From positions 11,340-75,339 of IMG/VR virus record IMGVR_UViG_2627853630_000004: 64,000 bases of DNA. One strand, given 5' to 3'. A program made the translations under genes and the position numbers. Numbering within the stretch: the stretch's first letter is position 1; each line of letters begins with the position of its first letter. Below the pieces are notes generated by a model. It was not told the DNA's origin. It ran no database searches and saw nothing but the letters and a program-made list of their open reading frames with translations. Below, piece by piece: positions 1-64,000 of the stretch. This DNA is from a virus (lineage: Duplodnaviria > Caudoviricetes).

Positions 1-409
1 CGCAGTCAAACACCCACGACACCGTGTTGCCGATTTTTGCGTTAGCGTGATCCGGCTGTTTTTGGAACGCGACAGAGCGCGCAGTTGACGTGTCACCTGA
101 TGCCTTGTTTCGCACTACGATGACGTTATTGCCCCACGTCGCTGAAGACTGGCTCTGCGCGTTGTACATCAGGGACAGTTTTTTATTTACCGGGGAAGTT
201 TTCAGCAACGTGACTGTGATGGTGCCGGATTTCCCCGCGTGCAGGCTGTGCATCACTTCGCCGTCAGCGCCAACAGTCATCGTGTTTTTTGCCTCGGTCA
301 TGACAACCGTGATCCCTTCCTCCGAGGCTGCCGAACCGTAACCGAGATCGACAATTCCGGTTGGGCCTGCAAGGGATGCGGTAACGTCCAAAAATGAATA
401 GGTGCTCAT
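1..409 (-). CDS. Tail tube protein (DUF3277-like), runs off the left window edge
   Basis: Manual translation from ATG 409: MSTYSFLDVTASLAGPTG...GEVMHSLHAGKSGTITVTLLKTSPVN, open to position 1; directly follows the sheath gene. Confidence 0.8.
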   Translation of the reverse strand, partial: MSTYSFLDVTASLAGPTGIVDLGYGSAASEEGITVVMTEAKNTMTVGADGEVMHSLHAGKSGTITVTLLKTSPVNKKLSLMYNAQSQSSATWGNNVIVVRNKASGDTSTARSVAFQKQPDHANAKIGNTVSWVFDC

Positions 410-418
410 TGATCCCCC

Positions 419-1567
419 TTAACGGACAACGTTGATTTGTACGTCAGCGTAATGCACAGCGCCGGCCAGCTTGCACGCAACCTGAATAACGGGCGCTTTA
501 CGGGCTTCGCGGTCTGCCTGTGCCTGCGCGGATATCGGCTGCGCATAGACGTAGTAGCCTTTTGTCAGCGTGTCACCGCTTGCCAACTGGCCTATCGGTC
601 CACCATTCCACACACCGGGTGCAACTAAGCCATTCGTCACGCTCTGATCCATGGATTGTTCAACGTTCGCCAGCAGGCGTGTTACACCCGCATCGGTTTG
701 AGGCACTTTGGTTGTGCTGGTGTACAGCACGTTGTAGAGGTTGGTCTGTACGTAGTTTTGTAGCCAGTCCAGTCCGTGGCGTTCGTCGAAGAAGTCGCCG
801 TTTGCCATAACACCCTGCTGAAGAATTGCCGTATCGTTTTCGTAGTACACGTAAACGTTACAGTTTTTCGCATCGACGGCGGCGGCCTGATTGATCTGCA
901 GGGTTTCATACGTGACGCCGGGCTCCTGTTTGAATTTCAGCGTAATGGTGGTGTTGCTGCCATTAAAATTCACGGTAAACGCCCGACCAAACGCAGACAG
1001 CGCCGCGTATTTGCTGCTGGTGGAATACTGCGTGAATGTGCGTGCGTACCCCGCCGCTTTCAGTTTTGATGCCAGATCGTCGGTACTGGTTGTACTCAGT
1101 GTTGCCGCCGCATCAGTAGTAACGGCAAAGATGCGACTGACGCGGGCCGACTCAATCGCCGCCGCCACCGCCAGTACATCGACATCCAGCAGATCCGCGC
1201 TGTCAGCCACCCCCAATCCGTACCAGTTAGTAAACTGAAGCGAGGCATTGACGGCCTGAATCAGCGTTTCGACCGCTCCGGTTTCTCCGGCTGCGAGCGT
1301 TTTCGCCCAGCGCCCGATATACACCTGTGTCGGTTTCGGGGATTGTGAAAAGAACACCGTGGCGGCGGCGTATTCTGGCGAATCCACACCGAAATCATCG
1401 CCGATATCTTCAACGCCGGAATAAAGCCGCAGGCGCTCGGTGACGGGAATAACGGTTGATGTACCGAGAATCAGCAACGAGCCAAAGTTTCGGCCTGTCG
1501 CCGCCGTGGGCGACATGATGACATCAACGTTGACAACATTGGACAACGGTAAGCCCTGCTGTGCCAT
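419..1567 (-). CDS. Contractile tail sheath protein (DUF3383 family)
   Basis: [13 protein letters not shown]-terminus, [30 protein letters not shown]-terminus; upstream of the tube gene. Confidence 0.85.
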
Positions 1568-1570
1568 GAA

Positions 1571-2131
1571 TTAATCTCCAAAGAATACTGGCGCATCCAC
1601 CAGCGTTTTGATGTTGTAAGTGCGCGTGTTTTTACGGGATAGCGTGACAGTGATGTCGTAGCGCCTCACCCACTGGTTGTTAATGAGCTCAGGCAGGTTA
1701 TAGAGCGTCCCCGCCTCCACCAGCGACAGCCCGGTCAGGTTTAGCTCAGCGTTGTTCTGCTCAACGAAAATACCCGCGCGGAACGTGGCCGCCGTGCTGG
1801 CACCGAGAGGACCATAGAAGCAGCAGATAACCGTCACGGTTTCCCATGACCACTGCTCGGACTGGTCTTCCGAAACCTGAACGTCTGACTGGCTAAGCGG
1901 CTGCGGCACAGTGGTGATACCGAATCCGCACCATGTCACGCCGTTTTTCGGGATTTGTGGCTGCGGGTCTGTCCAGCGCGGAAAAACCTGCGCGGCAGGC
2001 AGGCCAGACACGCCACGGATCCATCGACTGATTTCCCGCTCAAGCTCTTCGTCATAAGCAGGCGTATCCCCGACCGGGCTAAGATAGCCACGCGATGTGC
2101 TGTCATTGCTCAACGGGTATCCCTCCGTCAA
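1571..2131 (-). CDS. Neck/tail terminator protein (start may be TTG at 2113)
   Basis: Synteny between head-tail adaptor and sheath; PELINNQWVRRYD motif. Confidence 0.65.
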   Translation of the reverse strand: MTEGYPLSNDSTSRGYLSPVGDTPAYDEELEREISRWIRGVSGLPAAQVFPRWTDPQPQIPKNGVTWCGFGITTVPQPLSQSDVQVSEDQSEQWSWETVTVICCFYGPLGASTAATFRAGIFVEQNNAELNLTGLSLVEAGTLYNLPELINNQWVRRYDITVTLSRKNTRTYNIKTLVDAPVFFGD

Positions 2132-2510
2132 AATCCATTAACTCGCAGTGCGCCTGAACAAATCCCGCGCCATAGCTCGTATACGGATCGACAAACGTCA
2201 CGCGATATCGGCGGCCGTTATAGGTCACCACATCAGCATCCAGCCGCGGCGTGGTATCTGATGGCGGCTGTCCCTGCGTCAGTCGGAATTGCGTCACGAT
2301 GAGAATAGCCCCCCTGATGTTCTGTCCGGCAGCCATGCGCCGTGCCTCGAGTGAGCGATCGACGGTCACCACGCCAGAAAATGGAATGTCTTGCGGCGTG
2401 TTGGTTGGGAAGTTGTCATCGTCCACTGTCTGCACCTGCCGATGACAAATCAGCGAGAAATCAGCAAAATCGGGATCGAGCAGTATTTCGGAAACATCGA
2501 GCAGCGGCAT
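2103..2510 (-). CDS. Head-tail adaptor/closure protein
   Basis: MPLLDVSEILLDPDFAD start, YGAGFVQAHC end; synteny. Confidence 0.65.
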   Translation of the reverse strand: MPLLDVSEILLDPDFADFSLICHRQVQTVDDDNFPTNTPQDIPFSGVVTVDRSLEARRMAAGQNIRGAILIVTQFRLTQGQPPSDTTPRLDADVVTYNGRRYRVTFVDPYTSYGAGFVQAHCELMDFDGGIPVEQ

Positions 2511-2512
2511 GA

Positions 2513-3013
2513 TTATTTCCTCACAACATAGGTGATAGAGCGCAACAGGTAGCCGTGTGCGTATAGCGGCTTTTCACCCAGCAACCCGTTAGCCCGTCGT
2601 TTTTCTCGTGTTTTTTCGGAAAGCGGCGCGAGTCGGTCACCATCACTGATCACCTTTTTCGCGCCGTCAGAGGCGATAATCCCAGCACGTTCGAGTTCAC
2701 GCTCAGCGCCAGCGGCGTTCCCCTCCAGTGCCAGTTCTGCGGCAGCTTTTAGGTGTGCTGTGGTGCGCTCACGTGTATCTTCAATACCGATATCCAGAAA
2801 GGGGCGCGGCGGTAACGTGACGACAGCACCGTCGATCTCAATCGTTGCACCAGTTGATTGCAGATAACCGATCTCGGCGTTGTTCAACTGACCGTCATCA
2901 CGCGACGCATTGCCCTCGGGTATCCCCACCAGCACATCCATCCCGGAAAGGCGCGTCAGGGCATCGATAATTGAGTCAGCGTTATCCGCCGTTACCGTCA
3001 CGCCACTTTTCAT
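2513..3013 (-). CDS. Neck/tail completion protein
   Basis: VLVGIP, NNAEIGY, PPRPFL and [10 protein letters not shown] motifs typical of this neck family. Confidence 0.65.
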
Positions 3014-3429
3014 TGCGGCGTACCTAACTGGACACCACCAGCCCCGAATACCATCAGGTATTCCCAGAACTCAGAGCCGTAACGAGAGTTGTTCCAGAAT
3101 CCCGCATTCGGATCTAGCGTCGCGCTGGCGTCGTAGCTAACCGACACCTTGTCCACTGACTTTGACGTCTGTATGCCGCTATTTGCGCCACCAGCGGTAC
3201 CCACGACAACACCTCGCATATCAGCGGCGTAAAGGTACATGTAGTGCGCGACATACAGCCCAACGAGGTAGGGGAAAAAATCCTCGCCAAAGCGCGACTC
3301 ACTAAAAAGGACGTCAGCGATAGTAAGACGTGCCTGAATCATTGCGGTCGGGTACTTTGTTTCGTCAGCGAACTGGGGAAAGGTTTCACGGAACTGGGCA
3401 ACGGTCGGCAAACTGTTATTTTTTGCCAT
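3010..3429 (-). CDS. Head-tail connector (DUF4054 family)
   Basis: [32 protein letters not shown] motifs. Confidence 0.75.
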
Positions 3430-3751
3430 TCCCCGCCACCTTAGAAAGCTCTTCGACTTTTGCGGTCAGGGTTGCAACCTGTCCCTCAAGCTCTGCAATG
3501 CGTGTGTCTTTTTCCGCTGCGTCCGCCACCGACACCTGCAAGTCAGCATCTTTCTGCGAAAGCAACGCCTCAAGCTCTGCAATGCGTGGGTCATTTGCCA
3601 CTGCTGGTGCTTCACCATCAGGCGAGCAATGCGCTTTCACAAACCAGTGCTCGGCTACTGCGTCGTCCACATCGTGGAAACCAGCAGCGAAAGGAGTAAT
3701 TTTCGCGCCATCGTTGAAGTTGAACGCCGTCAATACATAGATTTTCTTCAT
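3416..3751 (-). CDS. Small virion-associated protein with C-terminal coiled coil
   Basis: [10 protein letters not shown] motif; repeated RIAELE heptads; follows the capsid gene. Confidence 0.6.
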
Positions 3752-3764
3752 CGGTATTCCTTAG

Positions 3765-3788
3765 AAAAAAGCCCCTGTGAAAGGGGCT
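3765..3788 (-). terminator. Intrinsic terminator after the major capsid gene
   Basis: AGCCCCT-TTCAC-AGGGGCT followed by a T run on the minus strand. Confidence 0.7.
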
Positions 3789-3797
3789 GTATCTGGA

Positions 3798-4739
3798 TTA
3801 AATGCCATCCATGTAGTTCAGGGTTTCCGGGTAAACTGGCTCAACTGCCCCCAGCTTGCCGTAGTAGGTCACCAGCTGATACAGGCCGCGATACTGAATC
3901 GGCACGCTTTGCAACGGCACCATCGGGAACCGTACAAACTTCTTATCGTTGGTGTAGGCCGCCATGCGATCGGTACCACCGACACCGCGACCCTTCACCC
4001 ATTTAACCGGACGAATATTCAGTGGCTTGCCGTTCTGGTGATAGGCGATGGTGTTCGTCTCCAGATAGGTCAGCAGAGACTGGTTACCGGCACTGGAAAC
4101 AATCGTGCTCGCAAGGAACGAGTATTGCTCAGGCGGAATTAGCAAATCCTCTGGCACTTTGGAATACGCTGAACGGGCCCACGCGTTACTCAGCACCTGG
4201 TTGATGCTGGCGCGGATTTCGTCGGCGGTTGAGGTTGCCCACGGTTTGATAGCATTGGTTGGCGTCACCTGAAGCAGGTTAAGCAACCCTTTGGCACCTT
4301 TCGCAGCGTCACCGATATAAACCTGCTCGTCGGTGTCCATGTTCCATTTCAGCTGCATGCCATCGTATTTTTGGGTATCAATGGGGCGTCCAACCTGCGC
4401 GGCAGCTTTCAGTTCGATAATTGTCCAGCCAAGCTCCATACCCCACAATTCGAGCGGAAACCCTTTTTTCTCAATATCAACATTGATACCAGCAATGGCT
4501 GTGGCCAGTGGGCTGATCCAGTTTTTACCATTGGCGTTAGGTGTACCCGCAGCAGCAAAGGTGGTGTTGGTGAAAGAGCTGATTTCGTCAGCGATAGACA
4601 CGTCTTCGCGTAACTGAATGTCGCGGCTCCACGTCTGGGACGTCAGCGGAAGGTTCAGATTCTGGTCGAGGCGTTCCAACTCATGAACAAGAAAGGCACC
4701 AGAACTATCAATGGTGGCCTGGTCAAATGTCATTGGCAT
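3798..4739 (-). CDS. Major capsid protein (DUF2184 family)
   Basis: GAFLVHELERLD, GRPIDTQK, VRFPMVPL, YMDGI; follows protease and decoration genes. Confidence 0.85.
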   Translation of the reverse strand: MPMTFDQATIDSSGAFLVHELERLDQNLNLPLTSQTWSRDIQLREDVSIADEISSFTNTTFAAAGTPNANGKNWISPLATAIAGINVDIEKKGFPLELWGMELGWTIIELKAAAQVGRPIDTQKYDGMQLKWNMDTDEQVYIGDAAKGAKGLLNLLQVTPTNAIKPWATSTADEIRASINQVLSNAWARSAYSKVPEDLLIPPEQYSFLASTIVSSAGNQSLLTYLETNTIAYHQNGKPLNIRPVKWVKGRGVGGTDRMAAYTNDKKFVRFPMVPLQSVPIQYRGLYQLVTYYGKLGAVEPVYPETLNYMDGI

Positions 4740-4750
4740 TTGCGATTTCC

Positions 4751-5245
4751 TTAAATATTAAAGGCGAGTTCAATGTTGCCGTTGGTATCGCCGGGGCCAT
4801 TGAAGTAAGCGTTAGTGATTTGCACCGTATTGGTTCCGTCAGCAGCAGCGAGGAACGCCCCCAGCGGGCTGGATGCAGTCGGTGTGTCCACGCGCATATA
4901 GACTGCGCCGCCAAGCGTCACCGCGCTGGCGTCAGCACCGAGATTTACTGTCACGTAGCCACGCTTCATGCAGTCGCCCGCAAAGTTATAACCGCTACCA
5001 ATCTGGCGCACCTTGTCAGGCTGGGAAGCTGTTGGGTACGGGCGAACATAGATGCCCACCACGACGGTAGCAGCATCAGCCGCCTCAATCGGCACAAACT
5101 TACCTGCCGAAAACTTCCCGGCAAGGCCGTACGCGGCGAATACCTTCGTGCTGTCCAGTGTCTGAGGCTCGACCGTCAGATCCTGCGGGCGAGAGATCGC
5201 CCCGGCGATGCCCGCAGGCATCCGGTAAAGAAAAGTGTTATCCAT
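4751..5245 (-). CDS. Head decoration/cement protein
   Basis: YRMPAGIAGAISR start, GNIELAFNI end; between protease and capsid genes. Confidence 0.7.
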   Translation of the reverse strand: MDNTFLYRMPAGIAGAISRPQDLTVEPQTLDSTKVFAAYGLAGKFSAGKFVPIEAADAATVVVGIYVRPYPTASQPDKVRQIGSGYNFAGDCMKRGYVTVNLGADASAVTLGGAVYMRVDTPTASSPLGAFLAAADGTNTVQITNAYFNGPGDTNGNIELAFNI

Positions 5246-5256
5246 TGAATGCCTCG

Positions 5257-6462
5257 TTAGCGTTTGGCCCAGATTTCCTTCGCGGCAGCGTTAATTTCCG
5301 CGATGGTTCTAGTGGTGCTGGAGTTGATGTTTCGAAATCCATCAACGGTTTTGGCTGCGGTGTTACGGTTTTTAGCAACCTCAGAAATGGCGGTAAACGC
5401 CATATCAATCGTGGCTTTTTTCAGCTTGCTGATATCAGCATCACCGACGATGGAGCGCACCAGAGACTGATCGGCAGACGCGAGAACCTGACGTTTAAAC
5501 GCTGTCGGTTTCGCTTTCTCTGGCAACTGGATGCCGGGTTGAATGAGGTCAGCGCGGTAAGCGGCATCGCCAGTCACCTTGCCTTCTTCCTCTTTCTTCT
5601 CCTCTTCATCTTCATCATCAGTGCCAGCAGACGCTGCGGCGGCTGGGGTAAGTTTGGCGATCGCTTCAATCAACGCTTTACCCCAGGCTGGGATTTCTTC
5701 CTCCGCATCACCAGTGCCGGGCAATGCCGGACCAGGAAGCGGATTTTGCGGGGCAAGGTTAATGACCACACCGCCAGGCGTCATGGTGGATGTCACGTCG
5801 TCATCCCCGGTCACGGTGCCAGGCGGGTTATCGATAAGGCTCGCCATTTCAGCGGCATCCCCGGTTTTTCGGGCTTTAAGAAGCCGGGTAAACCAGTTTT
5901 TAGTAGTGCTTGGCATAGAATCTCCTACTGCACAACGGAAACCAGCCCGCCCGTTAGGGACAAGGGCCAGATGATTAGCGGTAATCGCAGATTGGTTAGC
6001 GAGACCGGGTGAAATTTGTTCGTAGTCGGCGTCATATCCGCAACTGACCTCGTCTTCGCCATCGTCGATGGCTTGTAACGCCTCAGGTGTTTTAACGATG
6101 ACGTCAGCCAGTAGCAGATCGGAATCGGTGCCAGTCCCACGCCGCACGTTCTGAATGTGCCCGTGTGCAAGCTGACGCCAGTTATCTGGTGTGACAAAGA
6201 TGATTTGGCCGTTAAAGTCGCGGGGGTGGCCGATGGTGACAGCCATCCCCTCGAATGACGCCATGGCGCGCTCGCTGAATACCTCTTCCGGAGTTCGACG
6301 AACGATGACCTTACCTTTGTCATTCGGGACGAGTTCCGGTCGCTCGGTGGCGTCATACTCCTGCTCACCAGTTCTTGCGATCGGTACGTCTTTAAACAGG
6401 ACGGAACCGTCAGCAAGTTGATAGCGGGTGTTACCCAGACGGGTTTTAAAGAAATATTTCAT
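5257..6462 (-). CDS. Prohead protease/scaffold (DUF2213 family)
   Basis: [33 protein letters not shown]; acidic low-complexity scaffold-like tail. Confidence 0.85.
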
Positions 6463-6487
6463 GAGTTACCTGCTGAATTGCGGGTAT

Positions 6488-6512
6488 AAAAAAGGCCGCG
6501 ATTAGCGGCCTT
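6488..6512 (-). terminator. Intrinsic terminator downstream of moron 6519-6950
   Basis: AAGGCCGC-TAATC-GCGGCCTT followed by a T run on the minus strand. Confidence 0.65.
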
Positions 6513-6518
6513 GTGGGG

Positions 6519-6950
6519 TTATTTACTCAATCTGTCTTTTAATGCTTTAGCGGACTCTAATCCTCTCTCGGCATTTTCTAATTCATATCTCGCCTGCTTC
6601 ACTCTGAGTGCGTCGCTATTGGGATTATTACCACGCCCACCCCAGTCTGGATGGGAAATACGAGTCCATGCATCCCGAGCCCGACTTAAACGAAGTTCAG
6701 CTGCCTCTACGTCACTGGCCCCATCTAGCCAATCTTGATAGTAAGCAGATGCGGTTTCATTATCCTCCAGTAGCTTAATTACGTCTGATTTTTTGGTTTT
6801 CCCTGATGGCAGGCTGTAATAGCACCACTCATGTTTCCCAGTCGGCCTGAAGTACCATGAAAAAATCCACTGCCCATCCAGATTGAAGCGGTCATGACTG
6901 AACTCAAATCCATTCAACTGATGTACTTTCTGCATCATTTTCGAATCCAT
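6519..6950 (-). CDS. Hypothetical moron protein inserted in the head operon
   Basis: 143-aa ORF, more AT-rich than flanking genes, with its own terminator. Confidence 0.65.
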   Translation of the reverse strand: MDSKMMQKVHQLNGFEFSHDRFNLDGQWIFSWYFRPTGKHEWCYYSLPSGKTKKSDVIKLLEDNETASAYYQDWLDGASDVEAAELRLSRARDAWTRISHPDWGGRGNNPNSDALRVKQARYELENAERGLESAKALKDRLSK

Positions 6951-6977
6951 CCCAAGTTGATGATCACTTATTATGGA

Positions 6978-7730
6978 TCATTTCCTCGGCTCCGGTATGT
7001 GTACCTCTGACCAACATTCGCAGTTAGGCAGGCATCCGGCATGCCCGGTCATACCGTCAAGCGTTGGCGGGTTATCCCATCGCACAAACACATTTTTCAT
7101 CTTTCTGTGTGATGGGCGAGTTCCAGCGCCCTCAATGCGCCACCAATACCCCTCTGAACCGACAGCCAACGCTCGCGCCTGTGTCAGTGCGCCAGTGGCG
7201 CGGCCAATCTCAGTACGAGCTATCATTCGGGCGCGTCCGGCAGCCACATCACCCGACTGCATGATCATCTCGTACAGCGCATCGGGACGTTCGCCACGAA
7301 TAACCGCCTCTATGGCTCGCTCCTGTATCTCAGATACACGGCTTGCCGCCTCCAGCGGTAGCGACTTCATGTACTGAATCTGGCGTGCCACGATATCCCG
7401 CGCAACAGCGCCAACGGGGGTATTTCCCACAACGTCGCGCAACCCGATGGATATTTCTTCCGATACCGATCGCCACTGATTCCATTCTTCCTGCTCAACC
7501 TGAGCGAACATTTTCATGCCAACCATTTCCGCCCAGTCACCGATCACGTCCGAATAATCCACCAGCGTGTTAGCTATCGAATCAGCGCTATTTTGAGAGC
7601 CATCGTAGGAACCAGCCACGATCGCGCCGATTTGCTGCGCTATCGCCTGTAGGCTTTTCAGGTACTGGCGCTCCGATTTGCGGCGGAGGCCCGGCTTCAA
7701 GTTCAGACTCCTCCCACTCTTTGGCCGCAT
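6978..7730 (-). CDS. Minor head morphogenesis protein (SPP1 gp7/Mu F-like); likely start TTG 7700
   Basis: RARMIARTE, TRPSH, HAGCLPNCEC motifs; GGAGGAG SD 7 nt upstream of TTG 7700. Confidence 0.85.
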   Translation of the reverse strand: MRPKSGRSLNLKPGLRRKSERQYLKSLQAIAQQIGAIVAGSYDGSQNSADSIANTLVDYSDVIGDWAEMVGMKMFAQVEQEEWNQWRSVSEEISIGLRDVVGNTPVGAVARDIVARQIQYMKSLPLEAASRVSEIQERAIEAVIRGERPDALYEMIMQSGDVAAGRARMIARTEIGRATGALTQARALAVGSEGYWWRIEGAGTRPSHRKMKNVFVRWDNPPTLDGMTGHAGCLPNCECWSEVHIPEPRK

Positions 7731-9030
7731 TCTTAATATCCTCGTCCGTTATTGAAGCGCCGACACCAGTAACATCCGCAAGCTCTCGTAAGTCCGTCAG
7801 GGCAGCAGCAGGAGACATGCCTAAATCCCGCACGGCGGTAGCCAACGCGGTCGTGGTGTTGGTTGCTACCGTAGAGCGGTCCACATCGGACATCTGCCAC
7901 AGGGGGTTAAACTCAAACGTGAAGTCTTCCGGCAACGGCTCGCCAAACTCTGAGCGGTGCAACACATCGAATAGCAGGCGGATATGAGGGCGTAAATCTC
8001 GCTCCTGTAGCGTTCCGACATCATCGTAGTAATTTGCCAGGTCAGCATCGCCAGTTGAAAACCCCTTCGGTGACTGACGGAACAGGCGAACCAGAGGAAT
8101 ACCAACAGCCCCCGCAATATCCTCTTTAAACTCGCTCAACAGATCGGATAGGCCAGCAAAAGAATAAGAATGGGTTTCGAAAGTGTCATCCGCATCAAAC
8201 AGGGACATACCCTCATTCGTCTGGAACTGGCGCACCATGTCCATATTTTTGAGCAGCGCCTCAAAGGGTTTGCCGCCCATGGCGATAATCTCGCGCAGCT
8301 TTTTAATTTTCGCGGTACGCAGGTGCGCCTTATAGGCCAACTGTGCAGCGCCAACGCTGGTGCTGTCGTAGGATGTCAGTCGGTCAAAAATACGCTCAAC
8401 AATCGACATTCCCCATTCGTTTTCGGTGATTTTCTGCTGATACGGCAGCTTCACACCGTCCATACGGATCAAGCGGCTATGGTGAACCGTCCAGGCAGGA
8501 AGCCCCTGCGCTGTTGTCACGATATCGTAGAACTCCGGCTTGCCAAGATTTGGTCCCAGCGTCTTAATGCGCCTGGTAAGCTGAGGATTAATCATCCAAC
8601 GGTCGAGAACGGACAGCCCCTTAAAACTCCCCTTGCCGACTTTATCCAGCATCAGCGGGGTTAACGGTGCCTGCCCCTCAATGAGGACCAGTGCAACAGC
8701 CCCACCGTACAGACGCGACCACTTCAGAGTTTCGTTGAGCGCGTCCCAAAGTTGCAACTCTTCGAATTTGGATTCAAGAATACCGCGACGCTTCGGGTCA
8801 ATCTCGCTGGTGATGCGCACACCTTTTTTCGTCATGTCATCTGCTTTCGAATCGACAGCAGCGCCGATAATCCATGAGGAACGGTACGTATATTCAATCA
8901 GTAGCCGGTTGCGGCTGGTATAGTTCGCTCGATAGGTCGATGCGGCGTGCTGATTAGGCTGTTGCATGCCGACACGGGCAATGAAATTGTCATAGCTGTC
9001 AACCGTGGCCACTTTTTTATTGCGTGCCAT
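7588..9030 (-). CDS. Portal protein (DUF1073 family)
   Basis: WSRLYGGA, HHSRLIRMDG, GIPLVRLF, FEFNPLWQ; directly after TerL. Confidence 0.85.
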   Translation of the reverse strand: MARNKKVATVDSYDNFIARVGMQQPNQHAASTYRANYTSRNRLLIEYTYRSSWIIGAAVDSKADDMTKKGVRITSEIDPKRRGILESKFEELQLWDALNETLKWSRLYGGAVALVLIEGQAPLTPLMLDKVGKGSFKGLSVLDRWMINPQLTRRIKTLGPNLGKPEFYDIVTTAQGLPAWTVHHSRLIRMDGVKLPYQQKITENEWGMSIVERIFDRLTSYDSTSVGAAQLAYKAHLRTAKIKKLREIIAMGGKPFEALLKNMDMVRQFQTNEGMSLFDADDTFETHSYSFAGLSDLLSEFKEDIAGAVGIPLVRLFRQSPKGFSTGDADLANYYDDVGTLQERDLRPHIRLLFDVLHRSEFGEPLPEDFTFEFNPLWQMSDVDRSTVATNTTTALATAVRDLGMSPAAALTDLRELADVTGVGASITDEDIKNAAKEWEESELEAGPPPQIGAPVPEKPTGDSAANRRDRGWFLRWLSK

Positions 9031-10646
9031 TATTGGCCTCCTAGCAGGTTCCAGATATCCAGTGCGGTATCCATCGGCGCGTAGTTGATCATGACGGTGT
9101 CAGCCAGGTTGGGTGATTTCGTCCCGTCTGGTTGCTTATCGACCACAATTTTCCCAACGCCGTTGATTGAGTAAGTTGGTTGGGATAATTCAATGACGAG
9201 CTTGTCTTTGTTTGCCATCTCGCCACTGATTGAAATGATTTCGTCAGGGTGGTAATCCATGCCCTGAACAGCGCGATACGTGTTGCGGAATAGCTTTCGC
9301 AGATGCCACCAGCTCTGTGCTTTCGCATTTGCGAAGAAATCTTTATTGATGCGGGCTGGTTTCCCGTTGTCGCCTGGTACGGCCTCATCGTCAGGATCAA
9401 ACACGCCGCCACTGCCACGGAACGGTGTGGCTGTGATTTGCCGGACACCTTCAGCGCTGCGCAGTTCGTTAATCACTCTCGCGTCACCACGAGCGCCAGC
9501 GCCTAATCCATCTTCGTCAAACCGAAACTCATCGAGCCCGTACTCGTCACAGAAGCCGAACGACTTCTCAACTGACGCGTAAATGTCGCTGCCAACACCA
9601 GACCACTCCTTTACGTCCTGAAGCAGGAAACCGTAACGAGCGGAGAATGCGTTTTTATCCTTACCTTCATCAGCGATGTCCATTGCGCCCAGACGGCGCC
9701 CAGACGGCTGGATCCCCAGCTTAATGTGAGCGTCGACAGCAGCCTGTACCCATTCTGATGGGATGAGAATGCCCTCGGCAGATGCCTGATAGTTGAGATC
9801 CAACTCCTGCGCGACAACAACGGGGTTATCCAGTTTTTCACATTCTTTCCGGTACCATTCATCATCCTTGCGTGGATCGCTACGCCAGTGAAACGTGAAT
9901 ACCGGGATACGCCCGCTATGGCGCTTCTGAGCAAAGGGGTTGCTCATTCCGTTTACTGATGAGAGATCAATACGGCAACGGGTTGTCTGTGATAGCGCAG
10001 CGTCAATCAACATCGGTCGCTGAAGGAACGCCGCCTCATCCACGAAATAAAGCGTTGTACGGTCACCGCGGCCTATATTGTCCCCCGCTTCACCCTTGAT
10101 GACGGCACCAGTATCGGGAAACTCCACGCGCATATATGGCGCATGTTTTTTATCACTCCACGCTCCGCGAAACTCAGCGGGGAGCATTTCGACAAACTTC
10201 CGCGCCTTCCAGAACAGCGCCTTTGGGTCGCCGGTACTATCAACGTATTCCTCTTTACGGGAACCGAAGCCGATTACCATTTCTTTGTTAAAGAGACATA
10301 AGGAGCAGGCCAGGCCGATTGATGTCCAGCTCAGTCCCATCTCACGGCTTTTTTCAGTAATACCGTTTTCGAGATTCTGTCTGCGGGTCATGATCCAGTG
10401 AATCCATTCCTCCTGTTTGGGGAACAGCAGAAACGGAATAGTAACGGGCAGTCCGTAATCGATGTTTCGGGGGTCAGTAGTCATCCCCCAATCGATAATG
10501 AACTGTGCCGGGTTATCCTTGTAAAATTGCCGCAGCGCAGGAAGCTGATCAGGGTTCTGGCGAATGCGCTGTAATCGCTCCATTCGCCACTCAAAAACCT
10601 GCGTGTAGTCCGGTTTTTTGAAGTCGAACGGGAACGGAATAGGCAT
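9030..10646 (-). CDS. terL: Terminase large subunit
   Basis: Walker A-like KSREMGLSW, Walker B YFVDEAA, nuclease MDIADEGKD and SPNLAD. Confidence 0.9.
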
Positions 10647-10865
10647 GAGTCGCTACTCTGAAAAATGTGTGAGATTTGGGGCTATTTAACATATTGTGGA
10701 TTTTGCGCACCACCGAAAAAGCACTCACCACGCAAACCGCGTGAAGCGCTTGTTTCTCTATGTTTTCTTGCGGAAGTTGGTCAAAAAGTGGTGAATAAAT
10801 CGTGCATAAAACAGGGGTGAAAGTGCATAGCCTGTTTGCTGCTCAAAGTGGCTATTTTTGCAGTT

Positions 10866-11339
10866 TTACCCCATCATATTTTTATAAGCGTCAGCTGCTT
10901 CCTGCGGCGATAGGTTTGTAACCTGCGTTTGAATGGGGCCGCCATCCTTGCCTGTGCTCTCTACCTTCAGTTTGTTGGTGTATGCGTCGCCAACCTCTTT
11001 AGCGGCCTGCTCCAGTAGTTGCGCCGTCATGCCGAGGTTTTTAATTTTCTCAGCTTGTTCTGACATTCGGTTTAAAACCCGTAATCGATACGCCTTGTTA
11101 GCGATCGGGATATCGGAAATCTCATTCTGAAAACGTTCACGGGTGGCATGAAAAAGATCCACCCATTTTTTACTGAGACTCTTAGCCATCGCGTTCGATG
11201 GGTCATAAGCAGACACCTGCTGCCTGGTGACAACTAAGTTAAATTCTTCTTTTACAAGCGTGATGATTTTTGATGTGCTCTCGTAACACGCAAGCGATTG
11301 AACTATGAAGGCTTTAACCTCTGTCGATAATGCTGCCAT
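10866..11339 (-). CDS. terS: Terminase small subunit (DUF2280 family)
   Basis: MAALSTEVKAFIVQSLAC, IPIANKAYRL, TGKDGGPI; upstream of TerL. Confidence 0.8.
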   Translation of the reverse strand: MAALSTEVKAFIVQSLACYESTSKIITLVKEEFNLVVTRQQVSAYDPSNAMAKSLSKKWVDLFHATRERFQNEISDIPIANKAYRLRVLNRMSEQAEKIKNLGMTAQLLEQAAKEVGDAYTNKLKVESTGKDGGPIQTQVTNLSPQEAADAYKNMMG

Positions 11340-11369
11340 TGGTCACCTCCATGACAAAGAAAATAAAAG

Positions 11370-12002
11370 TTATGCCAGCCTGAGCATGCACGTTCCACAC
11401 GCTCTCGCTACATCGACGTGAGCAACCTCCGGCTTGTTGTTTGCCGCGTCAACCATCTCCTGCACATCGCGGCTTGCACCATAGCGACGAACGACGCCGA
11501 CAAACTCTTCAACATCGTGTCCGCGCATTTTCAGCACTGGCAATCCCGAATCTCGTTTAAATTTCGGTGCGCCGAATTCATCCGTAGCGTGGCAAATATG
11601 GTAAAGCTCATGTTCGATGAGTGCGCAGAAGTCCAAATCGCTACACTGTGCGCAGTAGTCAGCGGCCAGCGTGATAATGAATGTCGGCACCCGTCCGAAC
11701 CATTCATGCATCTGTTGTTCCATTCGCGCTTTCTGCCAGCCACCGGCACGGAACGCTACCTCTTCGGCCTGACCAAGAACAGCGCGCCCCTTTTTGGCAA
11801 ATGCACTGGATGCCCACATAAACGCGATATCAGCGCCTGTAAGGTGGAAGTGGTCGGGGTTATGAAGATGGCCGGCATCGGAGATTATTTGCTCCTGTAC
11901 CCACTCGTAAACACCTTCAGCGGGTATCAGCCGTATGTACGGTGCGAAATCTTCAACGAATGCAGTTGTTGGTAGTGGTCGGTGCTCGTCTTCATTCACC
12001 AC
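11370..12002 (-). CDS. Putative phage metallopeptidase
   Basis: HELYH (HExxH) and HDVEEF motifs; C-terminal CGTC. Confidence 0.75.
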   Translation of the reverse strand: MVNEDEHRPLPTTAFVEDFAPYIRLIPAEGVYEWVQEQIISDAGHLHNPDHFHLTGADIAFMWASSAFAKKGRAVLGQAEEVAFRAGGWQKARMEQQMHEWFGRVPTFIITLAADYCAQCSDLDFCALIEHELYHICHATDEFGAPKFKRDSGLPVLKMRGHDVEEFVGVVRRYGASRDVQEMVDAANNKPEVAHVDVARACGTCMLRLA

Positions 12003-12142
12003 GGCTGTCTTCCTGTTGTTAAGCCATTAAAAAAGCCACTCTGGTGGAGTGGCCTTTGTGATGGAAATAAAAAAGCCACCAATGAACGTTAGTGGCCTAA
12101 AGAAAAGGATAAGAATAATAATCAATAAAATCAATGCGTTAA

Positions 12143-12550
12143 TCAATCATCAAATTTTAATTTATCATAATCATCATCGGCAGCCTTTCGCTGAGCTGCT
12201 AGATGAACTTCCTGTGCATTTCTTTCAGCCTCTAACTCAGCAGCATAGTTTGCTGCCTCTTTCGAAGCTTGCGCACATTGCACTTTCAAATCGTTTAACT
12301 GTTGTTGTAACTCATCACGCAAGCAACAGACAATGACATTCTTCCCTTCAATCCTTGCGCGCCGCTTTTGCATTGAAAAAAATTCTTTATGAACAATATC
12401 AAAAAATTGAGGCCAATAAAGAGGGGGATCATCTTCTAAGATGAAATAACGATCCCCCATACCTTCGTCTTCGCTACTTAACTCTCTATCTATACCTATG
12501 ATTTTCATACACAACCCTTGTTTATATTCGAAGGTTGTAATAATTATCAC
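12143..12550 (-). CDS. Hypothetical AT-rich moron protein (start may be the MKIIG Met)
   Basis: AT-rich ORF followed by two minus-strand terminator hairpins (about 12029-12100); coiled-coil C-terminus. Confidence 0.6.
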   Translation of the reverse strand: MIIITTFEYKQGLCMKIIGIDRELSSEDEGMGDRYFILEDDPPLYWPQFFDIVHKEFFSMQKRRARIEGKNVIVCCLRDELQQQLNDLKVQCAQASKEAANYAAELEAERNAQEVHLAAQRKAADDDYDKLKFDD

Positions 12551-12651
12551 TCAAACCTTAAATTTTCAATACTTAGTATCACAGGCACTCAGTGAATGCC
12601 TGCTTTAATGCCTTACTTCACAGCCTCGATAGTCGATCCGTGTGAGTTCAT

Positions 12652-13164
12652 CTATTCCAGTCGATGATCAATTAAGCCGGATAGGACTAGCTGTTTGATG
12701 CACGAACAAACTGCGTAATAGCCTCCATCTTTGCCAGGGTCGGCTACAATGATCTCTTCTTTCCCGGCCCCAATATCCACAATAAGAAGCCCGTTCTCAT
12801 AGCGCATTGATATGTCAATGAGGTAATAAGAACCACCCATAATGGAATCATCGATCACCGTGGCGATGACAAACTTCAACGATAGCGATTCGTCAATATC
12901 AAATGAGGATATTGGTTTTCTTTGGTACTCCCCTTTGCTAAGTATTCCTGTCGTAACGTATGGGTTATCATCCGCCTGACTGTTACGCCACGTATCCGAT
13001 TTGAGCGCCAGCGAATCTTTATACTCTGCAACAAGGCTATATGCATCCTGATGCAGCTTAGCTCTTCTCTCTCCGTGCCTCTTTTTCGTGAGCAGGTATT
13101 GCTGTTGAATATCTTGGTAAGTAACGTCCATTCCTTTCTCCAAGTGATTTAACTGAATGAGCAT
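12652..13164 (-). CDS. Hypothetical moron protein
   Basis: 170-aa ORF between the spanins and the metallopeptidase, lower GC than core genes. Confidence 0.6.
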   Translation of the reverse strand: MLIQLNHLEKGMDVTYQDIQQQYLLTKKRHGERRAKLHQDAYSLVAEYKDSLALKSDTWRNSQADDNPYVTTGILSKGEYQRKPISSFDIDESLSLKFVIATVIDDSIMGGSYYLIDISMRYENGLLIVDIGAGKEEIIVADPGKDGGYYAVCSCIKQLVLSGLIDHRLE

Positions 13165-13187
13165 AATAAACCCCTTGGTGTTATTTT

Positions 13188-13721
13188 TCAGCGAGCGCGA
13201 TCTGATTCAGCTTCGCGTATTCCCGCCAGTTGGCTATTAGCCTGGTTAATCACAGTTAGTAACGGATCAATCCAATAAACAGCCTGCGCATACGTTAATC
13301 GGCAGCCGGAGGCAGCGGAACTAGAACCGGCTGTGTCAACTCCGCTGGCAACGGCGTGCATTGCGCTGGCACGTAAACGGTACGTGTAGTCGAGCAGCCG
13401 ATCAGCAACATCATCAGGGACGCACTGGCGACTAACTGGGTCACGTTTAATAATTGTCCTGTAAACAATCTGTTTTTCATCTGACTGCCCTTTGATGTTG
13501 ATAGCGTACTGATTCGCGTTGCGTGCTATCTCGTTGTAGTGCTGAAAATCAAACGACTGACGCGCAATGATGGCCTGCTGGCTGGCGCTGATATCGTCAG
13601 ACTGCTTGCGCCCAATTTCAGCAGCATCAGCATCCCAGCGCAGCCCCTGAACGTACAGACCAGTAACGAATCCAGCCACCAGCGATACCGCAGCAATGAT
13701 TACTGAACGCCGGATAGACAT
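13188..13721 (-). CDS. Rz: Inner-membrane spanin (Rz-like)
   Basis: N-terminal TM segment, helical periplasmic region, follows the endolysin and contains an embedded lipoprotein ORF. Confidence 0.75.
   Translation of the reverse strand: MSIRRSVIIAAVSLVAGFVTGLYVQGLRWDADAAEIGRKQSDDISASQQAIIARQSFDFQHYNEIARNANQYAINIKGQSDEKQIVYRTIIKRDPVSRQCVPDDVADRLLDYTYRLRASAMHAVASGVDTAGSSSAASGCRLTYAQAVYWIDPLLTVINQANSQLAGIREAESDRAR
13295..13480 (-). CDS. Rz1: Outer-membrane spanin lipoprotein (Rz1-like), embedded in Rz
   Basis: Lipobox LLIGC followed by Pro-rich CTPLPAELTQPVLVPLPP; different frame inside Rz. Confidence 0.7.
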   Translation of the reverse strand: MKNRLFTGQLLNVTQLVASASLMMLLIGCSTTRTVYVPAQCTPLPAELTQPVLVPLPPAAD

Positions 13722-14248
13722 AGCGCTTTCTCTTTTTCAGCACGAATGACGAGCCCCAGCAAACGCTGACCGCCGCCGTTAACAAAGTCCGGCAGGCGGT
13801 TACACATGTTCGCCCAACTACCAGCCTGCGCCCATTTGTGAATTGACGTTTGCACGCGCTGGCCGCTTGCTCTGCTGTAATAGGTTTTCAGCCCCGTACA
13901 ACCCAGCCGGAACGCACCAGAAACCATTGCGCTGAACGTGTTATCTGACATATCACGACCACGGAATTCACGATTAATGCAACGCTCAGCGACCAAGATG
14001 TTTTTCTCCCAGTCGGCGGCGATCTGCTCGTCGGTTTTTCGCGTTCCGCTCACAACACCGTGCGTGTTACCGATGCCGTCCGTCAGTACGCCAGCAGGAC
14101 ACACATAAGGGTCACGACGACACGACTCAGCATTGCCGATTAACTCCAGCCCCGCCTTATTCGTTCTTAGTTGTCCGTTATCCAGCACAATCCCGATAAT
14201 GACGCTGACGGAACAAATAACCCCTGCTGCAATTTTACGCTTGCTCAT
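13700..14248 (-). CDS. SAR endolysin (GH24 lysozyme)
   Basis: N-terminal hydrophobic SAR segment; AESCRRDPYVCPAGVLTDGIGNT catalytic region. Confidence 0.9.
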   Translation of the reverse strand: MSKRKIAAGVICSVSVIIGIVLDNGQLRTNKAGLELIGNAESCRRDPYVCPAGVLTDGIGNTHGVVSGTRKTDEQIAADWEKNILVAERCINREFRGRDMSDNTFSAMVSGAFRLGCTGLKTYYSRASGQRVQTSIHKWAQAGSWANMCNRLPDFVNGGGQRLLGLVIRAEKEKALCLSGVQ

Positions 14249-14463
14249 TAGCTCTCCCGCGCCGCTTTACGACGATCCTCTTTGATTTTGAAATGCAGAT
14301 TGACGAGAAACGTCAGCAGACCGAAAACGAGGCTACCGAGAACACCGATTGCCGCCCATTGAGTGGGAGAAACTGTATCGAGTAACTGGAGCATCCAATA
14401 TCCAGAACTGGCACCGGACGCCCCGTATGAAATACCAGTGGTAACTTTGTCCATACGGATCAT
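14248..14463 (-). CDS. Class II (pin)holin, phage 21 S-like, with dual start
   Basis: [14 protein letters not shown], two TM segments, basic C-terminus. Confidence 0.85.
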
Positions 14464-14636
14464 GACTCCACCTCCGCTGTACGGGGCGCTGTGTGTGATT
14501 TACAGGAAATAAAAAAGGCCGCACATGGCGACCTTGAGGTATTTGGGGCGTTTTAACTAAAGTGCTTAATAAAATATGATTGCAATATAAAGATCATCCA
14601 CAGTTGAGCGATAACAACAATACAAGGGAGACTAAA

Positions 14637-14939
14637 ATGAAACTCAAAAGCTTAGGGGTATGTCCATTTTGTAAGAAAAATGTACGTCCAGTGGTGGTTG
14701 AAGCCAACTACGCCCGTAGAGATAAGTGCCAATGTCCAGAATGCAAAGAGTCGGTATATGTTTGTCGTGGGTTTGGATGCGAAGATTACACTAAAGGTGG
14801 TGAACTCTATGATGATGAGTTTTGCCCCAAATGTGCACAATCGATTTCATCTGGCACTAAAAGCTCCGTATACAAAGCATATGGATCGGCACTAACTCTT
14901 GTGGCCGCTATCGCCTTGATTGCATTTAAATCAAAATAA
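14637..14939 (+). CDS. Cys-rich putative Zn-binding protein with C-terminal membrane anchor (moron)
   Basis: CPFC, CPEC, CRGFGC, CPKC; hydrophobic C-terminus; GGAG SD before ATG 14637. Confidence 0.65.
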   Translation: MKLKSLGVCPFCKKNVRPVVVEANYARRDKCQCPECKESVYVCRGFGCEDYTKGGELYDDEFCPKCAQSISSGTKSSVYKAYGSALTLVAAIALIAFKSK

Positions 14940-14985
14940 AAACCCGCTCAATGGCGGGTCTGTGAATTAATTCGCGGTGAATGTA

Positions 14986-15837
14986 TCAGGGGCAACCAAA
15001 TTTATTTTTAGCCAGCGTCCCTTTTTGCGATTTGACGATCGCTGCGATGTTTGCAGGCAGGGCTGACCAAATACTCAGCTTTGGATTTGTTTTCTGTTCA
15101 ATGCTGTCAACCGTGACCTGATAACTACAGAAATCAGAACTTTTCAGTGTGTCCTGATTCATTAGGAACGCAACATACTCCCCTTTATCTGGACTGGAAC
15201 CAATGAATATTACTTTCCAATAGCCACTCGGTATCTGAACTGTTGGCGCGCTTGGTAACGTCGCAATGTTCTTCTCAAATAGTGGGCCAGTAACAGAGTA
15301 GACCGCTGATACACCAGCACTATTTGCCAGCGCACGCTCCTTATCTTCTAAGCGTACCCAAGCCCCTTGGTTTAGGGCGGCTTTTTGAGGGGTGATATTT
15401 GAGAGGTAATTTAATGCCTCCCAATCGGATGTTCCGCCCAGACCAGCAAGCGGAGCCTGATGCCCACGGTCAACAGCTAACGCTGCATTTGCACCATCAT
15501 ATGCACTAGGAGCTAGTGTATCGGTAGGCGGGAAAGCAGGATCTTGCTTCCAATTTCTGGGGCGATTGCTGGCCTGGCTGGTCTTGGTGATTTTATACGC
15601 CACCCAATTCGCAAATTTGGTCGACGCGTTGTTGTTCAAAGTGTACGCCTCACGAATTTCTGTTTGTGAGCTACCACCCGTTGGACAACCCACCAGACAA
15701 TTATCAACTGTTGCTGCCGCAACTGCTGGTGCAGAAGAAGTCAATTCGATTACATCAGACGTTTGGGCTGGTTGATATGTCGCAGTACAACCCGCCAGCA
15801 AAAAAATCGGTAAAAGCTTAATTAAATTAAGTTTCAT
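14986..15837 (-). CDS. DNA/RNA non-specific endonuclease (NucA/Serratia-type) lipoprotein
   Basis: Lipobox LLAGC; DRGHQAP, NITPQ..LNQGAW..LE, TGPL and IPSGYWK motifs of the His-Me NucA family. Confidence 0.9.
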   Translation of the reverse strand: MKLNLIKLLPIFLLAGCTATYQPAQTSDVIELTSSAPAVAAATVDNCLVGCPTGGSSQTEIREAYTLNNNASTKFANWVAYKITKTSQASNRPRNWKQDPAFPPTDTLAPSAYDGANAALAVDRGHQAPLAGLGGTSDWEALNYLSNITPQKAALNQGAWVRLEDKERALANSAGVSAVYSVTGPLFEKNIATLPSAPTVQIPSGYWKVIFIGSSPDKGEYVAFLMNQDTLKSSDFCSYQVTVDSIEQKTNPKLSIWSALPANIAAIVKSQKGTLAKNKFGCP

Positions 15838-16029
15838 GTTCTTTTCCTATAGATACCTTGCCAGAGAAATGAAATAGTAAGCATAAGAATAATTATAATG
15901 ATTACATTTCAATTAGTTAAATCACTTCTCAATATAGATTAGCAACAGGAAAAGAGCATAAAAGAGCCACGCGCTAGTGCAACCCTTGTAGGTTATAGAT
16001 CTATCATCACTGTGGCGTTAAAATAGTCA

Positions 16030-16977
16030 ATGGTCAATCAATGGAAGAAACTTATGATCTTTATTCGCACAGCAGAAGGCAGCAAAAAAATCGACAATTG
16101 GGAAGAGATCACCAGTAGAGCTTGCTTCTCAAAACAAATCATCAAGTCTGAACATAAGCTATCTGAAATAATTGGTTATTATAGATTTAAAGAAAAAATT
16201 CATTGTGGATTGAAAGGCTGTAATCAACCACATCAAATGGGTTACCTAGTTCGAACGGAGATTGGTGTCGAAACAAATATCGGCAACATATGCGGTGGCG
16301 AAGAGTTTGGCGTTAAATTCACGGAGCTTACAGAGCAATTTGACAAATTCATGAGATTAGAAACGAACAAGTCTATTGTTTATGAAGCAAAGGAAAAATG
16401 TAACATTTGGCAAGCATCTATAGATGTGTTGAGGAACACAAAGCCATCTATAGATGCTTGCGCAATTAATATTGAAAAAATCCAGAACGCAAATTTTGCG
16501 GGTCGCTTAGCTGCCACAGAGATAAGACTTCTAGCCAAGAGTCAGGATGGTATCGTAACGCTTAACGAGATTGAAACCGAGAAATGGGCCCGTTCTATCT
16601 TATTTGCAACCAATAGACACATGCGAGAGTCTGGAGAAGCGACCACCGAATACATTATGGGGACGGTATCTTTTACTAATGTCCTTTTACCAGAAAACAA
16701 TTTACGAGAGCGATTTGTTTCCATATCTGAAGACATAAAATCTATACGTCAGCTAGATCTAGATAATGCTTCTAGCCCAGCGATATTGTCGATTGCGCAA
16801 GTTGCCAACACTATAGACGAAAGGATAAGACAATTAAAAAATCTCTTTCACGATGCCAGAAAATTTCTAACAAAGAAAAATCTTTCAGCTATTAGCTCAA
16901 AACTTAAGTATTCATCAACAACGCCGGAAAATGAACTAGCCCATTTCGAATCTTTTTCTCGTTCTTTAGGTAGATAA
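16030..16977 (+). CDS. Hypothetical AT-rich moron protein with putative Zn-binding motif
   Basis: 315-aa ORF antisense to the late operon; CGLKGCNQPH and GNICG. Confidence 0.7.
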   Translation: MVNQWKKLMIFIRTAEGSKKIDNWEEITSRACFSKQIIKSEHKLSEIIGYYRFKEKIHCGLKGCNQPHQMGYLVRTEIGVETNIGNICGGEEFGVKFTELTEQFDKFMRLETNKSIVYEAKEKCNIWQASIDVLRNTKPSIDACAINIEKIQNANFAGRLAATEIRLLAKSQDGIVTLNEIETEKWARSILFATNRHMRESGEATTEYIMGTVSFTNVLLPENNLRERFVSISEDIKSIRQLDLDNASSPAILSIAQVANTIDERIRQLKNLFHDARKFLTKKNLSAISSKLKYSSTTPENELAHFESFSRSLGR

Positions 16978-16980
16978 ATA

Positions 16981-17006
16981 AAAAACCCGCACTGATGGCG
17001 GGTTTC
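16981..17006. terminator. Bidirectional terminator between the moron and the Q-like gene
   Basis: AAAAAACCCGC-ACTGATG-GCGGGTTT. Confidence 0.65.
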
Positions 17007-17053
17007 TGATATTCTGCCGCTTGCGAATACAGCTTCGCGAAGCATAGCTGTAT

Positions 17054-17629
17054 TCAATCAGTGACTGGCTCACTTTGCAAGTAAAATCTTTTGCTATTCG
17101 TCTCAAATGCGTCACACATCGGCTGATATAACATTGATTCAGCCATTCCCAGCCACACATCAATACGGCGCCGGCACGTCATTAGGCTCAATTCTGGATG
17201 TGTTGCGTGAAATTCTTCTGCGATTTCACGCATGCTCATTTTCCCCTGATACCGACGCTCAAGCAGACGCAGTAAGGGGCGATTATCTTTCATTGCTCCA
17301 GCTATAACTTTGTCCATCACCAGTCCCTCATCGTCGGTACAGAATACCAGGCTGCTATGCCTGCTCTGCTGAAGCATGTCGTTTACCCATGATTCGAGCT
17401 CTTTTGATGAGCACCCTTTTTTACGCAAGGCTTTAAGGGCTTTGCTCATATCATCTTGGCTGACAACATATTTACCCAGTAATTTCTTAAACATATCCGT
17501 TGCCGTTGGGTTGGTATTTATCGCTGACCAGCGCCCCCACATTTTTAATTTCCCCTGAATCCAAACACTTTCCAATGTGCGTAAGCGGAGAATCTCTCCA
17601 CCTTTTCCAACCTCAGATGGATAGATCAT
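17054..17629 (-). CDS. Late-gene antiterminator Q-like protein (DUF1133 family)
   Basis: MIYP start overlapping the upstream stop; LESVWIQGKLKMWGRWS, FCTDDEG, TCRRRIDVWL; upstream of lysis genes. Confidence 0.75.
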   Translation of the reverse strand: MIYPSEVGKGGEILRLRTLESVWIQGKLKMWGRWSAINTNPTATDMFKKLLGKYVVSQDDMSKALKALRKKGCSSKELESWVNDMLQQSRHSSLVFCTDDEGLVMDKVIAGAMKDNRPLLRLLERRYQGKMSMREIAEEFHATHPELSLMTCRRRIDVWLGMAESMLYQPMCDAFETNSKRFYLQSEPVTD

Positions 17630-17910
17630 AGCTTCCCCTCCGCTATCAAAATGTTTAGTGTTCTCATAACGCCCTCGGCGTGACAAAGGAGTGCCGTTTC
17701 TGTCTCTGTGTGCCGCGTTCTGCGGTCTATTTCGTCGTGACAGGAGCTACACGCCCACGCGCCCTGGATATCGTCGGGCTTAATTCCAGTGCCGCATGTT
17801 CCAGCCAGTCGATAATGAGCAAGTACGGTTGTTTCAGGATTGAAATTGCATACGCCTGGTATGCGTATCTGACAATCGCGGCCGCGCGCCTCTTTTTTAA
17901 AATTGGTCAT
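17626..17910 (-). CDS. DUF1364/YbcO-like Zn-binding nuclease
   Basis: ARGRDCQIRIPGVCN, ETTVLAH, ACSSCHDEID. Confidence 0.8.
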   Translation of the reverse strand: MTNFKKEARGRDCQIRIPGVCNFNPETTVLAHYRLAGTCGTGIKPDDIQGAWACSSCHDEIDRRTRHTETETALLCHAEGVMRTLNILIAEGKL

Positions 17911-18500
17911 GCGGCGTACTCCAGCAGTTGCGCGGCTGCGTTCTCTGCTGCCTGCTGAGTGGGGAAAGTATGGTAGAGGATGTAATTCCAGAGTACGTTC
18001 AGCACCGCTTTATAGAGTTCGCCGAACTTCAGATCATCCATTTTTGAAAACTTAATTGATTCGGGTTCGTTACGGCGGGTGCCATCGGGCATGTAAAACG
18101 TAACGTAGAATCCCGCTTCAATCGTCACCCATGATCTGAACGACTCGAACGATTTCACCGCCGTGATATTGATTGCTCGTTTCTGTGCAGTATCGCTGAG
18201 ATATTGATCGGCTAGTTCCTGAATTGTCCCTTCGTGGCCTGCATAGTAAGCAATCCATTTTACAAAACCGTTTACAAGGGCTTTATCAGCAGGAGATATG
18301 GCACCGCCGTCCGGTTCAAAGTAGTGAAAGCCGAGATTCAGGAGTGAGAAGAATTTACGATGAAATGCCGCGTTTCGCGCTTGCTTGAAATCGGCATAAA
18401 TAACCGCGCCCGTCTTTAGCTTCTTGACGAACTCGTTAGAATCAGGTGTGGCGGGAATTAATATTCCACCAGCTGACTTTACAAATGAATGCTGTGCCAT
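17907..18500 (-). CDS. DUF1367 family protein
   Basis: RNAAFHRKFFSLL, FRSWVTIEAG, SIKFSKMD, ENAAAQLL. Confidence 0.8.
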   Translation of the reverse strand: MAQHSFVKSAGGILIPATPDSNEFVKKLKTGAVIYADFKQARNAAFHRKFFSLLNLGFHYFEPDGGAISPADKALVNGFVKWIAYYAGHEGTIQELADQYLSDTAQKRAINITAVKSFESFRSWVTIEAGFYVTFYMPDGTRRNEPESIKFSKMDDLKFGELYKAVLNVLWNYILYHTFPTQQAAENAAAQLLEYAA

Positions 18501-18579
18501 TACCTATCCTCAGTAATGGCGCAGTTGCTTTGTTTGGGTTATCGGGTGTTCAGTCCGATGTGTTTATTGTACTGTATGT

Positions 18580-18861
18580 TTAGAAAGGTTTGTTAATAAT
18601 TCTCTGAAATTTATAAAGCTCATTCTCAAAGGTTTCAATCTTACTCTCTTTATCACTTACCTGTCCCGAGGCCTCATCAGCACAAATGAATGCTGCACTT
18701 AATTTATCCTGAGCATACTCACTAAGCGAGCTATTTATCTTATTTTTCAAACCATTAAAATTTGAAATATCATTTTTTGCTGATGATTTCGTATTGGATC
18801 TGGATATATTTCTTAACAATCTAGCTATTTCATTAAAATCACTTTCGTTTAGTTGATTCAT
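18580..18861 (-). CDS. Hypothetical very AT-rich protein
   Basis: 93-aa ORF with AGGAG SD. Confidence 0.6.
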   Translation of the reverse strand: MNQLNESDFNEIARLLRNISRSNTKSSAKNDISNFNGLKNKINSSLSEYAQDKLSAAFICADEASGQVSDKESKIETFENELYKFQRIINKPF

Positions 18862-18890
18862 CTCTGTTCTCCTTGTGACATGTCACAGAA

Positions 18891-19238
18891 CTATATATCT
18901 AATTTTATTTCATGCCACCCGCTTGTATTCCAGCAATCAGAATCACCGCTCATGCAGCATGATGCTACTGGCAACGACTCACCGCATTTCCCGCAGCATT
19001 GGCGGTTGAGCGACTGAATACGCTGGCGCACTCTGGCATCATCTTGCCGTATCAGCAGTTGGATATATTCATCCATGTCATAGGGTTCCTTACCCGGACG
19101 GCGTAGCACACAATTGCGGCGCAACATATCAAGTTCCTGAGCATCAAGATTCAGTTCCAGCTTGGTTACGCCAGCCTCCCGCTGGCGCTCACGTTGTGCT
19201 CTTTTACGTGCGGCGGCACGCTCTTTAGTGTCTGTCAT
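18891..19238 (-). CDS. Hypothetical phage protein with C-terminal Cys cluster
   Basis: Start ATG 19238 overlaps the methylase stop (ATGA); RKRAQRERQR and CGKCGESLPVASCC. Confidence 0.7.
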   Translation of the reverse strand: MTDTKERAAARKRAQRERQREAGVTKLELNLDAQELDMLRRNCVLRRPGKEPYDMDEYIQLLIRQDDARVRQRIQSLNRQCCGKCGESLPVASCCMSGDSDCWNTSGWHEIKLDI

Positions 19239-21403
19239 GCAGCCACCTGCCATGCGCAGTATTCGGGCAAGTTTGCAGCAACTAATGCCCTTGCCTCTGT
19301 TGGGCAGACGGCATTGCCGCAACGTGCTACCTGATCTTTCTGTGATATTGGGTTTCCATCTGGATCGCGATCGATAATGTAATCAGGCGGGAATCCTTGA
19401 GCGTTATACAACTCGCGTGGCGATAGCATCCGCATGCAAATATCGATGATGACGTAATCACCAACGCGCAGGTATTGACGCCGCGGGGCTGGGAATAGAT
19501 GGGGGTCATCAGGTAAATCACTGTACGCCTCAAACAGCCGAGCGCAGCACCATGCGTTATATCGTTGTTCGTCAGTTAATGGCTGTATTTCGCATTCAAC
19601 TTCAGTCAGTCCGAATCGATCCCGCGTCGGAATTGTGTGCATCGGTTCAGTGATAGAAACGCCGTCACGCTCATTGCCGTAGTATTTTGTCAGATACGCC
19701 TGAACATGCCCGACATGTTGACCACCAGCGGTGATTGTTGGTACCGGCTCTGTTGATTGCTGCCCATCTTGGCAGGTTCCACGCAACTTGATGAGGTGTG
19801 ATGAGCACAAGGAATGATGATCGACCTGAGTTACTGTATGCAGCGGTTCATCCATGCAACAACCTGGCCCAGAGTAACCACCGCCGTAATGCTTAATCAG
19901 GTTGGCTGCGATAACAGCTTTATGTGATGACGTCGGTACCGTGTCGTATGGCGCGTTAATGTCACGCGGTTTTCCCGAATACTTGGGGCCACCAGCACCA
20001 ACCAAAATTGCAGATAATAACTGGCTCTTTCCACCGCCCCCCGCAGTGACAGTTCCTAGCGGGGTATCTACGGGGTTAGCTGTGCTATTACCGAACTGAC
20101 GTACAACCACAGGAGCGGCAATACTAAATCCGTGCGCCTGCGTTATCGTCTGTAATGGCTCCCGCAACGATTGACCTCGGAAACAGTCGTACGCACTGCG
20201 ATTGCTGGTGTGATTACACTTAACGGCGAATGGCTCTATCAGCAGATGTTCCGCTTTGCTGGTGACGGTCGTAATGGGCTGATTTACGGAATACGACAGC
20301 CGGTCACCACCGAAACCAGTTTGCCCAATCCGCACGATATACGGCTCAGGGTTATTAATCACAAACCGATCCAAACCCCGAACGATGCGTTTTAACGTAT
20401 TGTCTGCCAGCGGCTTTTTCCGGCCTAAAATGGAACGTGTCGGTAGTGGCCAGTCAATGCAATCAGCAGCTGTTCGCCACGGTTTTAAATTGCCCTCGGA
20501 AAATTCCTTCGATCGTGGATCACCATACTCCGCTGCTGGCCACTCAACTGGCCGCCCGTCGCATCGTGCAACAACATACAGGCGCTTTCTGATAGTCGGC
20601 GCGCCAGACATGTACGCCTTGCGCTCCCTGTGATCAACGTTGTAACCCAAGCCCTTAACCAATTTTTTGGCATCAGGGCCGTTAATGTCGATATTCAGGA
20701 ATTCGCAACACTCAGCCAGCGCCGGATGATTCGCGGGAATGCCAGTGCTCAACATGCCAATAAACGCGTTAAATGTTTCACCTCTTTTGGCTGGGTCTGG
20801 GTAATAGTTACCCGCCTTTTCAACCAATGGCCCCCATGACCGGAACTCTTCAACGTTCTCCATCATCAGCACGCGCGGACGGGTCGCCAGCGCCCAGCGC
20901 AGAATCACCCACGCCAAACCGCGTATCTCCTTCTTAACTGGCGTGCCGCCCTTCGCTTTTGAGAAGTGACGGCAGTCTGGCGAAAACCAGCCGAGCAATA
21001 CAGGCAGACCACCCGTTGAGACAACCGGATCGACGCTGAAGATGTCTTCGGGGTAATGCAGCGTACGCGGGTGATTCATTGCGTGCATCGCCATCGCTAC
21101 AGGATTGTGATTCATTGCGATGTGCGGCTCGAATCCTAACGCTTGTTTGATGCCCTCGCAGCTCCCGCCGCCACCAGCGAAACCGACAACCACCAGCCCG
21201 TTTTCAACATCAGGCCGAGCGATTTCTATCGCTTGGCGCCGCGCCCATTTGTGAGCCGCCTTTTGAATGTCTGCCGGGTTTTCTCTGCGTAAAAACATTC
21301 CGTGCATTTCTGAGAGAAGCGCCTCTCGGCGCTCCGGTGATAATTGATGAACGGGTATCACGGATGAGGCGCATTGCTTAACTTCTGTAGGCCAATCACT
21401 CAT
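19235..21403 (-). CDS. DNA (cytosine-5) methyltransferase, orphan, with a large repeated target-recognition region
   Basis: Motif I FAGGGG, SPDC, ENV, RKR and C-terminal GNAV; repeated P(L/M)HT(V/I)T units. Confidence 0.9.
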   Translation of the reverse strand: MSDWPTEVKQCASSVIPVHQLSPERREALLSEMHGMFLRRENPADIQKAAHKWARRQAIEIARPDVENGLVVVGFAGGGGSCEGIKQALGFEPHIAMNHNPVAMAMHAMNHPRTLHYPEDIFSVDPVVSTGGLPVLLGWFSPDCRHFSKAKGGTPVKKEIRGLAWVILRWALATRPRVLMMENVEEFRSWGPLVEKAGNYYPDPAKRGETFNAFIGMLSTGIPANHPALAECCEFLNIDINGPDAKKLVKGLGYNVDHRERKAYMSGAPTIRKRLYVVARCDGRPVEWPAAEYGDPRSKEFSEGNLKPWRTAADCIDWPLPTRSILGRKKPLADNTLKRIVRGLDRFVINNPEPYIVRIGQTGFGGDRLSYSVNQPITTVTSKAEHLLIEPFAVKCNHTSNRSAYDCFRGQSLREPLQTITQAHGFSIAAPVVVRQFGNSTANPVDTPLGTVTAGGGGKSQLLSAILVGAGGPKYSGKPRDINAPYDTVPTSSHKAVIAANLIKHYGGGYSGPGCCMDEPLHTVTQVDHHSLCSSHLIKLRGTCQDGQQSTEPVPTITAGGQHVGHVQAYLTKYYGNERDGVSITEPMHTIPTRDRFGLTEVECEIQPLTDEQRYNAWCCARLFEAYSDLPDDPHLFPAPRRQYLRVGDYVIIDICMRMLSPRELYNAQGFPPDYIIDRDPDGNPISQKDQVARCGNAVCPTEARALVAANLPEYCAWQVAA

Positions 21404-21482
21404 GATCCACCACCTGATTTTTATCAGAGCGAACGACAGTCGCGCCTAGCACGTTTAATTGAGTGGTTGATAGCGTGGTCAT
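21396..21482 (-). CDS. 28-aa small ORF coupling into the methylase (not in ORF track)
   Basis: GAGGCAAGACCAAATG start; MTTLSTTQLNVLGATVVRSDKNQVVDHE; overlaps the upstream stop and the methylase ATG. Confidence 0.5.
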   Translation of the reverse strand: MTTLSTTQLNVLGATVVRSDKNQVVDHE

Positions 21483-21733
21483 TTGGTCTTGCCTCGTTTT
21501 TGGTCGTGATATTCGCGCCAGTAATTTAAGCGCGCTCTAAAATGTTCCCGATACTGCTCCGCTACCGTGTCCAGCTCTTTTTCAACGTTCCGGCGCAGGG
21601 CTTTTCCTGCTATGAGTTGATTTATTAACTGGTTGGCGCGCAGGTCTAGCCATTCCATATCCCTGAATTCCTGCGGCCACTCACCACGGTTATGAGGCAG
21701 TCCGGGCGGCAGGTAATCTGATTGCCCGGACAT
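21479..21733 (-). CDS. Hypothetical phage protein
   Basis: 84-aa ORF, GAGG SD, closely packed in the pR operon. Confidence 0.7.
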   Translation of the reverse strand: MSGQSDYLPPGLPHNRGEWPQEFRDMEWLDLRANQLINQLIAGKALRRNVEKELDTVAEQYREHFRARLNYWREYHDQKRGKTK

Positions 21734-21736
21734 GGG

Positions 21737-22123
21737 TTATGCCTCTATGGGTTTTATCGTGTCGAGAAGAAGACGGGCGCGAGTCGGACCACCAGCGCGG
21801 GTGCCAGTGTCCTTGTAATAAAACTCGCCAGTGCCAACCACCCACGTAGTCGGGGTTTCACGTAATTTAACCGTGCGTTCCCCGCCCACACGGACAACGG
21901 TTCCCGTGTGGGTTTTCTTTGTTGTCAGCCGTTTCTTACCTGACGTTTTCGGGAGTGGGGAAAATTTCGGCGCAACAACTTGCCGCGGCGCGGGAGCTGG
22001 CACGTACGGTGAGCGTGTGCGAGCGCGGGCGTTTGCGTTCATAGCCCAAAGAATTGGGCCGGTGTGGTCGCAGCCGTCATCGGTCATGAATGCGCGTGCG
22101 TAAATAACATCAGTTGTAATCAT
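21737..22123 (-). CDS. Hypothetical basic phage protein
   Basis: 128-aa ORF starting at GAGGCAAGACCATG. Confidence 0.7.
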   Translation of the reverse strand: MITTDVIYARAFMTDDGCDHTGPILWAMNANARARTRSPYVPAPAPRQVVAPKFSPLPKTSGKKRLTTKKTHTGTVVRVGGERTVKLRETPTTWVVGTGEFYYKDTGTRAGGPTRARLLLDTIKPIEA

Positions 22124-22169
22124 GGTCTTGCCTCTTTTTTTGGTCGGTTAAGCGCTGGTCAGGCGCGGT

Positions 22170-23582
22170 TTAAAATTCTTCAATCGGTTGTTTCTTGCTG
22201 TATCGCCTGTCTTTCTCCTGCCCTTTCTCTGCCAGCGATCGAGCCTCATTCGTTGGGATATTCTTGATATATCCATCAATCATCTGTGCGTACGCTGTTC
22301 CGCTCGGCCCCTCACGATTCAGTCGCACAATGAGTTCCATTAGGGTTTTATCCGCCTGCTCGTTGTAGACAGCGTCACGGTATAGCCCGATCCAAACATC
22401 ACAATCCTGTTCGATCTGGCCGGTGTCTTTACTGTCTGAGGGCTGTGGCCGTTTGTCCGCGCGCTCTTCCAGTTTTCGGTTTAACTGCGTCAGCAGCAGC
22501 ACGATGCAATCCAATTCTTTAGCCAGATTTTTTAAGCCGGTTGTTATCGCGCCGTAACTGATGTCGCGGCGTTCCGCTTCCTCGCCTTTCATCAGTGTTA
22601 GGTAGTCCACAGCGACTAAACCAACGTGCCCCCGCTGACGTTTAACTTTTCTGCTCTCTGCTACGATATGGGCAAGTGACACGCCCGGCGTACTGTCGAT
22701 CATCAGATTTGATTCGGACAGTTCAGCGGCTTTAGCCATTGCCAGCGCCATTTTTGAATCGTCGTATTCGCCGTTGTAAAACAGGTTTGAACTGATGAGC
22801 GCCTCTTGTGCGATCATTCGTTCAATAATCCCCCTGTCAGTCATTTCAAGGCTGAAAACCAGCGACGGGAGGCGATGATTTAATGCGAAATGCGTAGCGA
22901 TTTTGTTGTATGTCGCGGTCTTACCCATTTTCGGGCGTGCCCCAACCACGATGAGTGAGCCACGCAACGCTTGCTTAGGTGCCATGATTTCATCCAGCCC
23001 CTCAATGCCGAGCGTCAAGCCAGCTCCACCCGCAGGATCACTAAATCGGCGCTCAATCTCATCAACCCAATCGCCAACGACATCAGTCGCAGGCCGCAAC
23101 CCTCCCCTACGTCCAGTGCTGGCATGATCGACAACAGCGGTGATCATTTGCTGCACGCTGCTTAATCGGCTTTCGACTGTAGCGCCGCCGCTGGAGCTGA
23201 CGATCTCAATGCATGAGTAGAGTTTTTCCAGCGTATAGCGCAGCACTGCTTTTTCACGCACGATGCGAGCGTATGCGAGTGTGTTTGCAGCTACTGGCAC
23301 CCGTGCCATTTCAGCCAGATATGCCATTCCCCCAACGGTCACCAATTCACCGTTTGATTCGAGTAATTCACTCAGGGTTATCAGGTCGGTCGGCTTTTCA
23401 GATCGCGACAGTTCAACCAGACGACGATAAATAATTTGATGTGCGCGCAGATAAAACGACTCAGCTTTCAGCAGGGACATCACAGCATGGCGGCGCTCAT
23501 CGTCAGTATTCAGCATCAACCCGCCGATAACGGCCTGCTCTGCTGATGAGCTGTGCGGAACAACAGGAATATCATTGGTCAT
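22170..23582 (-). CDS. dnaB: Replicative DNA helicase (DnaB family)
   Basis: AEQAVIGGL, GARPKMGKT, FSLEM, VDYL, QLNR, QIEQDCD. Confidence 0.95.
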   Translation of the reverse strand: MTNDIPVVPHSSSAEQAVIGGLMLNTDDERRHAVMSLLKAESFYLRAHQIIYRRLVELSRSEKPTDLITLSELLESNGELVTVGGMAYLAEMARVPVAANTLAYARIVREKAVLRYTLEKLYSCIEIVSSSGGATVESRLSSVQQMITAVVDHASTGRRGGLRPATDVVGDWVDEIERRFSDPAGGAGLTLGIEGLDEIMAPKQALRGSLIVVGARPKMGKTATYNKIATHFALNHRLPSLVFSLEMTDRGIIERMIAQEALISSNLFYNGEYDDSKMALAMAKAAELSESNLMIDSTPGVSLAHIVAESRKVKRQRGHVGLVAVDYLTLMKGEEAERRDISYGAITTGLKNLAKELDCIVLLLTQLNRKLEERADKRPQPSDSKDTGQIEQDCDVWIGLYRDAVYNEQADKTLMELIVRLNREGPSGTAYAQMIDGYIKNIPTNEARSLAEKGQEKDRRYSKKQPIEEF

Positions 23583-24342
23583 TAGCGCGCTCCTCTTTCA
23601 CGGCGACATAGCAACGCTCAGTAACCAGGTAATCGATGTTTTTGCGTTTCCAGAATCCACCCCGCCCATTAGATCGGTCTTCCATCATCCAGCGGCAATG
23701 CACGGAGATATATTTCAAATAGGCCTGCCAACGCTCAGGAGTGAACTGGAATTTTTTCCAGAACGCTCGGATCGTTTTTTTTCTCGCGTCAGTCAAAATC
23801 TGAACGCGTGGCATGTCTGGAAGGGTTTCGTGGTACACATCCAGAATTTTTTGATAATCAATTTTTTCAGCTGGCGGATTATCTGCTGGTGGAGCAGGCT
23901 CGCCTGATTCACCAATAACAGGTTCATTGACTGGTTCAGAAGGGTGACTGGTTCTGGTGCCATCTGACGCCACAGGGGGTGTGCTTTCTGGTGGTACAGG
24001 TGGGTTTTCTGGTGACTCACCTGTGTTTTCTGACACCACAGGGGCTGTGATTTTTGGTGGCACAGGGTTATCGAGCGTCAGATAGTAAACGTTCGACGTG
24101 TTCCCCTTCCCATTATTCTCACCGAGCCTGTTTTCTTTTGACAGAAAACCCATTTTTATCAATGCGGTGATGTGTGCTTTAACGGCACTTTTGCTGCACT
24201 CGCACTGATCCGCAACATGCTGATATGACGGCCAGCACTCACCTTTGTCATTCGCGTTATCGGCCAGCTTAATGAGAACCAGCTTTCGCAGTGGGTTACC
24301 GACTTTGCGGCTCATGGCTTTTGCCATTAGGTTCATGCTCAC
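23572..24342 (-). CDS. Replication initiator (lambda O-like, N-terminal HTH)
   Basis: KLVLIKLADNANDKGECWPSYQHVADQCE; internal iteron-encoded linker; upstream of DnaB. Confidence 0.85.
   Translation of the reverse strand: MSMNLMAKAMSRKVGNPLRKLVLIKLADNANDKGECWPSYQHVADQCECSKSAVKAHITALIKMGFLSKENRLGENNGKGNTSNVYYLTLDNPVPPKITAPVVSENTGESPENPPVPPESTPPVASDGTRTSHPSEPVNEPVIGESGEPAPPADNPPAEKIDYQKILDVYHETLPDMPRVQILTDARKKTIRAFWKKFQFTPERWQAYLKYISVHCRWMMEDRSNGRGGFWKRKNIDYLVTERCYVAVKEERANDQ
23841..24070. other. Probable replication origin: iterons plus AT-rich tract inside the initiator gene
   Basis: Degenerate repeats about 21-24 bp apart (GTGCTTTCTGGTGGTACAGG, GGGTTTTCTGGTGACTCACC, GTGTTTTCTGACACCACAGG, GTGATTTTTGGTGGCACAGG) at about 23950-24070; AT-rich 23845-23868. 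Confidence 0.65.
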
Positions 24343-24343
24343 G

Positions 24344-24571
24344 CTACACCCCCAGCGATTCCGCTAACTGACGGCACGCATCCTGATATTCGTCCGGCGA
24401 TAGATTCATCTCACGCAATTCCGATTTGCGCTGTTCGTATTGCTCCCATACAGAGAGCGCTTCAGCCCTGCGGCCATCAAAGACAGGTTCAATATCACTG
24501 ACGCTGGCTGGTTCGCCATTCAGCAAAAAGCCGTTCCTGTACGTGATTCGAATTCGGATCCTGGTGTGCAT
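24344..24571 (-). CDS. Hypothetical phage protein; start reassigned to ATG 24571
   Basis: GAGGCAAGACCAATG SD-start; MHTRIRIRITYRNGFLLNGEP. Confidence 0.65.
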   Translation of the reverse strand: MHTRIRIRITYRNGFLLNGEPASVSDIEPVFDGRRAEALSVWEQYEQRKSELREMNLSPDEYQDACRQLAESLGV

Positions 24572-24593
24572 TGGTCTTGCCTCGCTATGCAAC

Positions 24594-25046
24594 TTATGCA
24601 ACTAACTGCTGAGTAACTGGCAACAGCGCATACATCGCCTCTGTCGCTTTATTTATTCGTTGTGACATGTCACAGCATCCGAGCAGCACAGCATTCATCG
24701 CTGTGGAAAATTCACGGATGGCCACTGCCGTCAGGTAGTTAACAGATCGGTCATTCTGCAAACGTGCCCGTCGTTCCCCCGGTAGAGCTGCAAGCATCAC
24801 CGGAGCCAGCAACTGGACTTTTCTCTGTGCTGCGCGTGAGTCACTACGCAACCAGCGGAAAATCTGCTGCCTGTTGTTATTTATCGATTTCCAGTCAGCA
24901 ACGCCGCGCTGCTCGATTTCATGCAGCCGGATATGTGGATCGCCACCAGCCAGAAAAAATCGTTTGGTTATCTCGATCGCTACAGTTTCCTGTCCTGCAT
25001 CAACCGCCCATGATTCGATCTCGTTCTTCAGCTCCTGAATATTCAT
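24594..25046 (-). CDS. YdaT-family CII-equivalent transcription factor
   Basis: Follows cro; NNNRQQIFRWL motif; YdaT-type TTGATT-N6-AATCA site directly upstream. Confidence 0.7.
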   Translation of the reverse strand: MNIQELKNEIESWAVDAGQETVAIEITKRFFLAGGDPHIRLHEIEQRGVADWKSINNNRQQIFRWLRSDSRAAQRKVQLLAPVMLAALPGERRARLQNDRSVNYLTAVAIREFSTAMNAVLLGCCDMSQRINKATEAMYALLPVTQQLVA

Positions 25047-25064
25047 TGCGTCTCCTGTCGCAAA

Positions 25065-25082
25065 TTGATTTTTGATAATCAG
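25065..25082. promoter_or_regulatory. YdaT-type operator (pRE-equivalent position)
   Basis: TTGATT-TTTGAT-AATCAG matches the TTGATT-N6-AATCAA repeat recognised by CP-933P YdaT. Confidence 0.7.
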
Positions 25083-25101
25083 ATTTACGCTGATATATCC
25101 G

Positions 25102-25296
25102 TCATTGTTTTCGGTACAGTTCCGGGTTGAATTTGAGTTCTCCGTTAGTTCTGATAGCGGCTTCTGTGGCTCGGCCTTTTGGGATTAGTTTTCCCTCTCG
25201 GGTTCGCCACTGATAAATAGCCTCAGTACTCACTTCAAAGAACTGAGCAACCTTCTCAACTGTTCCGAAATACTCTTCAATTTCGGTTGTAGTCAT
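25102..25296 (-). CDS. cro: Cro-like regulator (YdaS/DicC type)
   Basis: YFGTVEKVAQFFEVSTEAIYQW HTH; divergent from cI. Confidence 0.85.
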   Translation of the reverse strand: MTTTEIEEYFGTVEKVAQFFEVSTEAIYQWRTREGKLIPKGRATEAAIRTNGELKFNPELYRKQ

Positions 25297-25311
25297 TACG
25301 CCTCCCGTTAA

Positions 25312-25374
25312 CTAAGTTTGATTAGACATTAACACCTAATCAAACTTAGATCAACGAGTGCTAAGATAAGTTAG
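25312..25374. promoter_or_regulatory. Right operator: three CTAA-N6-TTAG sites with pR
   Basis: CTAAGTTTGATTAG (25312), CTAATCAAACTTAG (25336), CTAAGATAAGTTAG (25361); minus-strand TTGATC-17-TAATGT. Confidence 0.75.
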
Positions 25375-25384
25375 TTATTTTTAT

Positions 25385-26020
25385 TTGGTGCGCATGATGG
25401 AATCTGTAGGGCAACGAATTAAGCGATTACGAAAAATGACAAAAACGTCTCAAAAGGATTTGGGGCGCTACTGTGGTGTCTCTGATGTTGCTGTTGGTTA
25501 TTGGGAAAAAGACATTAACTCACCCAGTGGGGAGCCCGTTTCCAAGCTAGCCAAATTCTTTAACACCAGCGTTGACTACATTTTGTATGGCACGAAGTTT
25601 GAGGGTGAGTTGATCACTAGCGTTCGCAGGGTTCCAGTTCTTTCGTGGGTACAAGCTGGGTTATTCACTGAATCAACATCGGACCTTATTGATGATTCAA
25701 CCGAGTGGATTGAAACCGCAGCACCGCTATCAGGGCGAGCATTTGCATTACAGGTTCGTGGGGATTCAATGACTAACCCTAACGGGCTTCCCTCAATACC
25801 TGAAGGGGCGATTGTATTTGTTGATCCAGAGGTGGTGGCAGAAAGCGGGCGGATCGTCGTAGCGCGACTCAATGGCACATCAGAAGCCACTATTAAAAAA
25901 CTTGTTATAGATGGCCCAACAAAATTACTCGTTCCCCTAAACCCTCGCTACCCCACACTAACGATCAATGGTAATTGCATCATCATTGGCGTAGTTAAAA
26001 GCGTTCAGTACACTCTTTAA
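25385..26020 (+). CDS. cI: CI repressor, HTH plus S24 autopeptidase (start probably ATG 25394 or 25397)
   Basis: HTH; VQAG cleavage site; GDSM catalytic Ser; TIKKL catalytic Lys. Confidence 0.95.
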   Translation: MVRMMESVGQRIKRLRKMTKTSQKDLGRYCGVSDVAVGYWEKDINSPSGEPVSKLAKFFNTSVDYILYGTKFEGELITSVRRVPVLSWVQAGLFTESTSDLIDDSTEWIETAAPLSGRAFALQVRGDSMTNPNGLPSIPEGAIVFVDPEVVAESGRIVVARLNGTSEATIKKLVIDGPTKLLVPLNPRYPTLTINGNCIIIGVVKSVQYTL

Positions 26021-26051
26021 CCCTCCCTCAGCATAAGCGAAAAACCGATAA

Positions 26052-26102
26052 CTAAGTTTAATTCGGTTTTTTGTTGACATAAAATCTAAGTTAAATTAGA
26101 TT
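26052..26102 (+). promoter_or_regulatory. pL promoter with left operators
   Basis: TTGACA (26074)-17 bp-TAGATT (26097); operators CTAAGTTTAATTCG (26052) and CTAAGTTAAATTAG (26086). Confidence 0.8.
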
Positions 26103-26114
26103 AAATCCATCAAC

Positions 26115-26178
26115 AGCGAACAGGCAGGACGCCCACGAAGTAGCCGCTACCGGCGTATGAACAGGTAGATGATTCGCT
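26115..26178 (+). ncRNA. Structured RNA at the 5' end of the pL transcript
   Basis: Closing stem AGCGAA/TTCGCT enclosing a CTACC/GGTAG hairpin; non-coding. Confidence 0.4.
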
Positions 26179-26304
26179 AAGTAAGGCAAGACCAACCCAC
26201 GCCGCAGACCACGCTCTATGAGTGGCGACGTGGGAAAACAACCAGGCGCAGTTGCGCTGTTTGGGTAACACGTTCTGACAGCGGGAAAGACCGCAAATTA
26301 ATTC

Positions 26305-26380
26305 GGCCCCTTAGCTCAGCGGTTAGAGCTATCCCCTCATAAGGGATTGGTCACTGGTTCAAATCCAGTAGGGGTCACCA
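26305..26380 (+). tRNA. tRNA-Ile2 (CAU anticodon, ileX-like, lysidine type)
   Basis: 76-nt cloverleaf: GGCCCCT/AGGGGTC acceptor, ATCCC-CTCATAA-GGGAT anticodon arm, TTCAAAT T-loop, encoded CCA. Confidence 0.9.
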
Positions 26381-26383
26381 AAT

Positions 26384-26442
26384 TAGCGATCAGGTGATTA
26401 ACGGGTTTCCCTGCTCGTTACCCGGTTCGACTCCGGGCGCTA
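26384..26442 (+). ncRNA. Degenerate tRNA-like element
   Basis: TAGCG/CGCTA acceptor-like stem, perfect T-arm CCCGG-TTCGACT-CCGGG, TAACGGG/CTCGTTA stem; minimal D-arm; no CCA. Confidence 0.5.
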
Positions 26443-26477
26443 TTCGAAATCACGTTGCCATCGTGATAACTGCGAGA

Positions 26478-26536
26478 GGTGTGTAGTCATTGGGCGGTGT
26501 GGGTTTTTGATCTTTCCCCTATCCGCCAATTTTTTT
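26478..26536 (+). ncRNA. DicF-like small RNA or terminator hairpin
   Basis: TTGGGCGG...CCGCCAA stem with a pyrimidine-rich loop and T7 tail in the leftward early leader. Confidence 0.4.
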
Positions 26537-26694
26537 CGCAGACGTAAAAAAGCCCGCCTTGCGGCAGGCTTAGTTACCTCGGATAACCGACCAAAGTATT
26601 TCCGAGAGGTTTGCGGCGCTTACCAGGCGCCGCAAGGCAAGACCAATACCAACTAACGCTGATACTGATCAGCCGTGATTATACGAGGAACGCT

Positions 26695-26988
26695 ATGAAA
26701 GCGCCAGATATCACAACCACGCTGTACCTCCATCTCAACGCATTTACATCTGAACCGTTAATTTGCACATGTGACATGTCACATTTTGGTCATGCGTTAA
26801 TTTCAACGTGTGAAGTCTCCGTGCCATTTCCTGAAATAACCCCCGAATACCTTGCAGAACGCAAGATGTCAGCGTTACGGGAACAGCAACAAAAAATTCT
26901 CTCTGACGCTCAAATCAAGGCGAATGAACTGGAAGACCAGGTTCAGAAATTGCTGTGCGTTGAGCGCCAGAACAGCACCATTAAGTGA
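26695..26988 (+). CDS. Hypothetical early protein
   Basis: GAGGA SD before ATG 26695; coiled-coil C-terminus. Confidence 0.7.
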   Translation: MKAPDITTTLYLHLNAFTSEPLICTCDMSHFGHALISTCEVSVPFPEITPEYLAERKMSALREQQQKILSDAQIKANELEDQVQKLLCVERQNSTIK

Positions 26989-26998
26989 GGGTGAAGAC

Positions 26999-27283
26999 GT
27001 GGGTGATGTAGGTGATTACTACAGGGACTTAAAGCCGTACTTGAAGGAGCAGCGTCGAAAAGCACGAGATGGTGCATATGGGCGTATCAAAGCGTTCTTT
27101 GTTAGAAATGGTGTTCAGTTGGAAGAAGGAAATAACACACTAATTTTCCGCACACCACAAGGCACTGTTTGCTACTACCCACCAAGCCAGAGGATGCAGC
27201 ACAAGCAATTATGGAAAGAATGCAGCCCGACCAGCTGCATGAACTATGTGAAAAAACTAAGAACTGAGAGGCAAGACCAATGA
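26999..27283 (+). CDS. Hypothetical early protein (GTG start)
   Basis: GAGGG SD before GTG 26999; stop overlaps the next ATG. Confidence 0.65.
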   Translation: MGDVGDYYRDLKPYLKEQRRKARDGAYGRIKAFFVRNGVQLEEGNNTLIFRTPQGTVCYYPPSQRMQHKQLWKECSPTSCMNYVKKLRTERQDQ

Positions 27284-29463
27284 CAACAGCAACATTTACC
27301 GCTGCTTTCTTTCCAAAGAAATCAGCTCAAAAAAATGGCGCGATACCGCTAGCAACAGCGATCGAAGCAAAAAGCAAAAAACTGGCAGAAATGGCAGCAG
27401 TTATGCTGCTGGAAGAAACATTCCCTGGTGCCAGTGATAACTTCTTTAAACCAACCATCACCGAGGATTCGATCGGTTCACCCCGTCCAGCCGTTGGAAC
27501 GTTCGATGAGACATTCCTACAGGAAAATGAGCTGGTAGAGGGCGTCTGGCGGCGCATCGAGGCACCGACTCAGCCTAACGATCTCGTCGATTTCTCCACC
27601 CTCTCTTTGCGTGAAAAAATCGCGGCGTTTGCGTTGTATGCGCAATCTGAAATCACCGAGCATGAATTCTCTATGGTGTGTGATTATCTCGATCTGCCGG
27701 ATTTCGATGGCGATGGGGATACTAACGCAGACACGGACAAACTGATCCGCATACTCAGCGGTATTGAATTGTTGGAACAGGCTACTGACGAATTGCTACT
27801 CAGCGTAGTAAATGCCGTTAACGCTCGGTTCCCATCTATCGCAGATGTTGCGGATCGTGAAATTCTGGCCTTTGTTGATACGTTAACATGCGCGCCCGGC
27901 GAAAATGACACGCAAGCGACAAAGCCGCTGATCGCTGGATTGGATCGTGAACGCCAGTACACGCATACGCATCGAACATTAAACCGAGAAGTCGCCCTGT
28001 TCCTGGCTAACGACAACATCACAGATCCGTGGGAAGTAACAGAAGAACAGAAGGTTGCGGGTGATCAGGTGATGAAAAGCGGTGGTGACACGTATTCACG
28101 ATGGTCAACCGAGTTGAGTATGGTTGAGGGCGCGTTAAAAATCCCCCGCCCCATAGTTTTCATCTTGATAAATGAGGCCAAGAAACGCCCTGAATTATTG
28201 CTAGATGCAAACGCGCGTCAGCGGTTCGTTGTTGATTTTCTGGCTGAGCACACACCATCAGAAATCAAAGTTGAAAGCATGGGCAGCGGACGATTCTCTA
28301 TTGATGGCCTGATGGGTGAAACCGCATCAAATCAGGGAGAAAAAACGGAAGTGGTCAGCACGCCTGAGGCTGAAACAAAACAGACTGAAGCCGTTAACCC
28401 GCCAGCAGAAACCATTACGCAGCAGGCCAGCACCGAAGCTGGTGAGCAGATCATTAGCGACGGCACAGTGCAGCAGGCAAAAGAAGCGCTCGATCAGCTG
28501 GGGTACGGCGTTTACGCGACAGAAACGGACGCACCAGCACCAGCACCAGCACCAGCAGACGATTTTCAGCAAAGAGCTGAAGCCATTGAAGCCGAGATCG
28601 CCAAAAAACCAGACGCGGCACGCGGCAATCTATCTATTTGGCAGGGTGTCCAGAGAACCAACCCTGCGCACACAAGGCGGAAAGAAACATGGAAGTGGGT
28701 TAACGGAAAACAAGAGCTATTGCGCGCAGTCACTAGCGTCAACCCTACGTACCAAATAATGAGAGCCACAGAAGTATTTGGACCGTTCGGGTTAGGTTGG
28801 GGGGTGGAAGTTACAGAGGAGCGATTCGATCCCGGATTACCACTAATGGAGCCAGTCTTTGATAGCTCAGGGAGAGAGATAAACCGAAAACCCATGCGTG
28901 ATGGTGATGGATCACTTGTCAGGGCGCTAAACCACACAATGCAAATACGATTATGGTACGTGCTGGATGGTGTGCGCGGAGAGTTTCCCGCTTTCGGGCA
29001 TACGAAATATCTCTATGCAAAGAATAGTGGTGGCATGGTGTGTGACGATGAAGTCGGTAAAAAAAGCCTGACAGATGCCATCACAAAAGGGCTGTCAGCG
29101 CTTGGCTTTAGCGCCGATATCTACATGGGCATGTTTGATGATGACGAATATAAGAATAAAAACGAAGCGGAATTCGGCATCAAAAACGCAAGTGACAAAG
29201 CCGAAGACGTGGTGCGTTTTCGCTCTGAGCTGGATGAGAAATTCACACGGAACGCGGCAACGATGGAGACGACAGTCAGCGTCAATGAACTCAATAAGGT
29301 GTTTGGAGTTCTCGTACGTGAGATCGAAACACATCGTAAAGATGCAGAGGCAAAAGGTGATACAGAATACGCAAAATATCTATCTAGTCGTCTGCGTCGC
29401 CTTACTGAAATAAAAAGCGAGCGTGAAAAAGCACTCAAGGCCACTGAAGGGGAAAAAGCATGA
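27280..29463 (+). CDS. Recombination protein: RecE/ExoVIII-like N-terminal region fused to a Rad52/Sak-like annealing domain
   Basis: N-terminal KKSAQKNG and FFKP..TED as in RecE N-termini; C-terminal YQIMRATEVFGPFGLGWG and KKSLTDAITKGLSALGFSADIYMG. Confidence 0.65.
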   Translation: MTTATFTAAFFPKKSAQKNGAIPLATAIEAKSKKLAEMAAVMLLEETFPGASDNFFKPTITEDSIGSPRPAVGTFDETFLQENELVEGVWRRIEAPTQPNDLVDFSTLSLREKIAAFALYAQSEITEHEFSMVCDYLDLPDFDGDGDTNADTDKLIRILSGIELLEQATDELLLSVVNAVNARFPSIADVADREILAFVDTLTCAPGENDTQATKPLIAGLDRERQYTHTHRTLNREVALFLANDNITDPWEVTEEQKVAGDQVMKSGGDTYSRWSTELSMVEGALKIPRPIVFILINEAKKRPELLLDANARQRFVVDFLAEHTPSEIKVESMGSGRFSIDGLMGETASNQGEKTEVVSTPEAETKQTEAVNPPAETITQQASTEAGEQIISDGTVQQAKEALDQLGYGVYATETDAPAPAPAPADDFQQRAEAIEAEIAKKPDAARGNLSIWQGVQRTNPAHTRRKETWKWVNGKQELLRAVTSVNPTYQIMRATEVFGPFGLGWGVEVTEERFDPGLPLMEPVFDSSGREINRKPMRDGDGSLVRALNHTMQIRLWYVLDGVRGEFPAFGHTKYLYAKNSGGMVCDDEVGKKSLTDAITKGLSALGFSADIYMGMFDDDEYKNKNEAEFGIKNASDKAEDVVRFRSELDEKFTRNAATMETTVSVNELNKVFGVLVREIETHRKDAEAKGDTEYAKYLSSRLRRLTEIKSEREKALKATEGEKA

Positions 29464-30041
29464 GCAGAATTCACCACAACACGGCAATAGCAATTGCCGC
29501 TGATATGTCAAAGCTCCAAAGCCTACTGGAAGATTCTGAGGGTGGTATTGGAGAATTAACGCCAGAAATGATCGAAGACACAATGTCCGGTCTGGAAATG
29601 ACGCTGGCGGATAAATTAGATTCCGTTCTGGTTCACGTTAGAAACCTGGAAGGTCAAGAGGAAACCTGCGACAAAGAAATTAAGCGCCTAAGTGATCGTA
29701 AAAAATCATTCCGCAACCAGGCAAAGCATCTGAAGCAATACATTTTAAATTGCCTGCTGGCGGCCAATCTCGACAAAATCAAAACAACAAAGAACACATT
29801 TACTGCGCGAAAAGGCGTGGTAAATGTGGTTATCGATAATGAATCACTTGTGCCTGACGAATTCGTTAACTTACAGACAATCATAACGCCAGACAAGAAA
29901 GCCATTAAGGAGGCCATAGAATCCGCAGAGGCGGCGGTCGTGGAAATCACCGCGCGTGGCGAAACCCCTCCGGCTGAGTTGTTAAATCCGGTACCCGGTG
30001 CGCACATTGAAATCGGTGCGCGTTCTCTGCAAGTGCGGTAA
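29460..30041 (+). CDS. Siphovirus Gp157 (Mu Gam-like) family protein
   Basis: EIKRLSDRKKS, DKKAIKEAI, VPGAHIE..RSLQVR. Confidence 0.8.
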   Translation: MSRIHHNTAIAIAADMSKLQSLLEDSEGGIGELTPEMIEDTMSGLEMTLADKLDSVLVHVRNLEGQEETCDKEIKRLSDRKKSFRNQAKHLKQYILNCLLAANLDKIKTTKNTFTARKGVVNVVIDNESLVPDEFVNLQTIITPDKKAIKEAIESAEAAVVEITARGETPPAELLNPVPGAHIEIGARSLQVR

Positions 30042-30076
30042 CGGCTGACCACCGTATAGCAAGCGAGGCAAGACCA

Positions 30077-30253
30077 ATGCTAAAAATGAGCGCGCAGCGC
30101 GGGGACGTTATTCATATTGTTTTTGCTGATGGCCGGAATGGAATGATCGCAGTTCAATCACGCAGTGTGCTGGCGATTCATTTTCCGCCAGATGTGAAAA
30201 TAACGCGTGAACGTCGCCAGCAGGAAAAACTGATTAACGATAATCAGAAATAA
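30077..30253 (+). CDS. CsrA/RsmA-fold RNA-binding protein, 58 aa (not in ORF track)
   Basis: MLKMSAQRGDVIHIVFADGRNGMIAVQSRSVLAIHFPPDVKITRERRQQEKLINDNQK; M1, L2, G9, I14, P37, V40, R44, E45 match E. coli CsrA without gaps; GAGG SD. Confidence 0.75.
   Translation: MLKMSAQRGDVIHIVFADGRNGMIAVQSRSVLAIHFPPDVKITRERRQQEKLINDNQK
30230..30247. promoter_or_regulatory. Second YdaT-type operator (pI-equivalent position)
   Basis: CTGATT-AACGAT-AATCAG upstream of the small ORF, xis and int. Confidence 0.6.
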
Positions 30254-30300
30254 CCCGCCATTAGCAATACCGTGTGACCTCCATTTTACAGGGGGTCACA

Positions 30301-30507
30301 ATGCAAGTATGGAAACCGGGCAAGTGCCTGTTATCTGAGTTCGATATTAAAATCGGTCGGCTGTCTGCAAGCGTAAGGAAGACCACTCTAACGCAACAGG
30401 ATATAGACCAGTCTTGTGCAGCAGCCGACGCAATCATTGATAAATTAAGGCAAGACCATGACCGACCTGTTAACCGACGACGAGCTAATAGAACTGACAG
30501 GCTATAA
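30301..30507 (+). CDS. Hypothetical small protein
   Basis: AGGGGG SD before ATG 30301; MQVWKPGKCLLSEFDIKIGRLSASVRK. Confidence 0.6.
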   Translation: MQVWKPGKCLLSEFDIKIGRLSASVRKTTLTQQDIDQSCAAADAIIDKLRQDHDRPVNRRRANRTDRL

Positions 30508-30673
30508 GTATGCGTCGAAGCAACGCGCCGCTCTAACCCGATCCGGCATTTCGTTTATCACCCGTAGGGATGGGCGACCCAGCGTCACATGGGCGGCAAT
30601 TAATGCCAGCCTATCCACTGTGAAAGCTGAGCAATTTAAAGACGTTGAACAGCCTAATTTTGATGCGATTTAA
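30458..30673 (+). CDS. xis: Excisionase (DUF4224 family)
   Basis: LLTDDELIELTGYK..SKQ..L...GI.F..RRDGRP; EQPNFDAI; directly before int. Confidence 0.8.
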   Translation: MTDLLTDDELIELTGYKYASKQRAALTRSGISFITRRDGRPSVTWAAINASLSTVKAEQFKDVEQPNFDAI

Positions 30674-30675
30674 TC

Positions 30676-31701
30676 ATGGCTCGTAAACGTAAAGATCCCC
30701 GCGATAACGCATTACCGCCACGCGTATATCGCGGGAAAAGTAAATATGAATTCCACCCGATTGGTGGCGGCTCTATTTCACTATGCCCTCTCGATTCCCC
30801 CATTCCACTAATCTGGGAGAAATACGACGCGGCAAATAATTATCGCGAGGAAAAATTTACTCTGGAACGAATGGCCGGGCGATTTATGCAATCACCAGAC
30901 TTCCTCGATCTCGCGAGTGAAACACAAAAGGACTACCGGAAATACTCTGCGAAAATAATTCCAGTTTTTGGGGGGATGTCGCCGGATTCGATTAAACCTG
31001 AACACATCAGGAAATACATGGATAAACGGGGCGTGAAAAGCAAGACGCAGGCGAACAGAGAAAAGGCGTTTCTTTCGCGAGTATTTCGGTGGGGATACGA
31101 GCGGGGGCTATGTAAAGGCAACCCATGCAAGGGCGTTAAACAGTTCAAAGAGGTGGCGCGAGATCGTTACGTGACTGATGACGAGTATAACGCCCTGTAC
31201 TCCGTCGCAGCTCCATTTGTCCAGGTGGCTATGGAAATAGCCTATCTGTGTCTCTCACGGCAGGGGGATGTTCTCTCGCTGACTGAGGGGCAAATATTAG
31301 ATCAGGGGATTTTTATCGCTCAGGGAAAAACGGGCGCAAAACAAATCAAGGCATGGACGGACAGGCTGAGAGCCGCTGTAACAAATGCACGTAACTTGCC
31401 AATAAAACCGGGCATCAGCAGTATGTACATAATCCATCAACCGACCGGAGGGCGCTACACTCGCGACGGATTCAACAGCCGCTGGCAGCAAGCCAAAGAA
31501 GATGCGGCCACGGCGTTCCCACACTTGAGCTTTGATTTCACTTTTCACGATCTCAAGGCTAAAGGGGTTTCAGATCTCGATGGGACGTTAGCAGAAAAAC
31601 AGGCAATATCGGGACACATGACAATCAGCCAGACAGCACGATACGACCGAAAGATACCGATCGTTCCTGTTGTGGGTGGTCAGAATAAAAATTCAAAATA
31701 A
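30676..31701 (+). CDS. int: Tyrosine integrase of prophage 1
   Basis: RQGDVL, KTG, FHDLKAK, SGH and RY catalytic motifs; next to the tRNA fragment. Confidence 0.95.
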   Translation: MARKRKDPRDNALPPRVYRGKSKYEFHPIGGGSISLCPLDSPIPLIWEKYDAANNYREEKFTLERMAGRFMQSPDFLDLASETQKDYRKYSAKIIPVFGGMSPDSIKPEHIRKYMDKRGVKSKTQANREKAFLSRVFRWGYERGLCKGNPCKGVKQFKEVARDRYVTDDEYNALYSVAAPFVQVAMEIAYLCLSRQGDVLSLTEGQILDQGIFIAQGKTGAKQIKAWTDRLRAAVTNARNLPIKPGISSMYIIHQPTGGRYTRDGFNSRWQQAKEDAATAFPHLSFDFTFHDLKAKGVSDLDGTLAEKQAISGHMTISQTARYDRKIPIVPVVGGQNKNSK

Positions 31702-31729
31702 TTGCATATTCACCAAACACGCAAAAATC

Positions 31730-31751
31730 ATATTAGGAAGAATATTAGGAA
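31730..31751. repeat. Probable integrase arm-type sites (ATATTAGGAA twice)
   Basis: Direct repeat between int and the att core. Confidence 0.55.
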
Positions 31752-31766
31752 AGGCGGTTTTAGGTA

Positions 31767-31789
31767 CAAAAAAACCGCCTTTCGGCGGT
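31767..31789 (-). terminator. Terminator downstream of the tRNA-Leu 3' end
   Basis: ACCGCC-GAAA-GGCGGT followed by T7 on the minus strand. Confidence 0.75.
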
Positions 31790-31835
31790 CTACGACATTG
31801 CACATAAGTGCTTGTTTTAATTCGTATTAAATCAA

Positions 31836-31890
31836 TGGTGCCCGGGGCGGGACTTGAACCCGCACAGCGCGAACGCCGAGGGATTTTAAA
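31836..31890 (-). pseudogene. leuZ: 3' half of tRNA-Leu(TAA), leuZ-type: att junction between the two prophages
   Basis: Minus strand TTTAAAATCCCTCGGCGTTCGCGCTGTGCGGGTTCAAGTCCCGCCCCGGGCACCA; similarity stops at the anticodon loop and the 5' half is absent. Confidence 0.9.
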
Positions 31891-32020
31891 AAGTTACACC
31901 ACATCAAATAAAACAATAGGTTAAGTGATATCAAATGGTTGCGCATACGCAATAACACGAAATTTCACGCCACTCCTGTTTTTGCTGCCACCGAAAAACG
32001 AGATTCCGCCACTACAATTA

Positions 32021-33025
32021 TTAATCTGTAGTTAATGAATCGAACGGGTTTAAGGTAACAGCCGCATCCAGATGATCCGGTGCAAAATGGGCGTAACGCA
32101 TCGTCATGGTGATCGTGCTGTGACCTAAAATCTGTTGCAGTACCAGAATATTTCCGCCGTTCATCATGAAGTGTGATGCGAATGAGTGACGTAAAACGTG
32201 GGTAAGTTGCCCGCTAGGTAGCTCAATGCCAGCCCGTTTAATGGCGTACTTGAAAGACTCATAAGCTGGGGTGAAAAGCGAACCACGCTTCTTAGGCAAA
32301 AGGCTGCGCATCTTCTCAGAAATTGGCACCGTTCTGTTTTTATTCCCTTTCGTTCTGGTGAACGTGACGCGGCTTGGCAGGATTTGAGATTGCTTTAAAT
32401 CCTGTGCTTCACTCCACCGCGCTCCTGTCGCCAGGCATAGACGAACGATGATACCCAAATCCTTATTGTCTGATTCGTCACATGCAGTCAGCAGGCGCTT
32501 TATTTCATCGGGATAAAGAAATGCCAGTTCCTGATCCCCCTCTTTGAACTGGCGTATGCCGTCCAATGGATTTTCTTTATCCCACTCCCCCATCCTTTTC
32601 AACTCGGAAAAGACCGCGCGTAGGTAAGAGTATTCACGGTTGACCGTCGCTTCTTTCAGAACGGCTTTACCCTTTGGATTCCACTCACCTTTAAGGCGTC
32701 GTTCGCGATACACGGCAAACATATTTTTATCAACGTCGATAGCAAACGGATCACCCAAGCGTTCACAGATAGCGAGTAATTTCGTGTAGCGGGAATCACC
32801 GGACGATAACGTTTTGCCGTGCATGTCATACCAACGCTGAACCAAATCTTTCAGAGTGATATTACTGGTTGTGGTATCAATGCCTTTTTTATCGGCCATA
32901 AGGCGGCGCTCATAGGAAAGCGCCTCACCACGGGTGGCAAACTGTTTGCGGATGCGTTTACCATCACGGCCATAAGGGAAGCACTGGCAAAGCCATTTGC
33001 CGGATGGAAGTTTACTTACAGCCAT
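32021..33025 (-). CDS. int: Tyrosine integrase (186/HP1-like)
   Basis: TGARWSEA, TKGNKNRTVP, HVLRHSFASHF, LGHS, MRYAH. Confidence 0.95.
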   Translation of the reverse strand: MAVSKLPSGKWLCQCFPYGRDGKRIRKQFATRGEALSYERRLMADKKGIDTTTSNITLKDLVQRWYDMHGKTLSSGDSRYTKLLAICERLGDPFAIDVDKNMFAVYRERRLKGEWNPKGKAVLKEATVNREYSYLRAVFSELKRMGEWDKENPLDGIRQFKEGDQELAFLYPDEIKRLLTACDESDNKDLGIIVRLCLATGARWSEAQDLKQSQILPSRVTFTRTKGNKNRTVPISEKMRSLLPKKRGSLFTPAYESFKYAIKRAGIELPSGQLTHVLRHSFASHFMMNGGNILVLQQILGHSTITMTMRYAHFAPDHLDAAVTLNPFDSLTTD

Positions 33026-33027
33026 AA

Positions 33028-34221
33028 TTAAATGCTTTCTTCGTTAGAAAATAAATTAATGCGTTCGGCTTTTTTTCCTTCTTCTTTTTTCCAAAAAAAA
33101 CCTGTTTGCAATAATGCAACCAGATCATCTTGAGTCATAGTCACCGTATCCCACAAAGCAACTTTATTTTTCTCATCATTGGGCTTGTATATTTCAAGAG
33201 TAACCACACCGGCATCATATGACTGGCTTTCAATTAATATTGGCAAATCAACTAGTGGTTTAGGGGTTAGTTGTTTATATGGGATGAAATCCCCTGTGAA
33301 CTTTCCATCAATAGATGCTAGTGTTTCGTATCCAGCATAACAGTCATATTTAACTTTCAACAAAACGGCATGTGGTAATTTTATGAATGAGGCCCAATCG
33401 CTATAGCCTAATCTATCACTGTAGAATGAATCGCCACGATGGAAAGCAAAAGAATTCCCTTGAGTCCAAGTATCATACTGAACACCTTCAAAGGTGACTT
33501 TAGTTAACTTAATGTCAAGAGCATCCCTAAAAGCGGTGCCAACTGCAAATTTCCATCCGGAAGCGTAGCCATCAACAAATACAGCCAGGAGCGCGCTGCT
33601 TCTCCGTGGTTCCCTTACTGTTCTAAAGGTGGTTACCACTTCATCATGAACGTTTTTTATTTTTTCTAAAATATCCCCTGAATCGATTTCATAATCATCG
33701 GTAGGATCTAAAGGTATTTCACCCGTTTCAATGAAATTGAGAAATTGCTGTTTAGTGAGGATAAAGCATCCTTTTTCATTAGCTTCTTTTATTTTTTTCC
33801 AACCAGCATTGGCACCACAGCAAAGAAAATAAAGCTTAGCTGTAACGCCAGCCCTCACGACAAAATCATTTTCCTTAGCCAATTTAGTTAATTCATCTTT
33901 TTCGCTTTTATCAAACCCAGTAAAGCAGATTTCCAAGCCAAGTTTTTTTGTTTTTACTTTTCTAGAGATGGGATTATTTTTGTATTCATCCTTATCAAAA
34001 GATTTATCAAATGAACACAATTCCTCTTCTGAATTAAAAAACCTGACTATTCTGTCAGTGCTATAAGTTCTATAGCCTTTTTTATTTATTGAATACCCTT
34101 GTAAAAAGCCATCTTTATGCACCAAGTTAACTATGTGATTAGGGGATTCTTCATTTTTAGCATTAACATAAATAAAAAAGGCTTCTTTATTATCACTCAC
34201 TTTCCATTCATCAAATAGCAT
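33028..34221 (-). CDS. AT-rich accessory protein: WYL-like N-terminus, BRCT domain and unknown C-terminal domain
   Basis: LQGYS...YRTYSTDRI (WYL-like); ICFTGF...VTAKLYFLCCGANAGWKKIKEA (BRCT). Confidence 0.65.
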   Translation of the reverse strand: MLFDEWKVSDNKEAFFIYVNAKNEESPNHIVNLVHKDGFLQGYSINKKGYRTYSTDRIVRFFNSEEELCSFDKSFDKDEYKNNPISRKVKTKKLGLEICFTGFDKSEKDELTKLAKENDFVVRAGVTAKLYFLCCGANAGWKKIKEANEKGCFILTKQQFLNFIETGEIPLDPTDDYEIDSGDILEKIKNVHDEVVTTFRTVREPRRSSALLAVFVDGYASGWKFAVGTAFRDALDIKLTKVTFEGVQYDTWTQGNSFAFHRGDSFYSDRLGYSDWASFIKLPHAVLLKVKYDCYAGYETLASIDGKFTGDFIPYKQLTPKPLVDLPILIESQSYDAGVVTLEIYKPNDEKNKVALWDTVTMTQDDLVALLQTGFFWKKEEGKKAERINLFSNEESI

Positions 34222-34268
34222 AGTTCAATCTCCATGATTACTAAATTGCTGTGTGAATTATAAAAATA

Positions 34269-34871
34269 TCAATGCGCCAACAGCATCCCCAGCACGATCC
34301 CTGCCGCAAGCACTGCGCCAAAAATCCGTGGTTCTGCTTTTAAAGTATTTACCGCATCTTGCCACGTCTGTACTTTTGGGGGGGGTGTGTTGGTGGTAGT
34401 TCTACCCTGCCGCTCATCCAACCACCCCATAGCCTGCTGAAGCTGGGGGCGGGCTAAATCATTTAACCGACTGGTTCCAAAATTGATGTGGCAGAACCGT
34501 GTAAGCTGTTCGCGTAATTCGTTTTGCTCTGTGCTTCTTAATAACTGAGACACTAGTTTTTTATTAGCATCCCTTTCCCTGCTACGCTCATGTAGCGCAT
34601 TCAGGAAACTTAGCGCTGTGGAATACTGGCTGATGGTGATTTCTTCAATACCGTTAACACCAAGCTCCGCATGTAAGCGACGCCAAACAAAACGCACATC
34701 TTCACGCCCTGCTTCCGCAATATCTTTCACCAACTGGTTTAATTGGGAACGCTGGGCGCTAACCAATGGGCGCAAATCTTCTTTAGTTTGTGGGGCGGCA
34801 ATATTGATATTTTTTTCGTAATAATCACGTCCTGCGACCCGATTACTATCCCCTTGAGCCTCTACGGTCAT
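34269..34871 (-). CDS. C-terminally membrane-anchored helical protein (Flk-like repeats)
   Basis: RPLVSAQRSQL, VWRRLHAELGV, C-terminal IFGAVLAAGIVLGMLLA TM segment. Confidence 0.65.
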   Translation of the reverse strand: MTVEAQGDSNRVAGRDYYEKNINIAAPQTKEDLRPLVSAQRSQLNQLVKDIAEAGREDVRFVWRRLHAELGVNGIEEITISQYSTALSFLNALHERSRERDANKKLVSQLLRSTEQNELREQLTRFCHINFGTSRLNDLARPQLQQAMGWLDERQGRTTTNTPPPKVQTWQDAVNTLKAEPRIFGAVLAAGIVLGMLLAH

Positions 34872-34893
34872 CCATTACATCCTTGATGCTTCG

Positions 34894-35307
34894 CTACTTC
34901 TTGCCTTCGTGATAGTCCCTGCCCGCTACGCGTTGGCCGCTACCCGTTACGTTTATCGATGCTGTTGCAGAGCTACCCGCCGTCAAAGCGGCTAAGGCGG
35001 CGGCTTTTATCGCCAGTGGCGCAGAACGATAGATTTTGATCAGTTCTAATTCGTCATTAGAAATGTCACCAAGGTCAGGGGTTCTTTTTCCAGTGAGGAT
35101 ATACAAAGTATCCATGCCGTAATTTTCACTAAGAAAAGCAAGCGTTGCACCATCAGGCGCAGTTTCGCCACGCTCGTATTTTCCCCAAGTCCTTGTTGTC
35201 GTGCCTAATTCTTCTGCAATTGCACTCTGACTTTTACCAATCGTTTCCCGCTCTTCGCGCAAACGCCCACCAATAAGGAATAAAAATTCCTCTTTCGAAG
35301 TTGACAT
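34894..35307 (-). CDS. Immunity repressor (XRE HTH, no peptidase domain)
   Basis: RLREERETIGKSQSAIAEELG...YERGETAPD; divergent from the early operon. Confidence 0.85.
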   Translation of the reverse strand: MSTSKEEFLFLIGGRLREERETIGKSQSAIAEELGTTTRTWGKYERGETAPDGATLAFLSENYGMDTLYILTGKRTPDLGDISNDELELIKIYRSAPLAIKAAALAALTAGSSATASINVTGSGQRVAGRDYHEGKK

Positions 35308-35346
35308 AGGAAGTTTTCTTCACTAGATTGTGTTGAACAGGAACTT
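35301..35346 (+). promoter_or_regulatory. Early lytic promoter with candidate operator repeats
   Basis: TTGACA (35301)-17 bp-TAGATT (35324); AGGAAGTT (35308) and AGGAACTT (35339) direct repeats. Confidence 0.65.
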
Positions 35347-35367
35347 AGTGGATCACAACATATCACT

Positions 35368-35562
35368 ATGACACAAGAAAATCATGATCAGAGATCGCGT
35401 TTACCGCGTGGTATCGCATCCAAGAACCCTACCCCAATGCGCTTATCGGACGATGAGCGCGACAAACTGGCGGCACTAGCAGCACAAGAAAGCCGCTCAC
35501 TTTCAAGCATGGCCCGCCTGGTGTTTCTGCGGGGGCTCGAATCTTTTAACGTTCAAGGATAG
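35368..35562 (+). CDS. Ribbon-helix-helix (CopG/Arc-like) regulator
   Basis: TPMRLSDDERDKLAALAAQESRSLSSMAR pattern. Confidence 0.7.
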   Translation: MTQENHDQRSRLPRGIASKNPTPMRLSDDERDKLAALAAQESRSLSSMARLVFLRGLESFNVQG

Positions 35563-35573
35563 CAGGTGGTGAA

Positions 35574-35786
35574 ATGGCTAAGGCATTAAACATTAATATC
35601 ACCGTCCCTACCCCATATGTTTCATTAAAAACATATTCAGAAATGACGGGGATACCATTCAGAACATGTGAAGGAATGGTTTCTGACGGACGGATTATCA
35701 TTCGCCCCAAGAAAGGAAGAATGGAGAAAGTCGAGGTTAATTTAATCGCCATGCTTCGGGATGCGATAACCAATAGCGAAATTTAA
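35574..35786 (+). CDS. cox: Cox/Apl-like repressor-excisionase
   Basis: PYVSLKTYSEMTGIP...GRIIIRPK...VEVNLIAM. Confidence 0.75.
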   Translation: MAKALNINITVPTPYVSLKTYSEMTGIPFRTCEGMVSDGRIIIRPKKGRMEKVEVNLIAMLRDAITNSEI

Positions 35787-35788
35787 TC

Positions 35789-36019
35789 ATGGAAAAAAAC
35801 AATCTGATATTTTTTGGTATTGATCATGCGTTAATAAAACTCAGTGAACATACCAGCATTTATCGCGGCTTTTCTATTATTCGCTGCCCCAGAACGGCAA
35901 CGAATCCAATGACTCGTTATCGCATAAGTCAAGGCGATCAGTCATTCGGGCTATTTGATGCGTTAGGTCAAGCGACTTCTTATATCAACGAACTGCACAG
36001 CATGAGAGGTTCAGCATGA
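35789..36019 (+). CDS. Hypothetical early protein (DUF4761-like)
   Basis: IYRGFSIIRCPR, FGLFDALGQA..YI. Confidence 0.6.
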   Translation: MEKNNLIFFGIDHALIKLSEHTSIYRGFSIIRCPRTATNPMTRYRISQGDQSFGLFDALGQATSYINELHSMRGSA

Positions 36020-36213
36020 TTAGCACAGCGCGTTTATTAAAAGAAAAATCACCATCCCCGCAGGAAAATAAAGGCTGGCTGGAATTACCAAACGGCCGGC
36101 GTTTCCAGCCTACTCCCGCGCAGGCTTATTTTGCACCGTGGAGCAAAAAGCCCTACATGCCAGCGCCTAAAAAGCGGCACTGGTTCGCCCGCCTGATGGG
36201 TATTGCGGCCTAA
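36016..36213 (+). CDS. Fil-like (186 filamentation) protein
   Basis: ARLLKEKSPS, GWLELPNGRRFQP. Confidence 0.6.
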   Translation: MISTARLLKEKSPSPQENKGWLELPNGRRFQPTPAQAYFAPWSKKPYMPAPKKRHWFARLMGIAA

Positions 36214-36218
36214 TCGTC

Positions 36219-36554
36219 ATGGCTAATACCGAAGCCGCCCGCGCCGTTCCGCTGAGTATAGCGGCCAGAACTGACGGGCTGAACCACATCGCAATGCTGA
36301 GGGGAAAGCACTTCAACACAAACAGTGAAAAAGACATGTGCCGCTTTATTGACGATATGCGTGACAAGATAGACGGCGATTATCATCAAAATATACGCGT
36401 ACTGTCAGCAATATTTGAATTAGCAGATATTGATAAGAAACGGCGTAACCTGAAATTTAATGAACTGACAACTGAAGAAAAAGCAAAGCTGATTAAGGCG
36501 ATGAATAAACTTAAAGCAGTTGTGAGTTTATTCCCCAAACATTTAATTCTTTAA
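36219..36554 (+). CDS. P2-like early protein (DUF5347/B-like)
   Basis: FNELTTEEKAKLIKAMN..KAVVSLFP; synteny. Confidence 0.6.
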   Translation: MANTEAARAVPLSIAARTDGLNHIAMLRGKHFNTNSEKDMCRFIDDMRDKIDGDYHQNIRVLSAIFELADIDKKRRNLKFNELTTEEKAKLIKAMNKLKAVVSLFPKHLIL

Positions 36555-36624
36555 CCGTAATAACTCCCGTTTTTAAAGGCGTAAACCCGCCGGGCTTTCT
36601 ATTACCTGAAAAAAGGAAATCACG

Positions 36625-36858
36625 ATGAGAAATGCAGAAGTTAGAGGGATAAAAGTAGATCTCAATGAAGCACTTATCGAGCTACTAAAAAAAGCACGTC
36701 TGGAAGAAAAAAAAGACCAGCACTTAGCGTTTTCCTTGCGTCTGGCTGGGTTGTCTATCCATGCCCAGAAAAAAGAGCTTTCCACCGCAGAGGTTATCGA
36801 GCTGCTGCGCAAAGAGGCAGAACGCTTCGAACATTCATCGCAGGAGATCATTGCATGA
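36625..36858 (+). CDS. DUF2732 family protein
   Basis: LLKKARLEEKKD, AEVIELLRKEAE. Confidence 0.7.
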   Translation: MRNAEVRGIKVDLNEALIELLKKARLEEKKDQHLAFSLRLAGLSIHAQKKELSTAEVIELLRKEAERFEHSSQEIIA

Positions 36859-37439
36859 ACAACGTCATGATCGATATTGAAGCGCTCGGCAAAAAAGCTA
36901 ACGCCCCGATAGGTTCAATTGGCGCGGTGTTCTTCCATCCAGTAACGGGTGAATTGGGTGAGCGTTTTTATTGCCGCGTAGATTTTGAAAACGACATGCT
37001 TAATGGCGCGATGCCGGACGGTGACACGATCAAGTGGTGGTTGCGTCAGTCATCGGAAGCCCGTGCGGAGTTAATCAGCGATGATGCCTGCCCTATCTGG
37101 GATGCGGTTAGTCAGTTTAGTGATTGGCTGACAGATAACGCTGAGAGCCTGGAATCATTGCATGTTTGGGCAAATAGCCCTTCGTTTGATTGCGCCATCC
37201 TGAAATCATCATTTGAGCGTACTGATACTGATATTCCGTGGAAATATTGGAACGAACGGGACGTCAGGACGATGAAAGAAGTTGGGTTCGCCATCATAAA
37301 TATGAATATGAGCCCATTTCTTGGCACAGCAGAAACCATCGGCGTTAAGCATAACGCACTTGATGATGCGATCAGCCAGGTCGCGTTGGTTTCTGCTGTT
37401 ATGTCTCGGTTGGTTCAGAATCAAGGCGGTGAATTATGA
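36855..37439 (+). CDS. DEDDh 3'-5' exonuclease (ExoVIII-associated domain)
   Basis: MIDIE, TIKWW, VWANSPSFD, RDVRT, HNALDDA. Confidence 0.85.
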   Translation: MNNVMIDIEALGKKANAPIGSIGAVFFHPVTGELGERFYCRVDFENDMLNGAMPDGDTIKWWLRQSSEARAELISDDACPIWDAVSQFSDWLTDNAESLESLHVWANSPSFDCAILKSSFERTDTDIPWKYWNERDVRTMKEVGFAIINMNMSPFLGTAETIGVKHNALDDAISQVALVSAVMSRLVQNQGGEL

Positions 37440-38266
37440 TCCGCCCGTTCATCAAATGGGCGGGGGGTAAAACCCGCGTCATGCCTGATTTGTTGCCTCT
37501 CCTGCCTAAAGGTGATTGCCTCATCGAGCCGTTTGTCGGTGGTGCGTCAGTATTCCTGAATACGGATTATCGCCGTTATGTGCTCGGCGATATCAATCCC
37601 GATCTGATTAATTTATATCAGTACGCCGCTTATGATACAGAACGGTTAATAGCCACTGCGCGTGAGCTATTTAATAGTGGCAATAATGCAGATGCGTATA
37701 ACGGTAATCGGCTGAGCTTTAACTATCAAAAATCAAACCCCAGCATACTTACAGCCGCTCTATTTTTATATCTGAATCGGCATGGCTTTAACGGGCTGTG
37801 TCGTTATAACAATGCTGGGGATTTCAATATTCCGTTCGGCAAATACCGTAAACCATACTTTCCTGAGCATGAAATACGATTGTTTGCTGAAAAAGCCAAT
37901 GACACGGCAACTATCTTTGTTTGTGCTGATTTTAAAGAAGCATTACTGGCTCATACCGAGCCAGGTTTCGTCATTTACTGTGACCCTCCTTACCTGCCTG
38001 CCAGCGAAACAGCAAGTTTCACCCAGTACCACACATCGGTTTTTACCTCCGCACAACACCGAGATCTGGTCAGGTTGCTATGGGATATGCACCGCCAATA
38101 CGCCACTCCTGTAGTCATCTCAAATAGCGACACTCCCGCTACGCGCGAGATTTATCAGCACTATCAATTCCATGAAATCGCGGTTCAGCGTTCTATCAGT
38201 GCAAACGGCATCACGCGCGGTGCCGCAAAAGAAGTGATCGGCGTGCTGAATAAGGTTTGTGAGTAA
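37436..38266 (+). CDS. dam: DNA adenine methyltransferase (Dam/D12 family)
   Basis: KWAGGK, EPFVGG, YLNRHGFNG, YCDPPY. Confidence 0.9.
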   Translation: MIRPFIKWAGGKTRVMPDLLPLLPKGDCLIEPFVGGASVFLNTDYRRYVLGDINPDLINLYQYAAYDTERLIATARELFNSGNNADAYNGNRLSFNYQKSNPSILTAALFLYLNRHGFNGLCRYNNAGDFNIPFGKYRKPYFPEHEIRLFAEKANDTATIFVCADFKEALLAHTEPGFVIYCDPPYLPASETASFTQYHTSVFTSAQHRDLVRLLWDMHRQYATPVVISNSDTPATREIYQHYQFHEIAVQRSISANGITRGAAKEVIGVLNKVCE

Positions 38267-40776
38267 TGTCCGCACAGTGGGCCTATCCGTGGAATGCACC
38301 ACGTCCAGCGATCTCCATGCCACAGGGGATCGCTGATTCATTTCATCCCTCTGCTGCAAATACCACCGAGCCGCATCCAGCCGTCGAGCAGCATCTTAAG
38401 CGGTTGGTATCGCGCGCAGCTTTATCCGATCTGGATTTCGATCAGGCCGTCGCGCGGCTGGACTACTTCGAGCCTAATTCAACGTTACTGACAATGCGCC
38501 GCCAGTTCGCTGAGGCTGAGCGGGATGAGCATCAAGCAGCATTGCAAAACTGGATGGAAACACCGGAAGGTGTTGAAGCCCGCTTGCTCGAGCAGCCGTT
38601 TTTTATCCGCGATACCTACAGAAAAAAAATAGAATGGCTGCGCGCCAACCGAGAGTCGCGACACGTCAGCGCTTTTTTCATGGGAACCGTGAAAAAAGCC
38701 CTGCTGCGTCTTGATGCTGTGCGTGCCAAGCAAGGTGTGCGTGACGGTTTTACGTCAGAGCTTGCCAGCTACTGGCGTGCACGCTGGCAGCATTTGGCAG
38801 AGTTTACGAAACATGAAGCGATTAACGCTGGTCATGCTATTGCGGCCAGCATCACTGAAATGTTTGAAACCGAATGCGGCAGCACCTTGCCCGCTAATAT
38901 GACCAATGACGAGATCCAGTCGCTTTTCTGGCACCTGGGCCGTGAAATGCTGGCGCTACGGGTAACGCCGCCGTGCTGGGGCGTGATCATTGGCGATAAC
39001 GAATCAAAAAAACGTATTTGCTCCGCCATTCTGCGCATCATCAGCCCTGAATGGTGGGGGCGTAAGTTGTGGCGTTTGCGCTGCGAATGGCGAGAAAACC
39101 AGTTCCGCGCCATCGGCGTGATCCACAAAAAGCGTATGCCGTATGTCAGTATCGACGCACTGAACCAGTGGCAGGAGCAGCGCCGCAAAAATCGCGAGTT
39201 CTTTAAGGCGCACGAACTGGTTGATGAAGACGGTAACGTCGCATCGCTGGAAAACATGGTATACGCCAGCATTAGCAATCCGGTTATTCGCCGTCACGAA
39301 CTTATGGCGCGTATGGCAGGCGTTGAAATGGTTGCCATATCACGCAGTGATGAAGGGGTATTTCTTACTATCACCTGTCCGTCTCGTTATCACTCCAATA
39401 TTCAAAGCGGCCACCAAAATCCCAAGTGGGATCACACATCCCCCCGCGATGGTCAGCGCTATTTATGTAAGACGTGGGCTAAAGCCATGTCGAAACTGAA
39501 CCGCCGTGGCCTGCGCCCGTATGGTTTTCGCGTTGCCGAACCGCATCACGATTCAACACCGCACTGGCACGTATTGCTATTCATGCCACCAGATGATCGG
39601 AAGGAAATCACTGAAATTCTGCGTGAATATTTCATTTCTGTAGACCGTGCAGAACTTGGGCGTAATACCGGTGCACGCTTCAAAGCGAAGCGTCTCGATC
39701 CTAAAAAAGGCAGTGCCACTGCCTACGTCGCGAAATACATCAGTAAAAACATTGATGGGTATGCGCTAGATGGAGAGCTGGACGGTGAAACCGGAAAGAC
39801 TCTGCGCGAAACCGCAAAGTTTGCGATGGCCTGGGCGTCTCAGCATAACATTAGGCAATTTCAGCCGTTCGGCCTGCCGCCAGTCACAGTCTGGCGCGAA
39901 CTGCGAAAACTGGCGAACCAACTTACCGCGGTGCAGAAAGAAGCCGGAACCTTCAAGCGTGGCGCTGCGCAGCTTGGTGATCCTGCAATGGATGCCGTAC
40001 TAGCCTCTGCGGACGCAGGCTGTTTCGCTACTTACATCGAAAAGCAAGGCGGCGTGTTAATCCCGCGCGAGCTATACACCGTGCGCATCGCGTATGAGGA
40101 TGCCGACGAGCAAAACGACTACGGCGAAACACCAGAAAAAATATTTGGTGTTTTCTCCCCGCGCTTAGGTGAGATATCGCGCATCTGTACCCGTCTCGTT
40201 AAGTGGAAAATCCGTAAAAAACAGGCAGCAGACGCAGGCGTTAATGATAGCGCCGGACGTGGTTTGGCTGTTACGCCGCCCACCGGCGGCGCTTGGAGTT
40301 CTGTCAATAACTCTACGGGCGATGAAAAAATAAGCGTTTCCGAGCCCGCCGATAGAGAGATTGGCAGTACGTCAGAGCCAGAAATTACCGACTTTGAGCA
40401 CATGACTGACACGGAACGGCGTGGATTGCTCAACCGGCTTCGATCACAGCCGCCGGATCGGCGACATAAAGAACACTCGTCCACAACTCAGACCCACAAA
40501 GAGACTGAAAAACAGACTGTTAGTAAGCGGTCGGACGACTGGTGCGCCAGCGTTGCCGATTTCGCCCGTTCGCTGGGCTGGGATATCAGTGTCGGTGAGG
40601 TGCGGCGGCTGGAAATGGGTAATGCGATCACGCTCGCGGGTTACTCATACGTTGCCAGTGCTGACGGTTGTCTGTATCGCGCGCCGACAAAGAAACGAAA
40701 AGATGTGGAATATCAGGATAGAACGGCGGAACTGCTACACCGAATTGCGGTGTTACGTGAAGTTTCACAGTCATAA
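38266..40776 (+). CDS. A: Rolling-circle replication endonuclease gpA
   Basis: EPHHDSTPHWH HUH motif; YVAKYISKNIDG dual Tyr; WASQHNIRQFQ. Confidence 0.95.
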   Translation: MSAQWAYPWNAPRPAISMPQGIADSFHPSAANTTEPHPAVEQHLKRLVSRAALSDLDFDQAVARLDYFEPNSTLLTMRRQFAEAERDEHQAALQNWMETPEGVEARLLEQPFFIRDTYRKKIEWLRANRESRHVSAFFMGTVKKALLRLDAVRAKQGVRDGFTSELASYWRARWQHLAEFTKHEAINAGHAIAASITEMFETECGSTLPANMTNDEIQSLFWHLGREMLALRVTPPCWGVIIGDNESKKRICSAILRIISPEWWGRKLWRLRCEWRENQFRAIGVIHKKRMPYVSIDALNQWQEQRRKNREFFKAHELVDEDGNVASLENMVYASISNPVIRRHELMARMAGVEMVAISRSDEGVFLTITCPSRYHSNIQSGHQNPKWDHTSPRDGQRYLCKTWAKAMSKLNRRGLRPYGFRVAEPHHDSTPHWHVLLFMPPDDRKEITEILREYFISVDRAELGRNTGARFKAKRLDPKKGSATAYVAKYISKNIDGYALDGELDGETGKTLRETAKFAMAWASQHNIRQFQPFGLPPVTVWRELRKLANQLTAVQKEAGTFKRGAAQLGDPAMDAVLASADAGCFATYIEKQGGVLIPRELYTVRIAYEDADEQNDYGETPEKIFGVFSPRLGEISRICTRLVKWKIRKKQAADAGVNDSAGRGLAVTPPTGGAWSSVNNSTGDEKISVSEPADREIGSTSEPEITDFEHMTDTERRGLLNRLRSQPPDRRHKEHSSTTQTHKETEKQTVSKRSDDWCASVADFARSLGWDISVGEVRRLEMGNAITLAGYSYVASADGCLYRAPTKKRKDVEYQDRTAELLHRIAVLREVSQS
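40289..40316 (+). other. P2-type origin/nick region inside gene A
   Basis: GCGCTTGGAGTTCTGTCAATAACT resembles the P2 ori; preceded by a CGCCGCC/GGCGGCG hairpin. Confidence 0.65.
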
Positions 40777-40869
40777 CCGGCTGTGCTGGCCAGCGCATCG
40801 ATCACAGTCAGAAATGACGTGGCTGCAGCACAGATGAAAGTAGCTATGTGGTACCACAAGGGGAAAGCA

Positions 40870-41562
40870 ATGGGATATCTGGGAAGTAAGGCGGCGTCAG
40901 GCGCGTATCAGAAAATTATCGCTAATATGCCGCCACATGATGTGTACGTTGAAACGCATCTGGGCGGTGGTGCGGTCATGCTGAACAAGCCGCCCGCGCG
41001 GCTGAATGTTGGCGTTGATATTGATCAGATAACTATTGAGGAATTTTGCCAGTTAAATCCTGAGTTTGTGGACACGTTGGATACGCGGCTACGAATCATC
41101 AATGAGGATGCCGCTGATTTCCTGCAAAGCCATGACCTTGAAGCGATGGGCCGCGTGCTGATTTACGCGGATCCGCCGTATTTGCCAGAAACCAGAACCA
41201 GCAACGCAAGTTATCGGCATGAATACACGGTTGATGACCACCGGGAGTTGATCGCTATTCTACGGCAATGCCCGTATTACGTGATGATTTCCGGTTACCC
41301 ATCCGCGATCTATGATGAGCTTTTGGGAGATTGGCGTACGGTGACGTTTCAGGTAATGACACGCGGCGGTGCTAGGACGGAAAAGCTATGGATGAACTAC
41401 CAAGAAGATGCGGCGTATAGTACGGCGTTTGCTGGTAAAGACTACATCGATCGTCAGCGCATCAAGCGAAAAGCGGAAAGGTGGGCGGCTAAGTATCGAG
41501 CGATGACGCCAGCGGAACGGCTTGCAGTAATTGTGGCACTTAATAGAGTTGACAGTGATTGA
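40870..41562 (+). CDS. Second orphan amino-methyltransferase (D12-like)
   Basis: YLGSK, ETHLGGG, YADPPY, MISGY, TEKLW. Confidence 0.8.
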   Translation: MGYLGSKAASGAYQKIIANMPPHDVYVETHLGGGAVMLNKPPARLNVGVDIDQITIEEFCQLNPEFVDTLDTRLRIINEDAADFLQSHDLEAMGRVLIYADPPYLPETRTSNASYRHEYTVDDHRELIAILRQCPYYVMISGYPSAIYDELLGDWRTVTFQVMTRGGARTEKLWMNYQEDAAYSTAFAGKDYIDRQRIKRKAERWAAKYRAMTPAERLAVIVALNRVDSD

Positions 41563-41624
41563 TTGTGTTCCTTGTCATCAAGAGTGCTGGCTTATTCTAA
41601 AAGAAGTAGCCAGCACTCTTATTA

Positions 41625-42005
41625 TTAGACAGTTGAGTTTTTTGATAGCCAATTTTTGAATGTTTGTAGTTCCCACTTTGGACTTTGGCCGATCTTTATG
41701 TCGGGAGCTGGAAAGACTATGGAGTTATCACTACTTGACCTATCTATATCGAGAAGACAATCCGTAACCGTAAGCCCCATACCTCCAGTTACTGGCGTAG
41801 TCCTCATAGAGGTCGGGAGGCCTGCACCATTTTTCATCATTCCTTCGGCTAATTCTTTTAAGCGATTACTGCTCTTACTGCCGTTGCGTACCCAGCGCTC
41901 CAGTGTTGAGCGAGAAATATCTAATCGTTTACAAATTTCGTCTATGCCGAGAAGTGTTGCCTCGCCATCGGCGATTCGGTCAATTAAGCTTTTCATAAAG
42001 GTCAT
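41625..42005 (-). CDS. AlpA/MerR-like HTH protein with internal insertion (moron)
   Basis: LLGIDEICKRLDISRSTLERWV ... FPAPDIKIGQSPKW. Confidence 0.65.
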   Translation of the reverse strand: MTFMKSLIDRIADGEATLLGIDEICKRLDISRSTLERWVRNGSKSSNRLKELAEGMMKNGAGLPTSMRTTPVTGGMGLTVTDCLLDIDRSSSDNSIVFPAPDIKIGQSPKWELQTFKNWLSKNSTV

Positions 42006-42236
42006 ACCTCACAAAAAAACAGGTTATAATGGTGCAAGTTGAAGTAACTTGCGTGATGCATAATAACGCAAGTTGAAGCAATGTAAAGCATCCGATTTAT
42101 TTTTTCATGTTCTACTGCGCAACCCCGCACACTAATGCACAATTTTTTTGATGCTATTATCCCCTCCCCACGCCAGATCTGGCGCGGGTTTACCCCTGCT
42201 GCACAACTGCATAAAAACGCACTATTTTCGTGTGCG

Positions 42237-42255
42237 GGCGTGGCGGGGGAACCCT
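42237..42255 (+). other. cos site (19-nt cohesive end)
   Basis: GGCGTGGCGGGGGAACCCT then CGCGCGCT, similar to P2/186 cos; lies between A and portal. Confidence 0.75.
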
Positions 42256-42484
42256 CGCGCGCTGAGGGGGATAAGAGGGGTATGCTGGTTCATATGCTGC
42301 TGCATCCTCATCACGTCGCTATTGCGCTGTTTCGATCTCAGTCAATCACTGCATCATTCGGCTAATATGTTGCTCAGAATCGCATTCAGGCGCTTTTACG
42401 CAGACGTAAAAAAACCGGGCAATCTTACGGCTGTCCGGTCTGCTGTTTGATGGCTAGTTGAGCGGTTTTGAATGACTCTCGCGG

Positions 42485-43552
42485 TTACATTGCACTGTCG
42501 GCCAGAGCATACGGCTTGAACCGCAGTACCTCGATCCCCAGCCAGTCGTTAAGCTCTTTCAGGCTTTCCATTATCGGCATGAGTTCGTTGATGGCGAACA
42601 CCTTCGCGGCTTTCTCCACGTCACCAAATCCCCCTGCATTGTTCGGCATAATCCCCATTAAATTGGGCGGTACACGGTGCGCGGCTAACATATCGTCACG
42701 GGTTGCATCCTTGATGCCTGTAAACTCATCTTTGGCCGCAATCTGGCTGAACGGCAATATTTGCAGGCCGTCTTTCTTCCCGCCTGCCGCGTAAACAAAC
42801 AGGTTCTTAAATGCCCCGCCGCCGCGTGCATCTTTCAGTGACTTCTTCAGTTGTTCGACGTCAGCATTGTTGGTGATGGGATCGGTGAGGTAGACGATCA
42901 CCCCTGCATGGCTACCGTTGATGTAGTAATTACGCCGGAACAATGTGGCTTCGCCGTTCAGCATCGCTGATTGGATCACCGCCATATATTCCGGTGTGCC
43001 GTATATCTCTTGGTGAATGCTGGGGCTTTTAACGTGGAACACACTGCCTGGCTCGAATTCGTGATCGTTGGCGTAGTACGTCACAAACCAGTACTGATCC
43101 AGATTCTCCCCGCGTCGGGTGTACTTGGCGTGGGTGTGCTTTAGTTTCAGCGGCTGGCCGATGCGGTTCTTCCTCAGTTCCAGATACGCATTACCGAATA
43201 CCAACCAGTCGAGTACAAAGGCGCTGGCATCCTGCCGCGATAACAGCGGGTGCGGCTCGTAGCAGGACATGATGACATTGCGCTTGAACAGTATCGGTGA
43301 CTGATGATGCACGGCAACGTCAAACATCCGCGCCAGACCGTAGGTGCTGATCGGTGGTTCATACCAACGGCCATTTCTGGCGCACTCCATGCAATCCAAC
43401 AGGTCGCGTCTGTCCATGATGGGTTGTGCGTCGCCAAACGAGAAAGACTGTAGCGACTCAATCGGCTGTTGGATCAATTCCCCTGTTACGGGTGCCTGTG
43501 CGGCTGGGGCGCGTAGATTGGCCGTGCGCGGGTGCTGTTTCTTACGTGACAT
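42485..43552 (-). CDS. Q: Portal protein gpQ
   Basis: FSFGD, WYEPP, QEIYGTPEY, AHRVPP, GGFGDVEKAA. Confidence 0.95.
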   Translation of the reverse strand: MSRKKQHPRTANLRAPAAQAPVTGELIQQPIESLQSFSFGDAQPIMDRRDLLDCMECARNGRWYEPPISTYGLARMFDVAVHHQSPILFKRNVIMSCYEPHPLLSRQDASAFVLDWLVFGNAYLELRKNRIGQPLKLKHTHAKYTRRGENLDQYWFVTYYANDHEFEPGSVFHVKSPSIHQEIYGTPEYMAVIQSAMLNGEATLFRRNYYINGSHAGVIVYLTDPITNNADVEQLKKSLKDARGGGAFKNLFVYAAGGKKDGLQILPFSQIAAKDEFTGIKDATRDDMLAAHRVPPNLMGIMPNNAGGFGDVEKAAKVFAINELMPIMESLKELNDWLGIEVLRFKPYALADSAM

Positions 43553-43554
43553 GG

Positions 43555-45267
43555 TTAAAATTCCTCAACAAATCCATCATTACCGCCCGACTCGCTGCCG
43601 ATTGGTTCATTGTGTAACGCGTGCATGGTTGCCCAGGCAATGTCACCGTGGCTGCTGCCCTTTGTTCTGTCTGATGCATACGACGTCATGCCACCTTGAG
43701 TAACAAATTTCCGCACCGTCATGAAAGACCGCGCCAGCTCCATCATCCCCGCGTCGTACTCAAATCGCCCCGCGCGGATCAGCATTTGGGCTTTCAGTAC
43801 CAGTTCGCGTTTAACGCTGGGCGAGTATTGATATTTCACGGCGGCGGGGAAAAATTTAACGACAAGCTGATGCACCGCGCTACCGTTGCCGGTGCTATCA
43901 ATGCCGATAAACTGCACGTTGTATTGGTGGGTCAGTTCCTTGATGACTTCGGCCTGTTTTTCAAATGTCATGCCGCGTAACTGCCGTACCTCAATCACGC
44001 GGAATTTGCCGCCTGGAACGGCGGGAGGAGACACGATAGACAGGCCGGCGCTGTCACCTGTGCCGCTGTCGCCACTCGGATCGTAGCCTATCCAGACAGG
44101 GCGATTACCTAACGGCCGCTGCGTGTACGGTCGCCAGTCCGGCCAGACGTCATCGTTGTAGCCATCCACACCGCAGTTAATCAGCGCGGTATAGTCAAAA
44201 GCACGCTCACCGACGCTGACAAAGCGGCAGGCGTACAGGTTTTCAAAATCGTCAGGGCTGTTTTCAGACTTAATTTCATCCAGATCAACCAGGTCAAAGC
44301 CTTGTTCTAACGTGTCATGAATGGTGACGATCTGCCGCCAGATGTTGTCACCGCACAGTAGCCCCTTTTTCAGTATCTTATGGGTAACGTCAATTTCTAC
44401 CCGTTCCGCTTTAGGGCGGCTTTTGTTAAAGAAATCCCCTGTCCAGAACGTGTAGGCTTCATGTTCTTCACTGGATGGCGTGGAAAAGTACGTGCGGCGC
44501 AACCCTTTTTGCGTCGCCATCCCCGCCGCGACTTTACGCAGGTTAAGAAAGTTGCTAACCCAAAAAAACTCATCAAAGTACAGATTGCCGGTGTAACTCT
44601 GTGCTGTTGCCGCTGACGTACCGAGAAAGTACAGCGTTGCGCCATTCGACAGCACAATCGCGTCACCGCCTTTCAGCTCCACACCAATGCTGGACGCCAG
44701 CAGTTGAATAAACCGCTTGAACTGGTACGCCTGCGCCCGACTGGCCGACAGAAAGATTTGGTTAGTGCCGGTTTCCAGTGCATCTAACAGCGCCTCACGC
44801 GCAAAATACCAGCTAGCGCCTATCTGGCGGCTTTTCAGTATCGCGCGGTTACGCTGCTTGCGTTTTTTGTACCAGCGTTTTTGGTGCTCGTAGAGTGATT
44901 CCAGTACCAGGGCGCGCAACTCTGCGATCTGTTCGTCCGTAAAATGGTTCTTCGGCGCTTTCTTCCGTGCCTCCTTTTCCTGATCCTTTCGTTCATCGCG
45001 TGAAAAACGCGCCATCTGACGCCCTAACAGGTCGATGGTTTTAAAGTCATGCGGTGTGAGGTCGTCTTTCTCTATCAGCCGCAAATAGCGTACTTCCGTG
45101 CGCTCCTGCGCCCGCTGGATCGGCGTGCTGTCATCCCACTTATCTCGACGTCGCCATGAATAGAGCGTGTTGTTGCTCACCCCCAGTCGCTGAGCGATTT
45201 GAGGGATGCTATAAGCCTGCCAGTAAAGGCTTTTGGCTTCTGTACGGATATCGGGAAGTAGATTCAT
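43555..45267 (-). CDS. P: Terminase ATPase subunit gpP
   Basis: LKSRQIGASWYFA, YFDEFFW, GYDP, HGDIAWA. Confidence 0.95.
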   Translation of the reverse strand: MNLLPDIRTEAKSLYWQAYSIPQIAQRLGVSNNTLYSWRRRDKWDDSTPIQRAQERTEVRYLRLIEKDDLTPHDFKTIDLLGRQMARFSRDERKDQEKEARKKAPKNHFTDEQIAELRALVLESLYEHQKRWYKKRKQRNRAILKSRQIGASWYFAREALLDALETGTNQIFLSASRAQAYQFKRFIQLLASSIGVELKGGDAIVLSNGATLYFLGTSAATAQSYTGNLYFDEFFWVSNFLNLRKVAAGMATQKGLRRTYFSTPSSEEHEAYTFWTGDFFNKSRPKAERVEIDVTHKILKKGLLCGDNIWRQIVTIHDTLEQGFDLVDLDEIKSENSPDDFENLYACRFVSVGERAFDYTALINCGVDGYNDDVWPDWRPYTQRPLGNRPVWIGYDPSGDSGTGDSAGLSIVSPPAVPGGKFRVIEVRQLRGMTFEKQAEVIKELTHQYNVQFIGIDSTGNGSAVHQLVVKFFPAAVKYQYSPSVKRELVLKAQMLIRAGRFEYDAGMMELARSFMTVRKFVTQGGMTSYASDRTKGSSHGDIAWATMHALHNEPIGSESGGNDGFVEEF

Positions 45268-45313
45268 GCATACAGGCTATCGCGCCCGCGCGCGGCAAAA
45301 TATCGGCTCACGT

Positions 45314-45331
45314 TGTCGTGGTTACGTCACA
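45314..45331. promoter_or_regulatory. Ogr-binding site for the divergent pP/pO promoters
   Basis: TGT-CGTGGTTACGTC-ACA (TGT-N12-ACA). Confidence 0.75.
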
Positions 45332-45413
45332 AACGGCACCGATAGCGCCTGCGGTAAAGCGTGGCGATGATAGGGGTATCAGACAGACACCCTGTTATCA
45401 CCGGAGCATTACC

Positions 45414-46259
45414 ATGCCGATTTCAAAACCGTTTCTGGCCGCTGTTGAGGGCGCTACCTGCGACGGCCGCACCCTTGAACGTGTGCATATTTCGCAAATG
45501 GCGAAAAACTTCAACAAACAGGTGCGCGGTGCACGCGTGAACCTTGAGCACATTCGCGGTTACTCACCAACCAGCGATTTTCGCGCGTATGGCGACGTGG
45601 AAGAAGTGAGCGAGTTTGAGATCCAGGACGGCCCGCTTAAAGGCAAGTTGGCACTACAAATCAAAATTGATGCGACAGATGATCTGGTGGCATTGAACAC
45701 AAAGCGCCAGAAGATTTACCCCAGCATTGAAATTCATCCCTCTTTCGCTGACACCGGTGAAGCCTATTTGATGGGGCTGGGAATGACGGACGATCCCGCC
45801 AGTCTGGGCGTCGGCATTCTTGAGTTTAACGCCAAGTGCGGCGGCAAAGGCCCGTTGGACGGGAGAAAAACCAGCCCTGAATGTTTCTTCACGGCCGCTG
45901 ATACCCCCATCACGCTGGAATTTGAAGACAATGCGCCGACTGGCGACGCTGGGAGAAACTTCTTTTCCCGCATCACGGAACTGTTAACCGGCAGTCAGCA
46001 ACGGTTCAATAAAGAAAACGGTGAGCTGAAACAGGCCGTTGAACTGATCGCGCAAAGCCAGCGTGAGTTGTTGGACAAAACCGAAGCATTCAGTGCCTTG
46101 CAGACGCAAAACACAGAACTGAAAGGTAGCGTGGCAACGCTGACGCAATCATTAACCGAGCTGAAAACACAGCTTGCCGGACAGGATGGCAACTTTAGCC
46201 AGCGCCCACCGGCCAGCGGCGGCAATCAGCAATCCAACGTCGTGTTAGCAGACTGCTAA
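45414..46259 (+). CDS. O: Capsid scaffolding protein gpO
   Basis: EGATCDGR, VNLEH, TDDPASLG; GGAG SD before ATG 45414. Confidence 0.9.
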   Translation: MPISKPFLAAVEGATCDGRTLERVHISQMAKNFNKQVRGARVNLEHIRGYSPTSDFRAYGDVEEVSEFEIQDGPLKGKLALQIKIDATDDLVALNTKRQKIYPSIEIHPSFADTGEAYLMGLGMTDDPASLGVGILEFNAKCGGKGPLDGRKTSPECFFTAADTPITLEFEDNAPTGDAGRNFFSRITELLTGSQQRFNKENGELKQAVELIAQSQRELLDKTEAFSALQTQNTELKGSVATLTQSLTELKTQLAGQDGNFSQRPPASGGNQQSNVVLADC

Positions 46260-46293
46260 TCACCCTTTAAACCGAATATTGCAGGAACCTAAC

Positions 46294-47325
46294 ATGAAGA
46301 ACGAAACCCGCGTGTTGTTCGACGCCTATATTAACCGCCAAGCCGAGCTTAACGGCGTACAACCTGATCACGTTACCAAGCAGTTCAGTGTTGCGCCGTC
46401 AATCCAGCAAAAGCTGGAAGATAAAGTTCAGCAATCCAGCGAGCTGTTGCAAAAAATCAACATCACTGGTGTATCCGATCAAGAGGGACAAAAGCTGGGG
46501 TTAGGTATCAGCGGCCCTATTTCAAGCTCGAACACATCAACCACGGAGCGACGTGAACCGAAATCTGTTCACACGCTGGATGATGATAAATTCCGCTGCG
46601 AGCAAACCAATACGGATACCTTTATCAGCTATCCACAATTGGATATGTGGGCCAAGTTCCCTGACTTTCAGCAGCGCATTAGTAATCAGATCATCAAACG
46701 AAAAGCGCTTGATCGCATCATGATTGGCTTTAACGGTACGTCGCGTGCCGCTAAATCTGATCTGGCAACCAACCCGCTATTGCAGGATGTGAATATTGGC
46801 TGGCTGGAGAAATATCGCCTTCATGCCGCACAGCGCGTGATGAAAAACATCACGGTCACCAGCCGTGATGATGAAAATAAAGTCATCGCTAAGGGGGATT
46901 ACGGCAACCTCGACGCCGTGATCTATGACGCCGTTAACTCACTGCTGGATGAGTGGTTTAAGTCATCACAAGATTTAGTGGTTATCTGTGGCCGTCAGAT
47001 CATGGTCAGCAAAGAATACCCGCTGATTAACGCCATCAATACCAACAATCCTAATTCTGAAGCGTTGGCCGGTCAGTTGCTGGTATCGCGTAAAGCGATC
47101 GGCAATCTGCCCACCTTCATTGCGCCATCCTTCCCTGATGGCAGCATGTTCGTGACCCCGTTTAGCAATCTGTCGATCTACTGGCAGGAAGATAAGCAGC
47201 GCCGTGCCGTGCGTGATGAACCTGAGCGCAATCGTATTGCGACCTATGAGTCATCCAATGACGCCTATGTCATTGAAGACTATGGCACAGGGTGCCTGAT
47301 TGAAGGTATTACGTTTGCTGCGTAA
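46294..47325 (+). CDS. N: Major capsid protein gpN
   Basis: LDRIMIGFNG, NPLLQDVNIGWL, NLSIYWQ. Confidence 0.95.
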   Translation: MKNETRVLFDAYINRQAELNGVQPDHVTKQFSVAPSIQQKLEDKVQQSSELLQKINITGVSDQEGQKLGLGISGPISSSNTSTTERREPKSVHTLDDDKFRCEQTNTDTFISYPQLDMWAKFPDFQQRISNQIIKRKALDRIMIGFNGTSRAAKSDLATNPLLQDVNIGWLEKYRLHAAQRVMKNITVTSRDDENKVIAKGDYGNLDAVIYDAVNSLLDEWFKSSQDLVVICGRQIMVSKEYPLINAINTNNPNSEALAGQLLVSRKAIGNLPTFIAPSFPDGSMFVTPFSNLSIYWQEDKQRRAVRDEPERNRIATYESSNDAYVIEDYGTGCLIEGITFAA

Positions 47326-47394
47326 GAACCGGCGCAAAGCTAATTTCAACGGCAAGCAGGCCGGATAAAATTCGGCCTGTATCAAGGGGGCATC

Positions 47395-48216
47395 ATGCTG
47401 ACACCTGCGCAGCGACATTTTCAAACGGTCATGGCTCAACGCCACGGCAAATCAAACGGCGGTGATGTTGAGCGCACCGCCTATGAACAGCAACTGCATC
47501 GACTGCGGATGGATAAATCCCGTTTAAGCCAGGTGCAATCTGCCTCGACAAAGGCCGAACTGAAGCGGGAACTGCTGCCCGATTATCAGGGCTGGGTTAA
47601 TGGCGTCTTGGCGGCAGATAGCGGCCAGGCTGATGAGGTGCTGACCACTATCATGATCTGGTCGATTGATGCGGGATTGACTAGCGATGCGTTGCGTATT
47701 GCTGATTATGTCCTGCGCCATCGTCTGCCGATGCCAGACCAGTACAAGCGTACTGTTGCCACCACGCTGGTTGATGAGATTTGCGATCCGGCACTGGCAG
47801 CTTTCAAGGCGGATACCAGCCGTGCGCCGTTGCCCGCTGCGCTGCTATTGCAACTGGAACAGCTTACTGCTGGCGAAGACATGCCGGATCAGGTACGCGC
47901 CAAACTTTACAAAACGCTGGGCTACACCCTGCGTCTGGATAATAACGAACTGAGCGCCGCGCGCGACTGGTTGCAACGGGCGGTCACCTTGTTTGATGGG
48001 ATCGGTGTTAAACGCGATATCGAACTACTGGGACGTGCACTCAAGAAATCAACTGAGTCAGAGGCAGGGGCAGAAAATGCGGACGCCCCACCTACGCCAC
48101 CTGCGGATAAACCAGCCGACAAACCCGCAGCCAAAGCAACGAGAGCGCAGCGTAAATCGACGGCGGCGAAAGCATCACGAACTACGACACCACGCGCCCG
48201 AAAAAGCGCGCAGTAA
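47395..48216 (+). CDS. M: Terminase endonuclease subunit gpM
   Basis: MLTPAQRH, DMPDQVRAKL, GVKRDIE. Confidence 0.9.
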   Translation: MLTPAQRHFQTVMAQRHGKSNGGDVERTAYEQQLHRLRMDKSRLSQVQSASTKAELKRELLPDYQGWVNGVLAADSGQADEVLTTIMIWSIDAGLTSDALRIADYVLRHRLPMPDQYKRTVATTLVDEICDPALAAFKADTSRAPLPAALLLQLEQLTAGEDMPDQVRAKLYKTLGYTLRLDNNELSAARDWLQRAVTLFDGIGVKRDIELLGRALKKSTESEAGAENADAPPTPPADKPADKPAAKATRAQRKSTAAKASRTTTPRARKSAQ

Positions 48217-48312
48217 CCGAACGTGCCCCCGCGCACCAGGCGGCACGGCGTAATGCGAGCAATTTATTGTGTCGTGTTACGCCGTCCACCGCCTGTCTTT
48301 TGAGGTAACGCT

Positions 48313-48819
48313 ATGAGCCTGATTGCAACAGAGCCGGTAAGGCCGGTCACGCAGGACACCATCAACGATGGTGATGCGAAAGTGACGAGCCATGCATTTT
48401 GGCCTGTGATTGTTCTGTCTGCCCTGCGTCGCGCGATGCGTCTTGATGGTCAGGTGACAACGGATCGCCTGATGGATAAAGCCATAGAGGCAGTCGCACA
48501 CGTTAACGGCCAGCTTGCAGACTGGCGAGGCGGTCAGGAGCAGCGCGGCGTTGTCCTCCTGTCTGATGTTAAGACAGAAGGCGCTGACGAAATCGAACAG
48601 ATCAATGGCGAATCCGTTTTGGTCTGGCGCTACCGTCGTGCGGTGTACTCCATCACCAAAGCGCTGTTGATCGAGGGTTATCGCGATATCGACACCACGC
48701 GCGAGGGGGAAAAGCACGCTGAGGCGTTGAGTTCACAGATTGACACGCTGTGGCGCGACGGACGCTGGGCTATCCGCGACATTCTCGGTGTTAATCGTGG
48801 CCTGGCTGAGTTGGTCTGA
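48313..48819 (+). CDS. L: Head completion protein gpL
   Basis: FWP, YRRAVY, YRDIDTT, RWAIRDILG. Confidence 0.9.
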   Translation: MSLIATEPVRPVTQDTINDGDAKVTSHAFWPVIVLSALRRAMRLDGQVTTDRLMDKAIEAVAHVNGQLADWRGGQEQRGVVLLSDVKTEGADEIEQINGESVLVWRYRRAVYSITKALLIEGYRDIDTTREGEKHAEALSSQIDTLWRDGRWAIRDILGVNRGLAELV

Positions 48820-49022
48820 TGGAAGTTCGTGCGCAGCAAAATGACACCGTCGACCTGCTGTGCTGGCGCTATTACGGCAGAACAGACGGCGTAACAGAAG
48901 GGGTTTACGCGGCCAATCCGGGATTGTGTGAGCGTGGGCCATTGTTACCGGCTGGCCTGCTGGTCACGCTGCCTGATGTCGCTGCGGCAACACAACAGGA
49001 AATCATACAGCTATGGGACTAA
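48819..49022 (+). CDS. X: Tail protein gpX
   Basis: QNDTVDLLCWRYYG, ANPGL, IQLWD. Confidence 0.9.
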   Translation: MEVRAQQNDTVDLLCWRYYGRTDGVTEGVYAANPGLCERGPLLPAGLLVTLPDVAAATQQEIIQLWD

Positions 49023-49315
49023 CGACAGATCGCGTGGCATCGGCAATCACCTACCTGCTTGCCACGCTGATCGCCACCGCAGGACGAATGACGCTGAGCG
49101 ACTGGGCAACGCTAATAGGGATTGCTATCGGGTTGCTCACATTTTGGGTGAATCGGAACCACAAAAAAAACATAGAGCGTGACCAGGCGCAGCGCACAGA
49201 CTTAATGCGTGAGTTGGTCAGGAAAGTTGATAATGAAAACCTGCCTGAAACGCTGGACGCTTTGCGCGTGATGAATGGGCAGGACACTGGACGCAGAGGT
49301 CGTGATGTTACCTGA
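49013..49315 (+). CDS. Holin (HP1-like)
   Basis: Hydrophobic segments, LTFWVN motif, upstream of the lysozyme. Confidence 0.7.
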   Translation: MGLTTDRVASAITYLLATLIATAGRMTLSDWATLIGIAIGLLTFWVNRNHKKNIERDQAQRTDLMRELVRKVDNENLPETLDALRVMNGQDTGRRGRDVT

Positions 49316-49781
49316 AGCACTGAAACAGCGAATCATTCCCGTCGTTACCGCGTGTGCGTTGGCAATAGCAACGGTGTTCATTGGTTTTTTTGAGGGCAAA
49401 GAGAACGCCGCTTACCGTGATATCGCCGGAGTCTGGACGATTTGCTACGGCCATACCGGTGATGTAAAAGCCGGTGACTACAAGACAGATGCTGAGTGCG
49501 AAGCATTGTTACAGCAGGATTTAAAACCCGCGTTTAATGCCATCGATCGGTTAGTTACGGTTCCACTCAGTGAGTTACAGCGCGCTGCATTGGCAAGTTT
49601 TATCTACAACGTCGGGACGGGTGCGTTTGAGCGTTCGACGCTGCTTAGAAAGTTGAACCGTGGCGATCTCACTGGCGCATGTAACGAATTACGCCGCTGG
49701 AATAAAGCCGCTGGTCAGGTCTGGCAGGGGTTAACCAATCGCCGCGAGGCCGAGAGGATGCTATGTCTGGAAAAGTTATAG
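49305..49781 (+). CDS. Endolysin (GH24 lysozyme, SAR-like N-terminus)
   Basis: FEG...AYRDIAGVWTICYGHT, GLTNRREAE. Confidence 0.9.
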   Translation: MLPEALKQRIIPVVTACALAIATVFIGFFEGKENAAYRDIAGVWTICYGHTGDVKAGDYKTDAECEALLQQDLKPAFNAIDRLVTVPLSELQRAALASFIYNVGTGAFERSTLLRKLNRGDLTGACNELRRWNKAAGQVWQGLTNRREAERMLCLEKL

Positions 49782-50188
49782 CGACATTAGCCGCCGCGCT
49801 GTTGTTTCTCGCCGCTATCGCACTGGCTGATCACTACCGACAAAAATCACAACGGCTTTCGGGTGAAGTGGCAACGTTAATCAAAGAACGGGACAGTACC
49901 GAGCGCGTTATCAGTAATCAGCAACGTACTTTCCTGATATTCAACACCCTGTCACGCGAGGCTGAGCATGATAAACGCCGGATACAACAAGATGCCGATA
50001 CACGCAGCCAGACGATTAATCAGGCACTGGCCGGTCAGGTCTGTGCTGATGAGTTTGTGCCTGATGGCGCTGCTGTGCCGTTGCTCGACTACGCGAACCG
50101 TTTACGCGCCGATAGCGTGCGTTCCCTTGCCAGCGAACCTCACCACGCCGACGGCAATACCGATGCCGCAGGGCGCGATAGTCAATAA
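49763..50188 (+). CDS. Inner-membrane spanin (LysB-like)
   Basis: N-terminal TM segment and coiled coil, after the endolysin. Confidence 0.7.
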   Translation: MSGKVIATLAAALLFLAAIALADHYRQKSQRLSGEVATLIKERDSTERVISNQQRTFLIFNTLSREAEHDKRRIQQDADTRSQTINQALAGQVCADEFVPDGAAVPLLDYANRLRADSVRSLASEPHHADGNTDAAGRDSQ

Positions 50189-50339
50189 CCGTCTGACCTA
50201 CGGCCAGTCTGTTAACTGGAATAGCCTGCTGCTGGCTGCGCTGGAGAGCGCCAACCACGACAAGGCACTAATTCGCCAGGCCGAACAACAGAGAGAGCAA
50301 CAACATGCTAAAAGCGGAACTGCTGAGAAAAACCATTAG
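50049..50339 (+). CDS. Outer-membrane spanin (LysC-like)
   Basis: Hydrophobic leader plus CSTTRTVY and Pro-rich segment, overlapping the i-spanin; lipobox atypical. Confidence 0.6.
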   Translation: MSLCLMALLCRCSTTRTVYAPIACVPLPANLTTPTAIPMPQGAIVNNRLTYGQSVNWNSLLLAALESANHDKALIRQAEQQREQQHAKSGTAEKNH

Positions 50340-50796
50340 CGAACAGGTGTCGTGGTTGCGGGAAAACCCCGATCAATTGGTCGTCTATGTACAGAAGGGT
50401 AATGCAATCAGTACCGGTGTGCGCTCCGCCTCCTTTGAATATCGCTACACGCTGGAAGTGCTGGCAATGGACTATCCGCATTCTATCGATACGCTGATGG
50501 TGCCGATACTGATGTGGGCCCGAATCTATCAGCCGGATTTATTGCTTAACCCAGAACGGCGTAAAACGGGTATTACGTTTGAGGCAGATTTGCTGAGTAA
50601 CAGCACTGCCGATTTACTGATCCGCATTCAGGTAGATGAGGCGGTGATCGTCACTCGCGATGACGCTGGCGAAATCAACACTCGTCATCGTGCTGACCCG
50701 CCTCCTGACCTGATGGAAGGTATGGACGGATGGTCACTGCTGACAAATGGCGATGTGGCCAACATGGTTGTTCATGACTCGACAGCAGGTCAATGA
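50305..50796 (+). CDS. R: Tail completion protein gpR
   Basis: NPDQL, SFEYRYTL, QPDLL. Confidence 0.85.
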   Translation: MLKAELLRKTISEQVSWLRENPDQLVVYVQKGNAISTGVRSASFEYRYTLEVLAMDYPHSIDTLMVPILMWARIYQPDLLLNPERRKTGITFEADLLSNSTADLLIRIQVDEAVIVTRDDAGEINTRHRADPPPDLMEGMDGWSLLTNGDVANMVVHDSTAGQ

Positions 50797-51434
50797 TGAG
50801 CCAGAACGATGCACTGTTTCAGGAGCTGGATGGGTATCTGCAATCTGTTGTCGAGCACCTGGCCGCTAATCAACGACGTCGCTTATCACGACAGATTGCT
50901 ACGGGGCTGCGTAAGCGCCAGCAGCAACGGATTGCACAGCAACAGAATTCCGATGGTTCGTCGTACGAAGGGCGTAAAAAGCAAACGCGCCGCACGCAGG
51001 GCGGTGTCCGGTTTCTGTGGAAAGGTGAGGCGCGAGAGCTGCGTAACTGGCACAGCAGCAAAGGCCGCAGCGGTGAGCGAATGATTACCGGATTTGATGT
51101 TGGTCGCGGCGGTTTGCGCTCGTTCCTGCGTGCTGACATCGATCGCTATCTCAGTATTAACGTAAGTAGCGTTTCCACCGCACCGGCGCGTAAAGAAAAG
51201 ATGTTCCGCAAGTTGCGTACCGTCCGTTTTTTACGCATCGACACATCACCCAATAGCGCGACGGTTGGTTTCAGTGGTTATGCAGCCAGCATCGCCCATG
51301 TTCACCAGTTCGGCGAGACTGACAAAATAGGACGCTCGTCCGTACGTTATCCTATTCGTGAGTTGCTGGGCTTAACGTCCACCGATCTTGACTGGGTGGC
51401 TGATACCATTACGGACTTCATTCAGCCCGATTAG
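50793..51434 (+). CDS. S: Tail completion protein gpS
   Basis: QQQRIAQQQNSDGSSY, MFRKLR, VHQFG, RELLG. Confidence 0.85.
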   Translation: MMSQNDALFQELDGYLQSVVEHLAANQRRRLSRQIATGLRKRQQQRIAQQQNSDGSSYEGRKKQTRRTQGGVRFLWKGEARELRNWHSSKGRSGERMITGFDVGRGGLRSFLRADIDRYLSINVSSVSTAPARKEKMFRKLRTVRFLRIDTSPNSATVGFSGYAASIAHVHQFGETDKIGRSSVRYPIRELLGLTSTDLDWVADTITDFIQPD

Positions 51435-51435
51435 T

Positions 51436-51453
51436 TGTTGCCGCCCCCCTACA
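51436..51453. promoter_or_regulatory. Ogr-binding site for pV
   Basis: TGT-TGCCGCCCCCCT-ACA. Confidence 0.7.
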
Positions 51454-51524
51454 ATCCCCTTTCGTTGTGCGCCCGCGCGCGACACCTGAAACTGGCGCTA
51501 TGAATTGATTACCGAGCGCCAGCC

Positions 51525-52109
51525 ATGATATCCAATGAGTTTGACCGTCTTCTGAATAACCTGATCCGTATCGGTACGGTTGTCGACGTCGATCACACCC
51601 GTTATTTGGCGCGAGTGGTAACCGGCGGCAATACCACGGGATGGATACGTTGGTGTGTGGCGCGTGCGGGTGATGCCAAAACATGGTGGCCGCTGTCAGT
51701 GGGCGAGCAGGTTCTTATGGTCTCACCAGGCGGCGATCTGGAAACGGCGGTGATCGTATTAAGCCTGTACTCCAATCAGCACAGTGCGCCCAGCGCCAGC
51801 CCAAAGGTACACACTACCGTTTATTCCGATGGAGCCAGCGAAACGTATGATGAAAACACCTCAACGATGACCGTTAAAGGCGTCAAAAAGGTGATCGTTG
51901 AAGCGGCTGAATCAATCACACTGGACACCCCAAAAGTGATTTGTACCCAGCATCTCAGCACGCAAACATTCAGTGTAGAAAAAGGCGGCACGATGCAGGG
52001 CGATATCACCCACACCGGCGGCCAAATGTCATCAAACGGCGTAGTCGTAGACGATCACGATCATGGCGGCGTACAGCGCGGCGGTAGCAGAACGGACGGC
52101 CCGCAATGA
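51525..52109 (+). CDS. V: Baseplate spike gpV
   Basis: NLIRIGTV, SVGEQV, HDHGGV iron-binding tip. Confidence 0.9.
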   Translation: MISNEFDRLLNNLIRIGTVVDVDHTRYLARVVTGGNTTGWIRWCVARAGDAKTWWPLSVGEQVLMVSPGGDLETAVIVLSLYSNQHSAPSASPKVHTTVYSDGASETYDENTSTMTVKGVKKVIVEAAESITLDTPKVICTQHLSTQTFSVEKGGTMQGDITHTGGQMSSNGVVVDDHDHGGVQRGGSRTDGPQ

Positions 52110-52465
52110 GCAATGAAAAATATATCGGCATGAATGCCAGTACTGGTCGCGCGATTACTGATGATGAGCATATCAGCCAGTCAGTACGCGATATTTTAAT
52201 CACCCCTGTCGGCAGTCGGGTGATGCGCCGCAGCTACGGATCACAGCTTTTTTCTCTGATTGACGAGCCTTACGAGCCCGCAATAAAGCTAAAGATAATG
52301 TCAGCCATCTACAGCGCATTAATGCGTTGGGAGCCGCGTATTACCCCAACAAAAATTACGCTGGAAACCCGTGGTGCCGGACTTGCTGCCGTTATGCTTC
52401 AGGCGCAGCGCACGGATAATCTTGCGGTGTTTAGCTCTACGATTTCACTACAGGGGGCACGATGA
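52106..52465 (+). CDS. W: Baseplate protein gpW
   Basis: HISQSVRDILITPVGSRVMRRSYGS, WEPR. Confidence 0.9.
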   Translation: MSNEKYIGMNASTGRAITDDEHISQSVRDILITPVGSRVMRRSYGSQLFSLIDEPYEPAIKLKIMSAIYSALMRWEPRITPTKITLETRGAGLAAVMLQAQRTDNLAVFSSTISLQGAR

Positions 52466-53373
52466 GCGGATTGATTGATTTATCTCTGCTGCCTGCACCT
52501 GATGTCGTTGAAACACTGGACTACGAAACGTTGTATGCGGAACGCCGTGCGATGCTTATCGCTTTGTTTCCGGTCGAACAGCGTGATGCCATATCGCGCA
52601 CGCTGATGCTGGAATCCGAGCCGTTAACCAAGTTGCTGCAACTGTCTGTCTATCATGAGTTGTTATTGCGTCAGCGGGTTAACGAAGCGGCCAGCGCTAA
52701 CATGCTGGCCTACGCCGCCGGAAGTGACCTTGATCAGCTCGCTGCCAACGTTAACGTGCAGCGACTGGTTATCACCGCAGAAGATACAGAAGCGATCCCA
52801 CCCGTTGAAGCGGTCATGGAGTCTGATGCTGATCTGCGTACGCGCGCGCAACAGGCATTTGAGGGGCTGAGTGTTGCGGGGCCAACCGCGGCATATGAAT
52901 TTCACGCGCGTAGTGCAGATGGGCGAGTCGCTGACGCCAGCGCAGTTAGCCCCAGCCCTGCCGCCGTCACGGTAACCGTGCTGTCACGTGAAGGAAATGG
53001 CAGTGCCAGTGATGAATTATTGCAAGCCGTTAATGCTGCACTGAACGCAGAGAATGTGCGGCCGGTTGCAGACCGTGTAACCGTTCAATCCGCCGCCATC
53101 ATTGCTTATGAAATTGCCGCAACGTTGTACGTCTATCCAGGGCCTGAAGCTGAGCCTATCCGAATTGCGGCAGAAACCCGATTGCAGGCGTATATCACTG
53201 CGCAGCATCGGTTAGGCCGTGATATTCGCCGCTCTGCCATCTTTGCCGCACTCCATGTTGAGGGCGTGCAGCGCGTTGATTTGGAAAGCCCTGTAGAAGA
53301 TATCGTGCTGGATAAAAGCCAGGCGTCTTACTGCGATAGCTGGGTGCTGAGTGTCGGGGGGTCAGATGAATAA
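52462..53373 (+). CDS. J: Baseplate protein gpJ
   Basis: IDLSLLPAPDVVE, SVAGP..AYEFHA, VRPVADRV. Confidence 0.95.
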   Translation: MSGLIDLSLLPAPDVVETLDYETLYAERRAMLIALFPVEQRDAISRTLMLESEPLTKLLQLSVYHELLLRQRVNEAASANMLAYAAGSDLDQLAANVNVQRLVITAEDTEAIPPVEAVMESDADLRTRAQQAFEGLSVAGPTAAYEFHARSADGRVADASAVSPSPAAVTVTVLSREGNGSASDELLQAVNAALNAENVRPVADRVTVQSAAIIAYEIAATLYVYPGPEAEPIRIAAETRLQAYITAQHRLGRDIRRSAIFAALHVEGVQRVDLESPVEDIVLDKSQASYCDSWVLSVGGSDE

Positions 53374-53974
53374 CAGCCTGTTACCCGTCGGTTCGTCTGA
53401 TCTGGAAATTGCCGCCGCAAAAGCCTGCGCAGAATTATCACGCACGCCGATCCCGTTACGCCAGTTATGTGACCCAGACAGTTGCCCGTCAAGCCTGCTG
53501 CCTTATCTCGCATGGGCATTCTCTGTTGATCGTTGGGATGAAAAATGGCCTGAAATCATCAAGAGGCAGGCGATAAAAGATGCCTGGTTCATTCATCGCC
53601 ACAAGGGCACCGTCGGCGCATTGCGTCGCGTTGTTGAACCACTTGGGTACCTGATTCGAATTACCGAATGGTGGCAGAACGGCGGAGAGCCAGGCACGTT
53701 TCGTCTGGATATCGGCGTACAAGATAGCGGTATTACCGAAGAAACATTTTTCGAAATGGAGCGGCTGATTGCCGACGCTAAACCCGCATCACGTCACCTG
53801 CTGGGGCTAAATATCAACCTCGACACACAGGGCGCGGCCTATGTTGCCGCCCTGTCTTATGTCGGTGACGAGCTGACCGTTTACCCTTATTTTCCTGAAA
53901 CGATTACTGTGTCCGGTCTGGATGTGACAGGCGCAGCAATCCATTTAATCGACAACGTGAGCGTAACCGCATGA
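53366..53974 (+). CDS. I: Baseplate protein gpI
   Basis: LLPYLAWAFSVDRWD, HKGT, AKPASRH. Confidence 0.9.
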   Translation: MNNSLLPVGSSDLEIAAAKACAELSRTPIPLRQLCDPDSCPSSLLPYLAWAFSVDRWDEKWPEIIKRQAIKDAWFIHRHKGTVGALRRVVEPLGYLIRITEWWQNGGEPGTFRLDIGVQDSGITEETFFEMERLIADAKPASRHLLGLNINLDTQGAAYVAALSYVGDELTVYPYFPETITVSGLDVTGAAIHLIDNVSVTA

Positions 53975-55512
53975 GTGCAAAATATCTTGCTCTGTTAACC
54001 AATATCGGCGCGGCCAAACTAGCTAACGCCACCGCATTGGGTAGCCGCCTGAACATTACCCAAATGGCCGTTGGTGACGGCGGCGGCGTATTGCCAACAC
54101 CAAATCCGGCACAAATCGCGTTGATAAACGAAAAACGTCGGGCAGCACTCAATAGCCTGAGTGTTGACACGAAAAACCCCAGCCAGATTATCGCCGAGCA
54201 GGTTATTCCCGAAACCGAAGGAGGATGGTGGATACGTGAAATCGGCCTGTTTGACGATGACGGCAATCTGATTGCGGTCGCCAACTGCCCGGAGACGTAT
54301 AAGCCACAATTACATGAAGGAAGTGGCCGCATCCAGACCGTGCGCATGATTTTGATTGTCAGCAGTACCGACGCCGTGACGCTGAAAATCGATCCGGCTG
54401 TCGTGTTAGCCACGCGGAGCTATGTGGATAACGCACTGGCAGAACATGAAAAAAACCGCAGACACCCTGACGGGACGCTGACGGCAAAGGGATTCGTGCA
54501 ACTGAGCAACGCGACGAACAGCGACAGTGAAACGCTGGCCGCCACCCCGAAAGCGGTAAAAGCTGCGAATGATAACGCCAATGGCCGTGTGCCGTCTGAT
54601 CGCAAGGTGAACGGTAAGGCACTATCGGCGGATATCGTGCTGGGTGCCGGAGATGTGGGCGCGTTAGCGAAAGACCAGAACGGCGCAGATATCCAAAATA
54701 AAGCCCTGTTCGCTAAAAATGCGAGTGTGCCGTTTTTGGGCGGCAATTGGGTTAATTTTGGTAACAGTGCGGGCGCGTGGACAACCCAGCAATTTGTTGA
54801 TTTCCTGAATGACATGGGGGCGTTTGATCATCTGTATTTTGTGTGTGCTGCAACGTGGAGCTACGCAACCAATAGAAAAATCACGGATACAGGCTGCGGC
54901 ATCATTGAATTGTCGGGCGCAACGGTTGAGGTCTTCGCCGAAAGGTTCTATCTGAGAACGATCCGCGTAACGACAATGGCGACCTCTAACGATTCGGCAT
55001 CCGTACCGGGGCAATTTATTTATGTCGATGAGGGGAACGGGGGGCGCTGGCGCAGGGAATTTAATACTGACAATCTCAGCCCAGCGAGTATTGGCGCGAT
55101 TCAGGGAAATGAGTTGGTCGGTATTCCGCAGCCGTGGCCGTTAGTCACCGCCCCCGACGGCTGGTTAGCGTGCGCCGGTCAAACCTTTGACACGTCGCGT
55201 TACCCCGTTCTGGCTAGCCGTTACCCGCAGGGGAGATTGCCCGACCTGCGCGGCGAATTTATTCGTGGCTGGGACAGTGGGCGCGGGGCGGATGCCGGAC
55301 GCAGCAATCTGTCCAGCCAGTCATTTTCAACCGAGTCACACACGCATGCAGGCGCGACGCTGGATTCGGGGTTCGGTGAAATAGTTCACGTCGGGAAAGG
55401 ATTGCAGAACGGGGACGCTACGCTGTATTCACGCACGGGTGTGAATAACAACGCTGGCACTGAAACCCGCCCCCGCAATATCGCATTTAACTACATCGTG
55501 AGGGCCGCATAA
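53971..55512 (+). CDS. H: Tail fibre gpH
   Basis: P2 H N-terminus, KGFVQLS repeat, collar domain PDLRGEFIRGWD, ETRPRNIAFNYIVRAA. Confidence 0.9.
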   Translation: MSAKYLALLTNIGAAKLANATALGSRLNITQMAVGDGGGVLPTPNPAQIALINEKRRAALNSLSVDTKNPSQIIAEQVIPETEGGWWIREIGLFDDDGNLIAVANCPETYKPQLHEGSGRIQTVRMILIVSSTDAVTLKIDPAVVLATRSYVDNALAEHEKNRRHPDGTLTAKGFVQLSNATNSDSETLAATPKAVKAANDNANGRVPSDRKVNGKALSADIVLGAGDVGALAKDQNGADIQNKALFAKNASVPFLGGNWVNFGNSAGAWTTQQFVDFLNDMGAFDHLYFVCAATWSYATNRKITDTGCGIIELSGATVEVFAERFYLRTIRVTTMATSNDSASVPGQFIYVDEGNGGRWRREFNTDNLSPASIGAIQGNELVGIPQPWPLVTAPDGWLACAGQTFDTSRYPVLASRYPQGRLPDLRGEFIRGWDSGRGADAGRSNLSSQSFSTESHTHAGATLDSGFGEIVHVGKGLQNGDATLYSRTGVNNNAGTETRPRNIAFNYIVRAA

Positions 55513-56132
55513 TGAGCAACTATTCAACACAAATTAAAAACGCAGAACTGAACGAACATGGGCTGGCAATCCAGTCTGGCTGGATTACGGTGTATCACGT
55601 TAATTCAGCGACGCGGGAATACCAGAGCGCCAGCTATGAATATGTGATGCAGGGTGTTGGCCTGCCTGCGGACAGCTACGCCGACGAGCCGGAATTACCG
55701 CCTGTCGGACAAGCCTTGCGCCGTAGTGCAGACGGTCAATCATGGGAGCAGGTGCCAGACTATCGCGGCCAGACGGTTTACCACACCGACACGCGACAGG
55801 CACAGATCGTTACGCAGTTTGGCGAACTGCCGGATAGCGTCACGCTGCTGAAACCCGCGTCAGAGTTTGATAAGTGGAACGGGAAAAAGTGGCTGATCGA
55901 CAAAACCGCGAAAGCCGCCGCCGCTATCAAATCCGCACAGCAGGAGCTGGCAACGCGCAAAGCGGACGCCACGTCGCGCATTACCGAGCTGACGTATGCG
56001 CTTAATCTGGACATTGCGACCGACGCCGAAAAGGACGCGCTGGCAGCGTGGCAAAAATACACCGTGTTGCTGAACCGTATCGATGTTAACGCTGCTGATA
56101 TCGACTGGCCGCTGACACCGGTAACGAATTGA
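55512..56132 (+). CDS. G: Tail fibre assembly chaperone gpG
   Basis: GVGLPA, PDYRG, IATDAE, IDWP. Confidence 0.85.
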   Translation: MSNYSTQIKNAELNEHGLAIQSGWITVYHVNSATREYQSASYEYVMQGVGLPADSYADEPELPPVGQALRRSADGQSWEQVPDYRGQTVYHTDTRQAQIVTQFGELPDSVTLLKPASEFDKWNGKKWLIDKTAKAAAAIKSAQQELATRKADATSRITELTYALNLDIATDAEKDALAAWQKYTVLLNRIDVNAADIDWPLTPVTN

Positions 56133-56247
56133 TCGCTACCGCCGATCAATAACGCATAATCGATCTGTATAAACGTTTATAAAATAGCCAGCCCTGATGT
56201 CATTATGTCTATGGTTTTAAAATAATAATGATCCATCGGGGAAAGCG

Positions 56248-56280
56248 AAGCCCACTGTTTGCCAAGCAGTGGGCTTTTTT
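56248..56280. terminator. Terminator between the convergent G and U/moron transcripts
   Basis: AAGCCCACTG-TTTGCCAAG-CAGTGGGCTT followed by a T run. Confidence 0.75.
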
Positions 56281-56300
56281 ATACTTAATATTTTAAGCAC

Positions 56301-56693
56301 TTATTTATCTGAACAGCGTTTTATCCAAAGATCATTCATTTGCTTGTGGGGGCTAATGCTGTCACTGGTTGCTTTATCCCTATCAAAGTCGGGGAGCTCA
56401 TTCCCTAGTGCATCTAATAAAGCTTTATGGTGCTTATCCTCAGAGAAAAGACGTTTGATATCAATTTGTAATTTATACCCTGCGATGCGTTCTTTTTCAT
56501 CGTCTGAGTTTGTTAAATATAATGCTACTGCAACAACGTCTTTAAGTAAGAATTCATAACAGCGTTCATCGTTCTCTCTTTTTTCATCTGGCGCGATATC
56601 TTTAGCTTTTTGTACCAAAACTGATGCGAGACTTTTCATTGGTAGTTCCTGATCATCGGGTTGAGAAATTAGGTTCGCATAGCCGACCACCAT
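56301..56693 (-). CDS. Hypothetical AT-rich moron protein
   Basis: 130-aa ORF directly after U, sharply lower GC than its neighbours. Confidence 0.6.
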   Translation of the reverse strand: MVVGYANLISQPDDQELPMKSLASVLVQKAKDIAPDEKRENDERCYEFLLKDVVAVALYLTNSDDEKERIAGYKLQIDIKRLFSEDKHHKALLDALGNELPDFDRDKATSDSISPHKQMNDLWIKRCSDK

Positions 56694-56699
56694 TTGACC

Positions 56700-57116
56700 T
56701 TAAAAAGATATATCCATATCGCCCAGCATTTCCCGCAAATCTTCGCTAACCCGTTCCAGATTCAGCGTAAATGAGATATGCCGCGCCTTACCGTCGTTAA
56801 AAAACTCGGAACGGGTTTTGTTAATGTTGGTAATCACGTACATACCGTAGATGTTGCCCGTCCCTTCGATCAGCGGCCAGGCTTTTCCTGTGTAGGCCAT
56901 CGTTTCCAGCACGTTTAATGACACGTCACCGCCGGTTATTTCTGGATACAGCTCACCGGACAGTGTGATTTTATCTTCCCCTGCGCCGATATACTGATAG
57001 CGAGGGGATTTGCCGACCCGATCATTTTTAGCATGTCGCCAGCTGCTGTCGTGGCTCAGGGATTGGTACGGCGTAGTCTGCCGCATGAAAACGAACATAC
57101 CCAGAATCATCATCAT
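56700..57116 (-). CDS. U: Tail protein gpU
   Basis: MMILGMFVF, ITLSGELYPEITGG. Confidence 0.9.
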   Translation of the reverse strand: MMMILGMFVFMRQTTPYQSLSHDSSWRHAKNDRVGKSPRYQYIGAGEDKITLSGELYPEITGGDVSLNVLETMAYTGKAWPLIEGTGNIYGMYVITNINKTRSEFFNDGKARHISFTLNLERVSEDLREMLGDMDISF

Positions 57117-57126
57117 GATAGGAGCC

Positions 57127-60100
57127 CTATACGTTATCGGTCAGTTGTGAGCGCTGGCGACGCTGCTTACGGCGTTCAATATCGTCTATTTCCTGTCGCA
57201 GCCTTGCGACGAGTTTGTTTTCATCAAGACTGCGTGCATCCTGAATCGTGATATTGATTTCATATTTGTCTGTGTTGGCCATACCGGCAGACATCGCCGT
57301 TTTCATCTGTGCTGCAGGTGAATTGATGGCCGGAACGTCCGCCCCAGCAGGTTGAACAGTAAACGGCAGGACGGAAGCGGCCAGCACACCGGCGGTTTGC
57401 TTCACACGCTCAAGCAGGGGGATTTTGGGCTGTGCAGGCATAACCTGTGATTCACGATAGCCGTTCGCCAGCATGACGGCCGGCGGCACGTTTTTAAAAA
57501 CGATATCACCCAGCTTGTTGGGATCTTTTTTCTCTTCAGTGGCTGCTGTGCTGCCTGTTTTTGCTGTCGTTGGGTTGCTGCCAGTCAGGTCCGGCAACGC
57601 TCCAGTTTTAGGCTTGCTGCTTTCACCTGCCGGTGGTTTTGCTGCCTCACCGGTTTTAATCACCGCATCGGCTTCTTTGGGGGGCTGAGGCTTCCATTCC
57701 TGCGCCACCATTTTCTTTTGTTTCTTATCCCACACGTACATAACCGGCTTTTTAGGTTCATAGCCTTTTTCCGGCATTGCGCCGTTCATGGCGTTCGATG
57801 CCGATATAGCGGCATTTGCTGCTTTAGGGATAACGCCCAGCTTTTCCAGTATCCAGCCAATCCCTTCGGCAACTTTCAAAATAACTGTCACTACGCCACC
57901 AATCGCCATTCCAACCACTTCACCAAACACTTTCCCAGCTTCAGTGCATTGTTTCAGTGATTCAGATGAGGCGTTGACCGGTTCAAACAGTTTTTTGAAC
58001 CAGTCCCATACGCCACTAATAGCCTGTCCGATCCCGTCAAAAATCGGTGATAACGCTGAGAAGGATTGTTTAACCGGCTCAAGACCAGCGCTCAGACCGC
58101 TGAAAAAACCGCTGAAAAACGCCTTAATCGGTTCCCAGTATTTGTAAATCAATACACCTGCCGCAACGATTGCCGCGCCGATAATGCCGATTGGGCTGAG
58201 CAACAACATGAAGCCAGTACGCAAGATGTTAAATACTGCCATCCCTGACCCACTCAGTGCAGAAAATCCAGATGTCGCCAGCATCCGCACGCCATTACCC
58301 AGCGCCGATAGCGCCGCGCCTGGCTGAGTGAATACCATCAACAAGGAACGGCCAACACCCTGAGCAATACCGCCGATCCCACCGATGCCACTGCGTATAC
58401 TGGTAAGGATGCCACCCCACGCGCGAGTGCTGGACAGGCTACCAGTCATAACACCGCTAAGCCTGCTGAACATACTTGTAACGGTGCCAATACCCTTACC
58501 ACCGCTTAACAGGGATAGGCCAAGTTGCAGTTTGGAAAATGGCCCCATCAATATGCCGGTAGCGAGGGACACGGTGCCAATTGCCGCGGTGAGGGCCAGC
58601 GCACCACCAACAACAACGAGCAGCGTTTGAGCCAGCTCAGGATTAGCCGTTACCCACTCGCGGACGCTATTCACTAACGTCGTCGCGCCTTGAGCCAGTT
58701 TGCGCAAAACGCCTGAGTCATTTTCAAAGATGGCAAAACGTAGCCCGCTCAGTGCGCCGCCGAGCTTGTCGATATCCCCCGACAGGTTATCGCGTAACGT
58801 GCTGCCCATACGTTCAGCCGTTCCGCTGACATCGCTGAACTGGTCTTTGGTATTGGCTAGCGCTGACAGGAAATTAGGGATCTGATCGACAGACAGGTCT
58901 TCTATTGGTGTGCCAAATAATGCAATGGCCGCATTTGCCCGTTCGGCAGGGTCTTTAATCTTCAATAGCCCCTGCGCAGTTTGCTGCATCGCGTTACGTG
59001 CTTGCGCGCCACCGCTGGCGATGGCCGACGCGACACGTTTCGCATTCAAGCCGATAGTGTCATACGCCGCTACGCTGGCTTTGGACATGTCAGAGCCACG
59101 GATAGAAAATTCTTTGACGGCATCACCGGTCTTATCCAGCGCAAATTTCCCCTGTTGCGCCATCTTGACCAGCAGTGTCATGGCTTCAGAACCGCTGTAA
59201 CCCATGTTCCTGAAATGCGTTGAATACTCATGCAATATCTCAGGTAACTCGCCGCGCATCTGGGTAGACACGCGTTGCATTCCTGCCGTCATCAAATCGA
59301 ATGCTTCATCGCTGCTGCGAGCCAGGCCATTTTTCATCATAATGGCGGCAATCTGGATGTGTTCCGCTGTATCGCCGCCAAGCACGGATTGCATATCCAA
59401 TGCTTTGCGCGAGATCCTGTCTAATTCAGCTTCACCGACTTCCCCTAATGCCCCTAGTGAGCTACGCACCGCAGATACGGTGCTGGCAATATGGCTGAGG
59501 TCATCGCTCACGCCGTCACTGTTAATGCTTTTGATTATGCGAGAGTACTGAGAACCCATTGCGGAGGCTTCCGCATTTTGTGCGGCAATCACTGCCCCGC
59601 TTTTATCTGATTGCAGATTGGGGGCCATCATTCTGGCGCCGACATACGCACCGGCTGCACTGGCACCTATTGCCATTGCCCCCGTGCTACGCAGGTTACT
59701 CGCCGTCTGCTGCATCCTGTCATAGCGTGCGCGCGCTTGTGTTACTGTTGTCAGTCGTCGCTGCTGCTCTGTCAGTTGCTGGTTGTACCGTGCCGTCTGG
59801 CGGGTTATTTGTTCCGTGGCTTTGCCACTGCGATCAAGCGTTACGCCGTGTCGGGAGATTTCCTGTCGTAATTCGCCGAGGCGGGTTTGCTCGTCTTTTT
59901 GGACTTTTGCCAGCTGGCTGATTACGGCGCGCTGCTTGTTGAGCGCGGCAGTTTGTTCTTCTGTTCGCCCCTTTGCTGCCCCGAACTCTGCTTTCATGGC
60001 TGCGGCTTTTGCTTTGGCCTGCTCCAGTTCGCGGGTTGTTTTTGCTGATGCGGCTGTCAGGCGATCAAAACTGCTTGCCTGCCGCTCCAGTCCTTTGAGG

Positions 60101-60225
60101 GTGTTTTGCGTGGATTTGATTTGATCGGCCAGCGCCGCCGTGCTGCTGCGTGCTGCACTGGCGGGCCGAGCCATATTATTGATCGCGCTGAACGCCACGC
60201 GAATATTGAGATTGCGATCTGTCAT
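57127..60225 (-). CDS. T: Tail tape measure protein gpT
   Basis: 1032 aa, Ala/Gly-rich, IYKYWEPIKAFF repeats. Confidence 0.9.
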   Translation of the reverse strand: MTDRNLNIRVAFSAINNMARPASAARSSTAALADQIKSTQNTLKGLERQASSFDRLTAASAKTTRELEQAKAKAAAMKAEFGAAKGRTEEQTAALNKQRAVISQLAKVQKDEQTRLGELRQEISRHGVTLDRSGKATEQITRQTARYNQQLTEQQRRLTTVTQARARYDRMQQTASNLRSTGAMAIGASAAGAYVGARMMAPNLQSDKSGAVIAAQNAEASAMGSQYSRIIKSINSDGVSDDLSHIASTVSAVRSSLGALGEVGEAELDRISRKALDMQSVLGGDTAEHIQIAAIMMKNGLARSSDEAFDLMTAGMQRVSTQMRGELPEILHEYSTHFRNMGYSGSEAMTLLVKMAQQGKFALDKTGDAVKEFSIRGSDMSKASVAAYDTIGLNAKRVASAIASGGAQARNAMQQTAQGLLKIKDPAERANAAIALFGTPIEDLSVDQIPNFLSALANTKDQFSDVSGTAERMGSTLRDNLSGDIDKLGGALSGLRFAIFENDSGVLRKLAQGATTLVNSVREWVTANPELAQTLLVVVGGALALTAAIGTVSLATGILMGPFSKLQLGLSLLSGGKGIGTVTSMFSRLSGVMTGSLSSTRAWGGILTSIRSGIGGIGGIAQGVGRSLLMVFTQPGAALSALGNGVRMLATSGFSALSGSGMAVFNILRTGFMLLLSPIGIIGAAIVAAGVLIYKYWEPIKAFFSGFFSGLSAGLEPVKQSFSALSPIFDGIGQAISGVWDWFKKLFEPVNASSESLKQCTEAGKVFGEVVGMAIGGVVTVILKVAEGIGWILEKLGVIPKAANAAISASNAMNGAMPEKGYEPKKPVMYVWDKKQKKMVAQEWKPQPPKEADAVIKTGEAAKPPAGESSKPKTGALPDLTGSNPTTAKTGSTAATEEKKDPNKLGDIVFKNVPPAVMLANGYRESQVMPAQPKIPLLERVKQTAGVLAASVLPFTVQPAGADVPAINSPAAQMKTAMSAGMANTDKYEINITIQDARSLDENKLVARLRQEIDDIERRKQRRQRSQLTDNV

Positions 60226-60422
60226 TCCGAGTTTCCGCTTCTAACGGCTGCTCGGCTGCGCCATGCCAGCAGCTCATCTACTGGCATGGCATCCATCGCC
60301 GACGGCAACCAATGGAAAATTGCTGCGATGTCGGCCATCACCTCTTCAATACGGTTAAACGGGCAATGAATTACGCCGTTACCGCGCCCGTCTCGTTCGC
60401 TGGGGAAGAGGGTTGCAAAAAA
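60222..60422 (-). CDS. E': gpE' extension made by a -1 programmed frameshift
   Basis: TTTTTTG slippery site at 60416-60422 in E; -1 frame gives MADIAAIFHWLPS..W...A..RSG as in P2 E+E'. Confidence 0.85.
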   Translation of the reverse strand, partial: FFATLFPSERDGRGNGVIHCPFNRIEEVMADIAAIFHWLPSAMDAMPVDELLAWRSRAAVRSGNSE

Positions 60423-60682
60423 GTGGCCACCGCATTGGATAGCTGGCAAAAATCCCAGGTATCCATCGTGGTAAGTTCTTCTTTCGTCAGCGCCGGACTG
60501 GTGACACGAGGAAGCAACGTCAGCAGGCTATCAACATCAGACGTCATCACATCGTAGACCTTCAGCCCACGCAGCGATCCGGCCTGCTTCAGTGCGCCGG
60601 TGATCGTGACTTCTTTCACATCGCCGCCTTTACGCACGATCGGGTTTTGTAGAATGACGACGCTATTTTGTTTCTCAGTCAT
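60371..60682 (-). CDS. E: Tail assembly chaperone gpE
   Basis: AGSLRGL, LLPRVTSPALT. Confidence 0.9.
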   Translation of the reverse strand: MTEKQNSVVILQNPIVRKGGDVKEVTITGALKQAGSLRGLKVYDVMTSDVDSLLTLLPRVTSPALTKEELTTMDTWDFCQLSNAVATFLQPSSPANETGAVTA

Positions 60683-60697
60683 GGTAGAAATTTCCTG

Positions 60698-61213
60698 TTA
60701 TAGCCCAACGTTAGCGCGGTGTTTTTCAAGCATATCGACACCGGCCACTTTATAGATCATGTTCAGCACATCCACTTCCATCACTTCTTCACCGCTGACC
60801 GTCAGCTTGAAGTAAGTATTTTTCAGGGTGTATTTATGCGCCGTATCTTCCCCTACTTTTGCAGATCCAGGGTCAAGCTCGGTAAACCGGCCACGTGTCT
60901 GGATTTCACACGGTACTGCTTCGCCCGTCGCTTCATCCTGATAAGAACCTGCAAAGCGCGTTTGCATGCCGTCAGCCGTGGACACGCCCCATTTTTTCAG
61001 CAAGTTGGCATCCAGCCCGCCAAGCATGATTTCCATATCCAGCGCGCCCGCATCAAAACCGAAGTCAATCGCGACAAAGCCAGGCATGCCGCCCGCCTGA
61101 TAGTCTTCTGTCTTACGCGTGAGCTTAGGCGGTGTCACTTCCGGAACCTGGCCGAAATAGTTGTCACCGTCGATAAATAGATTGAAGTATTTAAGTTTCT
61201 TTGGCAGAGACAT
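60698..61213 (-). CDS. FII: Tail tube protein gpFII
   Basis: LPKKLKYFNLF, PKLTRK, GGM. Confidence 0.95.
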   Translation of the reverse strand: MSLPKKLKYFNLFIDGDNYFGQVPEVTPPKLTRKTEDYQAGGMPGFVAIDFGFDAGALDMEIMLGGLDANLLKKWGVSTADGMQTRFAGSYQDEATGEAVPCEIQTRGRFTELDPGSAKVGEDTAHKYTLKNTYFKLTVSGEEVMEVDVLNMIYKVAGVDMLEKHRANVGL

Positions 61214-61223
61214 GATTTACCCC

Positions 61224-62417
61224 TTACCCGCTGAACGTATTAGCGAACGTTGCGAAGTATTCGTCAGTAAACTCCTGCACCAGATCCAGATGCTCCAATG
61301 GCGGAACGGGTGTGTAGTTGTACTTGATGGTTAATTTTCCAGTGCGCAGCGTTTCGCCGGTGTTGGTTTCTTTGTCATACCAACAATTCGCACCCAACAG
61401 ACGGCCAGCGGTGACAAGCGCCGTTAATTTGCGGTTGATGCCGTCCACAATATCTTTTGCCAGTGAGGGCGTCAGCGGCTTATCAATGTAGAAGAAATGT
61501 GCTTCTGCGATGGTATCTGCGAGGATTTGCGCCGTACGGGTGTAGCTTTCAAAAAGGTAGGTTTCACGATCACAGGTGCGCGATCCCCAAAAGCGAAAGC
61601 CGTTTTGCTTAATCAGCGTGGTGATGCCGTTGCTGTTCAGCTCGTCGGCGTCGGTATCGGTTCCCTGTAGCGTGAAATACACATCTTTGCTCAGTCCCAG
61701 CACACCGTTTACCGCAACGTTGGATAACACCTTGTGCCAGCCCGTCTCCGCATCAATTTTGGCACGCAGGCCAACCGCAAACGCTGGCGCAGGTACGATC
61801 GCGTTTTCCCCTTTTGCGGTGTCGTAGGCGATAAAGTCAGGCCAGATCACCATAAGTTCACGCTGGGAGAAATTTTCGCGGTACGTTTTCGCCGCCGCGA
61901 TAGTTGCGCAGTCATGCGCACTGACATAGGCGAACGCGTTTAGCTTTTCAGCAATTACGGCCAGTTGCGCGGCAACGGCCTGGGTATCCAGTTCTGGCAC
62001 TGCAAGTACACGCGGACGAACACCAATTCGCGCCTCTGCCGACAGCAGCGCATACAGCCCCGTATAGCGCCCGTTGGCATCAGAACCGCCGATCACTAAC
62101 TGATCTTGCGTCAGTTTAGGTTCATTGCCTTCCGCTTGCGCATTCGCCGCATCTGCCACGCGGATCACCACCGTTTGAGGACTGGCTTGATCGGAAATGC
62201 ATTTCAGCGTGGTGTGTAACGTGCCTGTTTTACCCGCTTTGCCCAGTACGCTGGCAACGCGGGTTAACAGTACCGGTTCGTTTAACGGGAACGTATCAGC
62301 GTCGGCATCATCGGCGGTACATACCACGCCGATCACTGCCGAGTCGATATCGTTAATGATGGTGCTGAGATCCGTTGTTTCTCGGACGGTCACACCGTGA
62401 TGATAATTAGTCGCCAT
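61224..62417 (-). CDS. FI: Tail sheath protein gpFI
   Basis: YHHGV, FPLNEPVL, GFRFWGSRT, YTPVPPLE. Confidence 0.95.
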   Translation of the reverse strand: MATNYHHGVTVRETTDLSTIINDIDSAVIGVVCTADDADADTFPLNEPVLLTRVASVLGKAGKTGTLHTTLKCISDQASPQTVVIRVADAANAQAEGNEPKLTQDQLVIGGSDANGRYTGLYALLSAEARIGVRPRVLAVPELDTQAVAAQLAVIAEKLNAFAYVSAHDCATIAAAKTYRENFSQRELMVIWPDFIAYDTAKGENAIVPAPAFAVGLRAKIDAETGWHKVLSNVAVNGVLGLSKDVYFTLQGTDTDADELNSNGITTLIKQNGFRFWGSRTCDRETYLFESYTRTAQILADTIAEAHFFYIDKPLTPSLAKDIVDGINRKLTALVTAGRLLGANCWYDKETNTGETLRTGKLTIKYNYTPVPPLEHLDLVQEFTDEYFATFANTFSG

Positions 62418-62491
62418 GCTTGTTGCCTCAATGCGTCAAATGTCCGGCTTCATGATTGCGGGATTTCGTGGGCTACGCACGGCGTTTGCTG

Positions 62492-62509
62492 TGTCTTAGA
62501 GTCGCGACA
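62492..62509. promoter_or_regulatory. Ogr-binding site between the divergent FI and D genes
   Basis: TGT-CTTAGAGTCGCG-ACA. Confidence 0.7.
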
Positions 62510-62573
62510 ACCAGCGCCGGTTGTCCCTACGCGCGCGTAACGCGAGTATTCATGCAGAGATCAGGGGGTAACA

Positions 62574-63707
62574 ATGTCAATCATGGACACGCTAGGGGCT
62601 ATTTCTGGACGTCTGGACGAGTATTCACCCCGTCCGGCGTTTATGGTGAGAGTTGGTGATAAGCAGGTTACGGATCTGAATGATCGGCTGATGTCGTTAT
62701 CGCTGACAGATAACCGAGGCTTTGAAGCGGATTCACTTGAATTGGTGCTTGACGATGCCGACGGAAAATTAGCCCTGCCGGAGCGCGGTGCAAAGGTCAC
62801 GGTGGCGCTGGGCTGGGCGAATGAACCGCTAATCAGTAAAGGAGTATTCACGGTTGATGAAATTGCGCATCGTGGCCCGCCGGATCAGTTGACTATCAGC
62901 GCCCGCAGTGCCGACTTCAGAGAGTCATTCAACGTCAAACGCGAATACAGTTGGCACAATGTGACCGTTGGATTTGTGGTATCTGCTATCGCCAGCCGTT
63001 ACGGACTGAAAGCCGGTGTAACGGAACGGCTGGCGAAGCTGGAACTTGATCACGCTGACCAGACGAATGAATCAGATATCAGCTTCCTTACGCGCATGGC
63101 GGAAATGGTAGGCGCAATCGCCACCATAAAAAACGGCATGTTGCTGTTTATTGTCCCAGGGCAAGCAGTATCGCAAAGTGGTAAACCGTTACCAGCCATC
63201 ACCATTACCCGCAGTAGCGGAGATAGTCACAGTTTCCGTGTTGCTGATCGCGATGCATACACCGGTGTTACGGCGTACTGGCTGGATCTGAATTTTGGTA
63301 AAACCAAGACCACAAAAGTGGTGCGTAAACGCAAAACCAATACGCCCGTTAAAAAGAAAGAACCCGCATCCAGCAATAAGGAGGGGAATTATCTTGAGGG
63401 AGCGGAAGGTAATGTTTATGTCATGCGTTCGACGTTTAAAACCGAGCGAGCTGCAAAACGCGCCGCGGCGGCAAAATGGTCGAAATTACAGCGTGGTGCC
63501 GCAGAATTCAGTATGACGTTAGCGCGGGGCCGTGCTGATTTATATCCCGAGTTACACGCCCGTATGTCTGGCTTTAAAGCAGTTATCGATAATGCAGACT
63601 GGATAATTACGCGCTGCGTACATGAGATTAGCCAATCGGGATTTACTACATCGCTGGAATTTGAAGTGAAAATAACGGATTGGGCAGCAGACGATAATGA
63701 TGATTAA
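62574..63707 (+). CDS. D: Baseplate hub/late control protein gpD
   Basis: LTDNRGFEAD, ARSADFR, DQTNESD, GFTTSLEFE. Confidence 0.95.
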   Translation: MSIMDTLGAISGRLDEYSPRPAFMVRVGDKQVTDLNDRLMSLSLTDNRGFEADSLELVLDDADGKLALPERGAKVTVALGWANEPLISKGVFTVDEIAHRGPPDQLTISARSADFRESFNVKREYSWHNVTVGFVVSAIASRYGLKAGVTERLAKLELDHADQTNESDISFLTRMAEMVGAIATIKNGMLLFIVPGQAVSQSGKPLPAITITRSSGDSHSFRVADRDAYTGVTAYWLDLNFGKTKTTKVVRKRKTNTPVKKKEPASSNKEGNYLEGAEGNVYVMRSTFKTERAAKRAAAAKWSKLQRGAAEFSMTLARGRADLYPELHARMSGFKAVIDNADWIITRCVHEISQSGFTTSLEFEVKITDWAADDNDD

Positions 63708-63757
63708 TACAGCGTCTGTGTATAATGTTTGTAACACCAACCGTTTGAGGGGTTGTC

Positions 63758-64000
63758 ATGGCGATCAAATGTCCAAAGTGCCGCGCAACTGCAAAAACAC
63801 GTACCAGCGTAGAACTCAGCCCATTGGTTCGACGTAGCTATCACCAGTGTCAAAACATGATGTGCGGTTACTGCTTTACCAGTATGACGCACATTGATGA
63901 AGCGCTGAACGAAACAAAACCCGCCCCTGGCGCATGTGTGCCTACCAATATCTTTCCCCGCAGTCACAAAGGGGAAAATCAGTTGGATTTAGCTCTATAA
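63758..64000 (+). CDS. ogr: Ogr/Delta-like Zn-finger late activator
   Basis: CPKC...RTS...YHQCQNMMCG..F. Confidence 0.9.
   Translation: MAIKCPKCRATAKTRTSVELSPLVRRSYHQCQNMMCGYCFTSMTHIDEALNETKPAPGACVPTNIFPRSHKGENQLDLAL

Follow-up and report, generated by a model that had tools for sequence, protein, structure and literature searches.

The window that we analyzed, a 64,000-nt stretch of IMG/VR virus record IMGVR_UViG_2627853630_000004 (positions 11,340 to 75,339 of that record), contains the lysogeny region of a P2-like prophage, and within it lies a pair of adjacent genes whose products carry a shared peptide motif, one at its C terminus and the other at its N terminus (Table 1). Along the minus strand, the order is repressor, 22-nt spacer, a 200–amino acid (aa) open reading frame (ORF), BRCT protein, and integrase. 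We refer to the 200-aa product as the partner, to the C-terminal segment of the repressor as the tail, and to the N-terminal segment of the partner as the head. No terminator-like site was found in the 22-nt spacer between the two genes. An Arc-like and a Cox-like gene run divergently from the repressor as early genes (35368..35786), which marks the switch as P2-like. Proteins near-identical to those encoded here bear Pectobacterium names in their source records. A scan of the window for a LexA-box-like consensus, with up to three mismatches allowed, returned no matches, which is a weak negative.

Table 1. Features of the lysogeny region, in coordinates of the window.
Feature	Position	Strand	Basis
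Putative immunity repressor, 137 aa	34894..35307	-	XRE-type HTH; Pfam, PHROG, and PDB matches, AF2
Repressor tail motif I-N-V-T-G-S-G-Q-R-V-A-G-R-D-Y-H-E (residues 118 to 134), then a basic GKK end	34906..34956	-	sequence
Spacer, 22 nt, from repressor stop to partner start, with an AAGGA ribosome-binding site inside	34872..34893	-	sequence
Partner protein, 200 aa: N-terminal motif, Flk_N helical domain, linker, C-terminal transmembrane anchor	34269..34871	-	
Partner N-terminal motif V-E-A-Q-G-D-S-N-R-V-A-G-R-D-Y-Y-E (residues 3 to 19)	34815..34865	-	sequence
Partner Flk_N-type helical domain (residues ~35 to 158)	34398..34769	-	AF2, Flk match
Partner C-terminal transmembrane anchor (residues ~181 to 199)	34275..34331	-	Kyte-Doolittle, AF2 helix
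Remainder of the leftward operon: BRCT-domain protein (33028..34221) and integrase (32021..33025)	32021..34221	-	
Promoter/operator region separating the divergent repressor and Arc-like early genes	35308..35367	.	RNA contig ends, fall in word depth
Arc-like RHH protein, divergent early gene	35368..35562	+	phrog_3431, 4.3 × 10−24
Cox-like excisionase/repressor, divergent early gene	35574..35786	+	phrog_575, 3.6 × 10−26

The repressor comprises an XRE-type helix-turn-helix (HTH) domain (residues ~12 to 75), a helical hairpin (residues 84 to 113), and a disordered tail (residues 114 to 137), as delimited by Pfam and AF2. Its Pfam matches are HTH_31, HTH_3, and HTH_19, its PHROG matches are families of transcriptional regulators and repressors, and its sequence-profile matches in the PDB, the P22 C2 and 434 repressors, are confined to the HTH. 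In the AF2 monomer, pLDDT exceeds 88 at residues 11 to 70 and is 45 to 51 at residues 111 to 137; this model and that of the partner were built on alignments of natural relatives (26 and 17 sequences, respectively). The tail is kept among the relatives of the repressor (alignment A2). A Peptidase_S24 domain, the self-cleaving domain of LexA/CI-type repressors, was not matched in Pfam, and the C-terminal part of the protein consists of the hairpin and the disordered tail. Like XRE-family phage repressors, the protein has an N-terminal HTH_3/HTH_31 domain and is divergent from the early lytic operon. From this position and family, we infer that it is the immunity repressor.

The partner belongs to phrog_5825 (E = 4.7 × 10−66), whose function label in PHROG is 'unknown'. 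Residues 26 to 156 alone match the NCBIfam equivalog for Flk (NF007987; E = 1.1 × 10−13), with a score of 51.1 bits against an equivalog cut-off of 353, so the partner does not qualify as a full-length Flk. In precomputed annotation, Flk_N (PF27202) is present on all 38 partner relatives and on 91 to 100% of the members of the nearest Atlas clusters. The AF2 model has helices at residues 38 to 55, 59 to 70, 80 to 113, 117 to 131, and 141 to 158, within a domain (residues 35 to 158) of pLDDT 90 to 97. Residues 1 to 23 are unstructured in the monomer (pLDDT ~43). A last helix spans residues 171 to 199 and is hydrophobic from residue 181, where the 19-residue Kyte-Doolittle average of a near-identical relative peaks at 1.96; about one residue follows the anchor, and the window's partner is virtually without a periplasmic portion. 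The combination of an Flk_N domain and a C-terminal tail anchor is also that of Flk, the flagella biosynthesis regulator of Enterobacteria, which is counted among the tail-anchored proteins in PMC6794478. True Flk proteins found in a representative search are, unlike the partner, chromosomal proteins of 330 to 416 aa, with a Pro-rich MQP... N terminus that lacks the motif. The partner is thus a phage relative of tail-anchored Flk to which a motif has been added N-terminally. Comparison of the partner with the PDB gave no matches, either with Foldseek (E ≤ 0.001) or by sequence profile. VIA-align likeness to the small helical C-terminal domains of phage recombinases (Z scores of 7.7 to 8.7) lies below the range that can be trusted for helical bundles, and we drew no function from it.

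Both genes are represented in RNA. Two RNA-seq runs from a single study yielded contigs that match the window at 98.5% identity and span positions 33900 to 35305 or 35329. Word depth was 1111 and 522 over the repressor and partner, and 5.2 and 3.6 over the adjacent lytic side (35356 to 35500). Carry-over of DNA would not be expected to produce such a step, ~200-fold, at the divergent promoter. The two contigs are 2346 and 3445 nt long and extend leftward by 916 and 2039 nt, by length across the BRCT and integrase genes. The pattern is that expected of a lysogen in which the repressor-partner-BRCT-integrase operon is active and the lytic genes are silent, although contigs cannot establish that the operon is one transcript. 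Separately, the raw reads of RNA runs X8 and X10 placed no reads on the stretch, an observation that bears neither way on expression.

The repressor ends in INVTGSGQRVAGRDYHEGKK and the partner begins with MTVEAQGDSNRVAGRDYYE, or with MTVEAQGDSNRVAGRDYYEKNINIA when its first two residues, MT, are included. A sequence-only reading of this region had reported the shared motif and the use of different codons for it; we confirmed both directly from the sequence, and the partner start that it gave was right for the motif and left out the MT. The RVAGRDY stretch is encoded as CGC GTA GCG GGC AGG GAC TAT in the repressor and as CGG GTC GCA GGA CGT GAT TAT in the partner, with six of the seven codons differing. 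Over the full tail/head alignment of 18 residues, nine are identical, and only two of these nine use the same codon. The ungapped BLOSUM62 score of this alignment is 53. Among 3420 shuffled heads that served as a control, the mean was 18.8, the 99.9th percentile 40.6, and the maximum 45; the window's score exceeds every one of them, and chance therefore does not account for the match. Across the 75-kb contig, the pattern [AS]G[RG][DN][YFILVM] occurs in full motif context at these two sites alone, with two further pattern matches lacking that context. A third copy of the motif was found neither in the contig nor in three phages examined as complete genomes (520873, B3, and YO107_2).

A DNA search with the window's module returned no matches in phage records and E. 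coli genomes; relatives were found at the protein level. Escherichia phage 520873 has a pair with the tail ...NNRIAGRDYNETKGR and the head MAVNSNGSNNRVAGRDFHE..., Pseudomonas phage B3 has a pair formed by ORF18 (tail ...GNRTAGRDFHERKE) and ORF20 (head MNIEVTGSNNIVAGRDFIE...), and Ralstonia phage YO107_2 has a pair with the tail ...TGDIFGRDLV and the head ...PVGDVAGRDII. The B3-type repressor and partner occur, among phage records, only in B3 and Ps59. An E. coli version of the pair is present in 520 of 5426 complete genomes, where RefSeq labels the two proteins 'helix-turn-helix domain-containing protein' and 'hypothetical protein'.

Using repressor alignments, we collected 194 loci, made up of 34 from species genomes together with 80 of 308 and 80 of 463 confirmed IMG/VR relatives. 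Some contigs were sampled twice among these loci, and we therefore counted distinct tails. An HTH ORF was present in 186 of the 194 loci, yielding 115 distinct 35-residue tails. We scored a match when the ungapped BLOSUM62 score between a tail and the first 50 residues of an ORF within 1.5 kb downstream was at least 41. By this measure, 54 of the 115 distinct tails (111 loci) have a matching downstream head, and the scores are bimodal, with none between 33 and 41. The spacer between repressor and partner ranges from −23 to +33 nt in 52 of the 54 distinct pairs, and an unrelated gene separates repressor from partner in the remaining two. Clear negatives are helical tails or belong to long S24-type repressors. 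Matches that are visible and yet below the threshold, with scores of 20 to 31, were seen at L038/L169, L161 to L168, L147, L153, and L033. The tail of L188/L218 is frameshifted, and for the motif-like tails of L173 and L199 no partner was detected in the DNA examined at those loci.

The module was also recovered from the partner side. A profile from a seven-sequence partner alignment gave 80 loci with 50 distinct pairs, and a matching tail lies upstream in 79 of the 80 loci (49 of the 50 distinct pairs), borne by HTH cores of widely differing sequence. Typically, the tail is ~17 to 26 residues long, disordered, and rich in Gly and Asn, and the partner is membrane-anchored at its C terminus. 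The partner family divides into 85 clusters at 50% identity, and partner bodies across the loci are of at least four kinds: Flk_N with an anchor, Zn-ribbon with membrane segments, the B3 type, and a soluble Flk_N-like type. Some partners of 260 to 285 aa have an additional small Cys-containing periplasmic end. Repressor and partner together form a conserved two-gene module, which P2-like, B3-like, and related phages of Pseudomonadota carry in their lysogenic operon.

The two motifs vary together. Clustering 59 adjacent positive pairs by tail gave nine classes at a similarity threshold of 0.45, a number that depends on the threshold (seven at 0.35 and fourteen at 0.55). The largest, class A, reads ...G-x2-N-R-x-AGRD-Y/F-x-E; other examples are QQF-N/H-G-x-V-x2-V-x2-GD-I/V-x-N, F-N/H-G-x4-GQF-A/S-x3-I-I/V-N, FHG-x-VGQA-x2-G-N/D-I-x-N, and Q-S/T-V-x-GD-x-A-I/V-Q-I/V-G. 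With one representative per class, the cognate head scored highest for all nine tails and the cognate tail for all nine heads. The summed cognate score was 461, compared with a mean of 238 and a maximum of 412 among permutations, none of 20,000 reaching 461. At the level of motif class, co-occurrence and covariation in homologous gene pairs, which the sequence-only reading had named as the way to check its proposal, are therefore clear. Within class A (NR-x-AGRD-Y/F), fine-scale matching is weak: at variable positions, cognate pairs share 169 identities where permutations average 154.6, a statistic that ignores relatedness and in which 130 of 10,000 permutations reach 169, and the best-scoring head is often other than the cognate one. 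Several classes occur within Pseudomonas and two within Pectobacterium (L070 versus L020).

Codon usage extends what was seen in the window. In a set of 28 representative pairs, only 111 of the 263 identical aligned residues share a codon, which indicates that the match is maintained in the protein sequence and did not arise by recent gene conversion. We thus rule out recent duplication or gene conversion as the origin of the match, in agreement with the sequence-only reading, which had denied a recent DNA duplication.

Furthermore, the tail and the partner are exchanged as a unit. Between the operator and repressor codon ~90, the DNA of the two Pectobacterium loci is ~92% identical; over the tail and partner, identity is 45 to 50%. 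Their repressor proteins are identical up to ...AVLAALT, and the tails alone differ. In the class A version, this core carries the tail ...NNRVAGRDYKGK and is followed by a 118-aa Zn-ribbon membrane partner with the head ...NNNRVAGRDYHE; in the FNG...GQF... version, it carries the tail ...FNGDISGQFAGNQIIN and is followed by a 194-aa Flk_N partner with the head ...FNGTAQGQFSSRDIIN. A second such exchange, within class A, is seen between L236 and L272. The same core thus occurs with different tails, each accompanied by a matching and otherwise unrelated partner, and we conclude that tail and partner move as a cassette. Exchange on the same core rules out the repressor core as the specificity partner of the tail. 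The partner body is likewise ruled out, as bodies differ while the motifs stay matched. The head motif is the sole constant companion of the tail, and no third copy was found in the contig or the three phage genomes; we therefore read the two motifs as direct binding partners.

We propose that the motifs pair with each other directly and so tether or titrate the repressor at the membrane, a reading to which we give slightly less than an even chance. Tail and head would bind by strand-to-strand (homotypic beta) pairing. The partner would sit, in most cases by means of its C-terminal anchor, on the inner membrane facing the cytoplasm, and a fraction of the repressor pool would thereby be held there. 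The partner would then act as a co-expressed titrator of the repressor, with the level of free repressor set by partner amount, state, or turnover, and the different motif classes would stop cross-talk among co-resident prophages. Both motif segments are of low confidence in the AF2 monomers, as expected if they fold on binding. Four distinct partners (L023, L109, L037, and L194) have no membrane segment, and tethering is therefore not universal. Further points against the proposal are the weak fine-scale matching within class A, the two motif-like tails (L173 and L199) for which no partner was detected, and the lack of an evident reason for a phage to make a titrator alongside its repressor. 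The motif match, its recurrence, its covariation by class, the cassette exchange, the disorder of both segments, the membrane anchor, and expression in a lysogen are observations; we infer physical binding, sequestration at the membrane, and any effect on immunity or induction. The sequence-only reading had gone further, casting the partner as a 'sensor' that provides 'SOS-independent induction', which is conjecture.

Pairing might instead take the form of amyloid-type templating, which we consider unlikely. Clustered partner N termini would nucleate a cross-beta fold, draw in the repressor tails, and inactivate the repressor cooperatively and essentially irreversibly, and this would constitute the induction switch; in a variant, templating would run from the repressor to the membrane protein, after the manner of HET-S/NWD2 and Bab/Agp. 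Amyloid signaling pairs are defined by their layout, which the module shares: neighboring genes encode proteins with a common terminal motif, here of 17 to 26 residues (10.1101/2020.01.06.895854; 10.1101/2024.11.07.622273). Like HET-S/NWD2, BASS1 to BASS10, and Bab/Agp (BASS11), the module has a short motif at the termini of proteins from adjacent genes, one of them membrane-directed, and like amyloid signaling pairs it comes in several sequence classes that are matched within each pair. The motif is rich in Gly, Asn, and Gln, with alternating hydrophobic residues and several glycines (for example, TFHGSVGQAVAGNITNKSGVTFNVG). Many partners contain a second motif-like unit (NRVAGRDFHEKNI...NFISRDFVNITIP) and the repressor contains one, and HET-s and NWD2 likewise show a two-repeat versus one-repeat arrangement. 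One class has an (I/V)-Q-(I/V)-G core (AIQIG/AVQVG) resembling the G-phi-Q-phi-G of RHIM/BASS3 (10.1101/2020.01.06.895854). There are also precedents for inactivation of a repressor by aggregation or sequestration, in RstC and Qtip (10.1101/2019.12.16.877910), and for amyloid signaling in prophage regions of E. coli, where Bab/Agp are located (10.1101/2024.11.07.622273).

The sequence-only reading had compared the pair with BASS systems on the strength of the terminal motif in adjacent genes, and that part of the comparison holds; the NLR and Bell/HeLo components are absent, which places the pair outside BASS as defined, and the orientation is reversed, both of which count against templating. 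Neither motif bearer has an NLR-type domain in Pfam or NCBIfam, and Pfam at E ≤ 1 returned neither a Bell/HeLo-type effector domain with a C-terminal motif nor an amyloid-motif family. Where amyloid pairs have an NLR/TPR sensor as the soluble protein, the module has a DNA-binding repressor, and in place of Bell/HeLo it has a tail-anchored Flk_N protein at the membrane. The motif is at the C terminus of the soluble protein and the N terminus of the membrane protein, the reverse of the amyloid pairs. The role here would concern lysogeny whereas theirs is cell death, and amyloid is here a candidate only. Set against passages of 10.1101/2020.01.06.895854 on BASS motifs, sequence likeness amounts to four residues, phi-Q-phi-G, in one class only, and no consensus in these passages contains the AGRD-like core that the sequence-only reading ascribed to some BASS motifs. 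In addition, the class A motif is charged (R, D, E, and K), and a single operon supplies both proteins constitutively and at the same time, an arrangement in which a self-propagating template would need a restraint, and none is apparent. The broadest form of this reading, in which prion-like templating governs lysogeny in many P2-like, B3-like, and related prophages and a membrane nucleator flips the switch without RecA, seems to us less likely again; as part of it, the nine or more classes would be orthogonal address codes that prevent mutual induction of co-resident prophages.

A third factor could read both motifs, as ligands or degrons, for example a host protease or adaptor such as the membrane-bound FtsH, with the partner as a competing substrate that sets the half-life of the repressor. 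The protection of CII by CIII in phage lambda is the model for such a decoy substrate. Both segments are free, disordered termini in the AF2 models, the anchored partner has a free cytoplasmic N-terminal tail, the AGRD core is highly conserved across distant hosts, and specificity within a class is weak, all of which would suit a common reader. Against it, phages of a single host genus differ in class (in Pectobacterium and Pseudomonas), as do otherwise identical repressor cores (L070 versus L020), and tail and head always change class together, which a common host reader would not need. No further motif-bearing protein was found in four phage genomes, although a reader may itself lack the motif. 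On balance, we regard this explanation as improbable.

Alternatively, the partner could be an effector of exclusion, abortive infection, or lysis timing that is capped by repressor tails and freed on repressor loss. Its gene occupies the usual site of prophage accessory genes that are expressed in the lysogen, it is co-expressed with the repressor there, and unrelated genes are inserted at the same spot in three loci (L054, L058, and L138). Lysogens of the beetrevirus Fc02 co-transcribe the gene that follows repc, and small neighboring genes mediate exclusion (PMC9936078). We think such a role very improbable, as the partner matches no family in PADLOC, its Flk_N helical body with one anchor is not an obvious pore, soluble partner variants fit poorly, and Fc02 could not be linked to a motif pair; among phage records, the B3-type pair was found only in B3 and Ps59.

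Direct pairing with a titrating partner, the reading that we prefer, has a parallel outside phages. In Bacillus subtilis, SinI is encoded beside the XRE-type regulator SinR, copies the C-terminal association segment of SinR, and forms a heteromer with it. The module here likewise places next to the repressor a putative antagonist that bears the repressor's C-terminal segment. The shared segment of SinR and SinI is a helical hook, and SinI is soluble and separately regulated; the tail here is Gly-rich and probably beta-forming. In lambda CII/CIII-FtsH and in ImmR/ImmA, a protein of the element controls the stability or activity of the lysogeny regulator, and immA is co-transcribed with its repressor. 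Those systems have no sequence relation to the module and no shared motif, and the partner, unlike a metalloprotease antirepressor of the ImmA kind, matched no protease domain family in Pfam or NCBIfam.

Among phages, RstC acts on RstR (CTXphi-RS1) and Qtip on cI (VP882), in each case as a small phage protein that relocalizes or insolubilizes a repressor off DNA (10.1101/2019.12.16.877910). The partner resembles them as a phage protein proposed to sequester a repressor. Unlike the partner, RstC and Qtip have no motif in common with the repressor, are expressed on a signal and not cotranscribed with the repressor, and are not membrane-anchored; Qtip, moreover, binds the DNA-binding domain of its repressor, unlike the tail pairing proposed here. 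We found no published account of the repressor/partner motif in the literature searched, a scope to which the BASS supplementary profiles do not belong. Matched terminal motifs on adjacent gene products are already known, and their setting in a lysogeny switch is new.

To our knowledge, there is no general explanation of how P2-like repressors that lack a self-cleavage domain are inactivated or tuned. Our findings add a second conserved component to the P2-like lysogeny switch, one that stands in databases merely as a 'hypothetical protein'. The co-varying, cassette-exchanged peptide pair is a direct experimental handle on this switch, whatever the chemistry of the pairing. Simple tethering would make the module a phage example of regulator control through sequestration at the membrane. 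Amyloid-like pairing would extend amyloid signaling from immune cell death to gene regulation, and if prion-like templating proves true, it would operate inside a transcriptional switch, outside NLR immunity. The motif classes might also double as orthogonal protein-protein tags.

The pairing of repressor and adjacent membrane protein through a shared motif varies in gene number among related loci. In Ralstonia phage YO107_2 (L003), two membrane proteins follow one another downstream of one repressor, and both open with the motif GPVG-D/Q-VAGRDIIN; a single repressor may therefore have two partners. In L106, tandem repressor genes precede a single partner. Both of these repressors have a tail of the AGRD-type class (class A), with AGCD in place of AGRD in one. 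In three further loci, unrelated small genes encoding 114–149 amino acids, two of them with signal peptide–like N termini, separate the repressor from the motif-bearing partner. The match between repressor and partner is kept despite the inserted gene, and their junction appears to be a site at which morons insert.

In another motif class the core is (I/V)-Q-(I/V)-G (AIQIG/AVQVG, SVQIG/NVQAG, AVQIG, NVQVG). It is found in the repressor tails of four loci (L037, L194, L043 and L113) and also in the partner heads of L037 and L194. This core recalls the G-phi-Q-phi-G signature of RHIM/BASS3, a likeness of four residues only.

The partner body also varies. Partners of 260–285 amino acids (L003, L038 and L107) have a small Cys-containing domain past the membrane segment, with the pattern C-x-F/Y-x-GK-x-Y-x-V/I-GS. 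Such a domain would lie in the periplasm and might serve in sensing; the window's partner is without it. Structural superposition matches the first three helices of the window's Flk_N domain (partner residues 36–100) to small domains at the C termini of phage recombination proteins (Sak, Z = 8.7; NinB, 8.2; Red-beta, 7.7; rmsd 1.5–2.4 over 59–64 residues), scores that lie under the safe level for helical bundles.

In the reference record of Escherichia phage 520873 (L001, NC_049344.1), the partner gene is fragmented (three pieces by tblastn). The record leaves this broken gene unannotated and annotates the integrase as two ORFs. Intact 216–amino acid versions are common in E. coli genomes and IMG/VR.

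The BRCT-domain gene of the window lies between the integrase and the partner, within the same lysogen-expressed operon. Its product has a weak PADLOC match to PDC-S48, and the gene is a candidate accessory or defense gene. Judged from their translations, two ORFs carried by the early operon (194 and 276 aa) are taken to encode a putative exonuclease-like protein and a putative adenine methylase of the Dam type.

Coordinates of features in the window and in related loci
Feature	Source	Position	Strand	Basis
BRCT-domain protein, 397 aa	window	33028..34221	-	Pfam 1.9e-05; phrog_36782 1.6e-85
Flk_N, first three helices	window	34572..34769	-	superposition
194-aa ORF + 276-aa ORF, early operon	window	36855..38266	+	translations
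Two membrane proteins	L003	2483..3340; 3268..3747		
Tandem repressors	L106	2468..2893; 2920..3324		
Inserted gene	L054	3209..3553		
Inserted gene	L058	2945..3352		
Inserted gene	L138	2582..3031		
Fragmented partner gene	L001	3409..4021		tblastn
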